A DNA stretch of 64,000 nt, from NCBI GenBank assembly GCA_048938895.1, contig JBHLLU010000017.1, positions 11,869-75,868 of the forward strand, in the 5' to 3' direction. A model generated the notes under the pieces. That model was given only the letters and a program-made list of their open reading frames with translations. It was not told where the DNA came from and did no database searches. Shown here in pieces: positions 1 through 64,000 of this stretch. Source of the DNA: Promethearchaeota archaeon (GTDB lineage: Archaea > Asgardarchaeota > Lokiarchaeia > Sigyniarchaeales > SOKP01). Position 1 is the first letter of the stretch. The number at the start of each line of letters is the position of its first letter. Position numbers and translations under genes: made by a program.

Positions 1-979
1 GGGCAAGTCCTAAACCGCGAATATATTCATACGCTCCTTTTGAAGGGTGTAATTCTGAAATTGGTTGCAGTGGTTTCGCTAAAATTTGTGCTTCCAGATT
101 ATTACCCCTCATAGTCATTTGAAGATTACGGAAATATTCATGGACCTGTTCAATACCATCATTAAAATGGAAATGATCAGCGTTATTTAATACTACCATA
201 CGTTTAGGCTGTGGTGAACGATTATAAAGGTCTATTACACCTTTCAATTCTACGAGGTTGTCTTTTTCTCCAGTTAAATATAAGATGCCAACCTTACGAT
301 CCCAGAATTTACGGATAACATTTAATGGTCTATTTTCATCCTGTTCTTCTCCACTTTCAGAAGAATCACCACCTCCTGGTGCAAGCGGGAGAGCCGCTTT
401 AATTCTCTCATCTCGACTTGTTGCTAAGATGGTTGTCCACCCACCAAAAGAGTGACCTGAAATGCCTATTTTATCCGCATCGACAGAATTTCGAGGAACC
501 CAAGTATTTCCTGATAAAATACTATCAATTAAGAATGAAATATCTTTAGGCCTGTCGATTGCAGATTGCATAGCCATCTTTGACATTTCCTCGGCAGATC
601 TTCTAAGAGTAGGATTAGCGATTTCCATCATAGTGTTACCAACATGATCTGGTGAAGCTACTATATATCCGTGGCTAGCAAGATGACAGCATAGATGGGT
701 TGTTTGACGTCGGTGTCCACTATATCCATGGGAAAACAATATCAGAGGAAAGCATCCACTTTTAAGTTTAGCATCTCTAACTGCTTCCTGTCTTATTTGA
801 GTGAGAAGTATGTACTTGTCTTGAGTTTTTCTGTCTAAATCTTGGCCTTTATAATCATCTGTAGCAGGATACCAAAATTCTATTGGTAATTTTCTCTTTC
901 GAGGTTCATCGTTCAGTTCTTGCGTACGAACACCTACTGGGAATGGGCCTCGAGTGAAAGGATCGTATTTTGTACTCAT
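1..979 (-). CDS. alpha/beta hydrolase (PAF-acetylhydrolase/dienelactone hydrolase-like), 3' end runs off window
   Basis: Manual translation from ATG at 979: MSTKYDPFTRGPFPVGVRT...PLIVFSHGYSGHRRQ...LASHGYIVASPDH...GISGHSFGG (GxSxG nucleophile). Not in ORF track because it is truncated. Confidence 0.85.
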   Translation of the reverse strand, partial: MSTKYDPFTRGPFPVGVRTQELNDEPRKRKLPIEFWYPATDDYKGQDLDRKTQDKYILLTQIRQEAVRDAKLKSGCFPLILFSHGYSGHRRQTTHLCCHLASHGYIVASPDHVGNTMMEIANPTLRRSAEEMSKMAMQSAIDRPKDISFLIDSILSGNTWVPRNSVDADKIGISGHSFGGWTTILATSRDERIKAALPLAPGGGDSSESGEEQDENRPLNVIRKFWDRKVGILYLTGEKDNLVELKGVIDLYNRSPQPKRMVVLNNADHFHFNDGIEQVHEYFRNLQMTMRGNNLEAQILAKPLQPISELHPSKGAYEYIRGLGLA

Positions 980-1128
980 TATACTTCACTTTATAGTAAA
1001 ATTTTAATATGAACCAGAGTTCTAAATCCAAATCTAATTTATATAATTTATACCAAAACTATATATTAATTTAAAGAAGAAAGAATAAACAATAATAAAT
1101 TTTCACAAAACTGAGGTTATATTCTGCT

Positions 1129-2025
1129 ATGTCCTTACAAAAAATGACCACGAAAAAAATAATCGAGAAAAAACATAAGGGAGAAAAAATAGTTACAATC
1201 ACAGCCTATGATTATTCAATAGGGAAAATTGTCGATGAGTGTGGTTTTGATTTAATTTTAGTTGGAGATTCACTTTCTCAGGTAATTTTGGGTCATGAAA
1301 ACACTTTAGCTGTAACTATGGATGAGATGATCCACCACACTAAAGCAGTTTCTAGGGGTGTCTCTAACGCATTATTAGTTGGTGATATGCCATTTCTCTC
1401 ATATAAAATTGATGTTAAAGATGCTGTATATAACGCCGGAAGGTTTATTCAAGAGGGTGGAGCTGAAGCAGTAAAGGTTGAAGGAGGGACGGAAATTTTA
1501 CCTACTGTGAAAGCAATAATTGATGCAGATATTGAAGTTATGGGGCATATTGGCTTAACTCCACAAAAAGTGTATCGGTTTGGGGGGCATTTAGTTCAAG
1601 GAAGAACTATAGATGCTGCTAAGAAATTAATAATAGATGCAATAAACTTACAAAATGCTGGTGTTTTCTCTATTGTCCTGGAAGGAATTCCATGGCAAAT
1701 TGCTAAATTAGTAACCAGCACAGTGGATATTCCAACCATCGGAATAGGAGCGGGACAGTATTGCGATGGTCAAATTATAATTATCTATGATATGCTTGGA
1801 ATTTTTACAGAATTTAAACCAAAGTTTGTTAAGCATTTCGGACAAGTTGGCAAGAATATCAGAGATGCTTTAACCAGTTATAGGGATGAGATAATTAATA
1901 GTCAATATCCCGATTTAGACCATTCGTATACATATCCAACTGAAGATTTAGATGATATAAATGAATGGTTCGAAAGTGCTGATCTCGAAAAAGAAGCAGA
2001 AAAATTAAAAGAAACCTTGTCCTAA
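1129..2025 (+). CDS. panB: 3-methyl-2-oxobutanoate hydroxymethyltransferase
   Basis: ITAYD, LVGDSL, GDMPFLSY, VKVEGG, GHIGLTPQ and TIGIGAG motifs. Confidence 0.97.
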   Translation: MSLQKMTTKKIIEKKHKGEKIVTITAYDYSIGKIVDECGFDLILVGDSLSQVILGHENTLAVTMDEMIHHTKAVSRGVSNALLVGDMPFLSYKIDVKDAVYNAGRFIQEGGAEAVKVEGGTEILPTVKAIIDADIEVMGHIGLTPQKVYRFGGHLVQGRTIDAAKKLIIDAINLQNAGVFSIVLEGIPWQIAKLVTSTVDIPTIGIGAGQYCDGQIIIIYDMLGIFTEFKPKFVKHFGQVGKNIRDALTSYRDEIINSQYPDLDHSYTYPTEDLDDINEWFESADLEKEAEKLKETLS

Positions 2026-2119
2026 ATCCCTAGTTTTGATTGTATTTTTTTTATTATAACAGTTGTAATAGAGATTAAGGATCTCTTGATATACCAAATT
2101 GTAAAAATAGGTAAGGTTA

Positions 2120-2905
2120 TTGATAACATACAAAATTATGGATGAGGATTTATTTTTATGTAGATGTATGCATCTTGGCCCAGTATTTGAAATGGATCTC
2201 AGAAAAACAGTACCAGAAGTGTCAGATGAGATAGTTAAAAAAATATTGAATACAGCAATTAGTAAATTTGGTTCCTGTGCGGTTCTAGCAATTGATAGTG
2301 ATCTCTACAATGCAATTATTGGTGTATTGTTCTTCTATCCTCAAATTTTTCTTGATAAGTTAAATGGGGCTCATCCCTGTATACAAGATCCGAAAGAGCT
2401 TAATAAAATCAAACCCATCTTAGATAAAATGCTTTCTGTACCTAATTTTGAGGAATTACAAGATAAAGATAAAATTCTACGCATAGAATGTATGCAGGTT
2501 GTTGGAAAGCCTGGAAAAAGAATAATTAATTCCTATGAAGATCTATCGAACAAAAGAGAAACTATAAAATATGCTTCCTATACTAATAAGGGAATCGGAG
2601 ATGGTATGATTACTAAACTAATCACATGGGCACGAGACTATGGATGGAAAAAAATACAATCAACTGCAATTCCAGATGTGAAGCCATTAAAATTATGGTG
2701 GGGAAACCAATCTTTAAGCGGTTATCTTAAAAAAGGATTTACTATAATCGAGGGTTCAAAAGAAATTCATAAGGAGGTTCTCGATGGAATCAACAACATG
2801 AAAAAAGGATTACACGGAGTTGAGATTCAGTCAATGTGGAAGGATTACGAGAATAAATCAGAAGGAGAATTAATTACTACTTATCAAGTAGAACTTGTTC
2901 TATAA
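2120..2905 (+). CDS. hypothetical protein, possibly GNAT-fold acetyltransferase
   Basis: 261-aa ORF; YTNKGIG resembles the acetyl-CoA binding motif A; YLKKGF near the C-terminus. Confidence 0.55.
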   Translation: MITYKIMDEDLFLCRCMHLGPVFEMDLRKTVPEVSDEIVKKILNTAISKFGSCAVLAIDSDLYNAIIGVLFFYPQIFLDKLNGAHPCIQDPKELNKIKPILDKMLSVPNFEELQDKDKILRIECMQVVGKPGKRIINSYEDLSNKRETIKYASYTNKGIGDGMITKLITWARDYGWKKIQSTAIPDVKPLKLWWGNQSLSGYLKKGFTIIEGSKEIHKEVLDGINNMKKGLHGVEIQSMWKDYENKSEGELITTYQVELVL

Positions 2906-2921
2906 TAATATAAAAAAATAA

Positions 2922-3833
2922 TTAGATCTCTCCTTTATAATTCTGTTCAATAAGTCTTCTTATGAATGCAATTTTAGGTGGATTATGTTCTTTCATCTTC
3001 TCAAGTAATTTCTTAGCTTCAACATTCTGAGATTCAATTTCTAATAAGTAATTACAGAAGTCTACAACCGAACTGTACCACCCTAAATCCTCTGATAACT
3101 TTGCTAATGAGAGCAAAACGTTTGTGTCTTTCGGGTTTTCTAAAACTACGATATTGAGATCCTTATTAAATTCTAAATAACCCTTAATAAAATTTCTAAC
3201 CTTTTCTGCAGGATAGCTTACTTCCTCATGTCCTTCTAGCATATAATCAATATCTAGCTTTAAAATTTTCTCCATAGATTTGATATATTGATTTAAATTG
3301 CTATCCAAAATATTGATCGCTATTCCTGGAATATCTCCAGCAAATAAAATATTTTTTCCACCAATATTCAAGAGATATGCTAATGATCCTGTAGTATGTC
3401 CCGGGATGTGAATACACCTAAATTTAAGTTGCCCAAATTTTAAAATTTCATTATCCTCTTTAATTCTCCTAGTTATTTTAACAGGTTCATATTGAAAACG
3501 CTCATAAAATGGATTTGGGAACGGGGCTGTTTGCTTTTGTTCGATCTTCTCAGCATCAAGCTCATGAGCATAAAATTTAATGTTTGGATTAAATTCTTTT
3601 AACCTATAACAAATTCCATAATGATCCAGGTGTCCATGAGTTATAAGACAATGCTTGATATTGCTCAATTTAAACCCTTCTTTTTCAATTTCTTGAATTG
3701 GTTCGAAATTAATGCCAGCATCAATTAAAACTAATCCATCATCACTCTTTGTATCTACGAGATAAACACAACAATCTATAACCTCTGGATCAAAAGGTTT
3801 CACCACATAAACATTATCAACGACGTTTTTCAT
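2922..3833 (-). CDS. MBL-fold metallo-hydrolase with C-terminal TPR-like tail
   Basis: LIDAG, THGHLDH, PGHT, AGD and GHE metal-binding motifs. Confidence 0.9.
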   Translation of the reverse strand: MKNVVDNVYVVKPFDPEVIDCCVYLVDTKSDDGLVLIDAGINFEPIQEIEKEGFKLSNIKHCLITHGHLDHYGICYRLKEFNPNIKFYAHELDAEKIEQKQTAPFPNPFYERFQYEPVKITRRIKEDNEILKFGQLKFRCIHIPGHTTGSLAYLLNIGGKNILFAGDIPGIAINILDSNLNQYIKSMEKILKLDIDYMLEGHEEVSYPAEKVRNFIKGYLEFNKDLNIVVLENPKDTNVLLSLAKLSEDLGWYSSVVDFCNYLLEIESQNVEAKKLLEKMKEHNPPKIAFIRRLIEQNYKGEI

Positions 3834-3995
3834 AAGTCATCAACTAATTTTTTATCTAAAATAATTAGAATAGTAATTATAAAATTCGATATATTTGTTT
3901 TGATTTGTTATTTGAAATTTCAAAATATTCTTGAATTGTTTATATTTTGAAATAATATCTTTATTCGCTCTTATATTTAATTCATTTTAGTGAAA

Positions 3996-4124
3996 AATAG
4001 CCAATATCCAGATTTAGATCATTCTTATACATACTCAACAGAGGATTTAAGTGAAATCTGTCAATGATTTGAAAGTGTTGATATTAAAAGGCAGACATTA
4101 AGGTTAAATAAAGATTTAACCTAA
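3996..4124 (+). pseudogene. orphan duplicate of the panB 3' end (43 codons, internal TGA)
   Basis: Translates NSQYPDLDHSYTYSTEDLSEICQ*FESVDIKRQTLRLNKDLT*, collinear with panB 1897-2025 NSQYPDLDHSYTYPTEDLDDINEWFESADLEKEAEKLKETLS*. Confidence 0.9.
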
Positions 4125-4178
4125 TCTTTTATATTTATTCCTTGACTATCTCCATTATATTACTCTGGTTTAAGCTTA

Positions 4179-5306
4179 ATGATTGAAAAAAGAAAAAATG
4201 TAAGCTTAACAGTGAAAATGGGACCTTCTTTAGGTAGTCCCTTGAAGAACTGGCTTAATCTGATTTTTTCAAATGGATTTTTTGTCAAATTAAAATATTA
4301 TCCTAGACTCTATCTTATCCTTATAATGAGTATTATAGGTATTCCTTTTAGAATTTTCGAGCATCGTAAATTTCGGAAGAAAATTGAATTATCAAATATT
4401 ATAAATCCTCCAATTTTCATTCTTGGACACTGGAGGAGCGGAACCACTTACTTGCATAACCTTTTAACTCAAGATCCTCAGTTTGGTTATATTTCAATGC
4501 TTGAGGCAAGCTTTCCAAAATCATTCTTAATTACAAATTTCTTTAAATTCTTCATGAAATCCTTCTTACCTAAGAACAGACCAATGGATAACATGGAAAT
4601 GGGACTAGATTTTCCTCAAGAGGAAGAAATGGCAATTGGTAATCTCATACCGTTTTCATTCTATAATGCTCTTTATTTTCCAGAAAAATTAATGGAGAAT
4701 TATTACAAGTATATCTGTCTTGACCATGTATCTAAGAAGGTTTTAGAAAAATGGCAAAAAGCATATCTATACTTGTTAAAAAAAACAACTCTTACCGTTA
4801 AAGGTAAACAATTAATTCTTAAAAATCCAGCAAATACTGCCCGTATAGGTTTATTGTTAAAATTGTTTCCCGATGCAAAATTTATTCATATTTATCGGAA
4901 CCCTTATGTGGTTTTTGTATCAATGAAGAACTTCTATGAATCAACAATCAGACAATTTATGCTTCAAGAAGTATCAGTGAGTGAAATTGAGAAATTTATT
5001 CTCATAATTTATAAAGATATGATGGAAAAATATTTTAGAGAAAAGGAATTAATACCAAAAGAAAATCTAATTGAAATAAAGTTTGAGGATTTAGAAAAAG
5101 ATCCAATTAGTATTTTAGAGAGCATATATAAGCATTTAAGGTTAAAAGGATTTAGCAGAGTAAGAAATCAATTCGAAAAATATTTACTATTAATAAAGAA
5201 TTACCAAAAAAATATATACAACTTCACAAAAGAAAAAATAAGCCTTGTACAAGAATACTGGAAATTCACGATAGATAACTGGAAATACAAGTTTCCATTT
5301 GGTTGA
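4179..5306 (+). CDS. sulfotransferase family protein
   Basis: PIFILGHWRSGTT PAPS-binding loop, LKNP, FIHIYRNP. Confidence 0.9.
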   Translation: MIEKRKNVSLTVKMGPSLGSPLKNWLNLIFSNGFFVKLKYYPRLYLILIMSIIGIPFRIFEHRKFRKKIELSNIINPPIFILGHWRSGTTYLHNLLTQDPQFGYISMLEASFPKSFLITNFFKFFMKSFLPKNRPMDNMEMGLDFPQEEEMAIGNLIPFSFYNALYFPEKLMENYYKYICLDHVSKKVLEKWQKAYLYLLKKTTLTVKGKQLILKNPANTARIGLLLKLFPDAKFIHIYRNPYVVFVSMKNFYESTIRQFMLQEVSVSEIEKFILIIYKDMMEKYFREKELIPKENLIEIKFEDLEKDPISILESIYKHLRLKGFSRVRNQFEKYLLLIKNYQKNIYNFTKEKISLVQEYWKFTIDNWKYKFPFG

Positions 5307-5487
5307 GATTCTTCAATAAAATCCACCTACATAAATATGGATTACTTATATTTTGAAGTAAGACCTTAATTCACCCTTATATTTATATAATCTTTTTTAA
5401 TAATTTTAAACAATTCTTCAGACAGAAGTTTAAATTTGCCAATTTTTGTAATAGTATTACATTTTATAAATTTAAGGTGAAATATGT

Positions 5488-5595
5488 ATGGAAAAAGTTG
5501 AATGTTCGAAATGTGGTATGACTTTTGAAGCAAAGACAGAGAAAAAAGCTAAGAAAATTATGCAAAAGCATGCCAAAAAATATCATTCTAAATAA
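5488..5595 (+). CDS. 35-aa C2H2-type zinc-finger microprotein
   Basis: MEKVECSKCGMTFEAKTEKKAKKIMQKHAKKYHSK*; AGGTGA SD upstream and a T-tract downstream; below the ORF track cut-off. Confidence 0.75.
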   Translation: MEKVECSKCGMTFEAKTEKKAKKIMQKHAKKYHSK

Positions 5596-5598
5596 AAT

Positions 5599-5616
5599 CC
5601 TTTTTTCTTTTTTTTG
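5599..5616 (+). terminator. oligo-T archaeal terminator candidate
   Basis: Long T-tract immediately after the zinc-finger ORF stop. Confidence 0.4.
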
Positions 5617-5737
5617 AATAAGCTTACCAGAAATAGCAGGGAAATAAATTAATAATTAGTTTTATTATTAGAGAAATCATTCTATTTTCATAAAAATCAT
5701 TATTTCTTAAAAATTATAATACAATGGTGAGATTAAG

Positions 5738-5941
5738 ATGCCAGTAGTTCATGTAAATATGTGGAAAGGAGTCAGCGAAGATATAGTTAAAAAGTTAATT
5801 TCAGGAATAACTAATGTTTTTGTCGATCTAGGTATTCCTGCCAGAGCAGTGGAAGTTCTTGTTCATGAAGTTCCTAAGGCTCACTGGGGAATAGGGGGCA
5901 AACCGGCTACAGAGGCGCTCCCAGATGAAAATCCTCCTTAA
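5738..5941 (+). CDS. 4-oxalocrotonate tautomerase family protein
   Basis: N-terminal Pro (MPVVHV), EVPKAHWGIGG; GGTGA SD. Confidence 0.9.
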   Translation: MPVVHVNMWKGVSEDIVKKLISGITNVFVDLGIPARAVEVLVHEVPKAHWGIGGKPATEALPDENPP

Positions 5942-6089
5942 TGAGAACGGATAATTAATCGAATGAAATAAAAATCTTTAACTTAAAAATTTTTTTTGGA
6001 TTTATTTAAATCCATTAATTAAAATTAGAGGATGGGTGCAGATTTCAAAATAATTATAATCGATGGAAAAGCGATCTTTGGTTTTTAAC

Positions 6090-7244
6090 CTAAACTAATT
6101 CATGAATAACCTCAACAATACGTTTAGTTCGAGGATCACCTGTTAATGAGAGAACAATCTGATTCATAGCATAAGCATAACATAATTTAGCATCTGGATC
6201 CATAACACACATAGACCCTCCTAAACCACCCCAATAGAATGTTCTTGGATTACTCCCTCTTGGAATTAATAATTTTGGACTGTTTAATCCAAATCCTAAT
6301 CCAAATCGAATTGGGTTCATAAGAACCAGATCTACACCACTAATTTGTTCTTCAATAGCCTTTTCTATCATTTGATTAGATAAGAATTGAATTCCCTCAA
6401 ATTTGCCCCCATTAGCTAAAATAGATCCAACTTTCGCAATTGATCTCGCATTCCCATGTCCATTTGAAGCCGGTATTTCAGCAGCTCTCCACTCCCTTGT
6501 TCTTGTATCTTCATAAGTTAAAATAGGATTAAAAAGTGCTTTCATAAATAAGGTATTTGATTGTAGTTCCTCAAATCCTTGTTGTTGATCTGAAGTTGGG
6601 GGAACTAAATCAGCAACCCGAGAATCGATATCTTCTGTAAAACCAATGTGAAAGTCTGCATCTACTTTTGAGGTTACTTCATCTCGGAAAAATGTTCCTA
6701 AGGTTTTTCCAGAAACTCGCCTAACAATTTCCCCCAATAATTGCCCAAACGTGACTGCATGATATCCGCTTTTAGTTCCTGGTTCCCACATCGGTTTTTG
6801 TTCCGCTAATAACTCTACACTTCGATCCCAATCATATAAATCCTCTTTCTTCATGGGTTTATCATATCCTGATAATCCTGCTGAATGACTTAAAAGATAT
6901 TTAACAGGAATTTTTTCCTTTCCCGATTGTGCGAATTCTGGCCAATATTTAGCAACTGGAGCTTCTAAATTTATTAAGCCTCTGTCTGCAAGCATTAAAG
7001 TACAAAGAGCTGTCATAATTTTTGTTGTTGAATAGACATTTACGATTGTATTTTCTTTCCAAAGGCGGGTTCTTTCTGCATCTGCATAGCCTGCCCATAT
7101 ATCAATAACAAAGTTCCCATTAATCGTAGCTGCGAATGAAGCACCTACCTCCAACCCTTCTTCAAAATTTTTTATGAATGCTTCTTTCACAGGTTCAAAT
7201 CTCTTATCACAAAACCCATGTACTTCTACTTCTTTTTTTGCCAT
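6090..7244 (-). CDS. serine hydrolase, beta-lactamase/esterase family VIII
   Basis: SxxK (YSTTK), LLSHSAGL, YH and WGGLGG motifs. Confidence 0.92.
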   Translation of the reverse strand: MAKKEVEVHGFCDKRFEPVKEAFIKNFEEGLEVGASFAATINGNFVIDIWAGYADAERTRLWKENTIVNVYSTTKIMTALCTLMLADRGLINLEAPVAKYWPEFAQSGKEKIPVKYLLSHSAGLSGYDKPMKKEDLYDWDRSVELLAEQKPMWEPGTKSGYHAVTFGQLLGEIVRRVSGKTLGTFFRDEVTSKVDADFHIGFTEDIDSRVADLVPPTSDQQQGFEELQSNTLFMKALFNPILTYEDTRTREWRAAEIPASNGHGNARSIAKVGSILANGGKFEGIQFLSNQMIEKAIEEQISGVDLVLMNPIRFGLGFGLNSPKLLIPRGSNPRTFYWGGLGGSMCVMDPDAKLCYAYAMNQIVLSLTGDPRTKRIVEVIHELV

Positions 7245-7472
7245 ATATATCCCATAATCAAATCTTTTTTGAAGATCTTAAATTTAGAATAAATTTAACC
7301 TTTCTGATCGCATGACTAAAATTAGTTGGTAATACCTCATCATATGAAAATTGCTTTTGATGTCAGTTATAAAAAAAATAAAACCCTTATTCATAATAAA
7401 ACAATTAAATCTTATATTGTAACATACCTATTATCATAATTATAAATGAAATTCTAATTAAGGTAAAAATTA

Positions 7473-8522
7473 ATGGCTTTATCTCTATTAGGATGGTTTA
7501 ATGGTATAACATCTTTTATAATCTTAGTTTTTTTTGTTCTTTTTGGACTCTATTGTTTATATCAATCTTATAGAACTAAAGCAAAGTTACTCAAATTTTT
7601 TGGACTAGCAATTTTACTTGAAGGATTTGCATTCATTTTTCTAAATGTCGAATTTTTCTCTATTCTATTCTCCATTCTTCCTTTAAATTTCCCGGATAAT
7701 TTGTATTTGCATGTTTTATTAGCTTGGAGTTGGCATGCTCCTGCAGCTTTTTTTATTTTATATATTGGTGTGTGGTTCCTCTTACCGAATTATAAAAAGT
7801 ACCTCATATCTTCTATTTTAATATTTGGTTCTATTTTTTTATTATTTCTACTATTTGATCCTGAAGGTTCACTTACTTTGGAACCCCCTGAGGTGCTAGG
7901 AACAAATTTATATAATGGTTATTTAACTGTAGGTTCAATACCATTCATTGTGGAATCTGCATTTTTTGTTTTGGGTTTTAGTTTGAATGGGTTTGGATTG
8001 TTATATAAAGCATCGAAATCAGAGGGGATAATTAGACGAAAATTTATCCTTATTTCGATTGGGTTTATGACTAATTTTAGTTTTGTTTTATGGGATAGCC
8101 TTACTACCCCTGGATTATCAATTGCTTTTATTCGAGTTGGAATCCTAACTAGCGCTATAATTATTTATTTTGGATTAAGAGAAGAACCCGAAAATAAGCT
8201 AAAACTTGAAAAAGAAATAAAAGTTGAAGGAGATCTTTTTAGAATATCCAATATTCGATCTGGTGAAATAACTGAAGAAGAAGTATCGATTTCAAAAGAA
8301 AAAAAAATCTGTCTTGTGTGTAAGGGAAAATTGGCGAGAGAATTGTACATGTGTCCTGAGTGTAGTACATTCTATTGCCTCAAATGTATTAGTAAATTGA
8401 CAGATTTAGAAAATGCATGTTGGGTATGTGAAACTCCATTTGATGAAACAAAACCCATAAAATTACATGATAATGAGAAAGAAAAGAAAGAAGTCAAAAA
8501 TTCAAAAATAAAAAAAGAATAA
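7473..8522 (+). CDS. multi-pass (about 7 TM) membrane protein with C-terminal 8-Cys RING-like zinc finger
   Basis: About 7 hydrophobic segments followed by CLVC-x10-CPEC-x4-CLKC-x10-CWVC. Confidence 0.8.
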   Translation: MALSLLGWFNGITSFIILVFFVLFGLYCLYQSYRTKAKLLKFFGLAILLEGFAFIFLNVEFFSILFSILPLNFPDNLYLHVLLAWSWHAPAAFFILYIGVWFLLPNYKKYLISSILIFGSIFLLFLLFDPEGSLTLEPPEVLGTNLYNGYLTVGSIPFIVESAFFVLGFSLNGFGLLYKASKSEGIIRRKFILISIGFMTNFSFVLWDSLTTPGLSIAFIRVGILTSAIIIYFGLREEPENKLKLEKEIKVEGDLFRISNIRSGEITEEEVSISKEKKICLVCKGKLARELYMCPECSTFYCLKCISKLTDLENACWVCETPFDETKPIKLHDNEKEKKEVKNSKIKKE

Positions 8523-8615
8523 ATAGCATGATGCAGTTAAAAATTAGGTTTAGCTTTTAGATGAATACCTTGATAATCTGCTAAAAAAATTTTAAAAAAA
8601 ATAAAAAAAAGGAAT

Positions 8616-9839
8616 TTAGCGTTTTAAATTAGCATTAACCCAATCAGTATAACCTTTTGCGTCTAATTCTTTTGGTACAGCTTCAAAGAATTGAGCTGTT
8701 ATTTCTTTTACATGTTTTGCGGCAATTGGATGGAACATCATAGCAAGATCTAGTCCTACAAGACTCAGAGCAAGAGCATTGATGATTTCCCATATAGGAC
8801 CTCTATACTGGCGCAACCCCCATTCAGGGGCAACCTTCTCACTCATCCATGCTTCTCTTGCACCCCATGCATTTGTAGTACCTCCACTAATAGGGTAAGC
8901 AAGATCTGTTTCTCCTAGAAGCCCAGCAATACGCATCCTTTGATATATACTGAAGGAATACTCCATCCCATAGCCAAGAGTAGCGCATGTAGGGTCCATT
9001 ACTATCCTATTTGGAGCAAGTCCTAATTCAAGAGCATCTTTATTCATCTTAATTTGATTGTTCAGATCCAAACTTGTCCACAGCAAGCAATTATGGTCAT
9101 GTTTGACTGCCAATGGGATTTAAAGGTCAATTGATGAATTCAATTGACTTACTTCTTCCCACGTAGCTTTATCTGCCGCGGAAAGCATAAGGACTTCGCT
9201 TTCTGAGATAGCAGCCAATTCTGTGAACATTTCAACATCCTTCTTTTTGTTTCCTGAACACCCAATTATGACAGGAACGTCAACGGCTTGTAGAATCTCT
9301 TCTAGAAATTTTCTTGATTGTGAGACAGGTGCATCACCCATAGCGGGATCAATTTCAAGTGAATGAAAGGTAATACATTCGGCTCCAAACTTCTTTACTG
9401 CAAACTTTGCCCATTCAGCGGGATCCGCGAGAACTTTACCATATTCCTCCTTGATCGGCTTAGGAAGCATCATTTTCGAACCCATATCAAATACGTCATA
9501 GGTAACTAATGGAGGATTCGGATTTCGTTTTTCAAGTCCGAGGAAGTTATAAAAAGGAGGTACGACTTCTCCTCCTATCACAGCTTTTTTCCCATTAGAA
9601 CGGACAAATTCTATGGTCTGGATTTTACCAGGATAGTCAATATCAAGAGCAAATTTAGCAGGAGTCCATTCTGCTTTTCCAGGAACTCCCGGGAGCACCG
9701 CTTGAGCCGCGGTTTGCACAATACTTGGTAACATTTGAAGTTCGAGATATTCGGCAAATAGATCTACGTCTTTCAACTCAATTTCTTCAGTATCCTTCAT
9801 AAACTCTGCGAGTTTCTTACTTAATTCGTCAAATGAAAT
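8616..9839 (-). CDS. cdhD: acetyl-CoA decarbonylase/synthase delta subunit (corrinoid Fe-S protein small subunit), interrupted by a putative 30-nt intron; exons 9839-9150 (or 9800-9150) and 9119-8616
   Basis: IGGEVVPPFY, DPAEWAK, AVDVPVIIGCSGN, IVMDPT..LGYGMEY, NAWGAREAW, RGPIWE, MFHP. The two track ORFs are in the same frame. Probable ATT start at 9839. Confidence 0.92.
9120..9149 (-). other. putative bulge-helix-bulge (BHB/BHL) intron in cdhD mRNA
   Basis: AGTCAATTGAATTCATCAATTGACCTTTAA: 9-bp inner stem, 4-bp GAAG/CTTT helix flanked by TAA and AAA 3-nt bulges, outer TGGGA/TCCCA stem. Excision restores WEEV-IPLAVKH. Confidence 0.8.
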
Positions 9840-9938
9840 TTATATCACTTTTGTTGATTAATTGCTATTTTGATAGATAGACAATTGTAGAATGGAATTT
9901 AAGTTTATTTAAAAAGGATTTACGACGGAATTAGTCAT

Positions 9939-9966
9939 TTGATGTAAGATTGTGATCCCACATCAA
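9939..9966. promoter_or_regulatory. inverted repeat in the divergent cdhD / TPR-gene intergenic region
   Basis: TTGATGT-aa-GAT-tgtg-ATC-cc-ACATCAA. Confidence 0.4.
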
Positions 9967-10133
9967 TCGTTTAAAGTTTAAAAATCAATTATAGGATACA
10001 GAATTTATGAATTAATCTTTTAAGGAAAATTATCTTCTTAATTTTTAACCGAAGTGTAGAATTTAATCAATAATATATTTTGTACTGAAATCTTTTATCT
10101 TTAAAACGAGTAAATAGTAGGATCTTAAAAATT

Positions 10134-11966
10134 ATGCGTATTTCCATGCATCAGGATCTTGAACGAGCCATGAAGCTTATAGGGGAGGGGAAAATAGAGG
10201 AACCTTTACAAATATTTGATAATTTTAAAAATTTAGAACATATAACCCCAAGAGATAAACACTATTATCGTTTTTTTAAAGGGACTATTGTTTTTCAGAT
10301 GGGAAAGCTTCAAGAGGGCCTTAAAATAGCAGAACAAGATTATAAAGAGAATGAAAGTAAGAATAATCCTTTATTTCTAATCGATGCAGTCTTTTTAAAA
10401 TGGAACATCTTACTTCTTTTAGGTAAAGGCCATGAGGAGCGAGAAAACGTTATATTTTGTGAGAAATTGCTTAAATCTGTTACAAAAGAATCCCCCTCCG
10501 AATTAAAATTAAGAGAAGGTTTTCTTTTTTGTATGAAGGGATTTTTTTTATATTGGGAACAAAAGTATGATGAGGCTATAGAACTTTATAAAAAAAGTCT
10601 CTTAATTTTTGAAAAGTATGTCATTACTTCAATATTGATCCCCTTTACTTTAAATTTGCTAGGATTATCTTATAGAGCTAAAGGAGAATTAGATTTAGCA
10701 TTAGAATCTCATAAAAAATGTATAGAACTTTCCAGAGGAAGTAGTATAGCAATCAATATGAGAACTGGAGTCACTTATAGTAATATTGGTGAAATTTACT
10801 TTCAAAAAGGTTCTCTAGATCAAGCAAGTGAATATTACAAAAAAAGTCTAAAAGTTTTTGAACAATATAAAACAGCCTTAGCAGTATCTCGAATAGGAAT
10901 CAGTTTTGATAGCTTGATAAAAGTCTATTTATACAAGCGTTCTCCTGAAGAAGCACAACAACACTTAAACCTTTTCTATCAATACATAAAAAGAAATAAT
11001 ATTTCAAAAAATTTCTCATGGTATAGATTAGCAAAAGCACGAATGCTAAAATCAAGTCCTCGTATCCGAAATAGAGCCGAAGCCGAAAAAATTCTAAGAG
11101 AATTAATTGGGGAACATCGTGGAGTAGATAATGAATTTATAATAGCTATAATCGAGCTTTGTGATTTTTATTTTGAAGAATTACGTCTAACAAACGAAAT
11201 AGAAATAATTGATGATATTCAGCCCCTTATTGAAAGGTTACTAAAGGAATCAAAACGAACAAATTCCTACACACTCCAAGCTCAAACTTACTTATTACAT
11301 GGAAAAATATCTTTACTTCAGATAAATATGAGTGATGCTCGGAGATATTTAACTCAAGCCCAAAGTATTGCTGAGGAGCATGGCCTTCAATTGTTAGCTA
11401 GAGAGATATCAATGGAGCATGATAAATTATTAGATCAATTAGATGAATGGGAGGACCTTAAGATAAAAGAAACCTCAATTTCGGAAAGAATGAACTTAGC
11501 ATCGTTAAAGGAATCTATAGATTTACTACAACGTAAACGTGAGTTAAAAGCACCAGAATTAACTGATGAAGAACCTATTTTGCTTTTAATAATATCAACA
11601 GGAGGGGTTCTCCTATTTTCATATTCTTTTTCTAACGAATTAAAAATCGATGATGAACTTTTCGGGGGATTTTTATCGGCAATAACATCTTTTAGTGATG
11701 AAATTTTCTCTCAGGGGCTTGATCGAGCTAAGTTCGGTTCATATACAGTTCTTATGAATAATGTTGGACCTTTCTTTTTTTGTTATTTACTTAAGGGTCA
11801 AACTTACTTAGCAAAGAAAAAGTTATCTAATTTTACAGAAAACTTACAAAAGAATTCCTCGATGATGGAAACGTTGAATAAATTTAATCAAAGAGGTCAA
11901 GTTATCGAGCTCAAAGATTTTCCCTTTCTTGAAGGTTTTATACAAGGAATTTTTAATAAAAAATAA
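10134..11966 (+). CDS. TPR-repeat protein with C-terminal longin/roadblock-like domain
   Basis: TPR consensus (NIGEIYFQKGSLDQASEYYKKSL); C-terminal LLLIISTGGVLLFSY...LFGGFLSAITSFSDE. Confidence 0.8.
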   Translation: MRISMHQDLERAMKLIGEGKIEEPLQIFDNFKNLEHITPRDKHYYRFFKGTIVFQMGKLQEGLKIAEQDYKENESKNNPLFLIDAVFLKWNILLLLGKGHEERENVIFCEKLLKSVTKESPSELKLREGFLFCMKGFFLYWEQKYDEAIELYKKSLLIFEKYVITSILIPFTLNLLGLSYRAKGELDLALESHKKCIELSRGSSIAINMRTGVTYSNIGEIYFQKGSLDQASEYYKKSLKVFEQYKTALAVSRIGISFDSLIKVYLYKRSPEEAQQHLNLFYQYIKRNNISKNFSWYRLAKARMLKSSPRIRNRAEAEKILRELIGEHRGVDNEFIIAIIELCDFYFEELRLTNEIEIIDDIQPLIERLLKESKRTNSYTLQAQTYLLHGKISLLQINMSDARRYLTQAQSIAEEHGLQLLAREISMEHDKLLDQLDEWEDLKIKETSISERMNLASLKESIDLLQRKRELKAPELTDEEPILLLIISTGGVLLFSYSFSNELKIDDELFGGFLSAITSFSDEIFSQGLDRAKFGSYTVLMNNVGPFFFCYLLKGQTYLAKKKLSNFTENLQKNSSMMETLNKFNQRGQVIELKDFPFLEGFIQGIFNKK

Positions 11967-12015
11967 AATCTTTGTTAAAGTTCAGTAGTATATCTAAAAA
12001 CAAAATTATAAATTT

Positions 12016-13671
12016 TTAAGGTTTACTCAGTTTTGCTATTTCTTGCTCTTCCAGTTTTTTAAAATCAATTTTACCAACTAGTGTTTTTGGTAATTGAGTG
12101 CTAAATACGATCTCCCTCGGACAGCTCCATTTTAACAAATGTTCTTGACAAAAATTGATTAACTTGTCTTTCATTTCAGTACTTTCTTTATTTTTATCTT
12201 TTAAAACTACATATGCTTTTACTTTTTGAACCTGTTTTTCATCAGGAACACCAATCACACATGCTTCAAGAACATCAGGATGTTTATAGAGAACATCTTC
12301 AACTTGAGCAGGATAAACATTGTATCCAGAGGATTTTATCATTCGCTTAAGTCTAATTTTAAAATAAAAAAAGCCATCTTCATCCATGGTGGCAATATCT
12401 CCTGTGTGGAGCCAGATTCTACCATCTTTGTGTCTTCGTAATGTTTTAGCAGTTTCTTCTGGCATATCTAAATAGCCTAGCATAACTGCTGGACCATGAA
12501 TGCATAGTTCACCTTCTTGACCAACAGGGGCTTCATCTTCATTGTTTATTTCAACAACTTTCATCATCATATCTGGGAAAGGTATGCCAATACTTCCCTC
12601 TCGATATTCCCCTAATGGCATAGCACAAATGCCAGTTACGGCTTCAGTTAATCCATAACCTTCTCTTAGTTGGACCGTTGATCCATTATCTCTGCATATT
12701 TTTTCAAATTTTTCCTTAGTAGTCCGTGGTAAGGTATCTGCTCCACAAAATGCTGCTTTTAAGAAACTTAAATCAGTTTTTTGAAATTTTGGATTTCTAT
12801 TAAGTGCTTCATAAAGGGTTGGCACACCAAATAATAGCGTTGGTTTTTTTTTATCAATTAGATCTGCCACTTGATCAGGGGTAAAAGAGGGAACTAAAAT
12901 TGTTTTTCCACCTCCCATGAATACAGCATTAACACATACTCCCAATCCGAAACCATGAAAGATAGGTAATATTGCTAACGCTGAATCTTGATCCGATAGA
13001 TTCATCCAAGTGGCTACTTGAGTTCCTTCTGATATAATATTATAGTTTGAAAGCATAATCCCCTTCGGAACACCAGTCGTTCCGCCAGAATATAGTATTA
13101 CAGCCATTTCGTCGGGATTCATTGGAGATGTAGCTATTTTTGGGTAAGATTTACTCATGATATCTTTCCACCAATGAACTTTTGTGCTGCTAGGGGATAG
13201 TTCCATTTCAGGACTCATCTGAACTAAAATCAATACCTTTAATTCTGTAGTATCTATTATCTTCTCAAAATTATTATATACATTGTCAATAGTGAGTGCA
13301 AAAGAACTTTTACTTAAATTTAGAAAAAATTCAATCTGATTTGGAGGACTTAAAGGATGAATCATGCTTGCGATTGCTCCGATTTTATTTATAGCATAAA
13401 AGCAAATAACTCCTTGAGGAGAACTCGGCATAGCTATTGTCATTCGATCTCCCTTTTTAAGTCCTAAACTTTGTAAAGCTTCAGCACATTGGTCAATTTG
13501 TTCTATTAACTGTTCATAAGTTGATTCATTTCCCATAAAATCATATGCAACAGCATCAGGATAAATATTTGATGTATTTACTAAAGCTTTATACATAGTA
13601 GATTTAGGATAATCAATATGTTCAGGAACGTGTTTATCATAAAAATTCAACCAAGGTTTTTTTTCATACAA
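12016..13671 (-). CDS. long-chain fatty acid-CoA ligase (AMP-binding)
   Basis: YSGGTTGVPKG, EGYGLTE, LHTGD, SGYNVYP and LPKTLVGK motifs. Confidence 0.93.
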   Translation of the reverse strand: MYEKKPWLNFYDKHVPEHIDYPKSTMYKALVNTSNIYPDAVAYDFMGNESTYEQLIEQIDQCAEALQSLGLKKGDRMTIAMPSSPQGVICFYAINKIGAIASMIHPLSPPNQIEFFLNLSKSSFALTIDNVYNNFEKIIDTTELKVLILVQMSPEMELSPSSTKVHWWKDIMSKSYPKIATSPMNPDEMAVILYSGGTTGVPKGIMLSNYNIISEGTQVATWMNLSDQDSALAILPIFHGFGLGVCVNAVFMGGGKTILVPSFTPDQVADLIDKKKPTLLFGVPTLYEALNRNPKFQKTDLSFLKAAFCGADTLPRTTKEKFEKICRDNGSTVQLREGYGLTEAVTGICAMPLGEYREGSIGIPFPDMMMKVVEINNEDEAPVGQEGELCIHGPAVMLGYLDMPEETAKTLRRHKDGRIWLHTGDIATMDEDGFFYFKIRLKRMIKSSGYNVYPAQVEDVLYKHPDVLEACVIGVPDEKQVQKVKAYVVLKDKNKESTEMKDKLINFCQEHLLKWSCPREIVFSTQLPKTLVGKIDFKKLEEQEIAKLSKP

Positions 13672-13746
13672 AATCTATTCACCTTCTATAGTACTCGAAT
13701 TATTCAGTTAAAAGAAGATATTACAAAATGTATTAAAAATTTTATT

Positions 13747-14271
13747 TCATGCAAAAAATCTTTTCCTAATAAGAAGGAGAGTTATACTTATTGCAAATAT
13801 GAGTGAAATAAAAATGAATTCTAATCTAAATCCAGGGATAATTGGAAGATAATATCTGGTCACGGTATACCCTTCCGGTAAAACGGTCAGATTATATGAA
13901 TCTGGTCCACTATTTACTAAAATTATTTCTATATAATAAATTTTAGTTTCTGGAGCTGTATAGTTTATAAAAGGGGTATCATCAATACTGTAATTAACAA
14001 GTGAAGGCTTACTGAATATTTTGGTATTCAGTGATTTATCAGCTTTAACATATGATTGAATAGGACGCTTATTAAAGAGGAAAAGGGTAAAGTTTCCACT
14101 ATCCTCATGATTTACGGTAATTTGAGTATTATTACCTGCCTGTAAATCGAATAAAAAGAAAGCATAATTACCGTCCTTAATATAATCAAGATGGACAAAG
14201 GCTTTCACACCCGTTATTGGGATTACCAGTAAAATCACAGAAAAAAGTACAGTAAACTTTTTGTAATTCAT
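13747..14271 (-). CDS. secreted/surface protein with IPGF + TM + basic C-terminal sorting signal (Loki-CTERM/PGF-CTERM-like)
   Basis: N-terminal signal peptide; C-terminus IIPGFRLEFIFISLIFAISITLLLIRKRFFA. Confidence 0.7.
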   Translation of the reverse strand: MNYKKFTVLFSVILLVIPITGVKAFVHLDYIKDGNYAFFLFDLQAGNNTQITVNHEDSGNFTLFLFNKRPIQSYVKADKSLNTKIFSKPSLVNYSIDDTPFINYTAPETKIYYIEIILVNSGPDSYNLTVLPEGYTVTRYYLPIIPGFRLEFIFISLIFAISITLLLIRKRFFA

Positions 14272-14413
14272 TATTAGATAACTTCGAATTCTATTAAAAT
14301 AGATATATTATAACTAATTTTAAAATTTTTGATTTTAAATAGTGTTGTATTTAAGAACTTTTTTCAAGATCATTACATTTTAAAATTATTGTATATAAGA
14401 ATTAGTTGATTTT

Positions 14414-15295
14414 ATGGGCAATTTACAGCTAAAAAATCTGGAATTTGAGAAATATCATGGATTAGGAAATGATTATATATTATTAAATGATATAAATTGG
14501 GAAATTCCTGAACAGAAAAAGTCATTATTAGCAAAGAAACTATGCGAAATCCATTTTTCCATTGGGGCAGATGGTTTAATTTATGTTGGTAATTCAGATA
14601 AAGCAGATATAAAAATGCGAATATTTAATAGCGACGGAACAGAAGCAGAAATGTGTGGTAATGGGATAAGATGTTTTTCTAAATATGTTTACGAACATAA
14701 TATTGTCCACAAAAAAGATATTAGAATTGAGACATTAAAGGGGATAATGGTTGCAAAGAATACAATCATTGATGAATCTGTAGTAAGCGTTGAAATTGAT
14801 ATGGGCCCGCCGATTCTAAAATGTGCAGAAATACCAGTAATATCAGAATCCTTATCGGACAAATGTATAAATGAACCAATTTCTATTATAGATAAAATAT
14901 TTAATTTTACAGCAGTATCTATGGGAAATCCTCATGCGGTAATTTTTATAAATAAACAATTAAATGATGATGAACTAAATATGTATGGTGCTACAATAGA
15001 GTCACACAAACGATTTCCAAATAAGGTAAATGTGGAATTCGTAAAAGTTATTTCAGAAGAGGAAAGCATTGTAAGAGTATTTGAAAGAGGTGTTGGGATT
15101 ACTAAATCTTGTGGAACAGGTGCTTGTGCATCTGTAGTAGCAGGTGCAATTTTAGGTAAATTTAAGAAAGCCACACCGATAACGGTCCATAATGATGGAG
15201 GGGATTTAAAAATTACTTATATAGGCAAAACTGTCCTTATGGAAGGTCCTGTAAATAAAATTTTTAGGGGAATCCTTGAAGAATTAAAAGTCTAA
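14414..15295 (+). CDS. dapF: diaminopimelate epimerase
   Basis: KYHGLGNDY, NSDGTEAEMCGNGIRC, SMGNPH, ERGVGITKSCGTG. Confidence 0.97.
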   Translation: MGNLQLKNLEFEKYHGLGNDYILLNDINWEIPEQKKSLLAKKLCEIHFSIGADGLIYVGNSDKADIKMRIFNSDGTEAEMCGNGIRCFSKYVYEHNIVHKKDIRIETLKGIMVAKNTIIDESVVSVEIDMGPPILKCAEIPVISESLSDKCINEPISIIDKIFNFTAVSMGNPHAVIFINKQLNDDELNMYGATIESHKRFPNKVNVEFVKVISEEESIVRVFERGVGITKSCGTGACASVVAGAILGKFKKATPITVHNDGGDLKITYIGKTVLMEGPVNKIFRGILEELKV

Positions 15296-15315
15296 CACTG
15301 AATTGGGTTTTTAGT

Positions 15316-16629
15316 ATGAAATATGCTGAATGGTTAAAAAAGAAGGATTTAGAATATAGAAATGATATTCTACATTTTGGGAATCTTAATACTATAGAAT
15401 TAGCTAAAGATTTTGGAACTCCTATTTATATAATTAACGAAACAGCTATTAGAAGTCGATATAAAGAATTGAAAAAGATTCTAGATTCTGAATATACCAA
15501 TAATTCCATACATTTTGCTATGAAAGCAAATTCAAATTTATCTATTCTAAAAATACTCGAATCAGAAGGAGCAGGTTTTGATTGTACTTCTATGGGAGAG
15601 ATTCACGCATGTTTAAAAGTAGGAATTTCTCCAGACAAAATCATATACACAGGAAATATGTTTACGAATAAAGATTTTGAATTTGCGGTAAAAAATGATA
15701 TTCTCGTGAATTTAGATAGTATCAGTCAATTAAAAAGATTAGTAAAAATGTATAATGATTTGGGAAAAGAAAAGAAGCTAATTTCGTTTAGAATTAATCC
15801 AGAATTTGGGGCAGGTCACCATTCTCACACCATAACAGCAGGAAAGACAATTAAATTTGGAATATTAGAGGACCAAGTAATTGAAGCTTATTCGGAAGCG
15901 AAGGAAGCAGGTTTTAAAAGATTTGGGACTCACATCCATATAGGTTCAGGAATCATTAATGCTCGTGATTTTGAAAAAGCGATAGATAAATATTTAATTA
16001 TTATTATGAAATTAGCAGATACACTTGATATTTCTTTTGAGTTTGTTGATTTTGGGGGTGGTTTAGGCATACCATACCGACCAGAAGAAGAACCATTAGA
16101 TCTAGAACTTTATAAAAGTGTAATTCTCAAACGATTCAAAGAATTAAATGAAGGCGGGAGATTTAGGAATCCAAAATTTATTATTGAACCTGGACGTTAT
16201 CTTTCAGCAGAAGCATCTATAATTCTTACTCAAATAAATACCATCAAAGATAATGGATATAAATTATTTGCTGGGACTGATGCGGGATTTAATACCTTAA
16301 TTCGTCCTATAATGTATGGTTCGTATCATCATATTATTCCTTGTAAAATAATGAATAAAGAGATGACAATGACTTATGACATAGTGGGTCCCATCTGCGA
16401 ATCAGGCGATATCCTTGGTAAAGAAAGAAAGTTACCAAGATTAGAAGAAGGAGATTATCTTGCTATACTTGATACTGGTGCCTATGGCTTTACTATGAGT
16501 AGTTCCTATAATTTTAGACCAAGACCAGCAGAACTTTTAATTTCCAAAAGTAAAACATTCATAATTAGAGAAGCAGAAACTTTTGAAGATTTAACTAAAG
16601 GACAAGAAATTCCTGATCATCTGAAGTAA
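15316..16629 (+). CDS. lysA: diaminopimelate decarboxylase
   Basis: FAMKAN (PLP lysine), HIHIGS, DFGGGLG, EPGR, GPICESGD, GAYG. Confidence 0.96.
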   Translation: MKYAEWLKKKDLEYRNDILHFGNLNTIELAKDFGTPIYIINETAIRSRYKELKKILDSEYTNNSIHFAMKANSNLSILKILESEGAGFDCTSMGEIHACLKVGISPDKIIYTGNMFTNKDFEFAVKNDILVNLDSISQLKRLVKMYNDLGKEKKLISFRINPEFGAGHHSHTITAGKTIKFGILEDQVIEAYSEAKEAGFKRFGTHIHIGSGIINARDFEKAIDKYLIIIMKLADTLDISFEFVDFGGGLGIPYRPEEEPLDLELYKSVILKRFKELNEGGRFRNPKFIIEPGRYLSAEASIILTQINTIKDNGYKLFAGTDAGFNTLIRPIMYGSYHHIIPCKIMNKEMTMTYDIVGPICESGDILGKERKLPRLEEGDYLAILDTGAYGFTMSSSYNFRPRPAELLISKSKTFIIREAETFEDLTKGQEIPDHLK

Positions 16630-16735
16630 ATTTTTGCAAGATATTCCTATTTAATCCTACTCTTTTTATTAGGTATATATTGATTTTTAATTCTAAGGAG
16701 AAGAATTTATTATTGATAATATTATCATTAAAAAT

Positions 16736-18019
16736 ATGAAATTGAGCTTGCAGGAATGCATAGCGACTCGTAAAGATTGTTCTGGTGGTGGTAGTATATT
16801 ACCTCTTACCGATATTTTGGATCTTTGTAAAGCTGCATTTGAAGCTGCTCCTTTAAAATTATTATATATTATTCTTCCCCAAGGAAAAGATTATGAAGGG
16901 GGCATCTATACATATAATGGGAAGGATATTGTCTTACTCTCCAGTATACTAAAAACTAAATTTACAATGGAATTATATCCCGAGTTGAATAGTAAAGATT
17001 TAATGAATTTAGGGGAACTAATTAATGTAGGATTGATCTGGCAATATCTTTCATTGAAAGCAGTAAGTATTGGATTGGGTGTTTCCCAGCGAGCTCGAAG
17101 CCCTAAAAAAATCAATAATCTTGTGAATTCCCTTACAAATAAAGATCAAGTTTTCTTATATTCAGTTGCTGTACAAAAAGATAATGATGATACCCTGGTG
17201 CAAGATACGTCAGAACCACTCCAAATTACTTTAAAAGAGGGAACTTACCTTCTCAACACTCCAGAGTGTTATGAAAATCAAGCTATTTATAAAGGTGTTT
17301 ACAAAGGAGTTTCTTTAGAAAGTGCAATTTTTAAGCAATCCAAGGAAAAAACATCAAATATAAACAAAGTATACCAAATTTCGCAATTGCTTTGGGCGTG
17401 TGAAGGAGAAACTGATCATACTACTCATGGAAATAGGGATAATTTAGATAAGAATGGATTTGGCCGCGTTCATGCTTCTGGATGTGCAGGATATGCTGTA
17501 TATCCTATTATTTTTATAAAAAATTTCGTCGTTTTACCTAAGGGAGCTTATATTTACAATCCAGTGGGTTTCTCTGCCTTGAAAAGATGGGTTAAAATAG
17601 ATAACCGTATAAATTATGATCATTATTTGCAAAAATATAGTTCAGAAGAACTATTTGATGGAGTGAAGGAGGAATTCGACCTTGATTGTTCACAGTTTAT
17701 AATCCTTTTATGCATTGATAGAAAGAAACCTTGTTCTGGCTTTATGCATCGTAAACTTATGGATACTACTGGCTGGGCGGAAATCGAAGCAGGTATGGCA
17801 CTAGCAGGATTACAATTACAAGCTAATGCTTTAGGTTTAGAATGGGAAAAAGTAATCATATCATCATCAGAAAATTCGGAATATCGTGATATGTTTCATT
17901 TAGACTTAGCAGAGATGGCTATTAATAAAGTAGCTAAAACACTAATAAACCTCCCGAAAAATGAACACTTATCACTTATAGGAAAACTTTTACCAACGGT
18001 CCTATTTTATACAAAATAA
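16736..18019 (+). CDS. nitroreductase-like (SagB/ThcOx-type) protein, apparently two domains
   Basis: SLESAI...ISQLLWACEG...RVHASGCAGY...LPKGAYIYNP...EAGMALAGLQLQANALGL; degenerate N-terminal copy (SLQECIATRK...LKAVSIGLG). Confidence 0.6.
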   Translation: MKLSLQECIATRKDCSGGGSILPLTDILDLCKAAFEAAPLKLLYIILPQGKDYEGGIYTYNGKDIVLLSSILKTKFTMELYPELNSKDLMNLGELINVGLIWQYLSLKAVSIGLGVSQRARSPKKINNLVNSLTNKDQVFLYSVAVQKDNDDTLVQDTSEPLQITLKEGTYLLNTPECYENQAIYKGVYKGVSLESAIFKQSKEKTSNINKVYQISQLLWACEGETDHTTHGNRDNLDKNGFGRVHASGCAGYAVYPIIFIKNFVVLPKGAYIYNPVGFSALKRWVKIDNRINYDHYLQKYSSEELFDGVKEEFDLDCSQFIILLCIDRKKPCSGFMHRKLMDTTGWAEIEAGMALAGLQLQANALGLEWEKVIISSSENSEYRDMFHLDLAEMAINKVAKTLINLPKNEHLSLIGKLLPTVLFYTK

Positions 18020-18031
18020 ATAAATTTAATC

Positions 18032-18757
18032 ATGTCCAACATTTATTTCTCAATTTCGATTATTGGTCTTGTTATATATTTATTTAATAGTGTTAGTGTA
18101 TTTGCCTATGCTTCAATTATTATTGATAGGCTATATATTGCTAAAAAATTCAGTAAGAGTAAAAATTTTGATCTGTATAATGATCTTTTTTCTTGGGAAA
18201 CCTTTTTTATTTCAATTGGAATAGTAAATATAATAGAAATTTTTCTTCTATTAATAGAATTTGATAATATCCTTTCTTATTTATTATTTAAAGTTATCAT
18301 TCTCATTATGTTTTCTGCATTTTTCATGAAAATTATTCATGTAGAGAAAGTAATGAGAATTATCACCTATGAAAGGCATTATTATGCCGGAATCATACTT
18401 TTTCCTATTCTTTTCATCTTATTAATATTCGATATTTCAGTCATACTTTTAATATTAATTTTTGTCGTTACTGCGCTTATTCCTTTTTTAGTTTTTTTCT
18501 CATATTTGAGAAATAGTGAAATGACAATAAAGAATTCAGTGAAAATATGCATAGGAGCAATCTTTTTAACATTTGGGTACATTCTAACAGCGGAATATTT
18601 ATTTGATTTAATAACATTGAATGATTCTTTCAGTATCTTATATGATATTATCAAGATTATTACATCAGTTTTTTTCTTGGTTGGATCATTTTTAATTTAT
18701 TGGAGTATTCGGATGTATCTTACTCACTCTACAAATGATCATAAAGAAGATTTTTAA
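18032..18757 (+). CDS. hypothetical multi-pass membrane protein
   Basis: 241 aa with about 7 hydrophobic segments. Confidence 0.65.
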   Translation: MSNIYFSISIIGLVIYLFNSVSVFAYASIIIDRLYIAKKFSKSKNFDLYNDLFSWETFFISIGIVNIIEIFLLLIEFDNILSYLLFKVIILIMFSAFFMKIIHVEKVMRIITYERHYYAGIILFPILFILLIFDISVILLILIFVVTALIPFLVFFSYLRNSEMTIKNSVKICIGAIFLTFGYILTAEYLFDLITLNDSFSILYDIIKIITSVFFLVGSFLIYWSIRMYLTHSTNDHKEDF

Positions 18758-18891
18758 TTCTTCACTCGAATTTACTATTGTGACATTTTAGCCCAAATTT
18801 GACAAATCTTATTATTTTAGTTTACTTTTTATTATATTGAGATAAGATTATAAGAAGTGGGATTATTTGGGCTGGATACCCTCTAATAATC

Positions 18892-18969
18892 TCGATGAAG
18901 TGTTGGCGTAATGAAATCTGGCTTAGAACTAACACTAAGGCGATTGATGATAATACTGATCTGCACTGA
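18892..18969 (+). ncRNA. candidate box C/D sRNA
   Basis: C TCGATGA (18892-98), guide AGTGTTGGCGTA, D' ATGA (18911-14), stem-loop, C' TTGATGA (18944-50), guide TAATACTGATCTGCA, D CTGA (18966-69); GC-richer patch in AT-rich intergenic DNA. Confidence 0.65.
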
Positions 18970-19231
18970 TTCTCTTTATAATTTTATCTCAATCTTTTAC
19001 ATTGCTAAACCTGTTAACCTTATGTACAATTTTATTATATAAACATTTTATTGTTGTATAATTTAATTCTCTAATCTAATGTCAGTTTTATCGACATAAA
19101 TCTTAAATTAGGGGGGAATAAAATTTGAAATTTATTTTTCAAAATATTGTATATATTGTCTATACCTTTATGAAGATTAAAGGACGATAAAACATCTTAG
19201 AGAAGATAACTTATAAAAAATTGATATTATT

Positions 19232-20599
19232 ATGAAAATAACCGTAAGTGATATAACTATTGAATGGGATCCAGAAAGAGGTACTTGTACATTTGAAACT
19301 CTACCTGTAGCGATGATGTGGGTTCATACCACCCTTGCAGGATTGATGTCTGGCATGCAGTTTATGGTTGGACCTAAGCGTTTTAACTTAGCATTACAAA
19401 GTGAAGGACGTAAGAGTGTAGAAGAAGATTGGGATGTTTTTATTGGTTTTTCAAAATTTACTGAAGGATTTAAAGCAATTGCTAATATTGCTGCAGTAGC
19501 TGGTTGGGGTCGGTGGAAGCTTATAGCTATAGATGAGGAAAAGAAGAAATGTCAATTCTAAGTTGAAGATAGTTGGGAAAGTCGGTATCAAAAAGCATTA
19601 GGTGTCTGTTGGGGGAGTGGTATGGTAGCAGGTAAAATGGCAGGTTATTGCTCGAAACATTTTATGACTAATTGTTGGGCTGTACAAACCAAATTCATAG
19701 CCAAAGGGGATGATGTTGATGAATTTATTGTTGAACCTTCAGATCGCACAATTGAAGAAGAGATAGGGAAATTATTAACTACTGATGAAGCCACTAAAGC
19801 AGATATGGCTGTTGCATTAACAAGGTTAACAAAAGAAATTAAGGAACGCGAAAAAATCGAAACGCAATTAAGACAGTCAGAAAAAAGATTTAAGGATGCT
19901 TATGATCGTGCCGAATTTTATAAAGATTTATTTGCTCATGACATTAACAATCTTTTACAGGGAATTTTATCACCAACTCAATTAATTGAAGTAATGACTA
20001 AAGATGAAAAATTAGAAGCTTCCATCAAAAAAGCTTTAAATATAATCCAAGAACAAGTTGATCGAGGATCACGTTTAGTTTTTAATGTACGAAGGCTTTC
20101 TCAACTCGAAGAAAATAATATGATGATGGAAAAAGTTGAAATTGTCAGTATTTTGAAGAAATCAATAGAAAACTTAAAAAATTCTTTTCAAGATAAAAAG
20201 ATAGAAATTAACTTTGATTCATTTGATGAAGAGATATTTATATTGGGAAATGAATTAATCCAATACGTATTTGAGAATATTCTAATTAATAGTGTCATGC
20301 ACAATAATAACCCAATTATTAAAATTGAAATAAAAGTTTCAAAACAAACCTTACGTAATTATTATAATTATAAAATTGAATTTATTGATAATGGTTTTGG
20401 TATAGAGGATTCCCGCAAAAATTTAGTTTTTAACCGAGTGAATAAAGACGGGAAAAATGTAAGTGGAATGGGTTTAGGATTGTCTCTTGTAAAGAAAATA
20501 ATTGAGATATTTAAAGGAAAAATTTGGGTCGAAGATAGAATAGAAGGTGATTATTCAAAAGGATCGAATTTCATAATATTATTTCCTGAGATGATTTAA
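19232..20599 (+). pseudogene. V4R-domain sensor histidine kinase with in-frame TAA at 19559-19561
   Basis: ORFs 19232-19561 and 19622-20599 are in frame: AGWGRW...CQF*VEDSWE...GKMAGYC; HDINN, DNGFG and GMGLGL motifs. Confidence 0.8.
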
Positions 20600-20600
20600 A

Positions 20601-20966
20601 ATGCCATCTATATTAATTGTTGATGATGAACCTTCTATCCAATTTACATTTAAACATATCTTTTTAGCCTATGGATTTGAGATAGCAGGTATAGCCAATA
20701 ATGGAGAGGAAGCTATTGGTCTCTTTAAATCATTTGTAAATAAACCAGACATTATCTTAATGGACCATAGAATACCAATCAAAAATGGTCTAGAGGCAAC
20801 AAAAGAGATTTTACAATTAGATAGTCATACTAAAATTATTTTTAAAAGTGCAGATAGTAGTATTAAAAATGAAGCTCTTTCTTTGGGTGCAGTTAGCTTT
20901 CAAGATAAACCATTTAAGATTGAGAAAATGATCGAAGAAATTCATAAAGCTCTTAAACAAAGATGA
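20601..20966 (+). CDS. single-domain response regulator (CheY-like)
   Basis: ILIVDDE, DIILMD, KPF. Confidence 0.9.
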   Translation: MPSILIVDDEPSIQFTFKHIFLAYGFEIAGIANNGEEAIGLFKSFVNKPDIILMDHRIPIKNGLEATKEILQLDSHTKIIFKSADSSIKNEALSLGAVSFQDKPFKIEKMIEEIHKALKQR

Positions 20967-20995
20967 AAATGCTAATTGCGAAAAAATATTTAATT

Positions 20996-21817
20996 CTAAA
21001 GTTTTAACACTTCTGCCATAGAGTAAATCTTATCATCTTTAGCGTTAGCTAAAAATTTAATCGCTTTAATTGAACCATTTGCAAAACAATCTCGACTGTG
21101 AGCTTGATGTTTCAATTCAATTCTTTCTCCAGGTCCGGCATATAGTATTATATGATCACCTACAATATCACCACCACGAATTGAATGGATTCCAATTTCT
21201 TCTCTTGCTCCCACAAGCCGTTTATTAGGACCCTTTTGCCTTCCAAATTTTGCTATTTTTTCAAAATCAGAACCTAATGTATCACTTATATTTTGACCAA
21301 TCTTCAAAGCTGTTCCACTGGGAGCATCAACCTTTCTGTGATGATGTGCTTCAATTATCTCAATATCCCAATCTGCTAAATATTTTGTCAACACCGATGC
21401 CATTTTAAATAGTACATTTACCCCTGTTGCCATGTTTGGTGAGAAAACTGCGGGTGCGTGTGTTTTTTTTATTAATACATTCAATTTATCAAAAAACTCT
21501 TGAGACAAAGCAGTGGTTCCAATAACACATCTGATCCCGTTTTCAGCGCAGATGATGCAATTCCTTTCTGCTGCAGAGGCGACTGTAAAATCTACTGCTA
21601 CTTTTGGTTTTTTTGTTGATATTATCTCCTCAAGATTTTTTACATCACTAATTTCAATGTTATTTGGATCTTCCACGCCTGTAATATGTGCTAACTTTTC
21701 ACCTATTTTATTTACATCACATGCAGCTACGACATCTATTTCCTCGTCATCTAATGCTAGTTTACTAATTAATTTACCCATTGAGCCTGATGGCCCAAAA
21801 ATTAATAATTTAATCAT
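20996..21817 (-). CDS. dapB: 4-hydroxy-tetrahydrodipicolinate reductase
   Basis: GPSGSMG, VIGTT, EAHHHRKVDAPSGTA, RGGDIVGDH. Confidence 0.97.
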   Translation of the reverse strand: MIKLLIFGPSGSMGKLISKLALDDEEIDVVAACDVNKIGEKLAHITGVEDPNNIEISDVKNLEEIISTKKPKVAVDFTVASAAERNCIICAENGIRCVIGTTALSQEFFDKLNVLIKKTHAPAVFSPNMATGVNVLFKMASVLTKYLADWDIEIIEAHHHRKVDAPSGTALKIGQNISDTLGSDFEKIAKFGRQKGPNKRLVGAREEIGIHSIRGGDIVGDHIILYAGPGERIELKHQAHSRDCFANGSIKAIKFLANAKDDKIYSMAEVLKL

Positions 21818-21840
21818 ATAAATACCCGCTTCATATAATA

Positions 21841-22755
21841 TTAAATTAAATCTAATTTTTTAAGAACAGTTTTGATCTTCTTCTGATTTTCTTTTAAAGG
21901 GGGTGTTAATGGTAGCCTCATCCTCATATCCATTAACCCCATTTCATCTGCTGCGTATTTAACTGGTCCAGGATTTGTCTCAATAAATAATACTTTGAAC
22001 AAATCGTAAAGTTCGAGTTGTATTTCTCTTGCTTTCTGCCAGTCATTATTCAGCATAGTAGAGGTGAATTCAACCATTCTTGAGGGAATAATATTAGACG
22101 CAACACTAATAACTCCTTTACCTCCCAAAGCCATGATGTGATAAGTCATAGCATCATCACCACTTAACACAATAAAATCATCAGGAGTGGTTTTAATAAT
22201 TTTAGTTATTTGGTCAATATCACCACTAGCACATTTTATCCCAACAATGTTATCTTTCGCATATGCAAGTTTTGAAATAGTCTCAGGCTCCAAATTTCTC
22301 CCTGTTCTACTTGGCACATTGTATAGAATAATAGGTAAGGATACAGAATCTGCTACAGCAGAAAAATGGTTAATTAACGAGTGTTGAACTGGCTTATTAT
22401 AATAAGGTACGACTATTAATAGTCCATTCGCTCCAATTTTCTCTGCATATTCAGCGAGAGAAATTGCTTCTCGAGTTGAGTTACTTCCCGCCCCGGCTAA
22501 CACAAATGGATCTTTATTACTCTTTTTTGCTTCATCAACTGCTATATCCATAGCTTGATGATGTTCCTCATGAGATAAAGTAGGACTTTCCCCTGTAGTG
22601 CCCATAGTTAGTATGTGGCAACCATTGTTAATCTGAAATCTTATGAATTCTCGATATTTGTCTTCAGCTATAGTATAATCATCATTAAAGGGAGTAATCA
22701 TTGCCGTAATAACATTTTTTAGTTTATCTATCTCAGCCATAAGAAATTCCTCCAT
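21841..22755 (-). CDS. dapA: 4-hydroxy-tetrahydrodipicolinate synthase
   Basis: GTTGESPTL, VPYYNKP, LYNVPSRTG, GIK, SGDD, ETNPGPVK. Confidence 0.97.
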   Translation of the reverse strand: MEEFLMAEIDKLKNVITAMITPFNDDYTIAEDKYREFIRFQINNGCHILTMGTTGESPTLSHEEHHQAMDIAVDEAKKSNKDPFVLAGAGSNSTREAISLAEYAEKIGANGLLIVVPYYNKPVQHSLINHFSAVADSVSLPIILYNVPSRTGRNLEPETISKLAYAKDNIVGIKCASGDIDQITKIIKTTPDDFIVLSGDDAMTYHIMALGGKGVISVASNIIPSRMVEFTSTMLNNDWQKAREIQLELYDLFKVLFIETNPGPVKYAADEMGLMDMRMRLPLTPPLKENQKKIKTVLKKLDLI

Positions 22756-22929
22756 ATTTTTATTGTGTAGATTAACACTTAATCTAGTAATGTATCTATA
22801 TAAGACTTTTTAATAACCTTTTACTTAAGTTAATATTATTTTTTTCCTCCTTATTTAAAGGAAAAATCCAAATGTACTATTTCGTGGTTACCAAAAAATT
22901 AAAAGAATAGACATTTATGTTGAATTACA

Positions 22930-23946
22930 ATGTCATTAGATTTATTAGATAAATTCCAAGGTACTCTAATTTCGGTTGCAATAGGGGATACACTCGGGTG
23001 TCCCTTTCAAGAAAAGCTTCGGAAAGAAATTTATTCTTACTTTAAAGATTTCAGAGAATTTATTAAAGAATATAGAGATATTTTTAGAACTTATACCGAC
23101 GATACTCAATTAACTATACATACTGCCAAAGCACTTATTCAAGGAAATGGCTTTAATATAGATAATTTTATTAGAGAATATGTAAAATGGTTAGATGATC
23201 CACCTATAGGGCCAGGATGGGGTTGTATATCTTCAATTAGAAAACTAAAATATGGAATTCCGTGGAAAGAAGCGGCATCAAACTCTGGTGGGAATGGTAC
23301 TGTAATGAGAATTGCTCCAATAGGACTTTTCTATTGTACTAATCTAAAAGGATTAAAGACCACCGCAATTAAATCAAGTATTATCACTCATTCTCATCCC
23401 GCAGCCTCAGCAGGAGCAATCATAATTGCTCAGGCTATAGCATATTTGATTAAGAAAAATCCAAATACTGGTTTTCCAATTGATGAATTCTTCGAGATCT
23501 TAATTTCATCAATTTCTAACTCTCATGAAGATATTTGGGAAGAATTTATCAGCCTTCTGGAAAAATTAAAATCTAATCTTAACATCCCCATTGAAGCGGG
23601 TTTAATTAAATTTTCCCAAGCAGGAGTAAAATCACCCTATTTTATTGAAGAATATATGGGGCAAGCGTTTGTTCATCCCTATACAATAAGCACTGTGATT
23701 TGTTCACTTTTTATTTTTTTAAAAAGACTAAATTCGTTTGAAGAATGCATCTTTGAACTTGCTACTGCAGGAGGAGACAGTGATACAGTTGGAGCAATAG
23801 GAGGCAGTTTGGCAGGAGCTTATTTTGGAATGAAAAATATCCCCTCAGATTTAATAAAATTAGTGAAAAATAATAAGAAACTCTTGAAACTTAGTGAAAA
23901 TCTTTATACTACATTCATTAAACGATTTAATGTAGAATCATTTTAA
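22930..23946 (+). CDS. ADP-ribosylglycohydrolase family protein
   Basis: AIGDTLG, YTDDT, GNGTVMRIAP, GGDSDT. Confidence 0.92.
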   Translation: MSLDLLDKFQGTLISVAIGDTLGCPFQEKLRKEIYSYFKDFREFIKEYRDIFRTYTDDTQLTIHTAKALIQGNGFNIDNFIREYVKWLDDPPIGPGWGCISSIRKLKYGIPWKEAASNSGGNGTVMRIAPIGLFYCTNLKGLKTTAIKSSIITHSHPAASAGAIIIAQAIAYLIKKNPNTGFPIDEFFEILISSISNSHEDIWEEFISLLEKLKSNLNIPIEAGLIKFSQAGVKSPYFIEEYMGQAFVHPYTISTVICSLFIFLKRLNSFEECIFELATAGGDSDTVGAIGGSLAGAYFGMKNIPSDLIKLVKNNKKLLKLSENLYTTFIKRFNVESF

Positions 23947-24516
23947 TCAGGAAAGAAAAATATTTAATTCTTTTTTACAAATTTCACAATATTCTACAGG
24001 CTTTTTATCTGTATCTGCTAAACTATTAGATAGTTGCATTACACATTTATTATTACAATGTATTAACCCAAATGTATGCCCAAGCTCGTGTTTTGCTTCC
24101 TTTAATACTCTTTCATTAAATTCATCCTTTGATTCTACTTTTCTATAAGCTGTTCCTGATTTAATATAAAAATTTTCTCTAAGACGAGGTAAGGAGATAA
24201 GAGCAGCATAGGAACCTCTTTTAGCTAACCCAAAAATGAAATCTTTTTCCTTAGAGTAGATATCTTTTCCAACAATTCCAAGAAGTCTAAAAAGTTCTCT
24301 ATTTTTAGCTTTTTCTTCTAACTTATTTAACAAATGGATTGCTTTATATTGATTTCTAATTGAATTATAGTATTTTTTTCTCAATTTTATCTTTTCTTTA
24401 AGAATCTCGATACTGATGTTAAAATCTCTTAAGCTTATCTCAAGATTCTGCTTTAAATCAATTAATACCGACGGGGAGATCTTACCAATGCCTAATAAAA
24501 AGATAGTTCTAAGCAT
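23947..24516 (-). CDS. archaemetzincin (peptidase M54)
   Basis: KEAKHELGHTFGLIHCNNKCVM...CEIC. Confidence 0.92.
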   Translation of the reverse strand: MLRTIFLLGIGKISPSVLIDLKQNLEISLRDFNISIEILKEKIKLRKKYYNSIRNQYKAIHLLNKLEEKAKNRELFRLLGIVGKDIYSKEKDFIFGLAKRGSYAALISLPRLRENFYIKSGTAYRKVESKDEFNERVLKEAKHELGHTFGLIHCNNKCVMQLSNSLADTDKKPVEYCEICKKELNIFLS

Positions 24517-24624
24517 GTTAACATAAATCGATTTTCTCAGATGCTAATTATTAAATAAATTACTGACTTCTAAATTATTCGTAACAAAATTTTTTCATTT
24601 AACCTTTTAATTTCTGTTATAAAC

Positions 24625-26523
24625 TTGGGGGCTGGGTTTAAGATGGTGCGAATGAATGGCAAATTAATAGAAACAACAGATAAATATCAATTTTTAATTA
24701 ATAATGTCTTGGACGTCATAATCGAAGTAGATTTAGATGGATTCTTTTCCTATATTAGCCCCAGTGTTTACCATATGCTCGGATATCAACCAGAAGAAAT
24801 TGTTGGCACTCAATTTTTCAGTTATATTCATCAAGATGATTTAGAATTAGTAAATATAAATTTAGCAAAAGTTATCCATGGAGAGGGTATAATTTCATTA
24901 GAATATAGGGTAAAACATAAAAATGGACATTATATTCCTGTTACTGCAAAAGGTTCGTTAGTAAAGTTAGATCGTAAATTAAAACTCATAGCTGTTCTAA
25001 GGGATAATTCACAAAAAGATAAAGTTCAAATTGAATTGGAAAAAGAAAGAGAGAAAATTCAATTATATTTAGATACCGTAGGAGTCGTGGTCGTTGCTTT
25101 AAATAAAGAGGGTGAGATCACGATGATTAATCGAAAGGGCTGCGAAGTTCTTGAATATACCGAGGAAGAATTGATTGGGAAAAATTGGTTTTTACATTGT
25201 CTCCCAATTTCAATTCAACACGAAGTATATAAAGTTTTTCAAAAGCTAATGGCAAATGAAATTGAAACTACTGAATTCTACGAAAATTCTGTTGTAACGA
25301 AAAATTCAAAAGAAAAAGTAATAGCTTGGCACAATACAGTATTAAAAGACGATAAAGGGAATATAATAGGGACTCTTAGTTCAGGAGAGGATATTACTGA
25401 ACGTAAGAAAGCTGAGAAGCTTCTAAAGCAATCTGAAGAGAAATATCGTATGATTTTTACAGGAGCTAGCGATCCAATTGCCATACTAGATGATGACATC
25501 ATTGTAGATTGCAATCAAATGGCTGTAAATTTATTTGGATTTGATAAAAAAGAGGAGATAATTGGAAAGCAACCTTGGAGATTATCTCCACCACGACAAC
25601 CAGATGGAACAGAATCGATTAAGAAAGCTAATAAATATATTAAACAGGCACTCCTTGGAGAATCTCAAAGATTTTATTGGCAACACCTCAAAAAAGACAA
25701 TAAACCATTTGATGCTGAGATATCATTAAGTAGTTTTAAACTGGAAAATAGAGATCATATTATGGCAATTATCAGAGATATTACGGAAAGAAAGAAAGCA
25801 GAAAAGGATATTAAAGAAATAAGCCGATTAAAATCTGAATTACTGGAGAGAACATCTCATGAATTAAAAACACCTCTCATTTCAATTAAAGGCTTTACTG
25901 ATCTCTTATTAGATTTGCATAGAGAAAAATTTGATGAGGAAGTCTTTTCAATTTTGGGTGAAATTCGACAAGGTACAGAACAACTCGAATCAATAGTTAA
26001 CAAACTCCTAGAGAGTTCACTTTTAAAGTCAGGAAAGATTCAGTTTAACCCAAGTAATGAAGATTTATCATTCTTAATCAGGTTTTGCGTAAAGAACTTA
26101 CAAGGTCTAGCAAAAACTAGAAATCACACAATTAAGCTAGATATACCAGACAAATTGATTCTCAAATTTGAAAAAGAAAGAATATACGATGTTATATCCC
26201 ATTTGATTATCAACGCGATAAAATATACACCACCCTTTGGGGAAATTAAATTAAAAGCTGAAATTGAAAATGATTTTGTAATCATTGCTGTTCAGGACAA
26301 TGGAATTGGGTTTTCTATGGATGACAAAGAAAAGATCTTTAAACAGTTTGGTAAAGTCGAACGTTATGGTAAAGGATGGGACATAGGTATCGAAGGAACC
26401 GGAATGGGGTTATATACTTCTAAAAAGATTGTAAAGTTACATGGGGGAGATATATGGGCTGAATCTGAAGGAAGAAATAAAGGTTCTAAGTTTAGCTTTT
26501 CTCTTCCGATTTCTAGAAATTAA
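24625..26523 (+). CDS. PAS-domain sensor histidine kinase
   Basis: Three PAS/PAC repeats, SHELKTPL, NAIKY, DNGIG, GTGMGL; true start may be the ATG at 24643. Confidence 0.93.
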   Translation: MGAGFKMVRMNGKLIETTDKYQFLINNVLDVIIEVDLDGFFSYISPSVYHMLGYQPEEIVGTQFFSYIHQDDLELVNINLAKVIHGEGIISLEYRVKHKNGHYIPVTAKGSLVKLDRKLKLIAVLRDNSQKDKVQIELEKEREKIQLYLDTVGVVVVALNKEGEITMINRKGCEVLEYTEEELIGKNWFLHCLPISIQHEVYKVFQKLMANEIETTEFYENSVVTKNSKEKVIAWHNTVLKDDKGNIIGTLSSGEDITERKKAEKLLKQSEEKYRMIFTGASDPIAILDDDIIVDCNQMAVNLFGFDKKEEIIGKQPWRLSPPRQPDGTESIKKANKYIKQALLGESQRFYWQHLKKDNKPFDAEISLSSFKLENRDHIMAIIRDITERKKAEKDIKEISRLKSELLERTSHELKTPLISIKGFTDLLLDLHREKFDEEVFSILGEIRQGTEQLESIVNKLLESSLLKSGKIQFNPSNEDLSFLIRFCVKNLQGLAKTRNHTIKLDIPDKLILKFEKERIYDVISHLIINAIKYTPPFGEIKLKAEIENDFVIIAVQDNGIGFSMDDKEKIFKQFGKVERYGKGWDIGIEGTGMGLYTSKKIVKLHGGDIWAESEGRNKGSKFSFSLPISRN

Positions 26524-26629
26524 TTTTATGAGATTATTTACCTAATGATGTAATTTTTCAAAGTTAAGAGTTTAATTGTGTAGATTTAGGATAATTTTAA
26601 AAACAAATCATACAAAATCATAATTAGAG

Positions 26630-27034
26630 GTGTTAAAAATCTCAAAAATACCTGCTATAATTTTTTTAACTACAATAATTATTGGAATAATTCTCCTGAT
26701 AACCGGAATTAATATGAGAATTTATGTTTTTCAAGTTATCGAGCAGAATAAAAATGATCCAGATTGGGACAGATTTGGTTTATCTTGGACGGAGTTCTAT
26801 TCATGGGTGTGGATCGGAATTGGTACCTTACTTATAATCCTAACCGTTATCCTGGCTTTTAGTTATTACTACCAATTTCCTTCTAAAGTGGTGGAAAAGA
26901 ACTACTATAAGAATGAAAAGTGGTTAAATCATCAATATAACGAGTTGAGAAGGAGCCTTCAAGACATTGCAATTGATCAAGGGGTAAGTATGATAACAAT
27001 TAAGAAATGGGTTGATAAGCTTGATAAGCATTGA
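26630..27034 (+). CDS. 2-TM membrane protein with C-terminal HTH-like domain (tandem paralog 1)
   Basis: GTG start after a GAGG-like SD; two TM helices; [35 protein letters not shown]. Confidence 0.75.
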
Positions 27035-27164
27035 GGGAACTGGAATAGGATTATATACTTCGAAAAAGATTGTAAAGTTACATGGAGGAGATATATGGGC
27101 TGAATCTGAAGGAAGAAATAATGGTTCGAAGTTTTCCTTTTCACTTCCTATTTCTAGAAATTAA
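27030..27164 (+). pseudogene. orphan duplicate of the histidine kinase 3' end (45 codons)
   Basis: [44 protein letters not shown] matches 26389-26523. Confidence 0.92.
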
Positions 27165-27254
27165 TGTTTTTAGATAATTTAACTAATTATGACATAATGA
27201 GTAGATTTAGGATAGTTTTAAATATTATTCCTTAATTAAGAGATCTAATTAGAG

Positions 27255-27668
27255 GTGACAAAAATCTCAAAAATACCAGCTATACTTTTTTTAGTTTCCT
27301 TGATTATTGGAATAATTCTCCTGATACATGGAATTAATATTAATATTCGTGTGCTTGAACTATTTCGTCTTGATGAATTGCACCAATATGACCCAGATTG
27401 GGACCCATATGATCCATGGATAGGTGAGTGGGTTGCAATGATGTATATCGGACTTGGTACCATAATTATAATCATCACTGTTATTGTTAGTTTTACTTAT
27501 TACTTTCAAGCACCTTCTAAAGTGGTGGAAAAGAGGGAATATATGAATGTAAAGTGGTTAAATCATCAATATAACGAGTTAGAGAGAAGTCTTCAAGACA
27601 TTGCAATTGATCAAGGGGTAAGTATGATAACAATTAAGAAATGGGTTGATAAACTTCCTAATAGGTAA
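27255..27668 (+). CDS. 2-TM membrane protein with C-terminal HTH-like domain (tandem paralog 2)
   Basis: Near-identical C-terminus to 26630-27034 with a divergent inter-TM loop. Confidence 0.75.
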   Translation: MTKISKIPAILFLVSLIIGIILLIHGININIRVLELFRLDELHQYDPDWDPYDPWIGEWVAMMYIGLGTIIIIITVIVSFTYYFQAPSKVVEKREYMNVKWLNHQYNELERSLQDIAIDQGVSMITIKKWVDKLPNR

Positions 27669-27842
27669 TATACTACTAGTTTCTAAAGAAAAAATACCAG
27701 CCACAAAAATTAACGATAAAACTTTTTTAGATTATTAAATTCTAATATCTAGACCTCTAAATAATTTATCTCCTCATTTTAAGAGATTCGCTGATAAGAA
27801 AAGCCAGTTTCGTCATGGGAGGGTGGTCTAGCCTGGTATGAT

Positions 27843-27870
27843 ACTATAGGGATTCTCTCTATGGCGTGAA
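27843..27870 (+). other. 28-nt BHB-type tRNA intron at about position 25/26
   Basis: Helix TATG/CGTG (two G-U pairs), bulges ATA and AAT, inner stem CTATAGGGA/TCTCTATGG. Confidence 0.8.
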
Positions 27871-27903
27871 TCTTGGTTTGGGACCAAGGGGTCGGGGGTT
27901 CAA

Positions 27904-27933
27904 CAGGTGACGCACAACGCGTTTCCTGAACAA
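27904..27933 (+). other. 30-nt BHB tRNA intron in the T-loop (58/59)
   Basis: Perfect helix GTTC/GAAC, bulges AAC and AAT, inner stem AGG/CCT. Confidence 0.88.
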
Positions 27934-27974
27934 TTCCCCCCCCTCCCATCTTTTTATCATTAACTATTCATGAG

Positions 27975-28238
27975 TTAATTTTCTTCTAATGATTCTTCTG
28001 AATTAAAAGAAACTTCGGGTATCAAATCTTGTATTGCTGAATGTAATGATAATATTATTCCAGGATTTTCTGAATATACAATGAAGTAATTTGTAATTTT
28101 ACTTATTTTTAAAATCTTAATCTGATCTTTAAAAAAACTGAGTAATTCTTGAACACTTTCCTTATAATTGTTATCTTTTTGAATCCATGCTACTAATCTT
28201 TTATTTTTATTGGTCTTAACTTTTAATTTCAATTTCAT
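27975..28238 (-). CDS. hypothetical protein
   Basis: 87-aa ORF with no recognised motif. Confidence 0.6.
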   Translation of the reverse strand: MKLKLKVKTNKNKRLVAWIQKDNNYKESVQELLSFFKDQIKILKISKITNYFIVYSENPGIILSLHSAIQDLIPEVSFNSEESLEEN

Positions 28239-28428
28239 TATAACATCATCAATTATTACTTTAAAACAAACTAAAGACGTTTAATATAGTTTTAACCAAA
28301 TCTATTTAAACGAGGAGCTTTTTAAGATAAGAAGTTGTTTTTAGAGGTTTCTTCAAAATAATATTAATATAGTATAAATTTTATTAAAGATTTTATCACT
28401 GTAAAAATAGAATTGTGTAAATTAAGAT

Positions 28429-29211
28429 ATGATAGAAATATCAAATCTTTCAAAATCCTTTGGAAGTTTTAAGGCTGTAGAAAATCTCAACATGAATATT
28501 CAAGCGGGTGAGATATACGGTCTTATTGGTCCCAATGGTTCAGGAAAAACGACAACGATTTTAGTCTTATTAGATATTTTAGATCCAGATCCAGGTGCTA
28601 CTATAAGGATAGATGGAAAGCAGATCCCAAAAAACATTAATCAAGTTTATCCTAAGATTGGGTTTATGCCCCAGGAGCTTTCTTTATATTTAGATTTAAC
28701 AGTTGAGCAAAATTTAAAATTTTTTGCAGATTTATATCAAATACCTAAACCCGATATTCATCCTCGTATTAAAGAAGTCCTTAAATTAATAGACCTCACA
28801 GAGTATAAAAAGAGATTAGTCTCCAACTGTTCGGGAGGAATGCAAAGACGATGTTCTCTTGCAGTTGCCCTACTGCATAAACCAGAAATTCTAATTTTAG
28901 ATGAACCTACTGTAGGGGTAGATCCTGAACTTAGAATCGAATTCTGGAATTATTTTAAGAGAATCTCAAAAGAACAAGGAGTAACAATACTCATTACAAC
29001 TCATTATTTAGCAGAATCAGTAAATTGTGATCGAATTGGATTAATGAATAAAAGAATTTTGATCTCGGGAACACCTATAGAATTAATGGAGAAGGTAAAA
29101 AACCTCAAAAACCTTGAAAACCTTCCAGACATGGAGGAAGTTTTTATCTATTACACGGAAAAGATGAAAAGAAAAGAATTTGGAGGGCATGAAGATGGGT
29201 ATCAGTTTTAG
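28429..29211 (+). CDS. ABC transporter ATP-binding protein (ABC-2 type)
   Basis: GPNGSGKTT, CSGGM, LILDEPT, TTH. Confidence 0.95.
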   Translation: MIEISNLSKSFGSFKAVENLNMNIQAGEIYGLIGPNGSGKTTTILVLLDILDPDPGATIRIDGKQIPKNINQVYPKIGFMPQELSLYLDLTVEQNLKFFADLYQIPKPDIHPRIKEVLKLIDLTEYKKRLVSNCSGGMQRRCSLAVALLHKPEILILDEPTVGVDPELRIEFWNYFKRISKEQGVTILITTHYLAESVNCDRIGLMNKRILISGTPIELMEKVKNLKNLENLPDMEEVFIYYTEKMKRKEFGGHEDGYQF

Positions 29212-30352
29212 AAGGATCATGGCAATAACTCGAAAAAATCTTTTAGCTCTATTACATGATAAAAGAACATTAGGATTACTTATTATGATGCCTATCTTTT
29301 TGATGCTTCTTTTCGGATTAGCTTTTGGACGACCTGTGAGACATGTACCTATCAAGATTGTTAATTTTGATGAAGGCGGAGAAGGTATACCATTAATGGG
29401 GATAAACGATACTCAATTCTCTGAATTATTTACAGAAATCCTGAAGGAAGACAATAGAGTGGATGTCAAGGTATTGGATTTAAGCACATTTAGCCTTTCA
29501 AAAGAGGAGTCAAAAATCTATGGTGGAAATGATTATTATGCACTAATTGTAATACCTATAAATTTTACAGAGGATATGCTAAATTTTTCAAAAAATATAG
29601 AATTATCAACATATATAGATGGAAGCGATCCACAAACAATAAGTTCTGTGATAGGTGCAGTTTCAGAAGCCATTGGAAGAGTGATTAATGAGATAACTGG
29701 GGAGGAATCTCATTTAGAATTGAATCTTATCTATGTTGCAGGAGACCCGAGTTTGAGACCAATTGATTCACTTGGACCGGGGATTCTTAGTTTTGCACTC
29801 TTTTTATTTATGATATTAACTGTTACGGGAGGCCTTACTAGGGAACGAGTGAGAGAGACATTATACAGAGTTAAAACGACATCCACTTCCAAATCAGAAA
29901 TGATGATTGGATATTTACTGGGAAATTCGTTAATAGCATTAGTCCAAAGTGTACTTTTACTATTGATTTCAGTCCTATTCTTTCAGATTCATATTGTTGG
30001 TAACATTTTTTTATTGTTTTTTATACTATTCATCTATGCAATGTCTTGCGTCGGAATGGGTATTTTTGCTTCCACTTTTGCCAAAAATGAGCTCCAAGCA
30101 TTTCAATTCATTCCATTACTCCTAATACCTTCAATGTTCTTCTCAGGATTTATATTTCCTATAAATTCATTCCCACCAGTATTTCAATATGTTTCATATG
30201 TCATTCCCATGACCTATTCAATAAGAATTAGCAGAGCAATAATGATTAATGGTTTTGGTATAGAGATGTTTTTCTTGGATTTCCTTATAATGACACTATT
30301 AACTTTAGTATTTTTAGTACTTGCTATTGTCGTATTTAAAATGAGGAAATAA
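29180..30352 (+). CDS. ABC-2 transporter permease
   Basis: TM pattern, DGSDP, FFSGFIFP; overlaps the ATPase end (true start probably ATG 29189 or 29195). Confidence 0.92.
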   Translation: MEGMKMGISFRRIMAITRKNLLALLHDKRTLGLLIMMPIFLMLLFGLAFGRPVRHVPIKIVNFDEGGEGIPLMGINDTQFSELFTEILKEDNRVDVKVLDLSTFSLSKEESKIYGGNDYYALIVIPINFTEDMLNFSKNIELSTYIDGSDPQTISSVIGAVSEAIGRVINEITGEESHLELNLIYVAGDPSLRPIDSLGPGILSFALFLFMILTVTGGLTRERVRETLYRVKTTSTSKSEMMIGYLLGNSLIALVQSVLLLLISVLFFQIHIVGNIFLLFFILFIYAMSCVGMGIFASTFAKNELQAFQFIPLLLIPSMFFSGFIFPINSFPPVFQYVSYVIPMTYSIRISRAIMINGFGIEMFFLDFLIMTLLTLVFLVLAIVVFKMRK

Positions 30353-30410
30353 AACCTGAAGCCAAATTTATCATTTAAAATATGGAAAACCTAATGAAAG
30401 AACATTCGTT

Positions 30411-31466
30411 CTATTTATATAAAATTTTATGCAGTTCTTCTCTAATTTTTTTGGTTTTTTTATCTTTTATCCAATATCTTATTTTTGAAGATCTGAGAAA
30501 AGATTGAACATGTTTGTTAAGTTCAATTAATTTTTCACGATCCTCTTTAGATAATTGTGGAACTTCTTCTTCGATTTTCTTTTTTACTTTCTCAACTTCT
30601 TCTTCAAGAAGGGGAATTGAGATTTGTTCTTTACCAGTTATTAATTTTTTTCGAAAAATTTCCTTAATGCTGTTAACCCAGCCTTTAATCCATGGATAAT
30701 TACCCATATTTTTAGGTTCTTTAATTGCAATTTCTTTCCTTTCCACAATTATTAAATCATCAGGACAAGAGTTTTCACAAGCACCACAATAAAAGCAATC
30801 ATCTTCATTACAGGCAATTTTACCGTATTTTTTTACATCTTCTGCTTTTTCTGGAATAAAAAAGGATTCAGTTGGACAAATGTTGACACAGGCTTTACAG
30901 CCCTGAGGATCGCATTTATGTAACATATTTCTCTTGATAATAACCTCCCCTTTTAAAGGTGAGTCTATTGAGAAGCAGTTGGTTGGACATTCCTTTTCAA
31001 TCTTATAATAACTCTTTATATGGTTCCTTTCTCTTACATCCAAACATAATTGACAAATTTCATTTTTTTTATCCTCAATACATTTCTCAGTATCAATTTT
31101 ATAGAATTTATCTATAGTTGGATATTGATCTAAGTCAATTTTTCCCTCAGGCTTGATATTCTCATGAAATGCATCGTTTGGGCAGATAATCGCACAAAGC
31201 ATGCAATAGCAACATTTTTCATAATCGATTAGAATCTTAGGATTAGTTTCATCTAGGATTTCTTGAGCAATCTCTGGTATTGGCCCGAGCGCTATTGCAT
31301 CTGTAGGGCATACTAGTTTGCATAAGGAACATCCTATACATTTCTTTATGTCATAAGTTAGATTTTTATCAACATCTTGATATTTCCATTTTAAAATTAA
31401 TTGATCTGGGCTGATCTCAAGATCTTTTTCAATTATCTCATCCTTATTTTCTTCCTTAGAGATCAT
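30411..31466 (-). CDS. polyferredoxin-like 4Fe-4S protein (FwdF-like)
   Basis: Multiple CxxCxxCxxxCP motifs. Confidence 0.85.
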   Translation of the reverse strand: MISKEENKDEIIEKDLEISPDQLILKWKYQDVDKNLTYDIKKCIGCSLCKLVCPTDAIALGPIPEIAQEILDETNPKILIDYEKCCYCMLCAIICPNDAFHENIKPEGKIDLDQYPTIDKFYKIDTEKCIEDKKNEICQLCLDVRERNHIKSYYKIEKECPTNCFSIDSPLKGEVIIKRNMLHKCDPQGCKACVNICPTESFFIPEKAEDVKKYGKIACNEDDCFYCGACENSCPDDLIIVERKEIAIKEPKNMGNYPWIKGWVNSIKEIFRKKLITGKEQISIPLLEEEVEKVKKKIEEEVPQLSKEDREKLIELNKHVQSFLRSSKIRYWIKDKKTKKIREELHKILYK

Positions 31467-31821
31467 TTTAGATAAGATTACCTTTTAAAAAGAGTGAATT
31501 CTAATTAGTTCAACATAAACATCTCTAATAATCTTATCTATTAAATAAAAAAGGAATGGGGATCAATTATCAAAATCCATCAGAATATCTTGTTCAACAC
31601 ATCGATTTTGAAATTTATATTGATAAGATGATTAATTTTCATTAAAATGAGAGTTAAATTTTTGTAAATCGATAATAATAAATAGATAAAATTCTGTACT
31701 TGTTTTGCAAATAAAATTAATTAAGATTTGATATTGCCTATAAATTTAGGTTGAATGTTTAAGCAATACAATTTCTCTAGAGGAATTTAATAGATTTTAT
31801 TTGGTTTAGGAGGGATTTTCA

Positions 31822-32202
31822 ATAAAAAAGATTTTTATTGCTGAGGATGACAGAGACCTACAACGGCTTTATGAATTACTTCTAAGTATGTCAGGATTTC
31901 AAGTACTAGACTTTGCAAGTAATGGAGATGAGGCTATCGAAATGTATAAGAATTTTCAAGAGAAACCAGATATTATTATCCTTGATTATAGAATGCCAAT
32001 CAAGAATGGGATTGATACGTTAAAAGCTATTTTAGAAATCGATATAGATTCAAAAATTATTTTTGCGAGTGCAGATAGGAGTATACGAGAAAAAAGTTAT
32101 TTTTATGGGGCAGTTGGATTTTTAGATAAACCCTTTACGCATAAGAAATTAGTAACCACTTTGAATAATATTTTAGATATTTCCCATCCGATTAAAATCT
32201 AA
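31822..32202 (+). CDS. single-domain response regulator; probable ATA start upstream of the track ATG
   Basis: In-frame IKKIFIAEDDRDLQRLY precedes the ATG at 31888; DIIILD and KPF; GGAGG SD. Confidence 0.85.
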   Translation: MKKIFIAEDDRDLQRLYELLLSMSGFQVLDFASNGDEAIEMYKNFQEKPDIIILDYRMPIKNGIDTLKAILEIDIDSKIIFASADRSIREKSYFYGAVGFLDKPFTHKKLVTTLNNILDISHPIKI

Positions 32203-32227
32203 TATTAAACGAAATTTCTTTCTTTTT

Positions 32228-32710
32228 CTAGGAATAATACTCATAGCTTTGTCTATCAAAATATTTTATATATTCGACGGGAATACCCTCAGGTTGATAA
32301 TCGGGTGGAGCATAAATCAACCTTAAATTAGGGAAAAAGCTTTCTATTCCTTGCTTAGCAAGTATAATAGCAGGATGATCTGCTTCTTTAAAAATTGCCT
32401 CACTTATTCTCAAAGTAATATCCCGGCATTGCTGCTCATTTAATACGCCAAGTGAATGAATATATTCATGTAAAAGGATATGATATGTGTAAGCCCAAAT
32501 AATTTCATAAGGCTGATCATCAAGAAGTATTTCCAGTGGCGTTTTATTCATAACTATATCAGTCCCTGGAGATATATAGTAACCACCAATAAAACCAATG
32601 AAACCCATATTATTCATCCCCATTTCGACCAATCCTAACGTAAGTCCTGCTCTTTGACGACCAGTTACTCTTCGAACATCCCGTTTAACGCGTTCGAATA
32701 TTTCAGGCAT
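32228..32710 (-). CDS. putative zinc metallopeptidase (HExxH)
   Basis: LLHEYIHSLG. Confidence 0.7.
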   Translation of the reverse strand: MPEIFERVKRDVRRVTGRQRAGLTLGLVEMGMNNMGFIGFIGGYYISPGTDIVMNKTPLEILLDDQPYEIIWAYTYHILLHEYIHSLGVLNEQQCRDITLRISEAIFKEADHPAIILAKQGIESFFPNLRLIYAPPDYQPEGIPVEYIKYFDRQSYEYYS

Positions 32711-32769
32711 TTCTTTCTTTAGATCTTCGAGTTTTACTTTTATTACCTCATAGAATATAATAATTTTAC

Positions 32770-33543
32770 CTAAATATCAAAAAACCAATCATCTTCATCT
32801 TCAATCAAGAAATCCATCATTGTAGTCAAGTCTCTGAGTAAATGGCGGACAGTAAGTTTATTCACATCTCTACGTATTGGACCCATCTCTGTGAAAATAT
32901 CATCTAATAACTTATCAATATTTATTCTCTTAAAATACTTAGCAGGGTTATAGAAAAGAGTATAGAAAATCTCTTTTTCTAAATTGGGTTGTTCCTTAGT
33001 CTTTAAATTATCCTCAAATTGTTCTGCCATTAGATTTTTAAGCTCAATAATAAAAGCCTCTTTATCACGAAGTAAAGCATTTCTTTCCTTTTCCAGTACG
33101 TTTATTTTCTGTTCAATTTCTTTTATTCTCTCCCCAATAAATCGAAATTTTTGATCTGCATTTTTAATTTTTTGATAATCAACATAACATCCAATATCTT
33201 TTATTTCTAAATTATCATCTACTTTTGACACATTATAATTGATATTATAGTAATCAGGGGTGATATTTATTCTCAGAGACAAGTTACTTTTAATTCGATA
33301 TTTAATATTCCTTGGATCATCCCCGAAACTTTCAATTATCCCATAATCAGAAAGCATTTTGAGTTGAGAATGAATTGCTTGTCTTGATATCTTCTTTCCG
33401 AAGGAAGCTGCTAATTCAGAAGCACCAAGAGGGACTTTAGCTAATTTCGATAAAATAATTCTTCTTGTGGGATTACCTAAAATTTCAAGTAAATTATCTA
33501 GACTAAGGAATAAGTTTCCAATTTTTTGTTCTTCCACTTCCAT
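32770..33543 (-). CDS. ArsR-family winged-helix regulator with coiled coil (heat-shock regulator-like)
   Basis: LEILGNPTRRIILSKL...ISRQAIHSQLKML; adjacent to cdc48 and hsp20. Confidence 0.85.
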   Translation of the reverse strand: MEVEEQKIGNLFLSLDNLLEILGNPTRRIILSKLAKVPLGASELAASFGKKISRQAIHSQLKMLSDYGIIESFGDDPRNIKYRIKSNLSLRINITPDYYNINYNVSKVDDNLEIKDIGCYVDYQKIKNADQKFRFIGERIKEIEQKINVLEKERNALLRDKEAFIIELKNLMAEQFEDNLKTKEQPNLEKEIFYTLFYNPAKYFKRINIDKLLDDIFTEMGPIRRDVNKLTVRHLLRDLTTMMDFLIEDEDDWFFDI

Positions 33544-33587
33544 TATTCTTAGCCTTCACTCAATTTTATTATAGCTATAATTTATAA

Positions 33588-35813
33588 TTATCTATATAAT
33601 TCTTCTGATGGTTCTTTTGAATAAAATTCATGAGATTTTTTAGCTTTATCAGCAGATTTTAAAACTTTAGTAATTGCTTCATCAATTTCTTTGTATGATA
33701 TTTTTACAGCTTTCACAGAATTAGCATCTTGAGTATTGATATTAGGATCTGATACCGCTTTCCGAATCGTCAATAATGTTGCTTCTTCACATATCGCTTG
33801 AATATCAGCCCCAGTATAACCTTCCAAAGCATCTGCTAGTTTACTAACATCTACATCAGCGGCAAGAGGTTTGTTTTTAAGATGAATATTAAATATTTCT
33901 ATTCTTGCCTGTTTATCTGGCATAGGAATTTCAATATGCCTTCCAAATCTTCCTGAACGTAATAAAGCGGGATCCAGCATGTCTTGTCGGTTGGTTGCTG
34001 CAAGCAAAATGACGTCTTTTAGTCCCTCTAAACCATCCATTTCTGTGAGTAATTGTGACACTACTTGCTCAGTTACTTGAGAACTGGCAAATCTACCTCT
34101 CATTCCGGCAATTGCATCAATTTCATCAAAAAATATGATACAAGGTGACGCTGATCTAGCTTTTCGAAAGGTTTCTCTTACAGCTTTTTCGCTTTCTCCT
34201 ACCCATTTTGATAAAAATTCAGGACCTTTAACGGAAATAAAATTAACCTCACTTTCATGAGCTAATGCTTTTGCTAATAATGTTTTTCCCGTTCCAGGAG
34301 GTCCAAATAATAATATTCCATTGGGTGGATTTGAATTAAGATGGCGATATAAGTGAGGATATTTTAATGGCCATTCAATAACTTCTTGCAATTGCTGCTT
34401 TGCATCTTCCAATCCACCGATATCATCCCATGTCTCGGAAGGTTGGGTTATAAGAACCTCTCTTAATGCTGATGGTTCAATACTATTTAAAGCAGTTTCA
34501 AAATTTTTCATGTTAATTTGAAGATCAATTAAAATTTCTGGTGGAATTGGCTTATCTAAATCAATTTTGGGCAATATTGCTCGTATTGCTAGCATCGCAG
34601 CTTCTTTTGCTAAAGATTCAACATCCGCCCCTACGAATCCATGGGTCTTCTCAGCAATAAGATGAAGCTTAACATCACCATGCAATGGCATCCCTCTAGT
34701 ATGAATTAGTAAGATCTCATATCTACCATTAGTATCTGGAACCCCGATTTCAATTTCCCTATCAAATCTCCCAGGGCGTCGAAGTGCTGGATCAATGTCA
34801 TTAACTCGATTTGTTGCTCCGATAACAATAATTTCGCCCCTTCCTTCTAAACCATCTAACAAAGAGAGAAGTTGAGCTACAACTCTTCTTTCAACCTCCC
34901 CGGTTACTTCACCTCTTTTAGGTGCAATGGAATCTAGTTCATCTATAAAAATTATCGATGGTGCCATCTCTTTTGCTTCTTCAAATACTTTTCTTAAATT
35001 CTCCTCACTTTGACCATAAAATTTACTCATTATTTCTGGTCCACTTATCGTTATAAAATGTGCTTCAGTTTCATAAGCAACCGCCCTTGCAAGTAGGGTT
35101 TTTCCTGTTCCTGGTGGACCATGAAGTAACACACCTTTAGGGGGATCTATACCTATTCTTTTAAACAATTCAGGATGTCTGATAGGTAATTCAATCATTT
35201 CTCGTATCTTTTGAATTTCTTCTTCTAAACCACCAATATCTTCATAAGTTACTCTTCTACGTTCCAATTCTTCTAATTCTTTAGATGTTTTTTCAGAAAT
35301 CGTAATTTTAGTATCTAAATGAATCCGTACAGCATCTGCTTTGGGTGTATAATCAACAACTATAAAATCAATCCTTCTACCCATCGCATTAAAACTTAAT
35401 ATATCATGTTTGGTAATTACTCTATTTTCTAACATTCTAACTAGCTGATCAGACCTTCTGATAATCACTGATTCTTCGACACCCGCAAAAGTTATCCTAT
35501 CTGCAAGACTTGCTTCGATTTTTCGTATTTCAACCATGTCGTCTAAAGATGCGCTAAGATTTCTTCTTAGAGAAGAATCAATTCTGATTGAACGTGATCC
35601 TCGATCTTCTTCTTTCCCTGGGAATAAGAGAGCAGCAGTTTTCTTTCCCTCATTACGATTGGCAATTTCAATTACATCTCCATTTTTAAGACCCATTTCT
35701 TGAATTACCACAGGATCAATCCTTATTCGACCCCTTCCTGCATCTCCTTTATATGCATCCCTTATTCTTACTTTTCTTCCATTTCCTTTATATTCCCGAG
35801 TTACTTCACTCAT
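33588..35813 (-). CDS. cdc48: CDC48/VCP family AAA ATPase
   Basis: N-domain plus two AAA modules (GPPGTGKT twice, FIDELD/FFDEID, RPGRFD). Confidence 0.97.
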
Positions 35814-35870
35814 AATCTTCTCATAATATCTTTTTTCTTTAGATAAATTTTAAATCCATAAAATTTCTAA

Positions 35871-36494
35871 TTACTGCTTCATAGCATTACTGATTCTTAT
35901 CATAGCAATCCCATTATTTATTTCCATTTTACATTCTGATTCTGAAGATTTAAAAGGTAGAGGTATGGTCTTGATATACATGCGTTTTTCATTTTTAGCT
36001 ATAAATTTTAATTTTTTTCCTTTTTCCTCAAATTTAATTTGGACATTTTCCTCATCCATTCCGGGAATCTCAATAAGTATTTCAGAAAAACCTTCGTTAT
36101 CACATATTTCAGTATATGGCTCTAATAGTTTTCTTTCTGATTCTTTATCTTTATGAAAAGTAGTATCCAATGAAAGTGCATCTGCATCAATTTCTTTAGT
36201 AGATTGTGATCTATATAGATCATTCAGTTTTGGGATTTTTGATACATCAATGTTCTTTAAATAATCACGTATGTTTTTATCATCAAGATTACCATCAACT
36301 TTTATCTCTGGTTTGTCCATTCCTGGCTCATAATGATATGATATCTTGAATCCCTTTACACTTTTGTTATTAGGATTTTTATTAAAATTAATATCTGATT
36401 CTGGAACAAATAAAAAATCTATATCAAACATATCAGAATCTAATTTAAAATACTTCTTAATTCGGTCAATAAATTCATCAAAATCATCCCTCAT
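35871..36494 (-). CDS. Hsp20/alpha-crystallin family protein
   Basis: EPYTEI...ILIEIPGMDEENV...INNGI; upstream of cdc48. Confidence 0.8.
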   Translation of the reverse strand: MRDDFDEFIDRIKKYFKLDSDMFDIDFLFVPESDINFNKNPNNKSVKGFKISYHYEPGMDKPEIKVDGNLDDKNIRDYLKNIDVSKIPKLNDLYRSQSTKEIDADALSLDTTFHKDKESERKLLEPYTEICDNEGFSEILIEIPGMDEENVQIKFEEKGKKLKFIAKNEKRMYIKTIPLPFKSSESECKMEINNGIAMIRISNAMKQ

Positions 36495-36519
36495 TATTTC
36501 CTACCTACATTATTTAAAA

Positions 36520-36571
36520 TGTCAATTTTGTCTTGACAACTTCATGCATTACGTTTAAAATATACTAAACG
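36520..36571 (-). promoter_or_regulatory. two inverted repeats in the hsp20-cdc48 operon promoter
   Basis: TGTCAA-N7-TTGACA (36520-38) and CGTTTA-N8-TAAACG (36552-71), just downstream of a minus-strand TTTTTATA box. Confidence 0.5.
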
Positions 36572-36623
36572 ATCTATAAAAACTTATCGATTCTATAAAA
36601 TAAAGAAAAGAACATATGAGAAG

Positions 36624-38588
36624 TTAATTTAAAGGCATATGATAGTAATCTTTTAATAATCTAGAAAAGTTTTTTACATCCAAGTCAAAGAGTTGAATGA
36701 ATAAGAAATTGATTATCTTCTGAATGGATTCTTTGTTATTAATATTTAATTTTTTAGGGACATTATCTTTTATCAGATTATAATTCACTGAGATTTTTTG
36801 GCTGAATTTTAGTAATTCATTAAATAATTCATCTATCTTAACAATTGAGATAGAACTGACTTTTTCCATTATGAATAAAGCTAATTCTTCTATGAGATTG
36901 ATAATAATGCTCTTTTTTTTAGTAGAAAAAAAATCAAGGTTAGGAATTGGTAATCCGTATTCGAGCTTGGTTTTACTTCTTTTAATGAATATGTTTTTAG
37001 CTCTGAATAAGAATGATACTATATTTGAATTCAAATAGGCAACTATAAATGGATAATTAATGCTTTTTTCGTTCAGCTTTGGCCACAGAAAATAAGTATC
37101 TGAAGTAGCATAATAGGGATCAGTTGTATATCCAAAGTGATTTTCGTTTGAAATGAATTTTAGGAAGATTTTTTGACCACTTTCGTACGAAGATTCAAGA
37201 TCAACTAAAATCTCATGTGAATCTCGTTCGAGTTTTCGAATAAAAGATCCTCTTCGAGGATAATAGAAGTCATGTGGGTTTTCCTTAGCATTGATGAGGG
37301 TTTTAGACAATCTACCTTTGAATTGCTGTAGATATTTAGTAAGATTGGGATATTTTTTTTCAAGGAATTGATATCGTTCTTTTGCTGATTGATCACTAAA
37401 TTCAGATTTATTAAAGTAGATAAGGTACCCTATGTAATCTTCTTTGTTATACCCATAAGGAATTATTGCTCTACTTTTATATATTTTTTTAAGTCTTTTT
37501 CTTTCATTTGTATTAAGTTTGAAGTACATTCCGTTAATCTGGATATAATATTGGTTCTTTTCTATTTTTAATTCTTTTCCTTCCTTTAAAATAAATATGT
37601 CATCATTAATTAAAATCAGACCGTTCCTTATGATAAAGAAATTGTTTAGATTTAAAATTCTGTCATTTATTTTACAATAATTTTCAATTTTATCTACAAT
37701 CGATTTAATCTCTCTAGGATAAAGTAGATTCCAGTTACCATTATGTTTTAAATCTTTATTAGTAATTGCTGAAACATAACTTCGTTTATAGCTTGAATCA
37801 CCTTTATGGATTAGTTCCTTAAAAACTAAATTATTAAATGAATCTTGATTCTGAGCATGCCTATGATTTCCTAAAATTTGAATTATTTTGATATCTCTAT
37901 TCGTGTTATTAATTTTTTCTTGATTAGTTTTTTTTTGTAGAACGAAAATACAATTATGTTGACCTCTGGCATCATCGAATACCTTCAAATTTGATAAATC
38001 TATATATTGTAGCAGAAAACATTCATTGAGTATATGTGGTTTCAAAAGCTTTATCCCAGTTTTTTGAGATTTGGTAATCCAATAATTAGTTGTAATAAAA
38101 GAAAGAAGGCCTCCGGGATTTAGCTTCTCAATTCCGATATGAATGAAATAGTAGAACAAATCCATATTCCCTACAAAATATTTAGCACATATCGGATATT
38201 TCTTCATATAATCTTGGAAAACTGCTGCATTATAGTTTTGACCTAGATAGGGAGGATTCCCAATTATGAGATCATACTTATCTTTTTCGTTAGATCCTAA
38301 GAAATTTTCAAACTTGAAGTTGACAGCGGGGTACAAATTTAAAAGAATTTGCTTAAGGGACGTATCCATTTCAAAAGCATGGATATTTGAAAATTCATGT
38401 TGAAGGAGATATTTTAAGAAAATACCTTCTCCTACAGAGGGTTCAAGTATCTTCAAATTCTTTAGATGTGTATTACTTTTAGCAAGCAAAGCAACGATAT
38501 TTCTTACCATGAATTCTGCAACGTAATCAGGCGTAAAAATTTGTCCAATTGATTGATTATTGTGATAATTACTTTTATTTGAAACCAT
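36624..38588 (-). CDS. N6-adenine DNA methyltransferase (Eco57I/TaqI-like)
   Basis: GQIFTP, ILEPSVGEGIF, IIGNPPY, DLFYYF. Confidence 0.9.
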   Translation of the reverse strand: MVSNKSNYHNNQSIGQIFTPDYVAEFMVRNIVALLAKSNTHLKNLKILEPSVGEGIFLKYLLQHEFSNIHAFEMDTSLKQILLNLYPAVNFKFENFLGSNEKDKYDLIIGNPPYLGQNYNAAVFQDYMKKYPICAKYFVGNMDLFYYFIHIGIEKLNPGGLLSFITTNYWITKSQKTGIKLLKPHILNECFLLQYIDLSNLKVFDDARGQHNCIFVLQKKTNQEKINNTNRDIKIIQILGNHRHAQNQDSFNNLVFKELIHKGDSSYKRSYVSAITNKDLKHNGNWNLLYPREIKSIVDKIENYCKINDRILNLNNFFIIRNGLILINDDIFILKEGKELKIEKNQYYIQINGMYFKLNTNERKRLKKIYKSRAIIPYGYNKEDYIGYLIYFNKSEFSDQSAKERYQFLEKKYPNLTKYLQQFKGRLSKTLINAKENPHDFYYPRRGSFIRKLERDSHEILVDLESSYESGQKIFLKFISNENHFGYTTDPYYATSDTYFLWPKLNEKSINYPFIVAYLNSNIVSFLFRAKNIFIKRSKTKLEYGLPIPNLDFFSTKKKSIIINLIEELALFIMEKVSSISIVKIDELFNELLKFSQKISVNYNLIKDNVPKKLNINNKESIQKIINFLFIQLFDLDVKNFSRLLKDYYHMPLN

Positions 38589-38663
38589 CTAATCTTAATA
38601 TTGATTTAAAAATCTATAAAATTGACGGTTGGTATACAAGATAGAACTAATCAATTGGATGAT

Positions 38664-40184
38664 TTAATGATGATGATGCTCATGATGCTCCATTTTTATA
38701 TTGATTGGTCTTAAATTGCCAATCGCCCAACCAGTGACCTCATTCAGAGAAGGATGAATTACCATGGATTTATAAATTGGCATAAATGAACCTGCTTCTG
38801 GGCACGCTCGTTCCAATTTTGGAATATGGAGTCCATGCGACTCTGGTAATTCACATGTGAATCCAGAATTCATAAGATACACAAATGGTTGTACTAGAAT
38901 AGCAGCGTGAGGACCAACAACATGAGCACCCAGTATTTTGTATGATTTATCAACAATTAATTTAAAAAATCCATTATCGTCATCATCATTTTCAAATCCC
39001 ATAGCAAATCCTTTTGCAACAGTAGAGTAATTTTTCTTTGCGACATATATCTCATGTCCTTTTTCAATAGCTTCTTGTTGGGTCATCCCAACATGTCCTA
39101 TTTGAGGATAGGTAAAGATTGCCCAAGGGACAGAAGAATATTCAACAGATTTCTTTTGTTCTTCTGGTCCAAAAATATTATTAACACAAATTTCTGATTC
39201 ATAATTAGCTTTATGTCGAAATTGGTAACGACCATTTGCATCTCCAATGCACCATATATTTTTTATATTCGTTTCTAAATATTGATTGGTTTTTATCCAT
39301 CCTTTTTCGTCAGTTTCAATCCCAGCCTTCTCAACTTTAAGCTTGTCAGCATTTGAACGTCGACCAGCAGCAATTAATATCTCTTCAGCAGTAACTTCAA
39401 TTTCCTTACCATTTTCCATATTTTGGGCGACTATCGCCTTTACTTTTTTTTTCATTTTTGCCTTAATTGCTTTATGGTTAACGTATACATTCATGTATTT
39501 CTTAAAATTATGTTCCAAAAATCTACTTATTTCTGGTTCCTCAGTGGTAACCAAACGTGGAAGCATTTCTAAAACAGTTACCTCTGTTCCCATAGCAGAA
39601 AAAATGTGAGCAAACTCTGCCGCTATGACACCTCCGCCAATTATTATCAAGCTTTTCCAAGGTTGTTTAGGAAATTTATCACCAAAAAAAGTTCTGTTTG
39701 TAACATAACCTACTTGCTCTAATCCTTCAATTGGTGGTATAAAAGAACGTGCTCCTGAAGCAATTACAAATCTTTCGGCTTTAAACGACCCTAAAACTTC
39801 TTTTCCGTCTTTGGATTTCACTTGCATTTCTTTATCCCCAATAAACTCACCGATACCTCGATATAATGTGAGATTTTCAACTTGTGATAATCCTTCTTCT
39901 ATTTGCTTACTCTCGTCAATCTGAGACCACATTCTTTGTGAAATTAATTCCCAGTCAATGTTATCAATATTAAAATGAATTCCAACTTTTTTTGCATGTT
40001 CTGCCTCTCGTATTAAATCCGCAGGATGAACTAAAACTTTCGAAGGGATACAGCCTCGGGTTAAACAGGTCGCCCCTAATTTTGTATCTTCAATAAGGAC
40101 ACACTTCATTCCTCCTTGTAATCCTACACTTAAGACATTTAAACCCGCACCACTCCCTATAACAACTAAATCATAATTTTCCAT
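38664..40184 (-). CDS. pyridine nucleotide-disulfide oxidoreductase (dihydrolipoamide dehydrogenase/mycothione reductase-like) with His-rich tail
   Basis: GSGAG, TCLTRGCIPSK, GGGVIA, HPSLNE; ends HHEHHHH. Confidence 0.88.
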   Translation of the reverse strand: MENYDLVVIGSGAGLNVLSVGLQGGMKCVLIEDTKLGATCLTRGCIPSKVLVHPADLIREAEHAKKVGIHFNIDNIDWELISQRMWSQIDESKQIEEGLSQVENLTLYRGIGEFIGDKEMQVKSKDGKEVLGSFKAERFVIASGARSFIPPIEGLEQVGYVTNRTFFGDKFPKQPWKSLIIIGGGVIAAEFAHIFSAMGTEVTVLEMLPRLVTTEEPEISRFLEHNFKKYMNVYVNHKAIKAKMKKKVKAIVAQNMENGKEIEVTAEEILIAAGRRSNADKLKVEKAGIETDEKGWIKTNQYLETNIKNIWCIGDANGRYQFRHKANYESEICVNNIFGPEEQKKSVEYSSVPWAIFTYPQIGHVGMTQQEAIEKGHEIYVAKKNYSTVAKGFAMGFENDDDDNGFFKLIVDKSYKILGAHVVGPHAAILVQPFVYLMNSGFTCELPESHGLHIPKLERACPEAGSFMPIYKSMVIHPSLNEVTGWAIGNLRPINIKMEHHEHHHH

Positions 40185-40296
40185 AATTTCTTTCTTGTCT
40201 ATATCATTTTTAAAGTTTATATTAATAATTTAAATGAAATTTATAATGTGATTGATAAATAGACCTTTTGTTCCAGAAATAAAAACAGTATTATTT

Positions 40297-42000
40297 TTAA
40301 GTAGCTTCTTGGAGTAATATCACAAAAGTACTACCTTGTTTATAATCTCCATTAACTCTATCTTCGACCCAAATATCACCCCTGTAACTTTCAATTATTT
40401 TCTTTACCAGGGATAAGCCTAGACCCATTCCTTTACTTTTTTGATTCCTACGCTTTCCTTTCTCAAATATGACTTTCTTACGATAATCTGATATGCCTAT
40501 GGCATTATCTTTGAATTCCATCTTTATATATTTAATACTCTTCAGTTCTTCTTTACTGATATCAACACTGATCTCTATTTTAGATTTATTATTATGTCTA
40601 ACAGCATTTATTAGTATATTTTCAAATACATCCAATAAGAGGTTATTTCCAATTACATTGAGGTTTTTTTCTAAATTATTAATTTGAATATTAATATCTC
40701 TTGCTTGAAAACTATTTTTTATATAATCAATTGCTTTCTCTAATAATCGAAAAACTTTGACATTTTCTAGATTTACATCTGACTCATCAATTTCAGTTAT
40801 TTTTCTGACATTTTCAATTAATTTTTTGCCTCGTTCAATTTGTTCCATTATAATCTCAGATAATTCTTTCAGGGTATGCAGTTTTTCAGGATTGTTTAAA
40901 TAAAGAGAACTAAGTTCCGTGGAAGATTGAATATTCTGGAGCATATTGTTTATATCATGAGCAAAAATATCTCTATACAGATTAGCTTGGGAATAGGCTT
41001 TTCGATATTTTTCTTCTGATTCTTCTAATTTTTTTGTTCGCTCACTAACTCTGTTTTTCAATTCTTTATTTAAGTTTTCTAGTTCTTTTTCAGTTTCATT
41101 ACGTCTTATCGCATTTCCTATAATTTCAGATAAAATTTTAAGTAGAGTTAGATCATCTAATCCCCACTTTTTGGCTGCTTTTACATTATCGAGCCCTATA
41201 AATCCAAATATTTCTTCCCCTATTTTAAAGGGTAAAAAAATCAAGGATTTTATATTCTCTCTTAAAAATTCTTCTTTTTCTGCAGTTGCTTCTTCTGGTA
41301 AACTATTTACGTCATCGATGTTAAGAATTTCTCCATTTTTTAGCTTTTTTATTGACCATGGGAAAACCTCCATCTGTAAATTTTGTAATTTTTCAATTTG
41401 AGGGTAAACACCATCTAAACACCATTCGTGTGTATTACTCATTGTTCTATTATCATTGTCGAATATAAACAAATAACTTCGACTTGCTTGACTTAAAAGA
41501 CCTATCTCTTCAAGTGATGTTTGGATTGCTTCATTAAGATTCGTAGGATTGACGAATCGGGAAGAAATTTTAGATATAGTTCTCTCAAATTCTACCTTCT
41601 TCTTATAATTTTCTTCAGCCTCAATCAATTCTGAGTGCCTATCGAAAATAGCAGCGACTTTTCCTGAAGGGAGTTTGTAAATATAGAATTCTGTCCATCC
41701 ATCAACTCTATCATCCTGGTAAAATGATGTTGGTGTATGTTCAGATTTCCCTGTTTTCCATACTTCTCGTAGTCCATTGAGAAAACCAAATTCTTCTATG
41801 CTAGGAAATACATCAGAGAGGTTTTTACCTATAATATCCTCTCTAGTGGTTTCACACATGCGTAATCCCGCATTATTAATCTCTCGAATAATAAAACTTT
41901 TGCCATTATCAATGGTTTCATAAATAGCTACTCCACTGCTGATATGGTTAATAAGTTCTTTAAATATTTTATCTGACTCATATAATTCAGAATTGATCAA
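40297..42000 (-). CDS. PAS-GAF sensor histidine kinase
   Basis: PAS, GAF (NTHEWC, GFIGLD), HDINN, NAVRH, GMGLGL. Confidence 0.9.
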   Translation of the reverse strand: MINSELYESDKIFKELINHISSGVAIYETIDNGKSFIIREINNAGLRMCETTREDIIGKNLSDVFPSIEEFGFLNGLREVWKTGKSEHTPTSFYQDDRVDGWTEFYIYKLPSGKVAAIFDRHSELIEAEENYKKKVEFERTISKISSRFVNPTNLNEAIQTSLEEIGLLSQASRSYLFIFDNDNRTMSNTHEWCLDGVYPQIEKLQNLQMEVFPWSIKKLKNGEILNIDDVNSLPEEATAEKEEFLRENIKSLIFLPFKIGEEIFGFIGLDNVKAAKKWGLDDLTLLKILSEIIGNAIRRNETEKELENLNKELKNRVSERTKKLEESEEKYRKAYSQANLYRDIFAHDINNMLQNIQSSTELSSLYLNNPEKLHTLKELSEIIMEQIERGKKLIENVRKITEIDESDVNLENVKVFRLLEKAIDYIKNSFQARDINIQINNLEKNLNVIGNNLLLDVFENILINAVRHNNKSKIEISVDISKEELKSIKYIKMEFKDNAIGISDYRKKVIFEKGKRRNQKSKGMGLGLSLVKKIIESYRGDIWVEDRVNGDYKQGSTFVILLQEAT

Positions 42001-42195
42001 CCCTATTCACCTTTCATTAATTTATGAGAATATTTAAGATGATCTTTACAAATTTAGTTCTTTGATCAAAATCAACAATGATGTGAAACCACATTAATAG
42101 TCGACTAATTATTTATAAACTTATGTACTTAAATTTTGATTAATTTAACCAATACCAATTAACTGAGTCTTAGAAATTATGTTATCAATCAGAAA

Positions 42196-43632
42196 TTACT
42201 TCTTTAATAGAATTGTTTCATCAATTTTAACTGGTTTTTCAGTTTTAACTTTTCTTAAAAACAGCACAGCGATGATGTAGAATATACTCTGTGAAGCAAA
42301 CAAAAATGTAATAATGATTGGATTAGTTTTGTTTTCACCTGTGAGGATAAAACCAATAATTATTGATGATAATCCCATTCCTAGTGAGCTAATAAACATA
42401 GAAAAGCCGTTATAGGATCCGGAAATATTCGAAATGGTTTCATCAACATTGGGTGTATTTTTTCTAATCGCTGCTTCCTCTATTAATGTTGCAGTTAATG
42501 GTATTCCAAATAGTGGAATTGAATAATTTGTGCCTAAAATTGTACCAAAAGAAACGATATATAAAGTCATTTTTAATAGATAAGGAAGATTACTAAATAA
42601 AAATAATAAATCAGAAAATGAAACCACAGCCGCAAAAATTAGTGATAGAGAATATGATGATGTTAAAGATTTTTTCTTTAGAATCATTTTCCATATAAAA
42701 TACCAAATTAATTTTCCAAATATTGAAATGGCGGGGTAGATCAAGAATTCTGATTCTGTGAAATTGAGTAGGTTTGCTTGAACTGGAAATACTAAAAGGC
42801 CTAATGTACTTCCACATATTCCAACGAAAAAACTTACGAATACTAGATTTCTATAATTGTAGTCTTTTGCTGGTAGTGCCATTCGTTTGAAGGTATCTCT
42901 CAAAGTCACTTTCTTTTTGATAAAGTTCGAATAAGTCAAATGAAAGCTTTCATCAACAGAAAAAAATAGGATTAACACAAGCATTAAACCAAAACTTGAA
43001 AAAATAATCCCTATCAATGGAATATAAAATAGTATGATTTTGCCTGATTCTTGATCCCATCTAACCTGTTTAGGGTATGGTAAAAGACTTTGAACTAGTA
43101 AGGGCATCAATAGAGAAACAAAAGAAGCCACAATCATAAAAATTGCTCGAAGTGATGCAACAGAATGTCTATTCTCTAGCGTTTGAGACTGTTCTGGTAA
43201 CATAGCTAAATAAGTATTAAAAATTAAAGATCTACTTAGAGCTCCTATAATAGTTACCACCCAGAAATAGGTTGCTGTTGGCATGTATAATGGATTATCT
43301 ACGGGACAATACCATGGAGGAAGCCAGACAATAATACTAGATATAATCCAGAAAGGTAATCCATATAGTAGAAATGGCCGCCTTTTTCCGAGTTTTCCTG
43401 GTTTTTTATTGTCCATAATAACCCCAAAAATAATTGAGAAAAATGCGGATATAAAGACATTAAACGAGATTCCAATTGAAGCGAGAACGGAATCTAAATT
43501 AATAGTATAGACATAAAATTGAAATAAATAAGTGCCAGTAAAAACATTTACTAGAGATATCCCAAAGTTCCCAAGTGTGTACCCTAATAAACGTTTCCCC
43601 TTTAACTCCCTTAATTGCTGCGATGAGTTCAA
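42196..43632 (-). CDS. MFS transporter, GPH/MelB-like
   Basis: GKLGKRRPFLL; about 12 TM segments. Confidence 0.88.
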   Translation of the reverse strand: MNSSQQLRELKGKRLLGYTLGNFGISLVNVFTGTYLFQFYVYTINLDSVLASIGISFNVFISAFFSIIFGVIMDNKKPGKLGKRRPFLLYGLPFWIISSIIVWLPPWYCPVDNPLYMPTATYFWVVTIIGALSRSLIFNTYLAMLPEQSQTLENRHSVASLRAIFMIVASFVSLLMPLLVQSLLPYPKQVRWDQESGKIILFYIPLIGIIFSSFGLMLVLILFFSVDESFHLTYSNFIKKKVTLRDTFKRMALPAKDYNYRNLVFVSFFVGICGSTLGLLVFPVQANLLNFTESEFLIYPAISIFGKLIWYFIWKMILKKKSLTSSYSLSLIFAAVVSFSDLLFLFSNLPYLLKMTLYIVSFGTILGTNYSIPLFGIPLTATLIEEAAIRKNTPNVDETISNISGSYNGFSMFISSLGMGLSSIIIGFILTGENKTNPIIITFLFASQSIFYIIAVLFLRKVKTEKPVKIDETILLKK

Positions 43633-43752
43633 ATTTTATCCGTTTTTATTATAGTGGTTTTAAAAAATTAATAAGAATTGAAATAGTTTTTTGTAATTAA
43701 AAGATTAAAAAAAAACAAATTAAATACATTAAAATTACCAAAAGGTAGGTTT

Positions 43753-45240
43753 TTATCCAAGCATATAAGGTAGTATTCTTGCCAATGGAACAGCTAATCC
43801 GCCAAGTAATGACCCAATTGAGCTTAATTTTTTAAGATAATCCTTGATATTTTTAGTAACCTTCACGGTTCTTGTCTTTCCTTCTATAATTGTTCCATCC
43901 TCAGAAAGTAAGAAGATTTGAACTGTTTGCTCTCCCACTTCTCTAGGTTCTAAGGTTAGCCATGTGGTATCTCCATTTTCAAGCATTGATGAAAGAACTC
44001 CCGCTATATCTCTTCTCTCAGAGGAGATTAATGGTATTGGTGAATTGGGTATAAAGAATGTTCCACGACCCTCCACTTCAATATCGAGTTTTAACTTAGA
44101 AGGCTCAAATCCTGGAGCATTGATTTTAATCGCGTATTTTTTAGCTTCAGGAGCATTGTTAAACAAAAAACAGAATATATTCAATTCTGAATTAAGATAT
44201 ACCACTTCTTGAGCAGTGGAGTCCATATAGATTGGGTCCTTCGAAATCCTTTCAATATTATCTGCTAGTTCTAATTGAAGTCGGTCAATTATGTTGAAAA
44301 AACCAGGATTGAACTTTTTGATATAATTGAATAGTTTGTAAATATCATTTGCTGAGAAATACCACGCTCCTTCCATGTATATACCCTTTTCAATATTAAA
44401 AATGTCTGAGTCGACGTCAATGACTTCTTTTAATTCTTGAATAAACTGCTCTTCAGTTAACACTTCTTGAAATTTCAAATAATACAGAAATAGGATATTT
44501 TCTATAGCAAAAGTTATAGGTAATTCATCTTCTTCCTGCTCTTTTATTTTTTGAATAAATCCTGGAGTTAAGATTTTAGTCATTTCTAATAAATACTCAT
44601 CCCATTTAAGAAAAGTTACTGGATCTAAGTGGTTTGATAGAATCTCCGCAAAAAAGTTATCCAAGAATATCTGGTGTGTTGTTGGCTTATAAAAATCTTG
44701 TAGCCCGTTTACATCGTGAATATTGAGGTTTAGACTACGGATTAATATAGATAATCCTAATCCTACCAATGCAAAACCAGCAGCAGCGAACCCAATGTCA
44801 AGTACATCAATTACAATCATAATTACAAATAAAATTATAGCAGTAAAACATATTAGTGATATGAATTTCAACAGATTTGTAACCCTTTTTACACTACTTG
44901 AAAGTAAATCAAAGCCATCCAGACTATCTATTGGTCTTCCCCTTTTTCGTTCAAATTTTAATCTCATTTTTAGAGAACTTTCGGTAGAACTTGCACCTAA
45001 TAGTAACATTATGGAATTAAACGCGTAGATGACTAATATTACCAAATAGATAATCTTTAACGTAAAATCAAGCGCCTGAATGAATGCAAGTAATGTAACT
45101 ATTAAAAATATGATAGGCAATATAAAAAGTAAGAGTTTCCCCACCTTAGAAATATATTTTATCATTTTACCTTGAAATCTCTCTTTTTTGAGAATTTTCG
45201 ATAAGTCTTTTTCAAAATCTTTTGCCATTTTTCTTATCAT
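43753..45240 (-). CDS. hypothetical membrane protein
   Basis: 495 aa; 4 N-terminal TM segments, a soluble domain and a hydrophobic C-terminus. Confidence 0.7.
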   Translation of the reverse strand: MIRKMAKDFEKDLSKILKKERFQGKMIKYISKVGKLLLFILPIIFLIVTLLAFIQALDFTLKIIYLVILVIYAFNSIMLLLGASSTESSLKMRLKFERKRGRPIDSLDGFDLLSSSVKRVTNLLKFISLICFTAIILFVIMIVIDVLDIGFAAAGFALVGLGLSILIRSLNLNIHDVNGLQDFYKPTTHQIFLDNFFAEILSNHLDPVTFLKWDEYLLEMTKILTPGFIQKIKEQEEDELPITFAIENILFLYYLKFQEVLTEEQFIQELKEVIDVDSDIFNIEKGIYMEGAWYFSANDIYKLFNYIKKFNPGFFNIIDRLQLELADNIERISKDPIYMDSTAQEVVYLNSELNIFCFLFNNAPEAKKYAIKINAPGFEPSKLKLDIEVEGRGTFFIPNSPIPLISSERRDIAGVLSSMLENGDTTWLTLEPREVGEQTVQIFLLSEDGTIIEGKTRTVKVTKNIKDYLKKLSSIGSLLGGLAVPLARILPYMLG

Positions 45241-45552
45241 CTCATTATTTAGTATTAATATGAAAAATATAACTGAATAATAGAAATTGACATTTAAAAT
45301 ATTTCTGCATTAAACTATTCTCAGAAGAGATATGTAATTAATGAAGAGAGTAGATTAAATATATATTCTAAATAGAATAATCTTAATTATTATAACTAAA
45401 TTAAAAGTAAATATAAAGAAATCAATGTAATTATTATAGGGATCATTGTATTCCAGATGAAGACTAGATTTTAAAATAAGTTCAAGGGATAAGGGGATTT
45501 AACTCAATAAATAGACAAAAATATATTCCAACCAACTCAATATTAATTTAAC

Positions 45553-46278
45553 ATGAATTATAAGTCAATTTGGAACCAATCTGATTGGACAGAGGAAGCA
45601 CGTAGCCTGCTAAAAGGACTTGATAAGTTTCCCGAAGACTCGAAAATAATCTTTATAATAAGGCATTCCCATAGAAAATCAATTGAACAAGTAAATGAGA
45701 AGACTTCAGGTATAAGACTAACTAAAATCGGTCATGAGATTGCTAAAATATTTGCATCAAATTTACCATTGGATAGAACAATTAGACTCTTTTATAGCCC
45801 GGTTCAGCGTTGTAAAGAAACTGCTATTGATATATTTGAAGGATTTAAATATGTATCTGGCCAAACTAGTATCAATGGCCCAATTAATGAATTATATGAT
45901 TTTGGGATAGAAGCCAATTTTTTTTTTGAGGAAATAAATAAATATCCAACTCAGTTCTTATATCGGTGGGCTGCTGGTTTGTATCCTTCCGAAAAAGTTA
46001 CACCATTTAAGGATTACTGTCAAAATGCCCTGAGGATAATCTTAGCAAAAAATATAAAATCATCAAAAAAGAGTATTGATATTTATGTATCTCATGATCT
46101 TATAATATTGGCATATAGGTTGGGGTGGTTTGGTTTATCTCCAGAGGGAAAACGGCCCTCTTTTTTAGGAGGTTTTGCATTTGCTATAACTAAAGGCAAC
46201 ATTTTGTTATTAGATGTAGATAAGTTACTCACTGTTGAAATTCCATATTGGTGGAATGTCCAAAATAATATGATATAA
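45553..46278 (+). CDS. histidine phosphatase family protein
   Basis: IIRHS, LTKIG, SPVQRCKETA, VSHD. Confidence 0.85.
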   Translation: MNYKSIWNQSDWTEEARSLLKGLDKFPEDSKIIFIIRHSHRKSIEQVNEKTSGIRLTKIGHEIAKIFASNLPLDRTIRLFYSPVQRCKETAIDIFEGFKYVSGQTSINGPINELYDFGIEANFFFEEINKYPTQFLYRWAAGLYPSEKVTPFKDYCQNALRIILAKNIKSSKKSIDIYVSHDLIILAYRLGWFGLSPEGKRPSFLGGFAFAITKGNILLLDVDKLLTVEIPYWWNVQNNMI

Positions 46279-46365
46279 TCATAATTTCCATACAATAAAG
46301 GAAATACAAAACTACAAATTTTCAAAATAATTCTTGTTATTAATATTATTGAGAGATTAATCATT

Positions 46366-47391
46366 TTGTTTTCTGTTAAGTTCAATTCTGAGGTCACTAA
46401 AATTGAAGAGGTTTATCGCATCAAGATAGATGTGCCATGGAATGTTAGAAATGTTTCACTTTACCTTTTTCAGATTCATGACAAAACCGTTCTATTCGAT
46501 TCAGGATTAGATATGGGCAATTGGAGTAAATTATTCTTCTTAGCTCTCAAAGAGATTAACCTTACTGTTCAAGATATAGATTATTGTTTTATATCACATA
46601 ATCATTCGGATCATGTGGGATTAGCTGGAACCTTAAAACAGAAGAATCCAAACCTTCAATTATTAATGCATAATATAACCGCTAAAACTCTCAAATGGGA
46701 AAATCAAGAGGAGAATATAGTTGAGTTAGAAAGAGAATCTGAAAAAGTTGCATTTCAAATGATAAAATATGGGTTTACTGAAAAGCAAGCTGAAAGAGTA
46801 GTTGAATATTTTAACTTTTGGCCTCAACATCGAAAATACCAAGAGCCAGATATAATTTTAAATGATGGTGATATAATTTTGGAAGATTTAGAAGTAATTT
46901 GGACACCAGGGCATAGTTTTGGTCATATTTGTCTTTTTAATTCAAAAGATAAATATCTTTTTTCAGGAGATCACATACTTTCAAGAATTACTCCTCACAT
47001 TGGTAATTATATTATTCCTAAAGTGCTATTTGAAGAATACAAGAGTTATGATTTTAATAACATTTTGAAACATTATTTAAATTCCTTGGATCGAATTGAT
47101 AAGTTAAATCCAAAAACTATCTTTCCCGCTCATCAAGAGATCATATATGATCCTCATAAACGCATTACAGAAATAAAAGAGCATCACAAAAATAGACTTG
47201 CGGAGATATCAAGACTTATCAAAGACAATCCTTTGTCACCCTCAAAAATTTCTGAGTTACATTTTGGAGAATTAGATGACATGAATTCATTTTTGGCACT
47301 TTCCGAAGTTCTTGGTCATCTTTTTTATCTTGAAGATAAGGAATTGGTAAGTAGTATTGAAAAAGATGGTAAAATTCTATATTTTAGTTAA
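46366..47391 (+). CDS. MBL-fold metallo-hydrolase with C-terminal winged helix
   Basis: SHNHSDH, TPGHS, SGDH, PAH. Confidence 0.9.
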   Translation: MFSVKFNSEVTKIEEVYRIKIDVPWNVRNVSLYLFQIHDKTVLFDSGLDMGNWSKLFFLALKEINLTVQDIDYCFISHNHSDHVGLAGTLKQKNPNLQLLMHNITAKTLKWENQEENIVELERESEKVAFQMIKYGFTEKQAERVVEYFNFWPQHRKYQEPDIILNDGDIILEDLEVIWTPGHSFGHICLFNSKDKYLFSGDHILSRITPHIGNYIIPKVLFEEYKSYDFNNILKHYLNSLDRIDKLNPKTIFPAHQEIIYDPHKRITEIKEHHKNRLAEISRLIKDNPLSPSKISELHFGELDDMNSFLALSEVLGHLFYLEDKELVSSIEKDGKILYFS

Positions 47392-47415
47392 AATTAGATA
47401 GCATTTTTATCCAGT

Positions 47416-48042
47416 TTGAATTTTAATATTATTATGCTAGCTTGGATTAATCTTATAGTTTTAATTATTTCAACTGTAATGATGGCATTTTTTTATATAA
47501 AAAGTGTTGGACCAGCAACATCGGAACGAAAAATTGGTTTAACCGCTTATGTAAGGAGTGCCTATTATAGAATAGTTGCAAGTATCTTTGAATTAATTGT
47601 AATTGTGAATTATATTATCTATTTTTTCCAGCCTCTCCCTATTTCCTTACCCCAATTCTTCATGTGGGATTACTGGATTTCAATAATAATTAGTATTATC
47701 ATACTAATCCCGAGTATGTTTATTATGTTAATAGGGCTTAAAGATGCGGGACGAGAAGCTCTTTACCCCGATAAAGAAAATACCCTTTATAAAGGGATTT
47801 ATGAAAAGATTCGGCATCCTCAAGCCTTAGGAGAAGCTTTCATATGGTGGAGTGTTGCACTAATCTTAAACTCTCCATTTCTTTTCTTGTATTCTATAGT
47901 ATGGTTTCCATTATTTTATTGGTTTTGTAAAGCAGAAGAAAAGGATTTGGTAATTAGATATGGGGAACCATTTAATACTTATAAAAACCAAACTGGAATG
48001 TTTTTTCCAAAACGAAAAAGGGAAGATATAGAAAATAGTTAA
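47416..48042 (+). CDS. isoprenylcysteine carboxyl/phospholipid methyltransferase family membrane protein
   Basis: GIYEKIRHPQ, AEEKDL..RYGE. Confidence 0.85.
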   Translation: MNFNIIMLAWINLIVLIISTVMMAFFYIKSVGPATSERKIGLTAYVRSAYYRIVASIFELIVIVNYIIYFFQPLPISLPQFFMWDYWISIIISIIILIPSMFIMLIGLKDAGREALYPDKENTLYKGIYEKIRHPQALGEAFIWWSVALILNSPFLFLYSIVWFPLFYWFCKAEEKDLVIRYGEPFNTYKNQTGMFFPKRKREDIENS

Positions 48043-48089
48043 TTTAAATTATTTTAAGAGATTCTGTTAGAAATAAAAAGTGTATTAAA

Positions 48090-49661
48090 ATGACAATACA
48101 ACAAAATCAAAATATTAACCAATCATTTGATGCCGTGGTTATTGGAGCAGGAAATGGTGGTTTAACTGCTGCTGCAGAACTAGCAAGAAACGGTGTCAAA
48201 GTTTTATTATTAGAACAGCATAACCTTCCTGGGGGATATGCAACTAGTTTTGTTAGAGGGAGATTTGAATTCGAAACATCACTTCATGAAATCAATGCCT
48301 GGGGTCCAGAAGATAATCCTGGAGCTGTTAGAAGGCTACTTGAAAGAAGATTAGGTATCGATTCTGAATTTATTCAGGTCCCAGAAGCTTATCGTTTAAT
48401 TATAACTGATGAATCAGAAAAAATTGATATAGTAATGCCCTTTGGTATTGAAAATTTTATTGAAACTATTGAAAAAAAAGTTCCCGGAAGTCGAGAACCT
48501 TTAAAAAATTTCTTTCAGATTGCTCAGGAGTGTCACAACGCATTTAATTATATTGGGCGTATGAGAGGAAGACCTGATCAAGGAACCCTCTTTAAAGAAT
48601 TTACTAATTTCCTTAAAACTGCAGCATATTCTGCTAGTGAGGTACAGGAGGCATTAAAAATACCAAAAAAAGCAATTGATATTATGAGTGCATATTGGTG
48701 CTACATAGGGTTGCCTCTTAATCGTCTAAATTTTACTATTTTCGCTATGATGCTCAATAGCTATTTAAAACGTGGGGGTTATATTCCCAAACTTCGATCG
48801 AATGGTTACACATCCGCTTTAGACAGGAAGATTAGAGAATTAGGGGGAATCATTGAATATAATACCCGTGTTGAAAAGATTTTGGTAGATGATGGGAAAG
48901 TAATTGGTATAGAAACCTCTAAAGGAGATCAGATTAAGACAGACCATGTCATAGCAAATATTTCACCCACTCTTCTGTACAATAAATTAATACATCCTAA
49001 AACTGAAGTACCTGAAATTGCATATAAAGATATTAATGCCAGAATTCAAGGACTCAGTACTTTCACAGTTTATATGGGACTAGATGCCCCACCAGAAGAA
49101 ATAGGCCTTAAAGAGTACAGTTATTTCATAATGGAAAGTATGAATACAGAAGATATATATGAATCATGGGGAAAATTACAAACACCAAAAGGACAAGCAA
49201 CAGTCTGTATAAATAATGCATTACCTGATTGTTCACCTCCAGGAACTAGTATTGTGTTTATCACAACATTGTTTAGACCTGAAGTGTGGTATAATGTAAA
49301 ACCGGAGGAATATGTAGGAATTAAGAATCAAATTGCTGATGGCTTAATTGCTGATTTAGAAAAAGCAACAGGGGCAAACATCAGAGAGCATATTGAAGAA
49401 ATAGAAATTGCCACGCCCATAACGTGTGCTAGATACACTCGAAGCTATAATGGAATCGTTTACGGCTATGAATTGGAGTCATGGGATTCAGTTTTAACTA
49501 GATTTATGTCAATGTTTAATGATATTTATATTGAAGGATTAGAATTCTGTGGAGGTTTTTGGAGGAGGGGTCATGGTTATAGTTCTACTCTAGTTTCAGG
49601 GAATCTAGCCGCAGCAATGACGCTTGCTAAATTAAAAAAAGGAAGGGATGAGAATGAGTAA
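48090..49661 (+). CDS. phytoene desaturase-like NAD(P)/FAD oxidoreductase
   Basis: VIGAGNGGL, LEQHNLPGGYATSFVRGRFEFE, ATPIT..RYT..GIVYG. Confidence 0.88.
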   Translation: MTIQQNQNINQSFDAVVIGAGNGGLTAAAELARNGVKVLLLEQHNLPGGYATSFVRGRFEFETSLHEINAWGPEDNPGAVRRLLERRLGIDSEFIQVPEAYRLIITDESEKIDIVMPFGIENFIETIEKKVPGSREPLKNFFQIAQECHNAFNYIGRMRGRPDQGTLFKEFTNFLKTAAYSASEVQEALKIPKKAIDIMSAYWCYIGLPLNRLNFTIFAMMLNSYLKRGGYIPKLRSNGYTSALDRKIRELGGIIEYNTRVEKILVDDGKVIGIETSKGDQIKTDHVIANISPTLLYNKLIHPKTEVPEIAYKDINARIQGLSTFTVYMGLDAPPEEIGLKEYSYFIMESMNTEDIYESWGKLQTPKGQATVCINNALPDCSPPGTSIVFITTLFRPEVWYNVKPEEYVGIKNQIADGLIADLEKATGANIREHIEEIEIATPITCARYTRSYNGIVYGYELESWDSVLTRFMSMFNDIYIEGLEFCGGFWRRGHGYSSTLVSGNLAAAMTLAKLKKGRDENE

Positions 49662-50883
49662 AGAAGAAAAATTCGTTATAACTGTGAAAAGTAACACAAA
49701 GGATTTATATGCTTTTACAAAAATGATTTCAGAAAGAAAAAAAAGAATTGAAAAAGCTTCAAATGAGCCAATTACTTTAGATCCAATAAATGATCTTGCC
49801 AGAAGTCTTCATCCAGAACGCCAATTTCTGGTCATTAAAGGGATTCAAGAAGAAACTATATCCACAAAAACTTTCAGGTTAATACCAGACCCTGATTCTG
49901 TTACCAAAGAGTTGGCATACTTTAGAGCTGGACAATATCTAAGTTTAAAAGTTGAAGTTAATGGAGTTAAGATTACACGACCTTACTCAATTTCTTCAAG
50001 TCCAAAAGATGCACTTGAGGGATTTTATGAAATAACTATAAGAAGGGAAGAAGAAGGATTTTTGACTAATTATATCTGGCAAAATTGGAAAATTGGAACA
50101 AAAATTGAAAGTTCAGGACCTGAAGGATATTTTTATTATGAACCTCTTAGAGATTTGAAAAATATTGTAGGAATTGCGGGGGGTTCAGGAATTACACCAT
50201 TTCGTTCATGGATAAAAAATATAATAGATGAGGAATCAGAAATTGATTTAATTCTGCTTTATGGCAGTTCAGATGAAGAAGATATTATCTTTTATAAAGA
50301 ATTCAAAGAATTGGAACAAATAGTTCCGAATCAAATAAAAATAGTATACATCTTAAGTTGTGAGACAATATCATTAGAGGGATGCGAACAAGGTTTTATT
50401 ACTTCAGATATAATTGAAAAATATTGTGATGTGCATAATTCATCTTTTTTTATTTGTGGTCCCCAAATTATGTATAATTTTATTGAAAAAGAATTAGAAA
50501 AATTTAACCTTCCTAAGAAAAGAATTAGAAGAGAAGCTTTTGGGGAGATAAAAGATGTCATTAAATATCCAAATTTCCCACAAGAAGTTGCAGGTAGCAC
50601 TTTTAAAGTAAAAGTCCAAATAGGCAATAGCATTAAAGAGATCCCTGCGATCTCAACTGAATCTATTTTAGTAGCTTTGGAAAGAGCTAATATAGCCCCT
50701 CCTTCTAAATGTCGTTCGGGAGAATGCGGATTCTGTAGGTCACTCCTTTTATCTGGAGAGATATTTGTCAGTCCTATATCGGATTGGCGGCGTGAAGGTG
50801 ATAAACAGTATAAGTTCTTCCATCCTTGTGCATCATATCCTATTTCAGATCTAGAAATCAGTGTGCCAAGGAATGTTTATTAA
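49648..50883 (+). CDS. ferredoxin-NAD(P) reductase family protein with C-terminal 2Fe-2S domain
   Basis: RPYSISS, AGGSGITP, FICGP, CRSGECGFC. Confidence 0.9.
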   Translation: MRMSKEEKFVITVKSNTKDLYAFTKMISERKKRIEKASNEPITLDPINDLARSLHPERQFLVIKGIQEETISTKTFRLIPDPDSVTKELAYFRAGQYLSLKVEVNGVKITRPYSISSSPKDALEGFYEITIRREEEGFLTNYIWQNWKIGTKIESSGPEGYFYYEPLRDLKNIVGIAGGSGITPFRSWIKNIIDEESEIDLILLYGSSDEEDIIFYKEFKELEQIVPNQIKIVYILSCETISLEGCEQGFITSDIIEKYCDVHNSSFFICGPQIMYNFIEKELEKFNLPKKRIRREAFGEIKDVIKYPNFPQEVAGSTFKVKVQIGNSIKEIPAISTESILVALERANIAPPSKCRSGECGFCRSLLLSGEIFVSPISDWRREGDKQYKFFHPCASYPISDLEISVPRNVY

Positions 50884-50967
50884 AACTTAATCCAGTTCTT
50901 AATTTTTTTAATCAGATTTGTTTAAAATCAGAGTCAATACACATTAAAAAAAGAGAAATAAAAGAAA

Positions 50968-52521
50968 TTAATCAGTTTCATATTCAATTCCATATGGGAA
51001 TTGTTCCATTAAAATATCTCTTAATCTTGGTGTAATTGGACGTCCTTTTTTATGGATAGCTCGACCGACAATAGCCTCTGCAGCCTCTAACACCATTTCT
51101 GAGAGAGTAGGGTGACTATGTACTGTCCCTGTGATATCCTCAATTGTTAGTCCATTTTGCATTGCCAGCGTAATTTCACCAATCAATTCTGAGGCACCCT
51201 CACCAATGCAGGAGGCTCCCACGATTTGAGTTGTATGTTTATCAGCTAAAATCATTAAAAATCCTTTTTCTCCCATGCATTTTGCCTTTCCTAATGATTC
51301 GTAGGAAAATTGACCAACTAACACATCAATTCCTAATTCTTTTGCTTGATTTCTTCTGAGCCCAACTGAACCAATATTGGGACTTGTAAAAATTGTAGAA
51401 GGTATAACTCGATAACTTGCTCTTTTAGGATGATTTTTATATATCCCAAGACTAGAAAGGGCATTTGCAACAGCTATATCACCCTCATAGCTCGCAACAT
51501 GGGCAAGCATAATTCCTCCTGTGACGTCTCCTATTGCGTATATTCCTTTTACAGTCGTCTCCAACGTTCCAGGATCAACTTCAATTGCTCCCCTTCTTGT
51601 TCCAATTCCTAACTCTTCTAATCCTAAATTATTTGACACTTTATTTCTACCAATTGAAACTAAACATAAATCTGCTTCATATACTGTTTTTTCAGCATTT
51701 TCAATTTCTTCTCTTGGAACAGAAGCAGAACAAGTTATCGCCTTTACACCAGATCCTGTATTTTCAACTGATAGTACATTTTGTGAAGTAAATATCTTAA
51801 TACCCATTGCATCAAATTTTTTTTGCAATTCTTTTATAATGATTGGCTCTTCTGTAGCAATTGGATTTGGAAGATATTCCAAGAGAGTTACTTCGCTCCC
51901 AAAAACAGAAAAGATATTAGCAAACTCACATCCAATTACTCCTGCTCCGATAATTAATAATCGCTTTGGGATAGTTTTGAAATTTGGGTTTAAAATATCA
52001 TCGCTAGTTAATACCCTCTCATGATCAACATTAAAATTTGGAATTAACGCAGGAGTAGAGCCTGTTGCTATAATTATTCTTTTACTAAGAATGGTTTCTT
52101 CCTTGGCTTCTCCCTTAATTAAGATTTTAAAACCATCTTCAGCATTCCCGCCAAGAATTTTACCATAACCAATATAAATATCATTCTTCCAAGATTTTTG
52201 AAGATTGGCAATCCCTAGTCCAAGTTCACTTACAATTTTATTCTTTCGTTCAACAACTTTACTAAAATCAGCACTATATCCTTTGAGATCAACCCCAAAT
52301 TCTTCTGCCTCTTGAAGTTTCTCGATATAATGAGCAGAAGCAAGTAATGCTTTGGTAGGAATACAACCTCTGTTTAGACAAGTACCCCCTAACTTGTTTT
52401 TCTCGATTAATGCAATTTTAGCACCATATTGTGCTGCTCTTACAGCAGAATGATATCCTCCTGGACCTGCTCCTATGATTACTAAATCATATTGTTTTTC
52501 TACTGTTTGTTCATTAGGCAT
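50968..52521 (-). CDS. lpdA: dihydrolipoyl dehydrogenase
   Basis: GAGPGGY, GGTCLNRGCIPTK, MLAHVA, HSHPTLSE. Confidence 0.92.
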   Translation of the reverse strand: MPNEQTVEKQYDLVIIGAGPGGYHSAVRAAQYGAKIALIEKNKLGGTCLNRGCIPTKALLASAHYIEKLQEAEEFGVDLKGYSADFSKVVERKNKIVSELGLGIANLQKSWKNDIYIGYGKILGGNAEDGFKILIKGEAKEETILSKRIIIATGSTPALIPNFNVDHERVLTSDDILNPNFKTIPKRLLIIGAGVIGCEFANIFSVFGSEVTLLEYLPNPIATEEPIIIKELQKKFDAMGIKIFTSQNVLSVENTGSGVKAITCSASVPREEIENAEKTVYEADLCLVSIGRNKVSNNLGLEELGIGTRRGAIEVDPGTLETTVKGIYAIGDVTGGIMLAHVASYEGDIAVANALSSLGIYKNHPKRASYRVIPSTIFTSPNIGSVGLRRNQAKELGIDVLVGQFSYESLGKAKCMGEKGFLMILADKHTTQIVGASCIGEGASELIGEITLAMQNGLTIEDITGTVHSHPTLSEMVLEAAEAIVGRAIHKKGRPITPRLRDILMEQFPYGIEYETD

Positions 52522-52566
52522 TTTTTAATCCCCCCAATTTTTCTAAAAAATAATTTGTGATTAAAT

Positions 52567-53166
52567 CTATAATAAAAATTTTGATTTCTGGATAAATAAG
52601 ATGTTGGACTTCACATCATGTTCTTTTAGTTGCCTCATAATCTCAACAAGTGTATTTTCCTCACCAACATGAACAAAAGTCAAATTTCTACTGTCTCGAT
52701 CCTTTATCACTTCAAGAATTTTCTGTGTAATTGAATCAACTCGAATTTTCTGATTTATATAATGGTTTAATTCTCTTAACTCATTAGAATAATAATCAAT
52801 TAAATAACTTAGCTCTTGAGCACCAGGAGTATTTTTATTTTTTAATAAATCATAGGACGCTTTTAATTCATTATATTTATTTTGAATTTCACTAATTTGG
52901 CCTGAAAAATGCCCTTTTACAAAATGTGGTAATTCAATTGTAAAACAAGGAATTTCAAACTCTTTAAATACTTTGGCTAGATACGTTTCATTAAATTCTC
53001 TTACACTTGTATATCCTAAGTCGATTGTCGCAAATTTTACGGGAATTTCTTTTAACTTTTCTATTAAATTTTCAACATCTCTTTCTGTTAAATCGCCATC
53101 AATATCTCTTAAGAGATACACGGAAAAATTATTATCCATTAAAGTCTCAAACATTATACTATTCAT
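52567..53166 (-). CDS. hypothetical protein
   Basis: 199-aa ORF with AGGGGG SD. Confidence 0.65.
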   Translation of the reverse strand: MNSIMFETLMDNNFSVYLLRDIDGDLTERDVENLIEKLKEIPVKFATIDLGYTSVREFNETYLAKVFKEFEIPCFTIELPHFVKGHFSGQISEIQNKYNELKASYDLLKNKNTPGAQELSYLIDYYSNELRELNHYINQKIRVDSITQKILEVIKDRDSRNLTFVHVGEENTLVEIMRQLKEHDVKSNILFIQKSKFLL

Positions 53167-53790
53167 TTTTTTTTCCCCCTTTTCTGTGGTATTGGTTTTT
53201 TTATTATTTTTTCAATGAAAAGATCAGTTTTTGAACTGTACATCTCTATTTAATTATGCATCCCCCCCATCATTTCGAGTATCAAATTTTAACCTAAAAG
53301 ACACTCGGAATATAAATCACCAATGTCAGTCGGAAAAACTTTTCTTTTCCAATATAATAATATTTAATATAGTATATAAATGTTTCGGATCGATCAGTAT
53401 TCCATAGGATAATGAAAATCCATTTGTATGAAAATGATCATATATTACTAAATAAAGCAAAAATAGATTAGAATATTGTATAATCAATTTATCAGGATCT
53501 ATAGTTTAATGTATTTGATTAATAATCACGTTTCGAAGTATGAAAAATAGAACAATTAAATTCCTATTTTATGGTATATTTACATAATTTTTATTTTTCG
53601 ATATCTGAACTGTTACTTACTATAAATATGATTTTTACCTGCTTCTATGATTATTAGTTCTGCTAATTATCAATCTTTTTATTTCATTTTTTTTCAATTT
53701 TTATCAGATTTATCAAAATCTTGGTTAAGGTCCTGAATTAAAGTAAAATCTCAAAAATTTTTAAATATGAATATGATATAATTAGCTAGG

Positions 53791-55107
53791 ATGAATCAAA
53801 AATCAATATCATATTTTCTTATTTTTATAATATTAGATCTTTCGATTCTAAATCCCTTAATATTTATTTCTATTAATACTAAGTATAATACAATTGAAAA
53901 TTTAGATCCCTTTTCCTCAAATAATGATTCCTGGAATCGTACCTGGAATTGGGGAAGTTATGTTAGTTCAATGGGTTTAGATTCATCTAATAATGTCATA
54001 TTAACATTAAATAGTTTATCCACTTTTAAAATTATTAAAATAAATGGCTCCGGTGAAGAGCTTTGGAATGTGGATTATGGTACATGGTCGTATGGATATG
54101 ATTATTGGTATTCTACTGATCTCACTATTGATTCTCAAGATAATATTTACATTATAGGATTTCAAGAAAATTGGTGGTCCAATATTAGGCACGACTTTTT
54201 GTTAACCAAATACAGTAGTCTTGGGAATAAAGACTGGGAAATCATTTGGTATAATGAATATGAGACAGAAGGTTTTAGTATAGCTACTGACTCTTATAAT
54301 AATATATATGTCGGTATTGATAAAATAGATTTAGATGAGTCATTTCTTGTAAAATATAATATTACTGGCAGCCAAACCTGGAATGTTTCATTCGTTGGAT
54401 CTCATATTTCAGGACTTGTTATAGATTCAATAGATAATATTTATTTAACTAGATATTTAGAAAGGCATGAGGAAGGAGATCGTCAATTGTTCTTATTAAA
54501 ATATAATAATTCAGGAGCCTTATTATGGAACCAGACTTGGAGATCAGGTAAATCGGATTATATCATGGATCTACTCATTGATTCTTCAGATAATATTTAT
54601 ATCACAGGATATAATCTTGATTGTCATGATTATTGTAAATGGGTTGAGGGTAGAGCTTATCTTTTGAAAGTAAATTCTTCAGGTCATTTGCTATGGAATA
54701 AGACTTTGGGTGACAATAGTTATTGGAGGATGGGAATGGATAGTTTAGAAAACATATATCTTACTGGATATGATGAAATTTATCCAGGAGAAAGAGAGGA
54801 CATGTGTCTTGCAAAGTTCAATAGTTCTGAGAATATTGAATGGAACATATTTTGGGGCGGAAAGGGTAGTGAAAGAGCATATAATATAGATCTTGATTCA
54901 AATGATAATATTTATCTTGGTGGAAGTTTAGATAATAAACCCTTACTTGTAAAGAACCCAATTAATAAAACGGTAATTGAACCTCTCTCAAATGAATTTT
55001 TTATTCCTTTCAGTTTTCACTTCTTGAGTTTTACTTTACTAAGTATCATTTCCATAATAAGCGTTAGAGTTTTTAAATCAAGAAAGAAAAATTTTTTATT
55101 TGCTTAA
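53791..55107 (+). CDS. membrane-anchored beta-propeller (SBBP-repeat) surface protein
   Basis: Repeated DSxDNIYxxG / LxKYNxSGxxxWN units; N- and C-terminal hydrophobic segments. Confidence 0.85.
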   Translation: MNQKSISYFLIFIILDLSILNPLIFISINTKYNTIENLDPFSSNNDSWNRTWNWGSYVSSMGLDSSNNVILTLNSLSTFKIIKINGSGEELWNVDYGTWSYGYDYWYSTDLTIDSQDNIYIIGFQENWWSNIRHDFLLTKYSSLGNKDWEIIWYNEYETEGFSIATDSYNNIYVGIDKIDLDESFLVKYNITGSQTWNVSFVGSHISGLVIDSIDNIYLTRYLERHEEGDRQLFLLKYNNSGALLWNQTWRSGKSDYIMDLLIDSSDNIYITGYNLDCHDYCKWVEGRAYLLKVNSSGHLLWNKTLGDNSYWRMGMDSLENIYLTGYDEIYPGEREDMCLAKFNSSENIEWNIFWGGKGSERAYNIDLDSNDNIYLGGSLDNKPLLVKNPINKTVIEPLSNEFFIPFSFHFLSFTLLSIISIISVRVFKSRKKNFLFA

Positions 55108-55656
55108 ACTATCTTTAACTTTTCTGACTTCACGTATAAGTCGAATTTCCGAATAAATCAAGCCAATACCTGATATAGAAAAAACTAAAGATATTGTTAT
55201 TGAAATTATAAAGACCAAATTATTATATGGGTATCCAATCCCGACCTTGATTAATTTATACATATATGCACAATTGTCATTCGTCCATGTTACATTATAT
55301 TGACCCGGATGTAAACTCCAACGTTTTTCTTTAGAATCGAAATCTCCCTCTGCCTTAGATAAATAATATTCAAACTCATAGGTTCTCCCAGAGTCTTGAC
55401 TGGTAAAATTGATAGTCCCTGTATTTGAATAATGCATATAATATAAATTATAGAAATCAGCACTAACCCTCATAACATAAGCGTCTCCTAATACGGGATT
55501 TGGGGGTAATTTTTGCATGATATCCCCTCCATAATCTAGAATTTGTCCTCTATGTTCCCAAACAACCTTATCTCTAGTTAGTCCTACGAGCAATACATTT
55601 CCTAAACCAAATGTGATAAGTAATAACCCAATAAAGATTTTTCTATTTGTCTTCAT
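55096..55656 (-). CDS. hypothetical membrane-anchored protein
   Basis: N- and C-terminal TM segments around a beta-rich domain. Confidence 0.65.
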   Translation of the reverse strand: MKTNRKIFIGLLLITFGLGNVLLVGLTRDKVVWEHRGQILDYGGDIMQKLPPNPVLGDAYVMRVSADFYNLYYMHYSNTGTINFTSQDSGRTYEFEYYLSKAEGDFDSKEKRWSLHPGQYNVTWTNDNCAYMYKLIKVGIGYPYNNLVFIISITISLVFSISGIGLIYSEIRLIREVRKVKDSLSK

Positions 55657-56021
55657 AAAATCAGGTAATTCAGATTATCAATTGAATAGAATTCAATCTT
55701 TTAAATTGTTTCTATATTATTTATATTTTTCTCTCTACTTACAATAGAATTAAAAATTTCCTGAAAAGTAGTAACTTGCCTTTTTCATAGAGCATGAGTT
55801 CAATATACTCAAAACATAACATACTCGTAGTTAGAATAAACAGATAATATAGAAATTCTGGAATTCTTGAAATTTGTTTCCTTATGATTCATATAATGAA
55901 CTTCTAATGATTTTTATTAATATTTCGTCAATATCTCCATTTTACAAAACTTTTTGCACAATTTTTTTCTGAATTTAAATAGGATTCTTAATTTCATAAA
56001 AGATTTTTATATAAATGAGTT

Positions 56022-58145
56022 ATGTATAATATATTATTCACATTTTGTCAAAGGATCGAGATGTTAAAATCAAGTAAAAAGTATTTTCCTATGCTAGTAA
56101 TTCTTTTTGGATTGGTAATTACTTATAATCCTCTTTATAGCTTTCAAAGTATTGATATTGGTACAATTCGTAACGTTAAGCAGAATAAAGATGATTTTAC
56201 AATGAATGAATTGAGGATATCTTCAATACAGATAAAAAATGAGACAATTAATACAGATGAGACATGGAGTGGAAATATACTTGTGACTAGAAGCATTATT
56301 GTCTCTAAAGGGGCAACCCTTACTTTATTACCAGGGACTGTTGTTAAATTTAAACATTATAGAGGATATAAGACTCCTGAATTACGACTTAGCCTCTTTA
56401 TTCTTGGTGACATAAAGGTGTTAGGATCATCAGATCAACAAATTTGGTTTACATCTGACGCGGAGCCACCGATTAATGGAGATTGGGATGGCATTTACAT
56501 GAATGGTACTACCAATTCTATATTTAATTATGCTATTGTAGAATTTGGGCTTGTTGGAATTGTCCAGTTTCACTCTGAATCCATAATTGCTAATTCGATA
56601 GTTAGATGGGTCAATACAGAGGCACTTTACGCAGAATACTCCGAAGTGGAGTTTGTAAATAACACATTATATGGAAATGGTTATCATGAGATTGCATTGG
56701 AACAATTTAATAATGCAAATGTTACAGGTAATGTTTTTAAAAATGGGATAGTTGCCTTTCATTCAGAAAATTCGGAAGCTTATCTTTATAGAAATTACTT
56801 TGTTAATTATACCGGTGATCTTGTGTCGATTGCGGCTCACACAAACGCTACTTTAGAAGAAAACATATTTGATCCGTCATTACCTTATCCACGAGTTACT
56901 GTAACTCCAAATTCAAATATAACTCTAATTAATAATGATAATGGAACGATAATTACGTTACCTCTTCCAGTATATGATTATCAAGATTTGAGAAATTATA
57001 CATTGGGCTATATTCCAGGTGATCAAGAGAAGGATCAATATCCTTACGTTTATAACCCATTAGATGAAACTAGAAGAGTTGTAAAAAGGTTCGGATTAGG
57101 ATTAAGTTTTGGGTGGGCATTAGTGTACGCAATGGGTTATCTTTGGCGTTTTGATTTTTGGAATCCTACGATAGGAAGTGCTGAAAATTTCATAAGAATG
57201 GATCCAGATACAGGAAGTTATATTGAAATCCAAAATGATTTCATTGAAAATGGACGAGGTTTAGCGTGGGATGGTGAGTACTTTTTTGGTTATGACCATA
57301 GTCAGCTTAAAATATTCAAGTTTAATATTTCTGGAAACGCAATAAATATCGTTGATTCATTTGATCTACCGAAAAAGGAGGAGGGTGGTATTCAAGGTTT
57401 AACTTCCGATGGAGAATTTCTTTATATACCGAGTAGGGGAGGGGCTTTAGTAAGAAAAATAAATAAAACCGGAGGAATTGTAGAGGAAATTGATATTCCG
57501 GGAGAGGGTATTAGTGGAGGTTTAGTATGGACGGGTTCACATTTCTGGGGAGTTACTGGCGGAGGAAATCTAGCTAAATATTCTCATGATTGGCAGATGG
57601 TTGGGCAAATCTATCCGGTAGCAGATGGAACATGGGCAATAGCATGGGATGGGGACTATATTTGGACACTTCAGAGGACATGTGAAAGTTGGGTTGATGC
57701 AAAAATGTTCCAAATTGAGCCTTTAGTCTCAACAAGTACTAATTATTTAATAGTAAAGGACGATTCTATTCATATAATTACTATTAAATCTAATTCTTCC
57801 GATTATGGCCTTCGATTTAATGAGACTCAAAATCATATAAGTTTTGAAATCTATGGAAGAACTGGAACAATAGGATATTGTGATATCTTTATTCCTAAAA
57901 CTCTTTTAATTCAGCCTGTTGGAGCATCTATTGATGGAGTGTCACTCGCCTATATTCTAAGTGAAAGAGAATCTGACTTTATAATTCATATTGAATACGG
58001 ACATAGCTTTCATGAAATCAAAATTTACTTTGAATATGACTCAAATAAGCCAACTATCTTATGGATCCCTATTATTCCTATAAGTTTGGTATCTATAGTA
58101 ATGTTAGGTATTTGGATAAATCATTTGAGGAAAATAAACTCATAA
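56022..58145 (+). CDS. surface protein: right-handed beta-helix + beta-propeller + C-terminal anchor
   Basis: TLTLLPGTVVKF..FTSD..GDWDGI beta-helix; GLAWDGEY / GLTSDGEF / AIAWDGDY blades; TM tail. Confidence 0.8.
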   Translation: MYNILFTFCQRIEMLKSSKKYFPMLVILFGLVITYNPLYSFQSIDIGTIRNVKQNKDDFTMNELRISSIQIKNETINTDETWSGNILVTRSIIVSKGATLTLLPGTVVKFKHYRGYKTPELRLSLFILGDIKVLGSSDQQIWFTSDAEPPINGDWDGIYMNGTTNSIFNYAIVEFGLVGIVQFHSESIIANSIVRWVNTEALYAEYSEVEFVNNTLYGNGYHEIALEQFNNANVTGNVFKNGIVAFHSENSEAYLYRNYFVNYTGDLVSIAAHTNATLEENIFDPSLPYPRVTVTPNSNITLINNDNGTIITLPLPVYDYQDLRNYTLGYIPGDQEKDQYPYVYNPLDETRRVVKRFGLGLSFGWALVYAMGYLWRFDFWNPTIGSAENFIRMDPDTGSYIEIQNDFIENGRGLAWDGEYFFGYDHSQLKIFKFNISGNAINIVDSFDLPKKEEGGIQGLTSDGEFLYIPSRGGALVRKINKTGGIVEEIDIPGEGISGGLVWTGSHFWGVTGGGNLAKYSHDWQMVGQIYPVADGTWAIAWDGDYIWTLQRTCESWVDAKMFQIEPLVSTSTNYLIVKDDSIHIITIKSNSSDYGLRFNETQNHISFEIYGRTGTIGYCDIFIPKTLLIQPVGASIDGVSLAYILSERESDFIIHIEYGHSFHEIKIYFEYDSNKPTILWIPIIPISLVSIVMLGIWINHLRKINS

Positions 58146-58162
58146 TTTGAAAAATTATGTGA

Positions 58163-59659
58163 TTAAAACATAATTTTCAAATCTTTTCTTTCTAAATCAT
58201 TGGGGGGATAAATAATATTTTTATTTAAAGTAATGTTCAAAACTTTCAGCGAAGGCAGGGAATATAGAGATTCCGGAATTCTTGACAACTGGTTTCCTCT
58301 CAAGTTAAGTTCTTCCAAAAGCGAAAGTGAATCAATCCATTTGGGTAATAATGTGAGAAAATTCCAGCTTAAATCCAATTTTTTAAGAGATCTTAAGTTT
58401 TTAAATGATTCTGGTAAGCTAGATATTTGATTATTGGGAATAATTATGACTTCTAAAGAGTCTAATGAACTAATTGAGTCTGGTATAGTTTTAATACCAT
58501 TGTCATATAGATTTATTTCTACAATTGAAGGCAAATAGCTAATCCATTCTTCGAGTATAGGTAAAGATTTATTTCCACCCAAACTTAATTTTTTTAGAGA
58601 ACTCAAATTTTTTATCCATTTTGGAATACTTTTCAAATTATTTAGCCCCAAATTTAATTTTTTTAGAGAAGAAAGGGCCTTCATTGAAGTTGGTATTGAA
58701 TCTAATTGGTTCCCATGTAAATTTAAAATTTCAAGAGATGACAAATTTCCAATTGAAGATGGGAGATTATTCAACTTATTGTGCTTTAAATCTAATTTCT
58801 TTAGATTGATTAATGTTCCTATGGAAGAGGGGATGCTTGTTAATTTGTTGTGCCTTAAATTAAGGATTTCTAATGAAATTAGAGTTTCAAACTTATCTGG
58901 TATTATACTTATATCATTATAACTGAAGTCTAAATGCTTAAGAGAATTTAAGGAAAAGATAGAATAAGGAAATTTCCCAATTTTATTGTTTTTTAATCTC
59001 AACTTTGTAAGATTGTTTATAATAGCAATAAATTCAGAGAGGTGTTTTAAAACTTTCCATCCATAAGTTTTATTTGCTACAAATGATAGATCTACCTCCA
59101 CTACTAAGCCATCTACAATCTGGTACTTAAATTCTTGTATGATGTCTATAAAATAATTAATAACAATATAATTACGAAAAATTTCTGCTAAATTTTTAGT
59201 TTTTAAATTTTGAATATCATTTGTATTAACTAATTTACTCAAACTCTTGATGAATTTAAAATCATTTATTTTCTTTATTTTTTCAAAAAAGATTGTTCTA
59301 GCTTTTATATTGTCTAATTCCTCTATGATTGAAACTAGATTAAGTAATAATTGCCAGGAGTTTTCATGATCCAGAGCCCATGTTAAAGGAGCTAAAGCTT
59401 TTTCCTGAAAAATTGTTCTTAAACTTTTAGCAGCTAGCTCTCTTATTTCTAGGTTAGGATCAGATACTAGCAAGTTTTCTAAGACAGAAAATACCTTATC
59501 ATTCTTAACTCCAACCTTTAGAAGAGTTTCAATGCATTCCTCTCTTAAATCGATTAAATCGTTATTTGAAATTAAATAGATTAATAAATCTGCTGCTGTT
59601 GTCTTATCAATTTCTCCCTTTATCAGGTCTTCATAAATTTTTTTAGGATTTAAAGTCAT
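58163..59659 (-). CDS. HEAT-repeat plus leucine-rich-repeat protein
   Basis: N-terminal HEAT (IRELAAKSL) followed by many 23-aa LxxLxLxxNxLxxIP repeats. Confidence 0.92.
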   Translation of the reverse strand: MTLNPKKIYEDLIKGEIDKTTAADLLIYLISNNDLIDLREECIETLLKVGVKNDKVFSVLENLLVSDPNLEIRELAAKSLRTIFQEKALAPLTWALDHENSWQLLLNLVSIIEELDNIKARTIFFEKIKKINDFKFIKSLSKLVNTNDIQNLKTKNLAEIFRNYIVINYFIDIIQEFKYQIVDGLVVEVDLSFVANKTYGWKVLKHLSEFIAIINNLTKLRLKNNKIGKFPYSIFSLNSLKHLDFSYNDISIIPDKFETLISLEILNLRHNKLTSIPSSIGTLINLKKLDLKHNKLNNLPSSIGNLSSLEILNLHGNQLDSIPTSMKALSSLKKLNLGLNNLKSIPKWIKNLSSLKKLSLGGNKSLPILEEWISYLPSIVEINLYDNGIKTIPDSISSLDSLEVIIIPNNQISSLPESFKNLRSLKKLDLSWNFLTLLPKWIDSLSLLEELNLRGNQLSRIPESLYSLPSLKVLNITLNKNIIYPPNDLERKDLKIMF

Positions 59660-59699
59660 AAGAATGTCGAATTTAAAAATAAAAAATAGAAAGAAAATT

Positions 59700-60800
59700 T
59701 TAATTTAACTTTGCAACTTCGATTATTGCATTCGCTATAGCTGCCGGTTCAATTTCTTCAATAAAATGTCCCGCATTTTCGAAAACGTCAATATTCCCTT
59801 CTAATTGAGGAAGATTTTCAACCCATTGTTTCATAACTTCATCTTTTGCTGATGGATCCCATTTTCCTATGACTGCTCGAACACCAATATTCTGTCCACT
59901 TGGTCCCCAAAGTTTGGAAATATTTTCCTGTATAAAATGATAAAATGGGGATGTATCGCGATTACCAAGATCAGGTTCCTTGTAGATATTTCCATGCCCC
60001 CATACTGGTGTTTGAAGTACCAACCGTTTTGAACTCATCACATTTTTTTCTGATTGGAATTGCTCTCTGAAGAATCTTTGGACTATAGTTTCATTTTCTG
60101 AGAAACTTCCGGTACTTGCAGAATTAGCAAGCATTTTAGGGAACTCAGAAATTAATTCTTGTGGATCTTCGGGATTATAAAAAATAGCAAAGGATGTAAA
60201 AGCACCCCATAAATTGTTAGGAATAATATTTGGAGTATTAGCCCATGTAAATTGTTTTAATGGATAATTTTCATAGGTCATCCCTGATTGCGGGAATGGG
60301 AAAACAGTGCTATTTAAGATAACAAGATTAGATACACGATATGGATCTTTTAGGAAGGCACCAATACCGATGGGACCTCCCCAATCATGTATGACAAGAG
60401 TTACCTTCTTTAAATCAAGATGATTTATTAGTTGCCACAGATTTTCTGCATGATCCATAGATACCATTTCAAATGAAGCTTGATCAGATAATCCAAAACC
60501 AATATGATCCATTGCTATAATTCTGAATGGTTTTTTGACAATGTTTATTAGTTGTTCAATTACACCTCTATATGTATATGAAGATTCAGGATTTCCGTGC
60601 ACAAATACTATGGTTCCTTCTGGTTTACCTTCACCATGATTACTATCTCTGTAGAACATTTTCTTCCCCTTATCAAATCCTTTTGGTAATTCGAACCAGA
60701 ATCCGCATCCTTGTGGAAAATAATCTTCTGGAACATTAGTTACGGGTGTGTTACTAGGGATGGATTTCGAATTTGAGATTATGACCATTATCTTCACCAA
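59700..60800 (-). CDS. alpha/beta hydrolase, haloalkane dehalogenase-like
   Basis: FVHGNP, DHIGFGLSD, HDWGGPIG, AGHFIEE. Confidence 0.88.
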   Translation of the reverse strand: MVKIMVIISNSKSIPSNTPVTNVPEDYFPQGCGFWFELPKGFDKGKKMFYRDSNHGEGKPEGTIVFVHGNPESSYTYRGVIEQLINIVKKPFRIIAMDHIGFGLSDQASFEMVSMDHAENLWQLINHLDLKKVTLVIHDWGGPIGIGAFLKDPYRVSNLVILNSTVFPFPQSGMTYENYPLKQFTWANTPNIIPNNLWGAFTSFAIFYNPEDPQELISEFPKMLANSASTGSFSENETIVQRFFREQFQSEKNVMSSKRLVLQTPVWGHGNIYKEPDLGNRDTSPFYHFIQENISKLWGPSGQNIGVRAVIGKWDPSAKDEVMKQWVENLPQLEGNIDVFENAGHFIEEIEPAAIANAIIEVAKLN

Positions 60801-60826
60801 TTATACTTCAGATTTATCAATTATAA

Positions 60827-62674
60827 CTAAAAACCTCCATAGGTTTGTCCTCTGATATTTTCTAAAACAAATTCATCTAATTCACTTAACCTTTTAGTGG
60901 ATTTGACTCTGAACTTATAATTTAAAAATTTGTTTATAAATTTATATTTAAAATTACTTCTTTTCATATCTTTTCTGATATGTTTAGGAAGTTTATTTGG
61001 ATATTCGGTAATATAGGGGATGTCATCATCTTTAATTGATTTATCCTTATTATAAAGATACCTTTTAGCAGGTTCCTCTCTTGGTTTTCGACCAAATGGG
61101 TCAAATAAATGTTTCATCTTGAATTTCACTGCGCTTTCCTCTACACTTCTTCTAATCAATTCCATCATAGGGGTTGGTTCTCCAATAAGATCTCTAAATC
61201 TTTCATCTGCTTTTTGAACTCTCCTTCTCACCACACCATTAGGTGCAAAACGATCCATTGCTCCTAACATACTCCAATTTATAACAGAACTCCGCTTGAA
61301 TAATTCAGATCTATGTTCCTGCATTAAGAGATTATCAGAATTCAAACAATATTCATATCCATTAAGCGTAACTTCTAACCTTCTTAACATCGATGGACCC
61401 CAAGTTCGGTACATCAAATCATACCCATATTCTGTTAGATTCAAGGTTTCATGGGTTTCTAAAGAAATATTTTTTTGAGCTCCACTCCAAAAATGTACAT
61501 CTTCCCATGGTACCTCACAGACACGTCCTTGTTCCTTTAGTTTTCTCCAGAGTTCAGTTCCAGGGAAAGGTGATAAACGAGTTATTTGTTGATAGGTGGG
61601 TTTACATGCTATGAAATAATTCAGATCTTCGTACATGTTTGCATGACTATGATAATCCCAACCACATATCCAGGCACCAAGAGTACGAATTCCCATCGAA
61701 TGAAGCTTATGAAAGACTTCTCTGGCATCAGCTTCCTTAACTTTTCTGTAACCATGTTCACCTGCAAATTTAGATTCTACTCCAATGAATATTGCACCTA
61801 TTCCCGTTTCAGGAATGGCATCCCATCCATAATTATTTGCGAAATGCCAAATGAAATCAACTGAACCAAAACCAGTCCAATCAACATTTTCCACGAGATC
61901 GGTGTTTTTTACCCATCTTTCCTTGGTTTTTACCAACCATCTGGGGTGACGGAAGTGATCTTCTTCGATCACGAAGACTGATGAGAGATATTTAAAGTGC
62001 TTACGATAGAGTTCAACATGGTCAACAAAATCGTCTGGAGAGAGTAGTTCAATTCGCTTTTTTCCAAACATTTCCGTGGTGGAGCAAAAATCACAACCAC
62101 CTGGGCATCCTAAACCTGTTACAAGAAATCCAATGCCACCTCTAGGGTATTTATTGAGGAATGGAGGAGCACCACCACACTTAGGCATTAATTTTTGCTG
62201 GATTGGACGGTTTGTATCCTCGCCTAATAAATTTCGAAGAAATTCTACTCCTTCACCCAAAACTACATGATCAATATATTTTTTCTTAGTTTCTTCATCA
62301 TATTGAGCTGCAAAAGCTTGAGCACCATAACTTCCGAGGAGAATTTTCGTTTCTGGAGATTTTTCTCTTATGTAATTAGCCATCTTCATAACCATATCAA
62401 GGTGTACAGGAAAGGCACTTATCCCTATATAAGCATACTGTTTGTCTACCTCCTCAGTAAAATTATGCCATCGAGGATATTCAAGTAAAGTAGCAGGTAA
62501 ACTGATATTTTGCGCAAGAATATGGTTGGCAAAGCAATGTGTGTGAGAAACGAGTGAGAAGATGTCATCTCCATGGGTAAATCGTTGACCAGTAGCATCG
62601 GTAAGTGAGTCATTTGCAGGGAGTGTCGGATAGGGATAACATGGGGTTGTTAATAAAATACGATCTGTAATCAT
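60827..62674 (-). CDS. B12-binding-domain radical SAM protein
   Basis: GCPGGCDFC, IGVES, PFPGT. Confidence 0.88.
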   Translation of the reverse strand: MITDRILLTTPCYPYPTLPANDSLTDATGQRFTHGDDIFSLVSHTHCFANHILAQNISLPATLLEYPRWHNFTEEVDKQYAYIGISAFPVHLDMVMKMANYIREKSPETKILLGSYGAQAFAAQYDEETKKKYIDHVVLGEGVEFLRNLLGEDTNRPIQQKLMPKCGGAPPFLNKYPRGGIGFLVTGLGCPGGCDFCSTTEMFGKKRIELLSPDDFVDHVELYRKHFKYLSSVFVIEEDHFRHPRWLVKTKERWVKNTDLVENVDWTGFGSVDFIWHFANNYGWDAIPETGIGAIFIGVESKFAGEHGYRKVKEADAREVFHKLHSMGIRTLGAWICGWDYHSHANMYEDLNYFIACKPTYQQITRLSPFPGTELWRKLKEQGRVCEVPWEDVHFWSGAQKNISLETHETLNLTEYGYDLMYRTWGPSMLRRLEVTLNGYEYCLNSDNLLMQEHRSELFKRSSVINWSMLGAMDRFAPNGVVRRRVQKADERFRDLIGEPTPMMELIRRSVEESAVKFKMKHLFDPFGRKPREEPAKRYLYNKDKSIKDDDIPYITEYPNKLPKHIRKDMKRSNFKYKFINKFLNYKFRVKSTKRLSELDEFVLENIRGQTYGGF

Positions 62675-62824
62675 AATTTAATCCTTAATTTTATATCTAA
62701 ATAATAATTTGTTTTTCCTTTCTTTTAATTCTATATCATAAGTTTATCTATTTAAAACTAAATAGATTTAAATTTAAGACTGGAATTTAAATAACTTTTA
62801 ATTTTTTCTTGCCTTCTTTTTCAC

Positions 62825-64000
62825 ATGAGTAGTAAAAACCAAGAAACTTTGCCTAGACCGGAATATCCAAGACCTCAATTCGTAAGGAAAAATAAATGGT
62901 TAAATCTAAACGGGGAGTGGGGTTTTGCATTTGATGATGTTAACGTCGGTTTAAAGGAAAAATGGTACAGGGAAGATTTAAAGAATAATTTTAATAAGAA
63001 AATTGTGGTTCCATTTTGTTTCCAGAGCAAATTGAGTGGAATAGGGGATTCTTCTTTCCATGATGTCATATGGTATAGAAGAAAATTCAAAATACCAGAA
63101 GAGTTCAAAGAAAATAAGATTTTACTTCATTTTGGAGCGGTTGATTATAGTTGTATTGTTTATTTAAATGAAGAGCGAGTAGGTTCTCACGAAGGGGGTT
63201 ATATTGGTTTCTCATTTGATATCACGAATTACATTCAAGATAATAATCTCTTAGTCGTGAGAGTAGAAGATCCTAGCCAATCTCTCGAAATACCAAGAGG
63301 AAAACAATATTGGGGAAAAGAATTAGAAAGAATTTTTTATCCTAGAGTTTCTGGTATTTGGCAAACTGTGTGGCTAGAATTTGTCTCTTCAACTTGTTTC
63401 TTAAAAAAGATGAAATTTTTCCCTGATATTGATAAATCAGAATTGTTGGTTGAATTTATAATCCATGGTAGTGATTTTTTAGATAAATGCATGCTACTAG
63501 AAGTTAATTTTGATTCTCATAGTATTATTCAAGAAGAAATTAGTTTAGATTTCTTAGAGAAATTAAATCAAAAAACATCCTTTCTTTCTGAACGAAAATT
63601 AATTCCTAAAACTGCGAATTGTTTTAAATATATATTAAAAATACCAAAAGACCTTCTTCACCTTTGGGATGTTAAAAATCCTAATTTGTATGATCTTTGC
63701 ATTTCATTAAGCAATAAAAAATCAGGAGAGTTGTATGATAAGATTAAAAGTTATTTTGGCATGAGGAAAATCTCAATTTCAGAAATTAATCCTTCTTATA
63801 ATAAGCAAATTCTGCTTAATAATAAGCCTGTTTTTCAAAAATTATTCTTAGTACAAGGATATTGGCCTGAAGGATTTTATACCGCACCTTCCGATGAGTA
63901 TATAAAAAAAGATATTCAATTTATCAAGGATTTTGGGTTTAATGGGTTAAGAACACACCAAAAAGCTTTTGATCCTCGATTTCTGTACTGGTGTGATAAA
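62825..64000 (+). CDS. glycoside hydrolase family 2, 3' end runs off window
   Basis: Manual translation MSSKNQETLPRPEYPRPQFVR..WLNLNGEWGFAFD...LHFGAVDY...PRGKQ...SGIWQTVWLE...FGMRKI...QGYWPEGFYTAP...GFNGLRTHQK. Confidence 0.92.
   Translation, partial: MSSKNQETLPRPEYPRPQFVRKNKWLNLNGEWGFAFDDVNVGLKEKWYREDLKNNFNKKIVVPFCFQSKLSGIGDSSFHDVIWYRRKFKIPEEFKENKILLHFGAVDYSCIVYLNEERVGSHEGGYIGFSFDITNYIQDNNLLVVRVEDPSQSLEIPRGKQYWGKELERIFYPRVSGIWQTVWLEFVSSTCFLKKMKFFPDIDKSELLVEFIIHGSDFLDKCMLLEVNFDSHSIIQEEISLDFLEKLNQKTSFLSERKLIPKTANCFKYILKIPKDLLHLWDVKNPNLYDLCISLSNKKSGELYDKIKSYFGMRKISISEINPSYNKQILLNNKPVFQKLFLVQGYWPEGFYTAPSDEYIKKDIQFIKDFGFNGLRTHQKAFDPRFLYWCDK

What the first reader, a model, noticed from the sequence alone, without database searches (positions are those of the whole stretch)
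9105..9165. Candidate BHB-type mRNA intron in the Wood-Ljungdahl gene cdhD
Seen: on the minus strand the gene reads ...TGG GAA GAA GTA|AGTCAATTGAATTCATCAATTGACCTTTAA|ATC CCA TTG GCA. The 30-nt insert (9120-9149) ends in an in-frame TAA, so the unspliced mRNA gives a truncated protein. It folds into a 9-bp inner stem GUCAAUUGA/UCAAUUGAC, a 3-nt bulge UAA, a 4-bp helix GAAG/CUUU, a 3-nt bulge AAA and an outer exon stem UGGGA/UCCCA with one unpaired A (relaxed BHB). Established: archaeal tRNA-splicing endonuclease (EndA) cuts after the 2nd nt of each bulge. Applying that rule (UA^A, AA^A) removes exactly the insert and gives MLSAADKATWEEV-IPLAVKHDH, which matches the spacing I recall for CdhD/AcsD homologs. 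The best-known archaeal mRNA intron of this class is in crenarchaeal cbf5. Inference: a metabolic gene in an Asgard archaeon requires EndA plus ligase splicing, possibly as a regulatory switch for carbon fixation, conceptually like Ire1-type unconventional splicing of HAC1/XBP1.
Basis: partly seen in the sequence, partly recalled or inferred. Interest (0 to 1): 0.95.

Follow-up and report, generated by a model that had tools for sequence, protein, structure and literature searches.

The report
Mini-intron splits an archaeal cdhD gene

Summary
On the minus strand, window 9120-9149 is a 30-nt insert ending in an in-frame TAA. It lies inside the genome's only cdhD gene. All 25 aligned homologs lack it and read WEE(D)V|IPLAVK without a break.

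The intron reading is strongly supported by comparison, though no RNA data were available.
- Eight of 39 cdhD genes in the genus and 13 of 80 metagenome loci carry 29-57-nt inserts at three sites.
- That makes 26 instances. The 4-bp helix is perfect in 23, always in the register that restores the protein, and it shows compensatory changes.
- Some inserts are 29 nt, which rules out reading through them.
- Exons of carrier genes are under strong purifying selection (dN/dS 0.02-0.06).
- The genome encodes EndA alpha and beta subunits and RtcB.
- A genome-wide scan found a second textbook case in a PurM-like gene, shared by 10 of 46 genus genomes.

The proposed "regulatory switch" is untested, and the patchy distribution argues against a conserved one. 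This is a new member of a known kind (cbf5-type mRNA introns) and, in the literature searched, the first in Asgard archaea.

The parts
9150..9800 (-). cdhD exon 1 (ATG at 9800; ends ...GAA GAA GUA, Val217)
   Evidence: ORF list and translation. Pfam CdhD profile positions 7-140. NCBIfam TIGR00381 cdhD scores 334 bits against a cut-off of 252.9 on the read-through protein.
9120..9149 (-). 30-nt BHB mini-intron. It ends in an in-frame TAA (9120-9122). Predicted cuts fall between 9150|9149 and between 9120|9119.
   Evidence: Sequence. Absent from 25 of 25 aligned homologs and from 107 of 113 aligned cdhD genes at this site. Unique in the genome.
8616..9119 (-). cdhD exon 2 (starts AUC CCA = Ile-Pro; stop codon at 8616-8618)
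   Evidence: Same frame as exon 1. Pfam CdhD profile positions 138-227.
9152..9155 (-). Central helix H, 5' strand (GAAG, exonic). It pairs with 9122-9125.
   Evidence: Minimum-energy fold. 16 of 16 cells paired in the four site-1 orthologs, with an A-U to U-G double change.
9122..9125 (-). Central helix H, 3' strand (CUUU, intronic)
9149..9151 (-). 5' bulge UAA; predicted cut after the second nucleotide (UA|A)
   Evidence: Unpaired in the minimum-energy fold. Cutting here restores the protein.
9119..9121 (-). 3' bulge AAA; predicted cut after the second nucleotide (AA|A)
   Evidence: Unpaired in the minimum-energy fold. The first nucleotide of the 3' bulge is A in 26 of 26 cdhD intron instances printed.
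9126..9148 (-). Inner helix h': 9-bp hairpin with a 5-nt loop (AUUCA)
   Evidence: Four of the 9 pairs show changes on both sides among site-1 orthologs.
9156..9167 (-). Outer exon helix h, 5' strand: GCUA, unpaired C9163, then GUGGGA. A9156 is unpaired, which makes this a relaxed BHB.
   Evidence: 95% of cells paired in site-1 orthologs.
9109..9118 (-). Outer exon helix h, 3' strand (UCCCAU UGGC). Its synonymous codon choices are adapted to the pairing.
   Evidence: Carriers use ATC-CCA for Ile-Pro in 5 of 6 cases, against 7 of 107 non-carriers. The 10-bp helix has 9 or more pairs in 6 of 6 carriers, against 26 of 107 non-carriers.

Best explanation
Window 9120-9149 (minus strand) is a genuine archaeal bulge-helix-bulge mini-intron inside the coding sequence of cdhD, the delta subunit of CO dehydrogenase/acetyl-CoA synthase.

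Proposed mechanism:
- The pre-mRNA folds so that exonic GAAG pairs with intronic CUUU.
- This 4-bp helix is flanked by two 3-nt bulges, a 9-bp intron hairpin and an exon-exon helix.
- The organism's two-subunit (alpha-beta) tRNA-splicing endonuclease EndA cuts after the second nucleotide of each bulge.
- RtcB joins the exons, giving GUA|AUC.
- The mature mRNA encodes the normal 384-aa CdhD. The 30-nt intron is released, probably as a circle.
- Unspliced mRNA would give a truncated 226-aa product.

What is shown: the anatomy, the absence of the insert from homologs, conservation and covariation of the structure in orthologous introns, purifying selection on the exons, and the presence of the enzymes.

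What is inferred: cleavage and ligation in vivo, and the fate of the intron.

The intron is most likely a tolerated, constitutively removed passenger. It is one of a small and evolutionarily dynamic set of such introns in this genus. It is probably not a dedicated regulatory switch.
For: 1. The fold is the minimum-energy structure, z = -4.9, with 0 of 200 shuffles as stable.
2. 25 of 25 aligned homologs lack the 10 codons, and the Pfam profile positions adjoin across the junction.
3. In the same genus, 8 of 39 cdhD genes carry short inserts at three sites:
   - site 1 (same as here): G000, G016, G005 with 30 nt and G004 with 29 nt;
   - site 2: 33 nt in G038 and G048;
   - site 3: 36 nt in G022, G019, G016 and G005.
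4. 13 of 80 metagenome loci also carry inserts.
5. Across all 26 instances, the register that restores the protein is the register with the best central helix. That helix has 4 of 4 pairs in 23 instances and 3 of 4 in 3 instances. The first h' pair is present in 25 of 26.
6. The central helix covaries with the exon:
   - site 1: GAAG/CUUY becomes GAUG/CGUC;
   - site 3: CGCA/UGCG becomes CGCG/CGCG and UGCG/CGUG.
7. In the site-1 alignment, 92.3% of cells are paired, against 19-47% when the partner columns are slid. Six pairs change on both sides, and 1 of 500 shuffles reaches the observed score.
8. After the inserts are removed, all 8 carrier genes are open 1152-nt frames. Pairwise dN/dS is 0.019-0.059 in the 20 of 28 pairs where dS could be computed; synonymous sites are near or at saturation in all pairs (pS 0.65-0.84).
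9. The genome has two EndA-family genes (one matching the catalytic repeat, one the N-terminal repeat) and one RtcB. A paper I read in passages states that Asgard archaea have the (alpha-beta)2 EndA with the L1 loop that gives broad specificity (PMC5829648).
10. ARAGORN predicts an intron in 17 of 34 tRNA genes.
11. A genome-wide scan for a BHB plus restoration of an open frame returned 2 hits. One is this site. The other is a canonical hBHBh' 30-nt intron in a PurM-like gene. The four frame-shifted control sets together gave 2 rows, both from one weak locus.
12. The PurM-like intron is present in 10 of 46 genus genomes, one of them with 29 nt. It shows 97.8% paired cells, and all 10 carrier exons are intact.
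13. cdhD is the only delta-subunit gene in the genome. CdhC, CdhA-like and CdhE-like genes are uninterrupted.
Against: - There is no direct RNA evidence. No RNA run was listed, so spliced junctions, circles and expression are unobserved.
- The G000 motif is relaxed: one extra unpaired A lies opposite the 3' bulge. It therefore depends on the broad-specificity enzyme, whose activity here is inferred.
- Three of the 26 instances have one mismatch in the 4-bp helix.
- Covariation in the PurM-like intron does not exceed the shuffles (99 of 500 and 78 of 500), because it varies little.
- Carriers are scattered on the cdhD protein tree, so many gains, losses or transfers must be assumed.
- The genome is a draft (174 contigs, contamination estimate 7.49%). 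Raw reads could not be checked, although recurrence of the insert in independent genomes and contigs makes an assembly artefact very unlikely.
- In archaea translation can begin on nascent mRNA, so some truncated product may be made.
Confidence: 0.85

Rival explanations
1. Pseudogene or insertion scar. A short palindromic insertion, or a small mobile element, inactivated cdhD, and the BHB-like fold is a coincidence.
For: The insert carries an in-frame TAA. It is largely a palindrome, as many insertion footprints are. A 2-nt AA repeat at the borders could be read as a target duplication (my reading).
Against: - The insert is unique in the genome, so it is not a repeat family.
- Orthologous inserts persist in species whose synonymous sites are saturated, yet the exons stay open with dN/dS of 0.02-0.06 and no other lesion in 8 of 8 carriers.
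- Four independent sites in two genes all obey the same 4-bp helix and 3-nt bulge geometry, at the register that restores the protein.
- The exonic partner of the helix covaries with the intron.
- This is the only cdhD gene, while the other CODH/ACS genes are intact.
Confidence: 0.03
2. Translational recoding. The ribosome reads through or hops over the insert, by stop-codon readthrough or by bypassing of the kind seen in phage T4 gene 60 (recalled), so no RNA processing is needed.
For: A stable hairpin lies directly after a sense codon and is followed by a stop. This superficially resembles bypass signals. The site-1 inserts of G016 and G005 have no in-frame stop (my reading of the sequences).
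Against: - The 29-nt variants (cdhD in G004, PurM-like gene in G024) shift the frame.
- Other inserts carry two stops.
- There are no matching take-off and landing codons here: GUA comes before the insert and UAA comes just before the landing site.
- Insert peptides are not conserved, whereas the base pairs are.
- The geometry matches the EndA substrate exactly, including pairing with the exon.
Confidence: 0.04
3. The insert is removed at the RNA level by a different machinery (another endonuclease with a ligase, or self-cleavage), and EndA is not involved.
For: No enzyme assay was possible. The motif in G000 departs from the strict form by one unpaired A.
Against: - The cut positions that restore the frame are exactly those of the EndA rule in 26 of 26 cdhD instances and in the 10 PurM-like instances.
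- The PurM-like intron is a strict hBHBh'.
- EndA alpha, EndA beta and RtcB are encoded.
- No Rfam family, ribozymes included, matches window 8900-9400 at E up to 1.
Confidence: 0.05
4. Split protein. The two halves (226 aa and about 165 aa, the second restarting at the TTG at 9113) are made separately and assemble into a working delta subunit.
For: An ORF with a TTG start begins 6 nt after the TAA.
Against: - Inserts at the same site in G016 and G005 lack a stop, and other carriers are interrupted at different sites or twice. One locus has a 9-nt micro-exon between two inserts.
- The break lies inside an invariant motif.
- This model gives no reason for a conserved BHB fold.
Confidence: 0.03

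Closest known systems
BHB intron in cbf5 pre-mRNA of Crenarchaeota (Desulfurococcales, Sulfolobales). Passages of PMC2738675 were read. Watanabe et al. 2002 was seen only in reference lists.
   Same: - It is a short intron inside a protein-coding sequence.
- It is recognised through a bulge-helix-bulge motif by a hetero-oligomeric EndA.
- Its presence is patchy among related species, which was interpreted as gain and loss.
- The intron interrupts the frame.
   Different: - The genes differ: cdhD and a PurM-like gene here. cbf5 in this genome is one open frame.
- The lineage differs: Asgard rather than Crenarchaeota.
- There are three intron sites in one gene, up to two introns per gene, and one case of a 9-nt micro-exon.
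- Splicing has been shown experimentally for cbf5 but not here.
BHB intron in the 5' UTR of Haloferax volcanii HVO_1309 mRNA (passages of PMC7714728 read)
   Same: It is an mRNA substrate of the archaeal splicing endonuclease outside tRNA and rRNA.
   Different: That intron lies in the untranslated leader of a euryarchaeon with a homodimeric enzyme. Here the intron is inside the coding sequence and must be removed precisely to keep the frame.
Archaeal pre-tRNA introns, including the intron-rich tRNA genes of some Asgard classes (preprint 10.64898/2026.10.13.758758; abstract, section 2.2 and one passage read)
   Same: - The motif and cut rule are the same.
- The size range is the same: ARAGORN tRNA introns here are mostly 6-33 nt.
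- The enzymes are the same.
- Repeated gain at sites able to form a BHB is also reported there.
   Different: The host RNA is an mRNA. The exon halves of the motif are built from codons, so pairing is maintained through synonymous choices. That preprint does not deal with introns in protein-coding genes: 'mRNA' occurs 0 times, and 'protein-coding' occurs once in another sense.
Ire1/RtcB unconventional splicing of HAC1/XBP1 mRNA in eukaryotes (recalled)
   Same: It is spliceosome-independent excision of a short intron from a coding mRNA, with endonuclease cuts in defined loops, ligation by a tRNA ligase (RtcB in metazoa), and a change of reading frame or C-terminus.
   Different: The nuclease is Ire1, which cuts 7-nt loops of two stem-loops and is switched on by stress. 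Here the substrate is a BHB for EndA, and nothing indicates signal-dependent cutting. This is an analogy of logic, not membership.

Membership tests
Archaeal BHB (EndA-dependent) intron | Two 3-nt bulges on opposite strands, separated by a 4-bp helix | tested here: met
   The minimum-energy fold has GAAG/CUUU between UAA and AAA. The same geometry holds in 26 of 26 cdhD instances, with 4 of 4 helix pairs in 23 and 3 of 4 in 3.
Archaeal BHB (EndA-dependent) intron | Flanking helices h (outer) and h' (inner), as in the strict hBHBh' form | tested here: inconclusive
   Both helices are present (10 bp and 9 bp). One extra unpaired A (9156) lies opposite the 3' bulge, so the motif is relaxed rather than strict. 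The G004 ortholog and the PurM-like intron can form the strict version.
Archaeal BHB (EndA-dependent) intron | Cuts after the 2nd nucleotide of each bulge give exons that join into a functional product | tested here: met
   The rule removes exactly 9120-9149 and yields WEEV|IPLAVK, as in 25 of 25 homologs. All 8 genus carriers become open 1152-nt frames.
Archaeal BHB (EndA-dependent) intron | The structure, rather than the sequence, is conserved in orthologous introns (covariation) | tested here: met
   Site 1: 92.3% of cells paired, 6 pairs changed on both sides, 1 of 500 shuffles as high, slid controls 19-47%. The site-3 helix H covaries. The alignment has only 4 sequences and they are related, so this is supportive rather than a formal probability.
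Archaeal BHB (EndA-dependent) intron | The cognate endonuclease and ligase are encoded | tested here: met
   Two PF01974/TIGR00324 genes, alpha-like and beta-like, and one RtcB.
Archaeal BHB (EndA-dependent) intron | Cleavage and exon ligation are observed in RNA (spliced junction, released or circular intron) | not testable with these tools
   No RNA run was listed for the gene, and read laying could not be used.
cbf5-type mRNA intron (as a gene-specific family) | The intron lies in the cbf5/TruB-family pseudouridine synthase gene | tested here: not met
   The host genes are cdhD and a PurM-like gene. The TruB_N matches in G000 lie in one 342-aa open frame without stops.
Small mobile insertion (MITE-like) | Multiple similar copies in the genome | tested here: not met
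   blastn-short of the insert and its flanks against the whole genome finds only itself. The next-best matches are 14 nt or shorter.
Programmed translational bypass (T4 gene 60 type, recalled) | Matching take-off and landing codons flank the skipped stretch | tested here: not met
   The take-off codon would be GUA. The codon before the landing site is UAA. The 29-nt variants would also need a frame change.
Ire1-type unconventional splicing | Twin stem-loops with 7-nt loops, cut by the Ire1 kinase-RNase | not tested
   The fold has a single 5-nt loop and two bulges. No search for Ire1 was made. The comparison is by analogy only.

The most novel reading that the evidence does not exclude
This Asgard genus may harbour an evolutionarily active population of BHB mini-introns that repeatedly colonise the most conserved motifs of protein-coding genes.

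Observations that fit this reading:
- There are three sites in cdhD, up to two introns per gene, and a 9-nt micro-exon in one locus.
- There is a further intron site in a PurM-like gene.
- Carriers are scattered on the gene tree.
- Intron sequences are better conserved than saturated synonymous sites.

If this is right, the closest archaeal relatives of eukaryotes would have a working, spliceosome-independent 'genes in pieces' system in mRNAs. It would have its own gain mechanism, for example reversal of the EndA/RtcB reaction followed by recombination, or transfer between alleles. It could also make CODH/ACS output depend on splicing capacity.
Probability: 0.3. Interest if true: 0.92.

Novelty: new member of a known kind. 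Interest (0 to 1): 0.8.

Why it matters
According to the papers I could read, EndA-dependent introns in archaeal mRNAs are known from very few cases. These are the coding sequence of cbf5 in Crenarchaeota and the 5' UTR of one Haloferax mRNA (PMC7714728, 2020, passages).

This finding adds:
- a central carbon-fixation gene and a second, PurM-like gene;
- a first case in Asgard archaea, the sister lineage of eukaryotes;
- several sites per gene and presence/absence variation between species.

It has practical consequences. Such genes are called as two fragments or as pseudogenes, so metabolic reconstructions from these genomes may wrongly score the Wood-Ljungdahl pathway as broken.

It also gives a natural series of alleles with and without introns. 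That series can be used to study how BHB introns are gained and lost, and whether coding exons adapt their synonymous sites to build a splicing motif.

Tried and rejected
- RNA evidence: the look-up of sequencing runs (kind rna) on window:8616-9800 listed no RNA holder. Read laying was therefore not used. This says nothing about expression.
- Repeat or mobile element: rejected. The insert is unique in the genome.
- Known RNA family: no Rfam match in window 8900-9400 at E up to 1. No tRNA in the window.
- Many more mRNA introns in this genome: not supported.
  - The loose pattern (a 4-bp helix plus 2 of the first 3 h' pairs) gave about 3 million hits per strand. The number that restore an open frame showed no excess over frame-shifted controls: 9648 and 8436 observed against 8280-9902 in controls.
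  - Requiring the exact BHB in the minimum-energy fold left 2 hits (exons of at least 100 aa, intron up to 80 nt). Four control sets together gave 2 rows, both from one locus.
  - With exons of at least 40 aa and a prefilter there were 6 hits, against 1 in each of the two frame-shifted control sets. The four extra hits are weak (-6.7 to -10.9 kcal/mol) and their translations do not look like proteins.
  - Thresholds on the constrained core energy showed no excess.
  - In-frame introns without a stop, and very relaxed motifs, would escape this scan.
- Covariation in the PurM-like intron: pairing is high (97.8%), but the covariation measures do not exceed the shuffles.
- A first exon-only analysis of the PurM-like gene showed one 'stop' per carrier. 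This was an artefact of where MAFFT placed the gap. Cutting at the BHB positions gave no internal stop in 9 of 10 carriers. In G030 the single stop is read as the gene's own terminator inside the fetched stretch. The pN/pS values (median 0.21) carry this small misalignment.
- Literature: searches found no paper on BHB introns in protein-coding genes of Asgard archaea. Subscription journals and supplementary files were not visible, so a report there could have been missed.
- A regulatory switch comparable to HAC1/XBP1: nothing tested bears on it. The patchy distribution argues against a conserved role.
Full report
**1. The observation**

An ORF starting at 9800 ends in ...ATWEEVSQLNSSIDL followed by TAA at 9120-9122. 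The same frame continues as IPLAVKHDH... to a stop at 8616-8618.

Both halves match Pfam CdhD (PF03599), and their profile positions adjoin (7-140 and 138-227). The family therefore expects nothing between them. The read-through protein passes the NCBIfam cdhD equivalog, scoring 334 bits against a cut-off of 252.9.

RNAfold of window:9100-9170(-) returns the proposed structure as the minimum-energy fold:
- -23.4 kcal/mol, ensemble frequency 0.605;
- z = -4.9, and 0 of 200 dinucleotide shuffles fold as well.

Its parts are:
- a 10-bp exon-exon helix;
- one unpaired A (9156);
- the 4-bp helix GAAG/CUUU;
- bulges UAA and AAA;
- a 9-bp hairpin with a 5-nt loop.

Cutting after the second nucleotide of each bulge removes exactly 9120-9149.

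**2. Is the insert foreign to the gene?**

A search of the large protein collection gave 845 relatives. The best 120 were all 382-398 aa. The read-through protein without its 10 insert codons would be 384 aa.

In an alignment of 25 relatives (85-92% identical) none has the 10 codons. The flanking motif WEE(D)V|IPLAVK is almost invariant. The source names of these relatives place the organism in the Asgard archaea (Promethearchaeota and related labels).

The insert occurs once in the 4.65-Mb, 31% G+C genome, so it is not a repeated element.

**3. Related genomes**

I searched 80 relatives with an intron-free homolog. cdhD was found in 38 of 48 other genomes of the genus and in 19 genomes outside it.

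Outside the genus no match had an internal stop (0 of 19). Inside the genus 8 of 39 genes, counting G000, are interrupted. Nucleotide alignment places the inserts at three sites:
G000, G016 and G005 have 30 nt there, and G004 has 29 nt.
- Site 2 lies between DPT and CAT. G038 and G048 have 33 nt there.
- Site 3 lies between CAT and LGYG. G022, G019, G016 and G005 have 36 nt there.
- G016 and G005 carry two inserts each.

A scan of metagenome contigs added 13 interrupted loci among 80. One of them is identical to G005. Among these loci:
- one has a 57-nt site-3 insert with an internal duplication;
- one (L074) has site-2 and site-3 inserts separated by a 9-nt micro-exon, and removing both gives an open 1152-nt frame reading ...DPTCATLGYG....

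**4. Do they share the BHB architecture?**

For all 26 instances I scored the 4-bp helix in seven registers around the alignment boundary.
- In every case the best register is the one whose cuts restore the protein.
- The helix has 4 of 4 pairs in 23 instances and 3 of 4 in three (L074 site 2, L073, L095).
- The first pair of the inner helix is present in 25 of 26.
- The first nucleotide of the 3' bulge is A in all 26.

The helix is built from different sequences at the three sites: GAAG/CUUY, CCCA/UGGG and CGCA/UGCG. It also changes in a compensatory way within a site:
- GAUG/CGUC in G005, where the exon codes Asp instead of Glu;
- CGCG/CGCG in L118 and UGCG/CGUG in L137 at site 3.

On the four site-1 sequences:
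- 92.3% of cells are paired, against 19-47% with slid partners;
- six pairs change on both sides;
- only 1 of 500 shuffles reaches the observed score.

Four sequences are few and they are related, so I treat this as support and not as a probability.

Minimum-energy folds of the individual instances mostly show the motif. G004 folds differently at minimum energy but can form a strict hBHBh'.

**5. Are the interrupted genes alive?**

After the inserts are removed, all 8 genus carriers give open 1152-nt frames.
- Pairwise synonymous differences are near or at saturation (pS 0.65-0.84).
- dN is 0.05-0.12.
- dN/dS is 0.019-0.059 in the 20 of 28 pairs where dS could be computed.

A gene that had been dead for that long would not stay open.

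The 29-nt insert in G004 and the multiple stops in others exclude simple read-through.

The exons also seem to have adapted to the intron:
- Site-1 carriers use ATC-CCA for Ile-Pro in 5 of 6 cases, against 7 of 107 non-carriers.
- They reach 9-10 of 10 outer-helix pairs in 6 of 6 cases, against 26 of 107 non-carriers.

Relatedness inflates this contrast.

**6. Machinery**

- The genome has two EndA-family genes of about 200 aa. One aligns to the catalytic C-terminal repeat of fused enzymes and one to the N-terminal repeat, as expected for alpha and beta subunits.
- It has one RtcB gene.
- PMC5829648 (passages) states that Asgard archaea have the (alpha-beta)2 enzyme with the L1 loop associated with broad, relaxed-BHB specificity. 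This would accommodate the extra unpaired A.
- ARAGORN finds introns in 17 of 34 predicted tRNA genes. A few of those predictions are clearly spurious.
- cdhD is the only delta-subunit gene in the genome.
- CdhC, CdhA-like and CdhE-like genes are uninterrupted, on other contigs.

**7. A second gene in the same genome**

I scanned both strands for the BHB core and asked whether excision would fuse two long open frames that are otherwise separated.
- The loose pattern shows no excess over frame-shifted controls.
- Requiring the exact motif in the minimum-energy fold leaves 2 hits. Four control sets together gave 2 rows, both from one weak locus.

One hit is cdhD. The other is a 30-nt intron at G000 C101:4435-4464(+).
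- It lies in a PurM-superfamily gene (Pfam AIRS and AIRS_C; below every NCBIfam cut-off).
- It has a strict hBHBh' with an 11-bp outer helix (-23.1 kcal/mol).
- The same intron is present in 10 of 46 genus genomes that have the gene. In G024 it is 29 nt.
- 97.8% of cells are paired, against 30-55% with slid partners, but covariation is not beyond the shuffles.
- Exons are intact in all 10 carriers.

Looser scans gave no further credible candidates. In this genome, such detectable introns are therefore few.

**8. Mechanism and rivals**

The best explanation is EndA cleavage at the two bulges followed by RtcB ligation, giving a 384-aa CdhD. I put this at 0.85.

- Pseudogene or insertion scar. 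This is contradicted by the selection analysis and by the recurrence of one geometry at four unrelated sites.
- Translational bypass or read-through. This is contradicted by the 29-nt variants, the multiple stops and the lack of matching take-off and landing codons.
- A different RNA-processing enzyme. This cannot be excluded without biochemistry, but it is not needed.
- Two separately translated halves. This does not explain inserts without stops, second inserts or the conserved fold.

Carriers are scattered on the cdhD tree next to intron-free sisters, with support values such as 99/98 for G016 with G014 and 96/83 for G000 with G019. This points to a dispensable element. The tree is of one very conserved protein. 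Recombination between alleles could also produce this pattern.

**9. Comparison with what is known**

- PMC7714728 (2020, passages) states that apart from its own 5'-UTR case in Haloferax, only the cbf5 mRNA intron of Crenarchaeota had been reported.
- PMC2738675 (passages) describes gain and loss of that intron. It says that splicing of other archaeal pre-mRNAs was unconfirmed.
- A 2026 preprint on Asgard tRNA introns (abstract, section 2.2 and one passage) does not treat mRNAs.
- Seven literature searches found no report of such introns in Asgard protein-coding genes. Supplements and subscription journals were not visible.
- cbf5 itself is uninterrupted in this genome.

I file the finding as a new member of a known kind. 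The notable extras are the Asgard host, a central metabolic gene, several sites, two introns per gene and a 9-nt micro-exon.

**10. Limits**

- There are no RNA, read-level or biochemical data.
- The genome is a draft with an estimated 7.49% contamination.
- The alignments behind the covariation counts are small and phylogenetically structured.

Noticed in passing
G000 contig C101:4435-4464 (+), outside the window; locus L041 1936-1965: A second protein-coding gene of the same genome carries a 30-nt intron. The gene is PurM-like (AIRS and AIRS_C domains) and is split into 162-aa and 287-aa ORFs. The intron has a textbook hBHBh' with an 11-bp outer helix and two in-frame TGA codons. It is shared by 10 of 46 genus genomes, one of them with a 29-nt version.
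   Followed up: yes
L034, L039, L074, L119 (site 2); L028, L031, L036, L038 and 12 metagenome loci (site 3): cdhD of related genomes has two further intron sites only 9 nt apart (DPT|CAT|LGYG). These are not occupied in the window's genome.
   Followed up: yes
L074:1054-1183: One metagenome contig carries site-2 and site-3 introns together. They leave a 9-nt micro-exon that supplies the exonic strands of both BHB motifs. Removing both gives an open 1152-nt cdhD.
   Followed up: partly
L070 (site 3): A 57-nt version of the site-3 intron contains an internal tandem duplication of its 5' part while keeping the same BHB ends. This shows that the intron interior can grow.
   Followed up: no
window 8616-9800 and the alignment: All three cdhD intron sites, and the PurM-like site, sit inside invariant peptide motifs. 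This placement is reminiscent of inteins and homing introns. Site-1 introns are more alike between species than the saturated synonymous sites around them.
   Followed up: no
window 6090-11966: cdhD stands alone. Its neighbours are a serine-hydrolase-like ORF, a membrane protein with a C-terminal Cys-rich tail and a large TPR-like protein. The other CODH/ACS genes lie on other contigs (C28, C83, C139, C144).
   Followed up: partly
G000 whole genome (ARAGORN): Half of the predicted tRNA genes (17 of 34) have introns. Only 34 tRNAs were found, some with implausible introns (771 and 2807 nt) or odd anticodon calls. This suggests that further disrupted tRNA genes were missed by the program.
   Followed up: no
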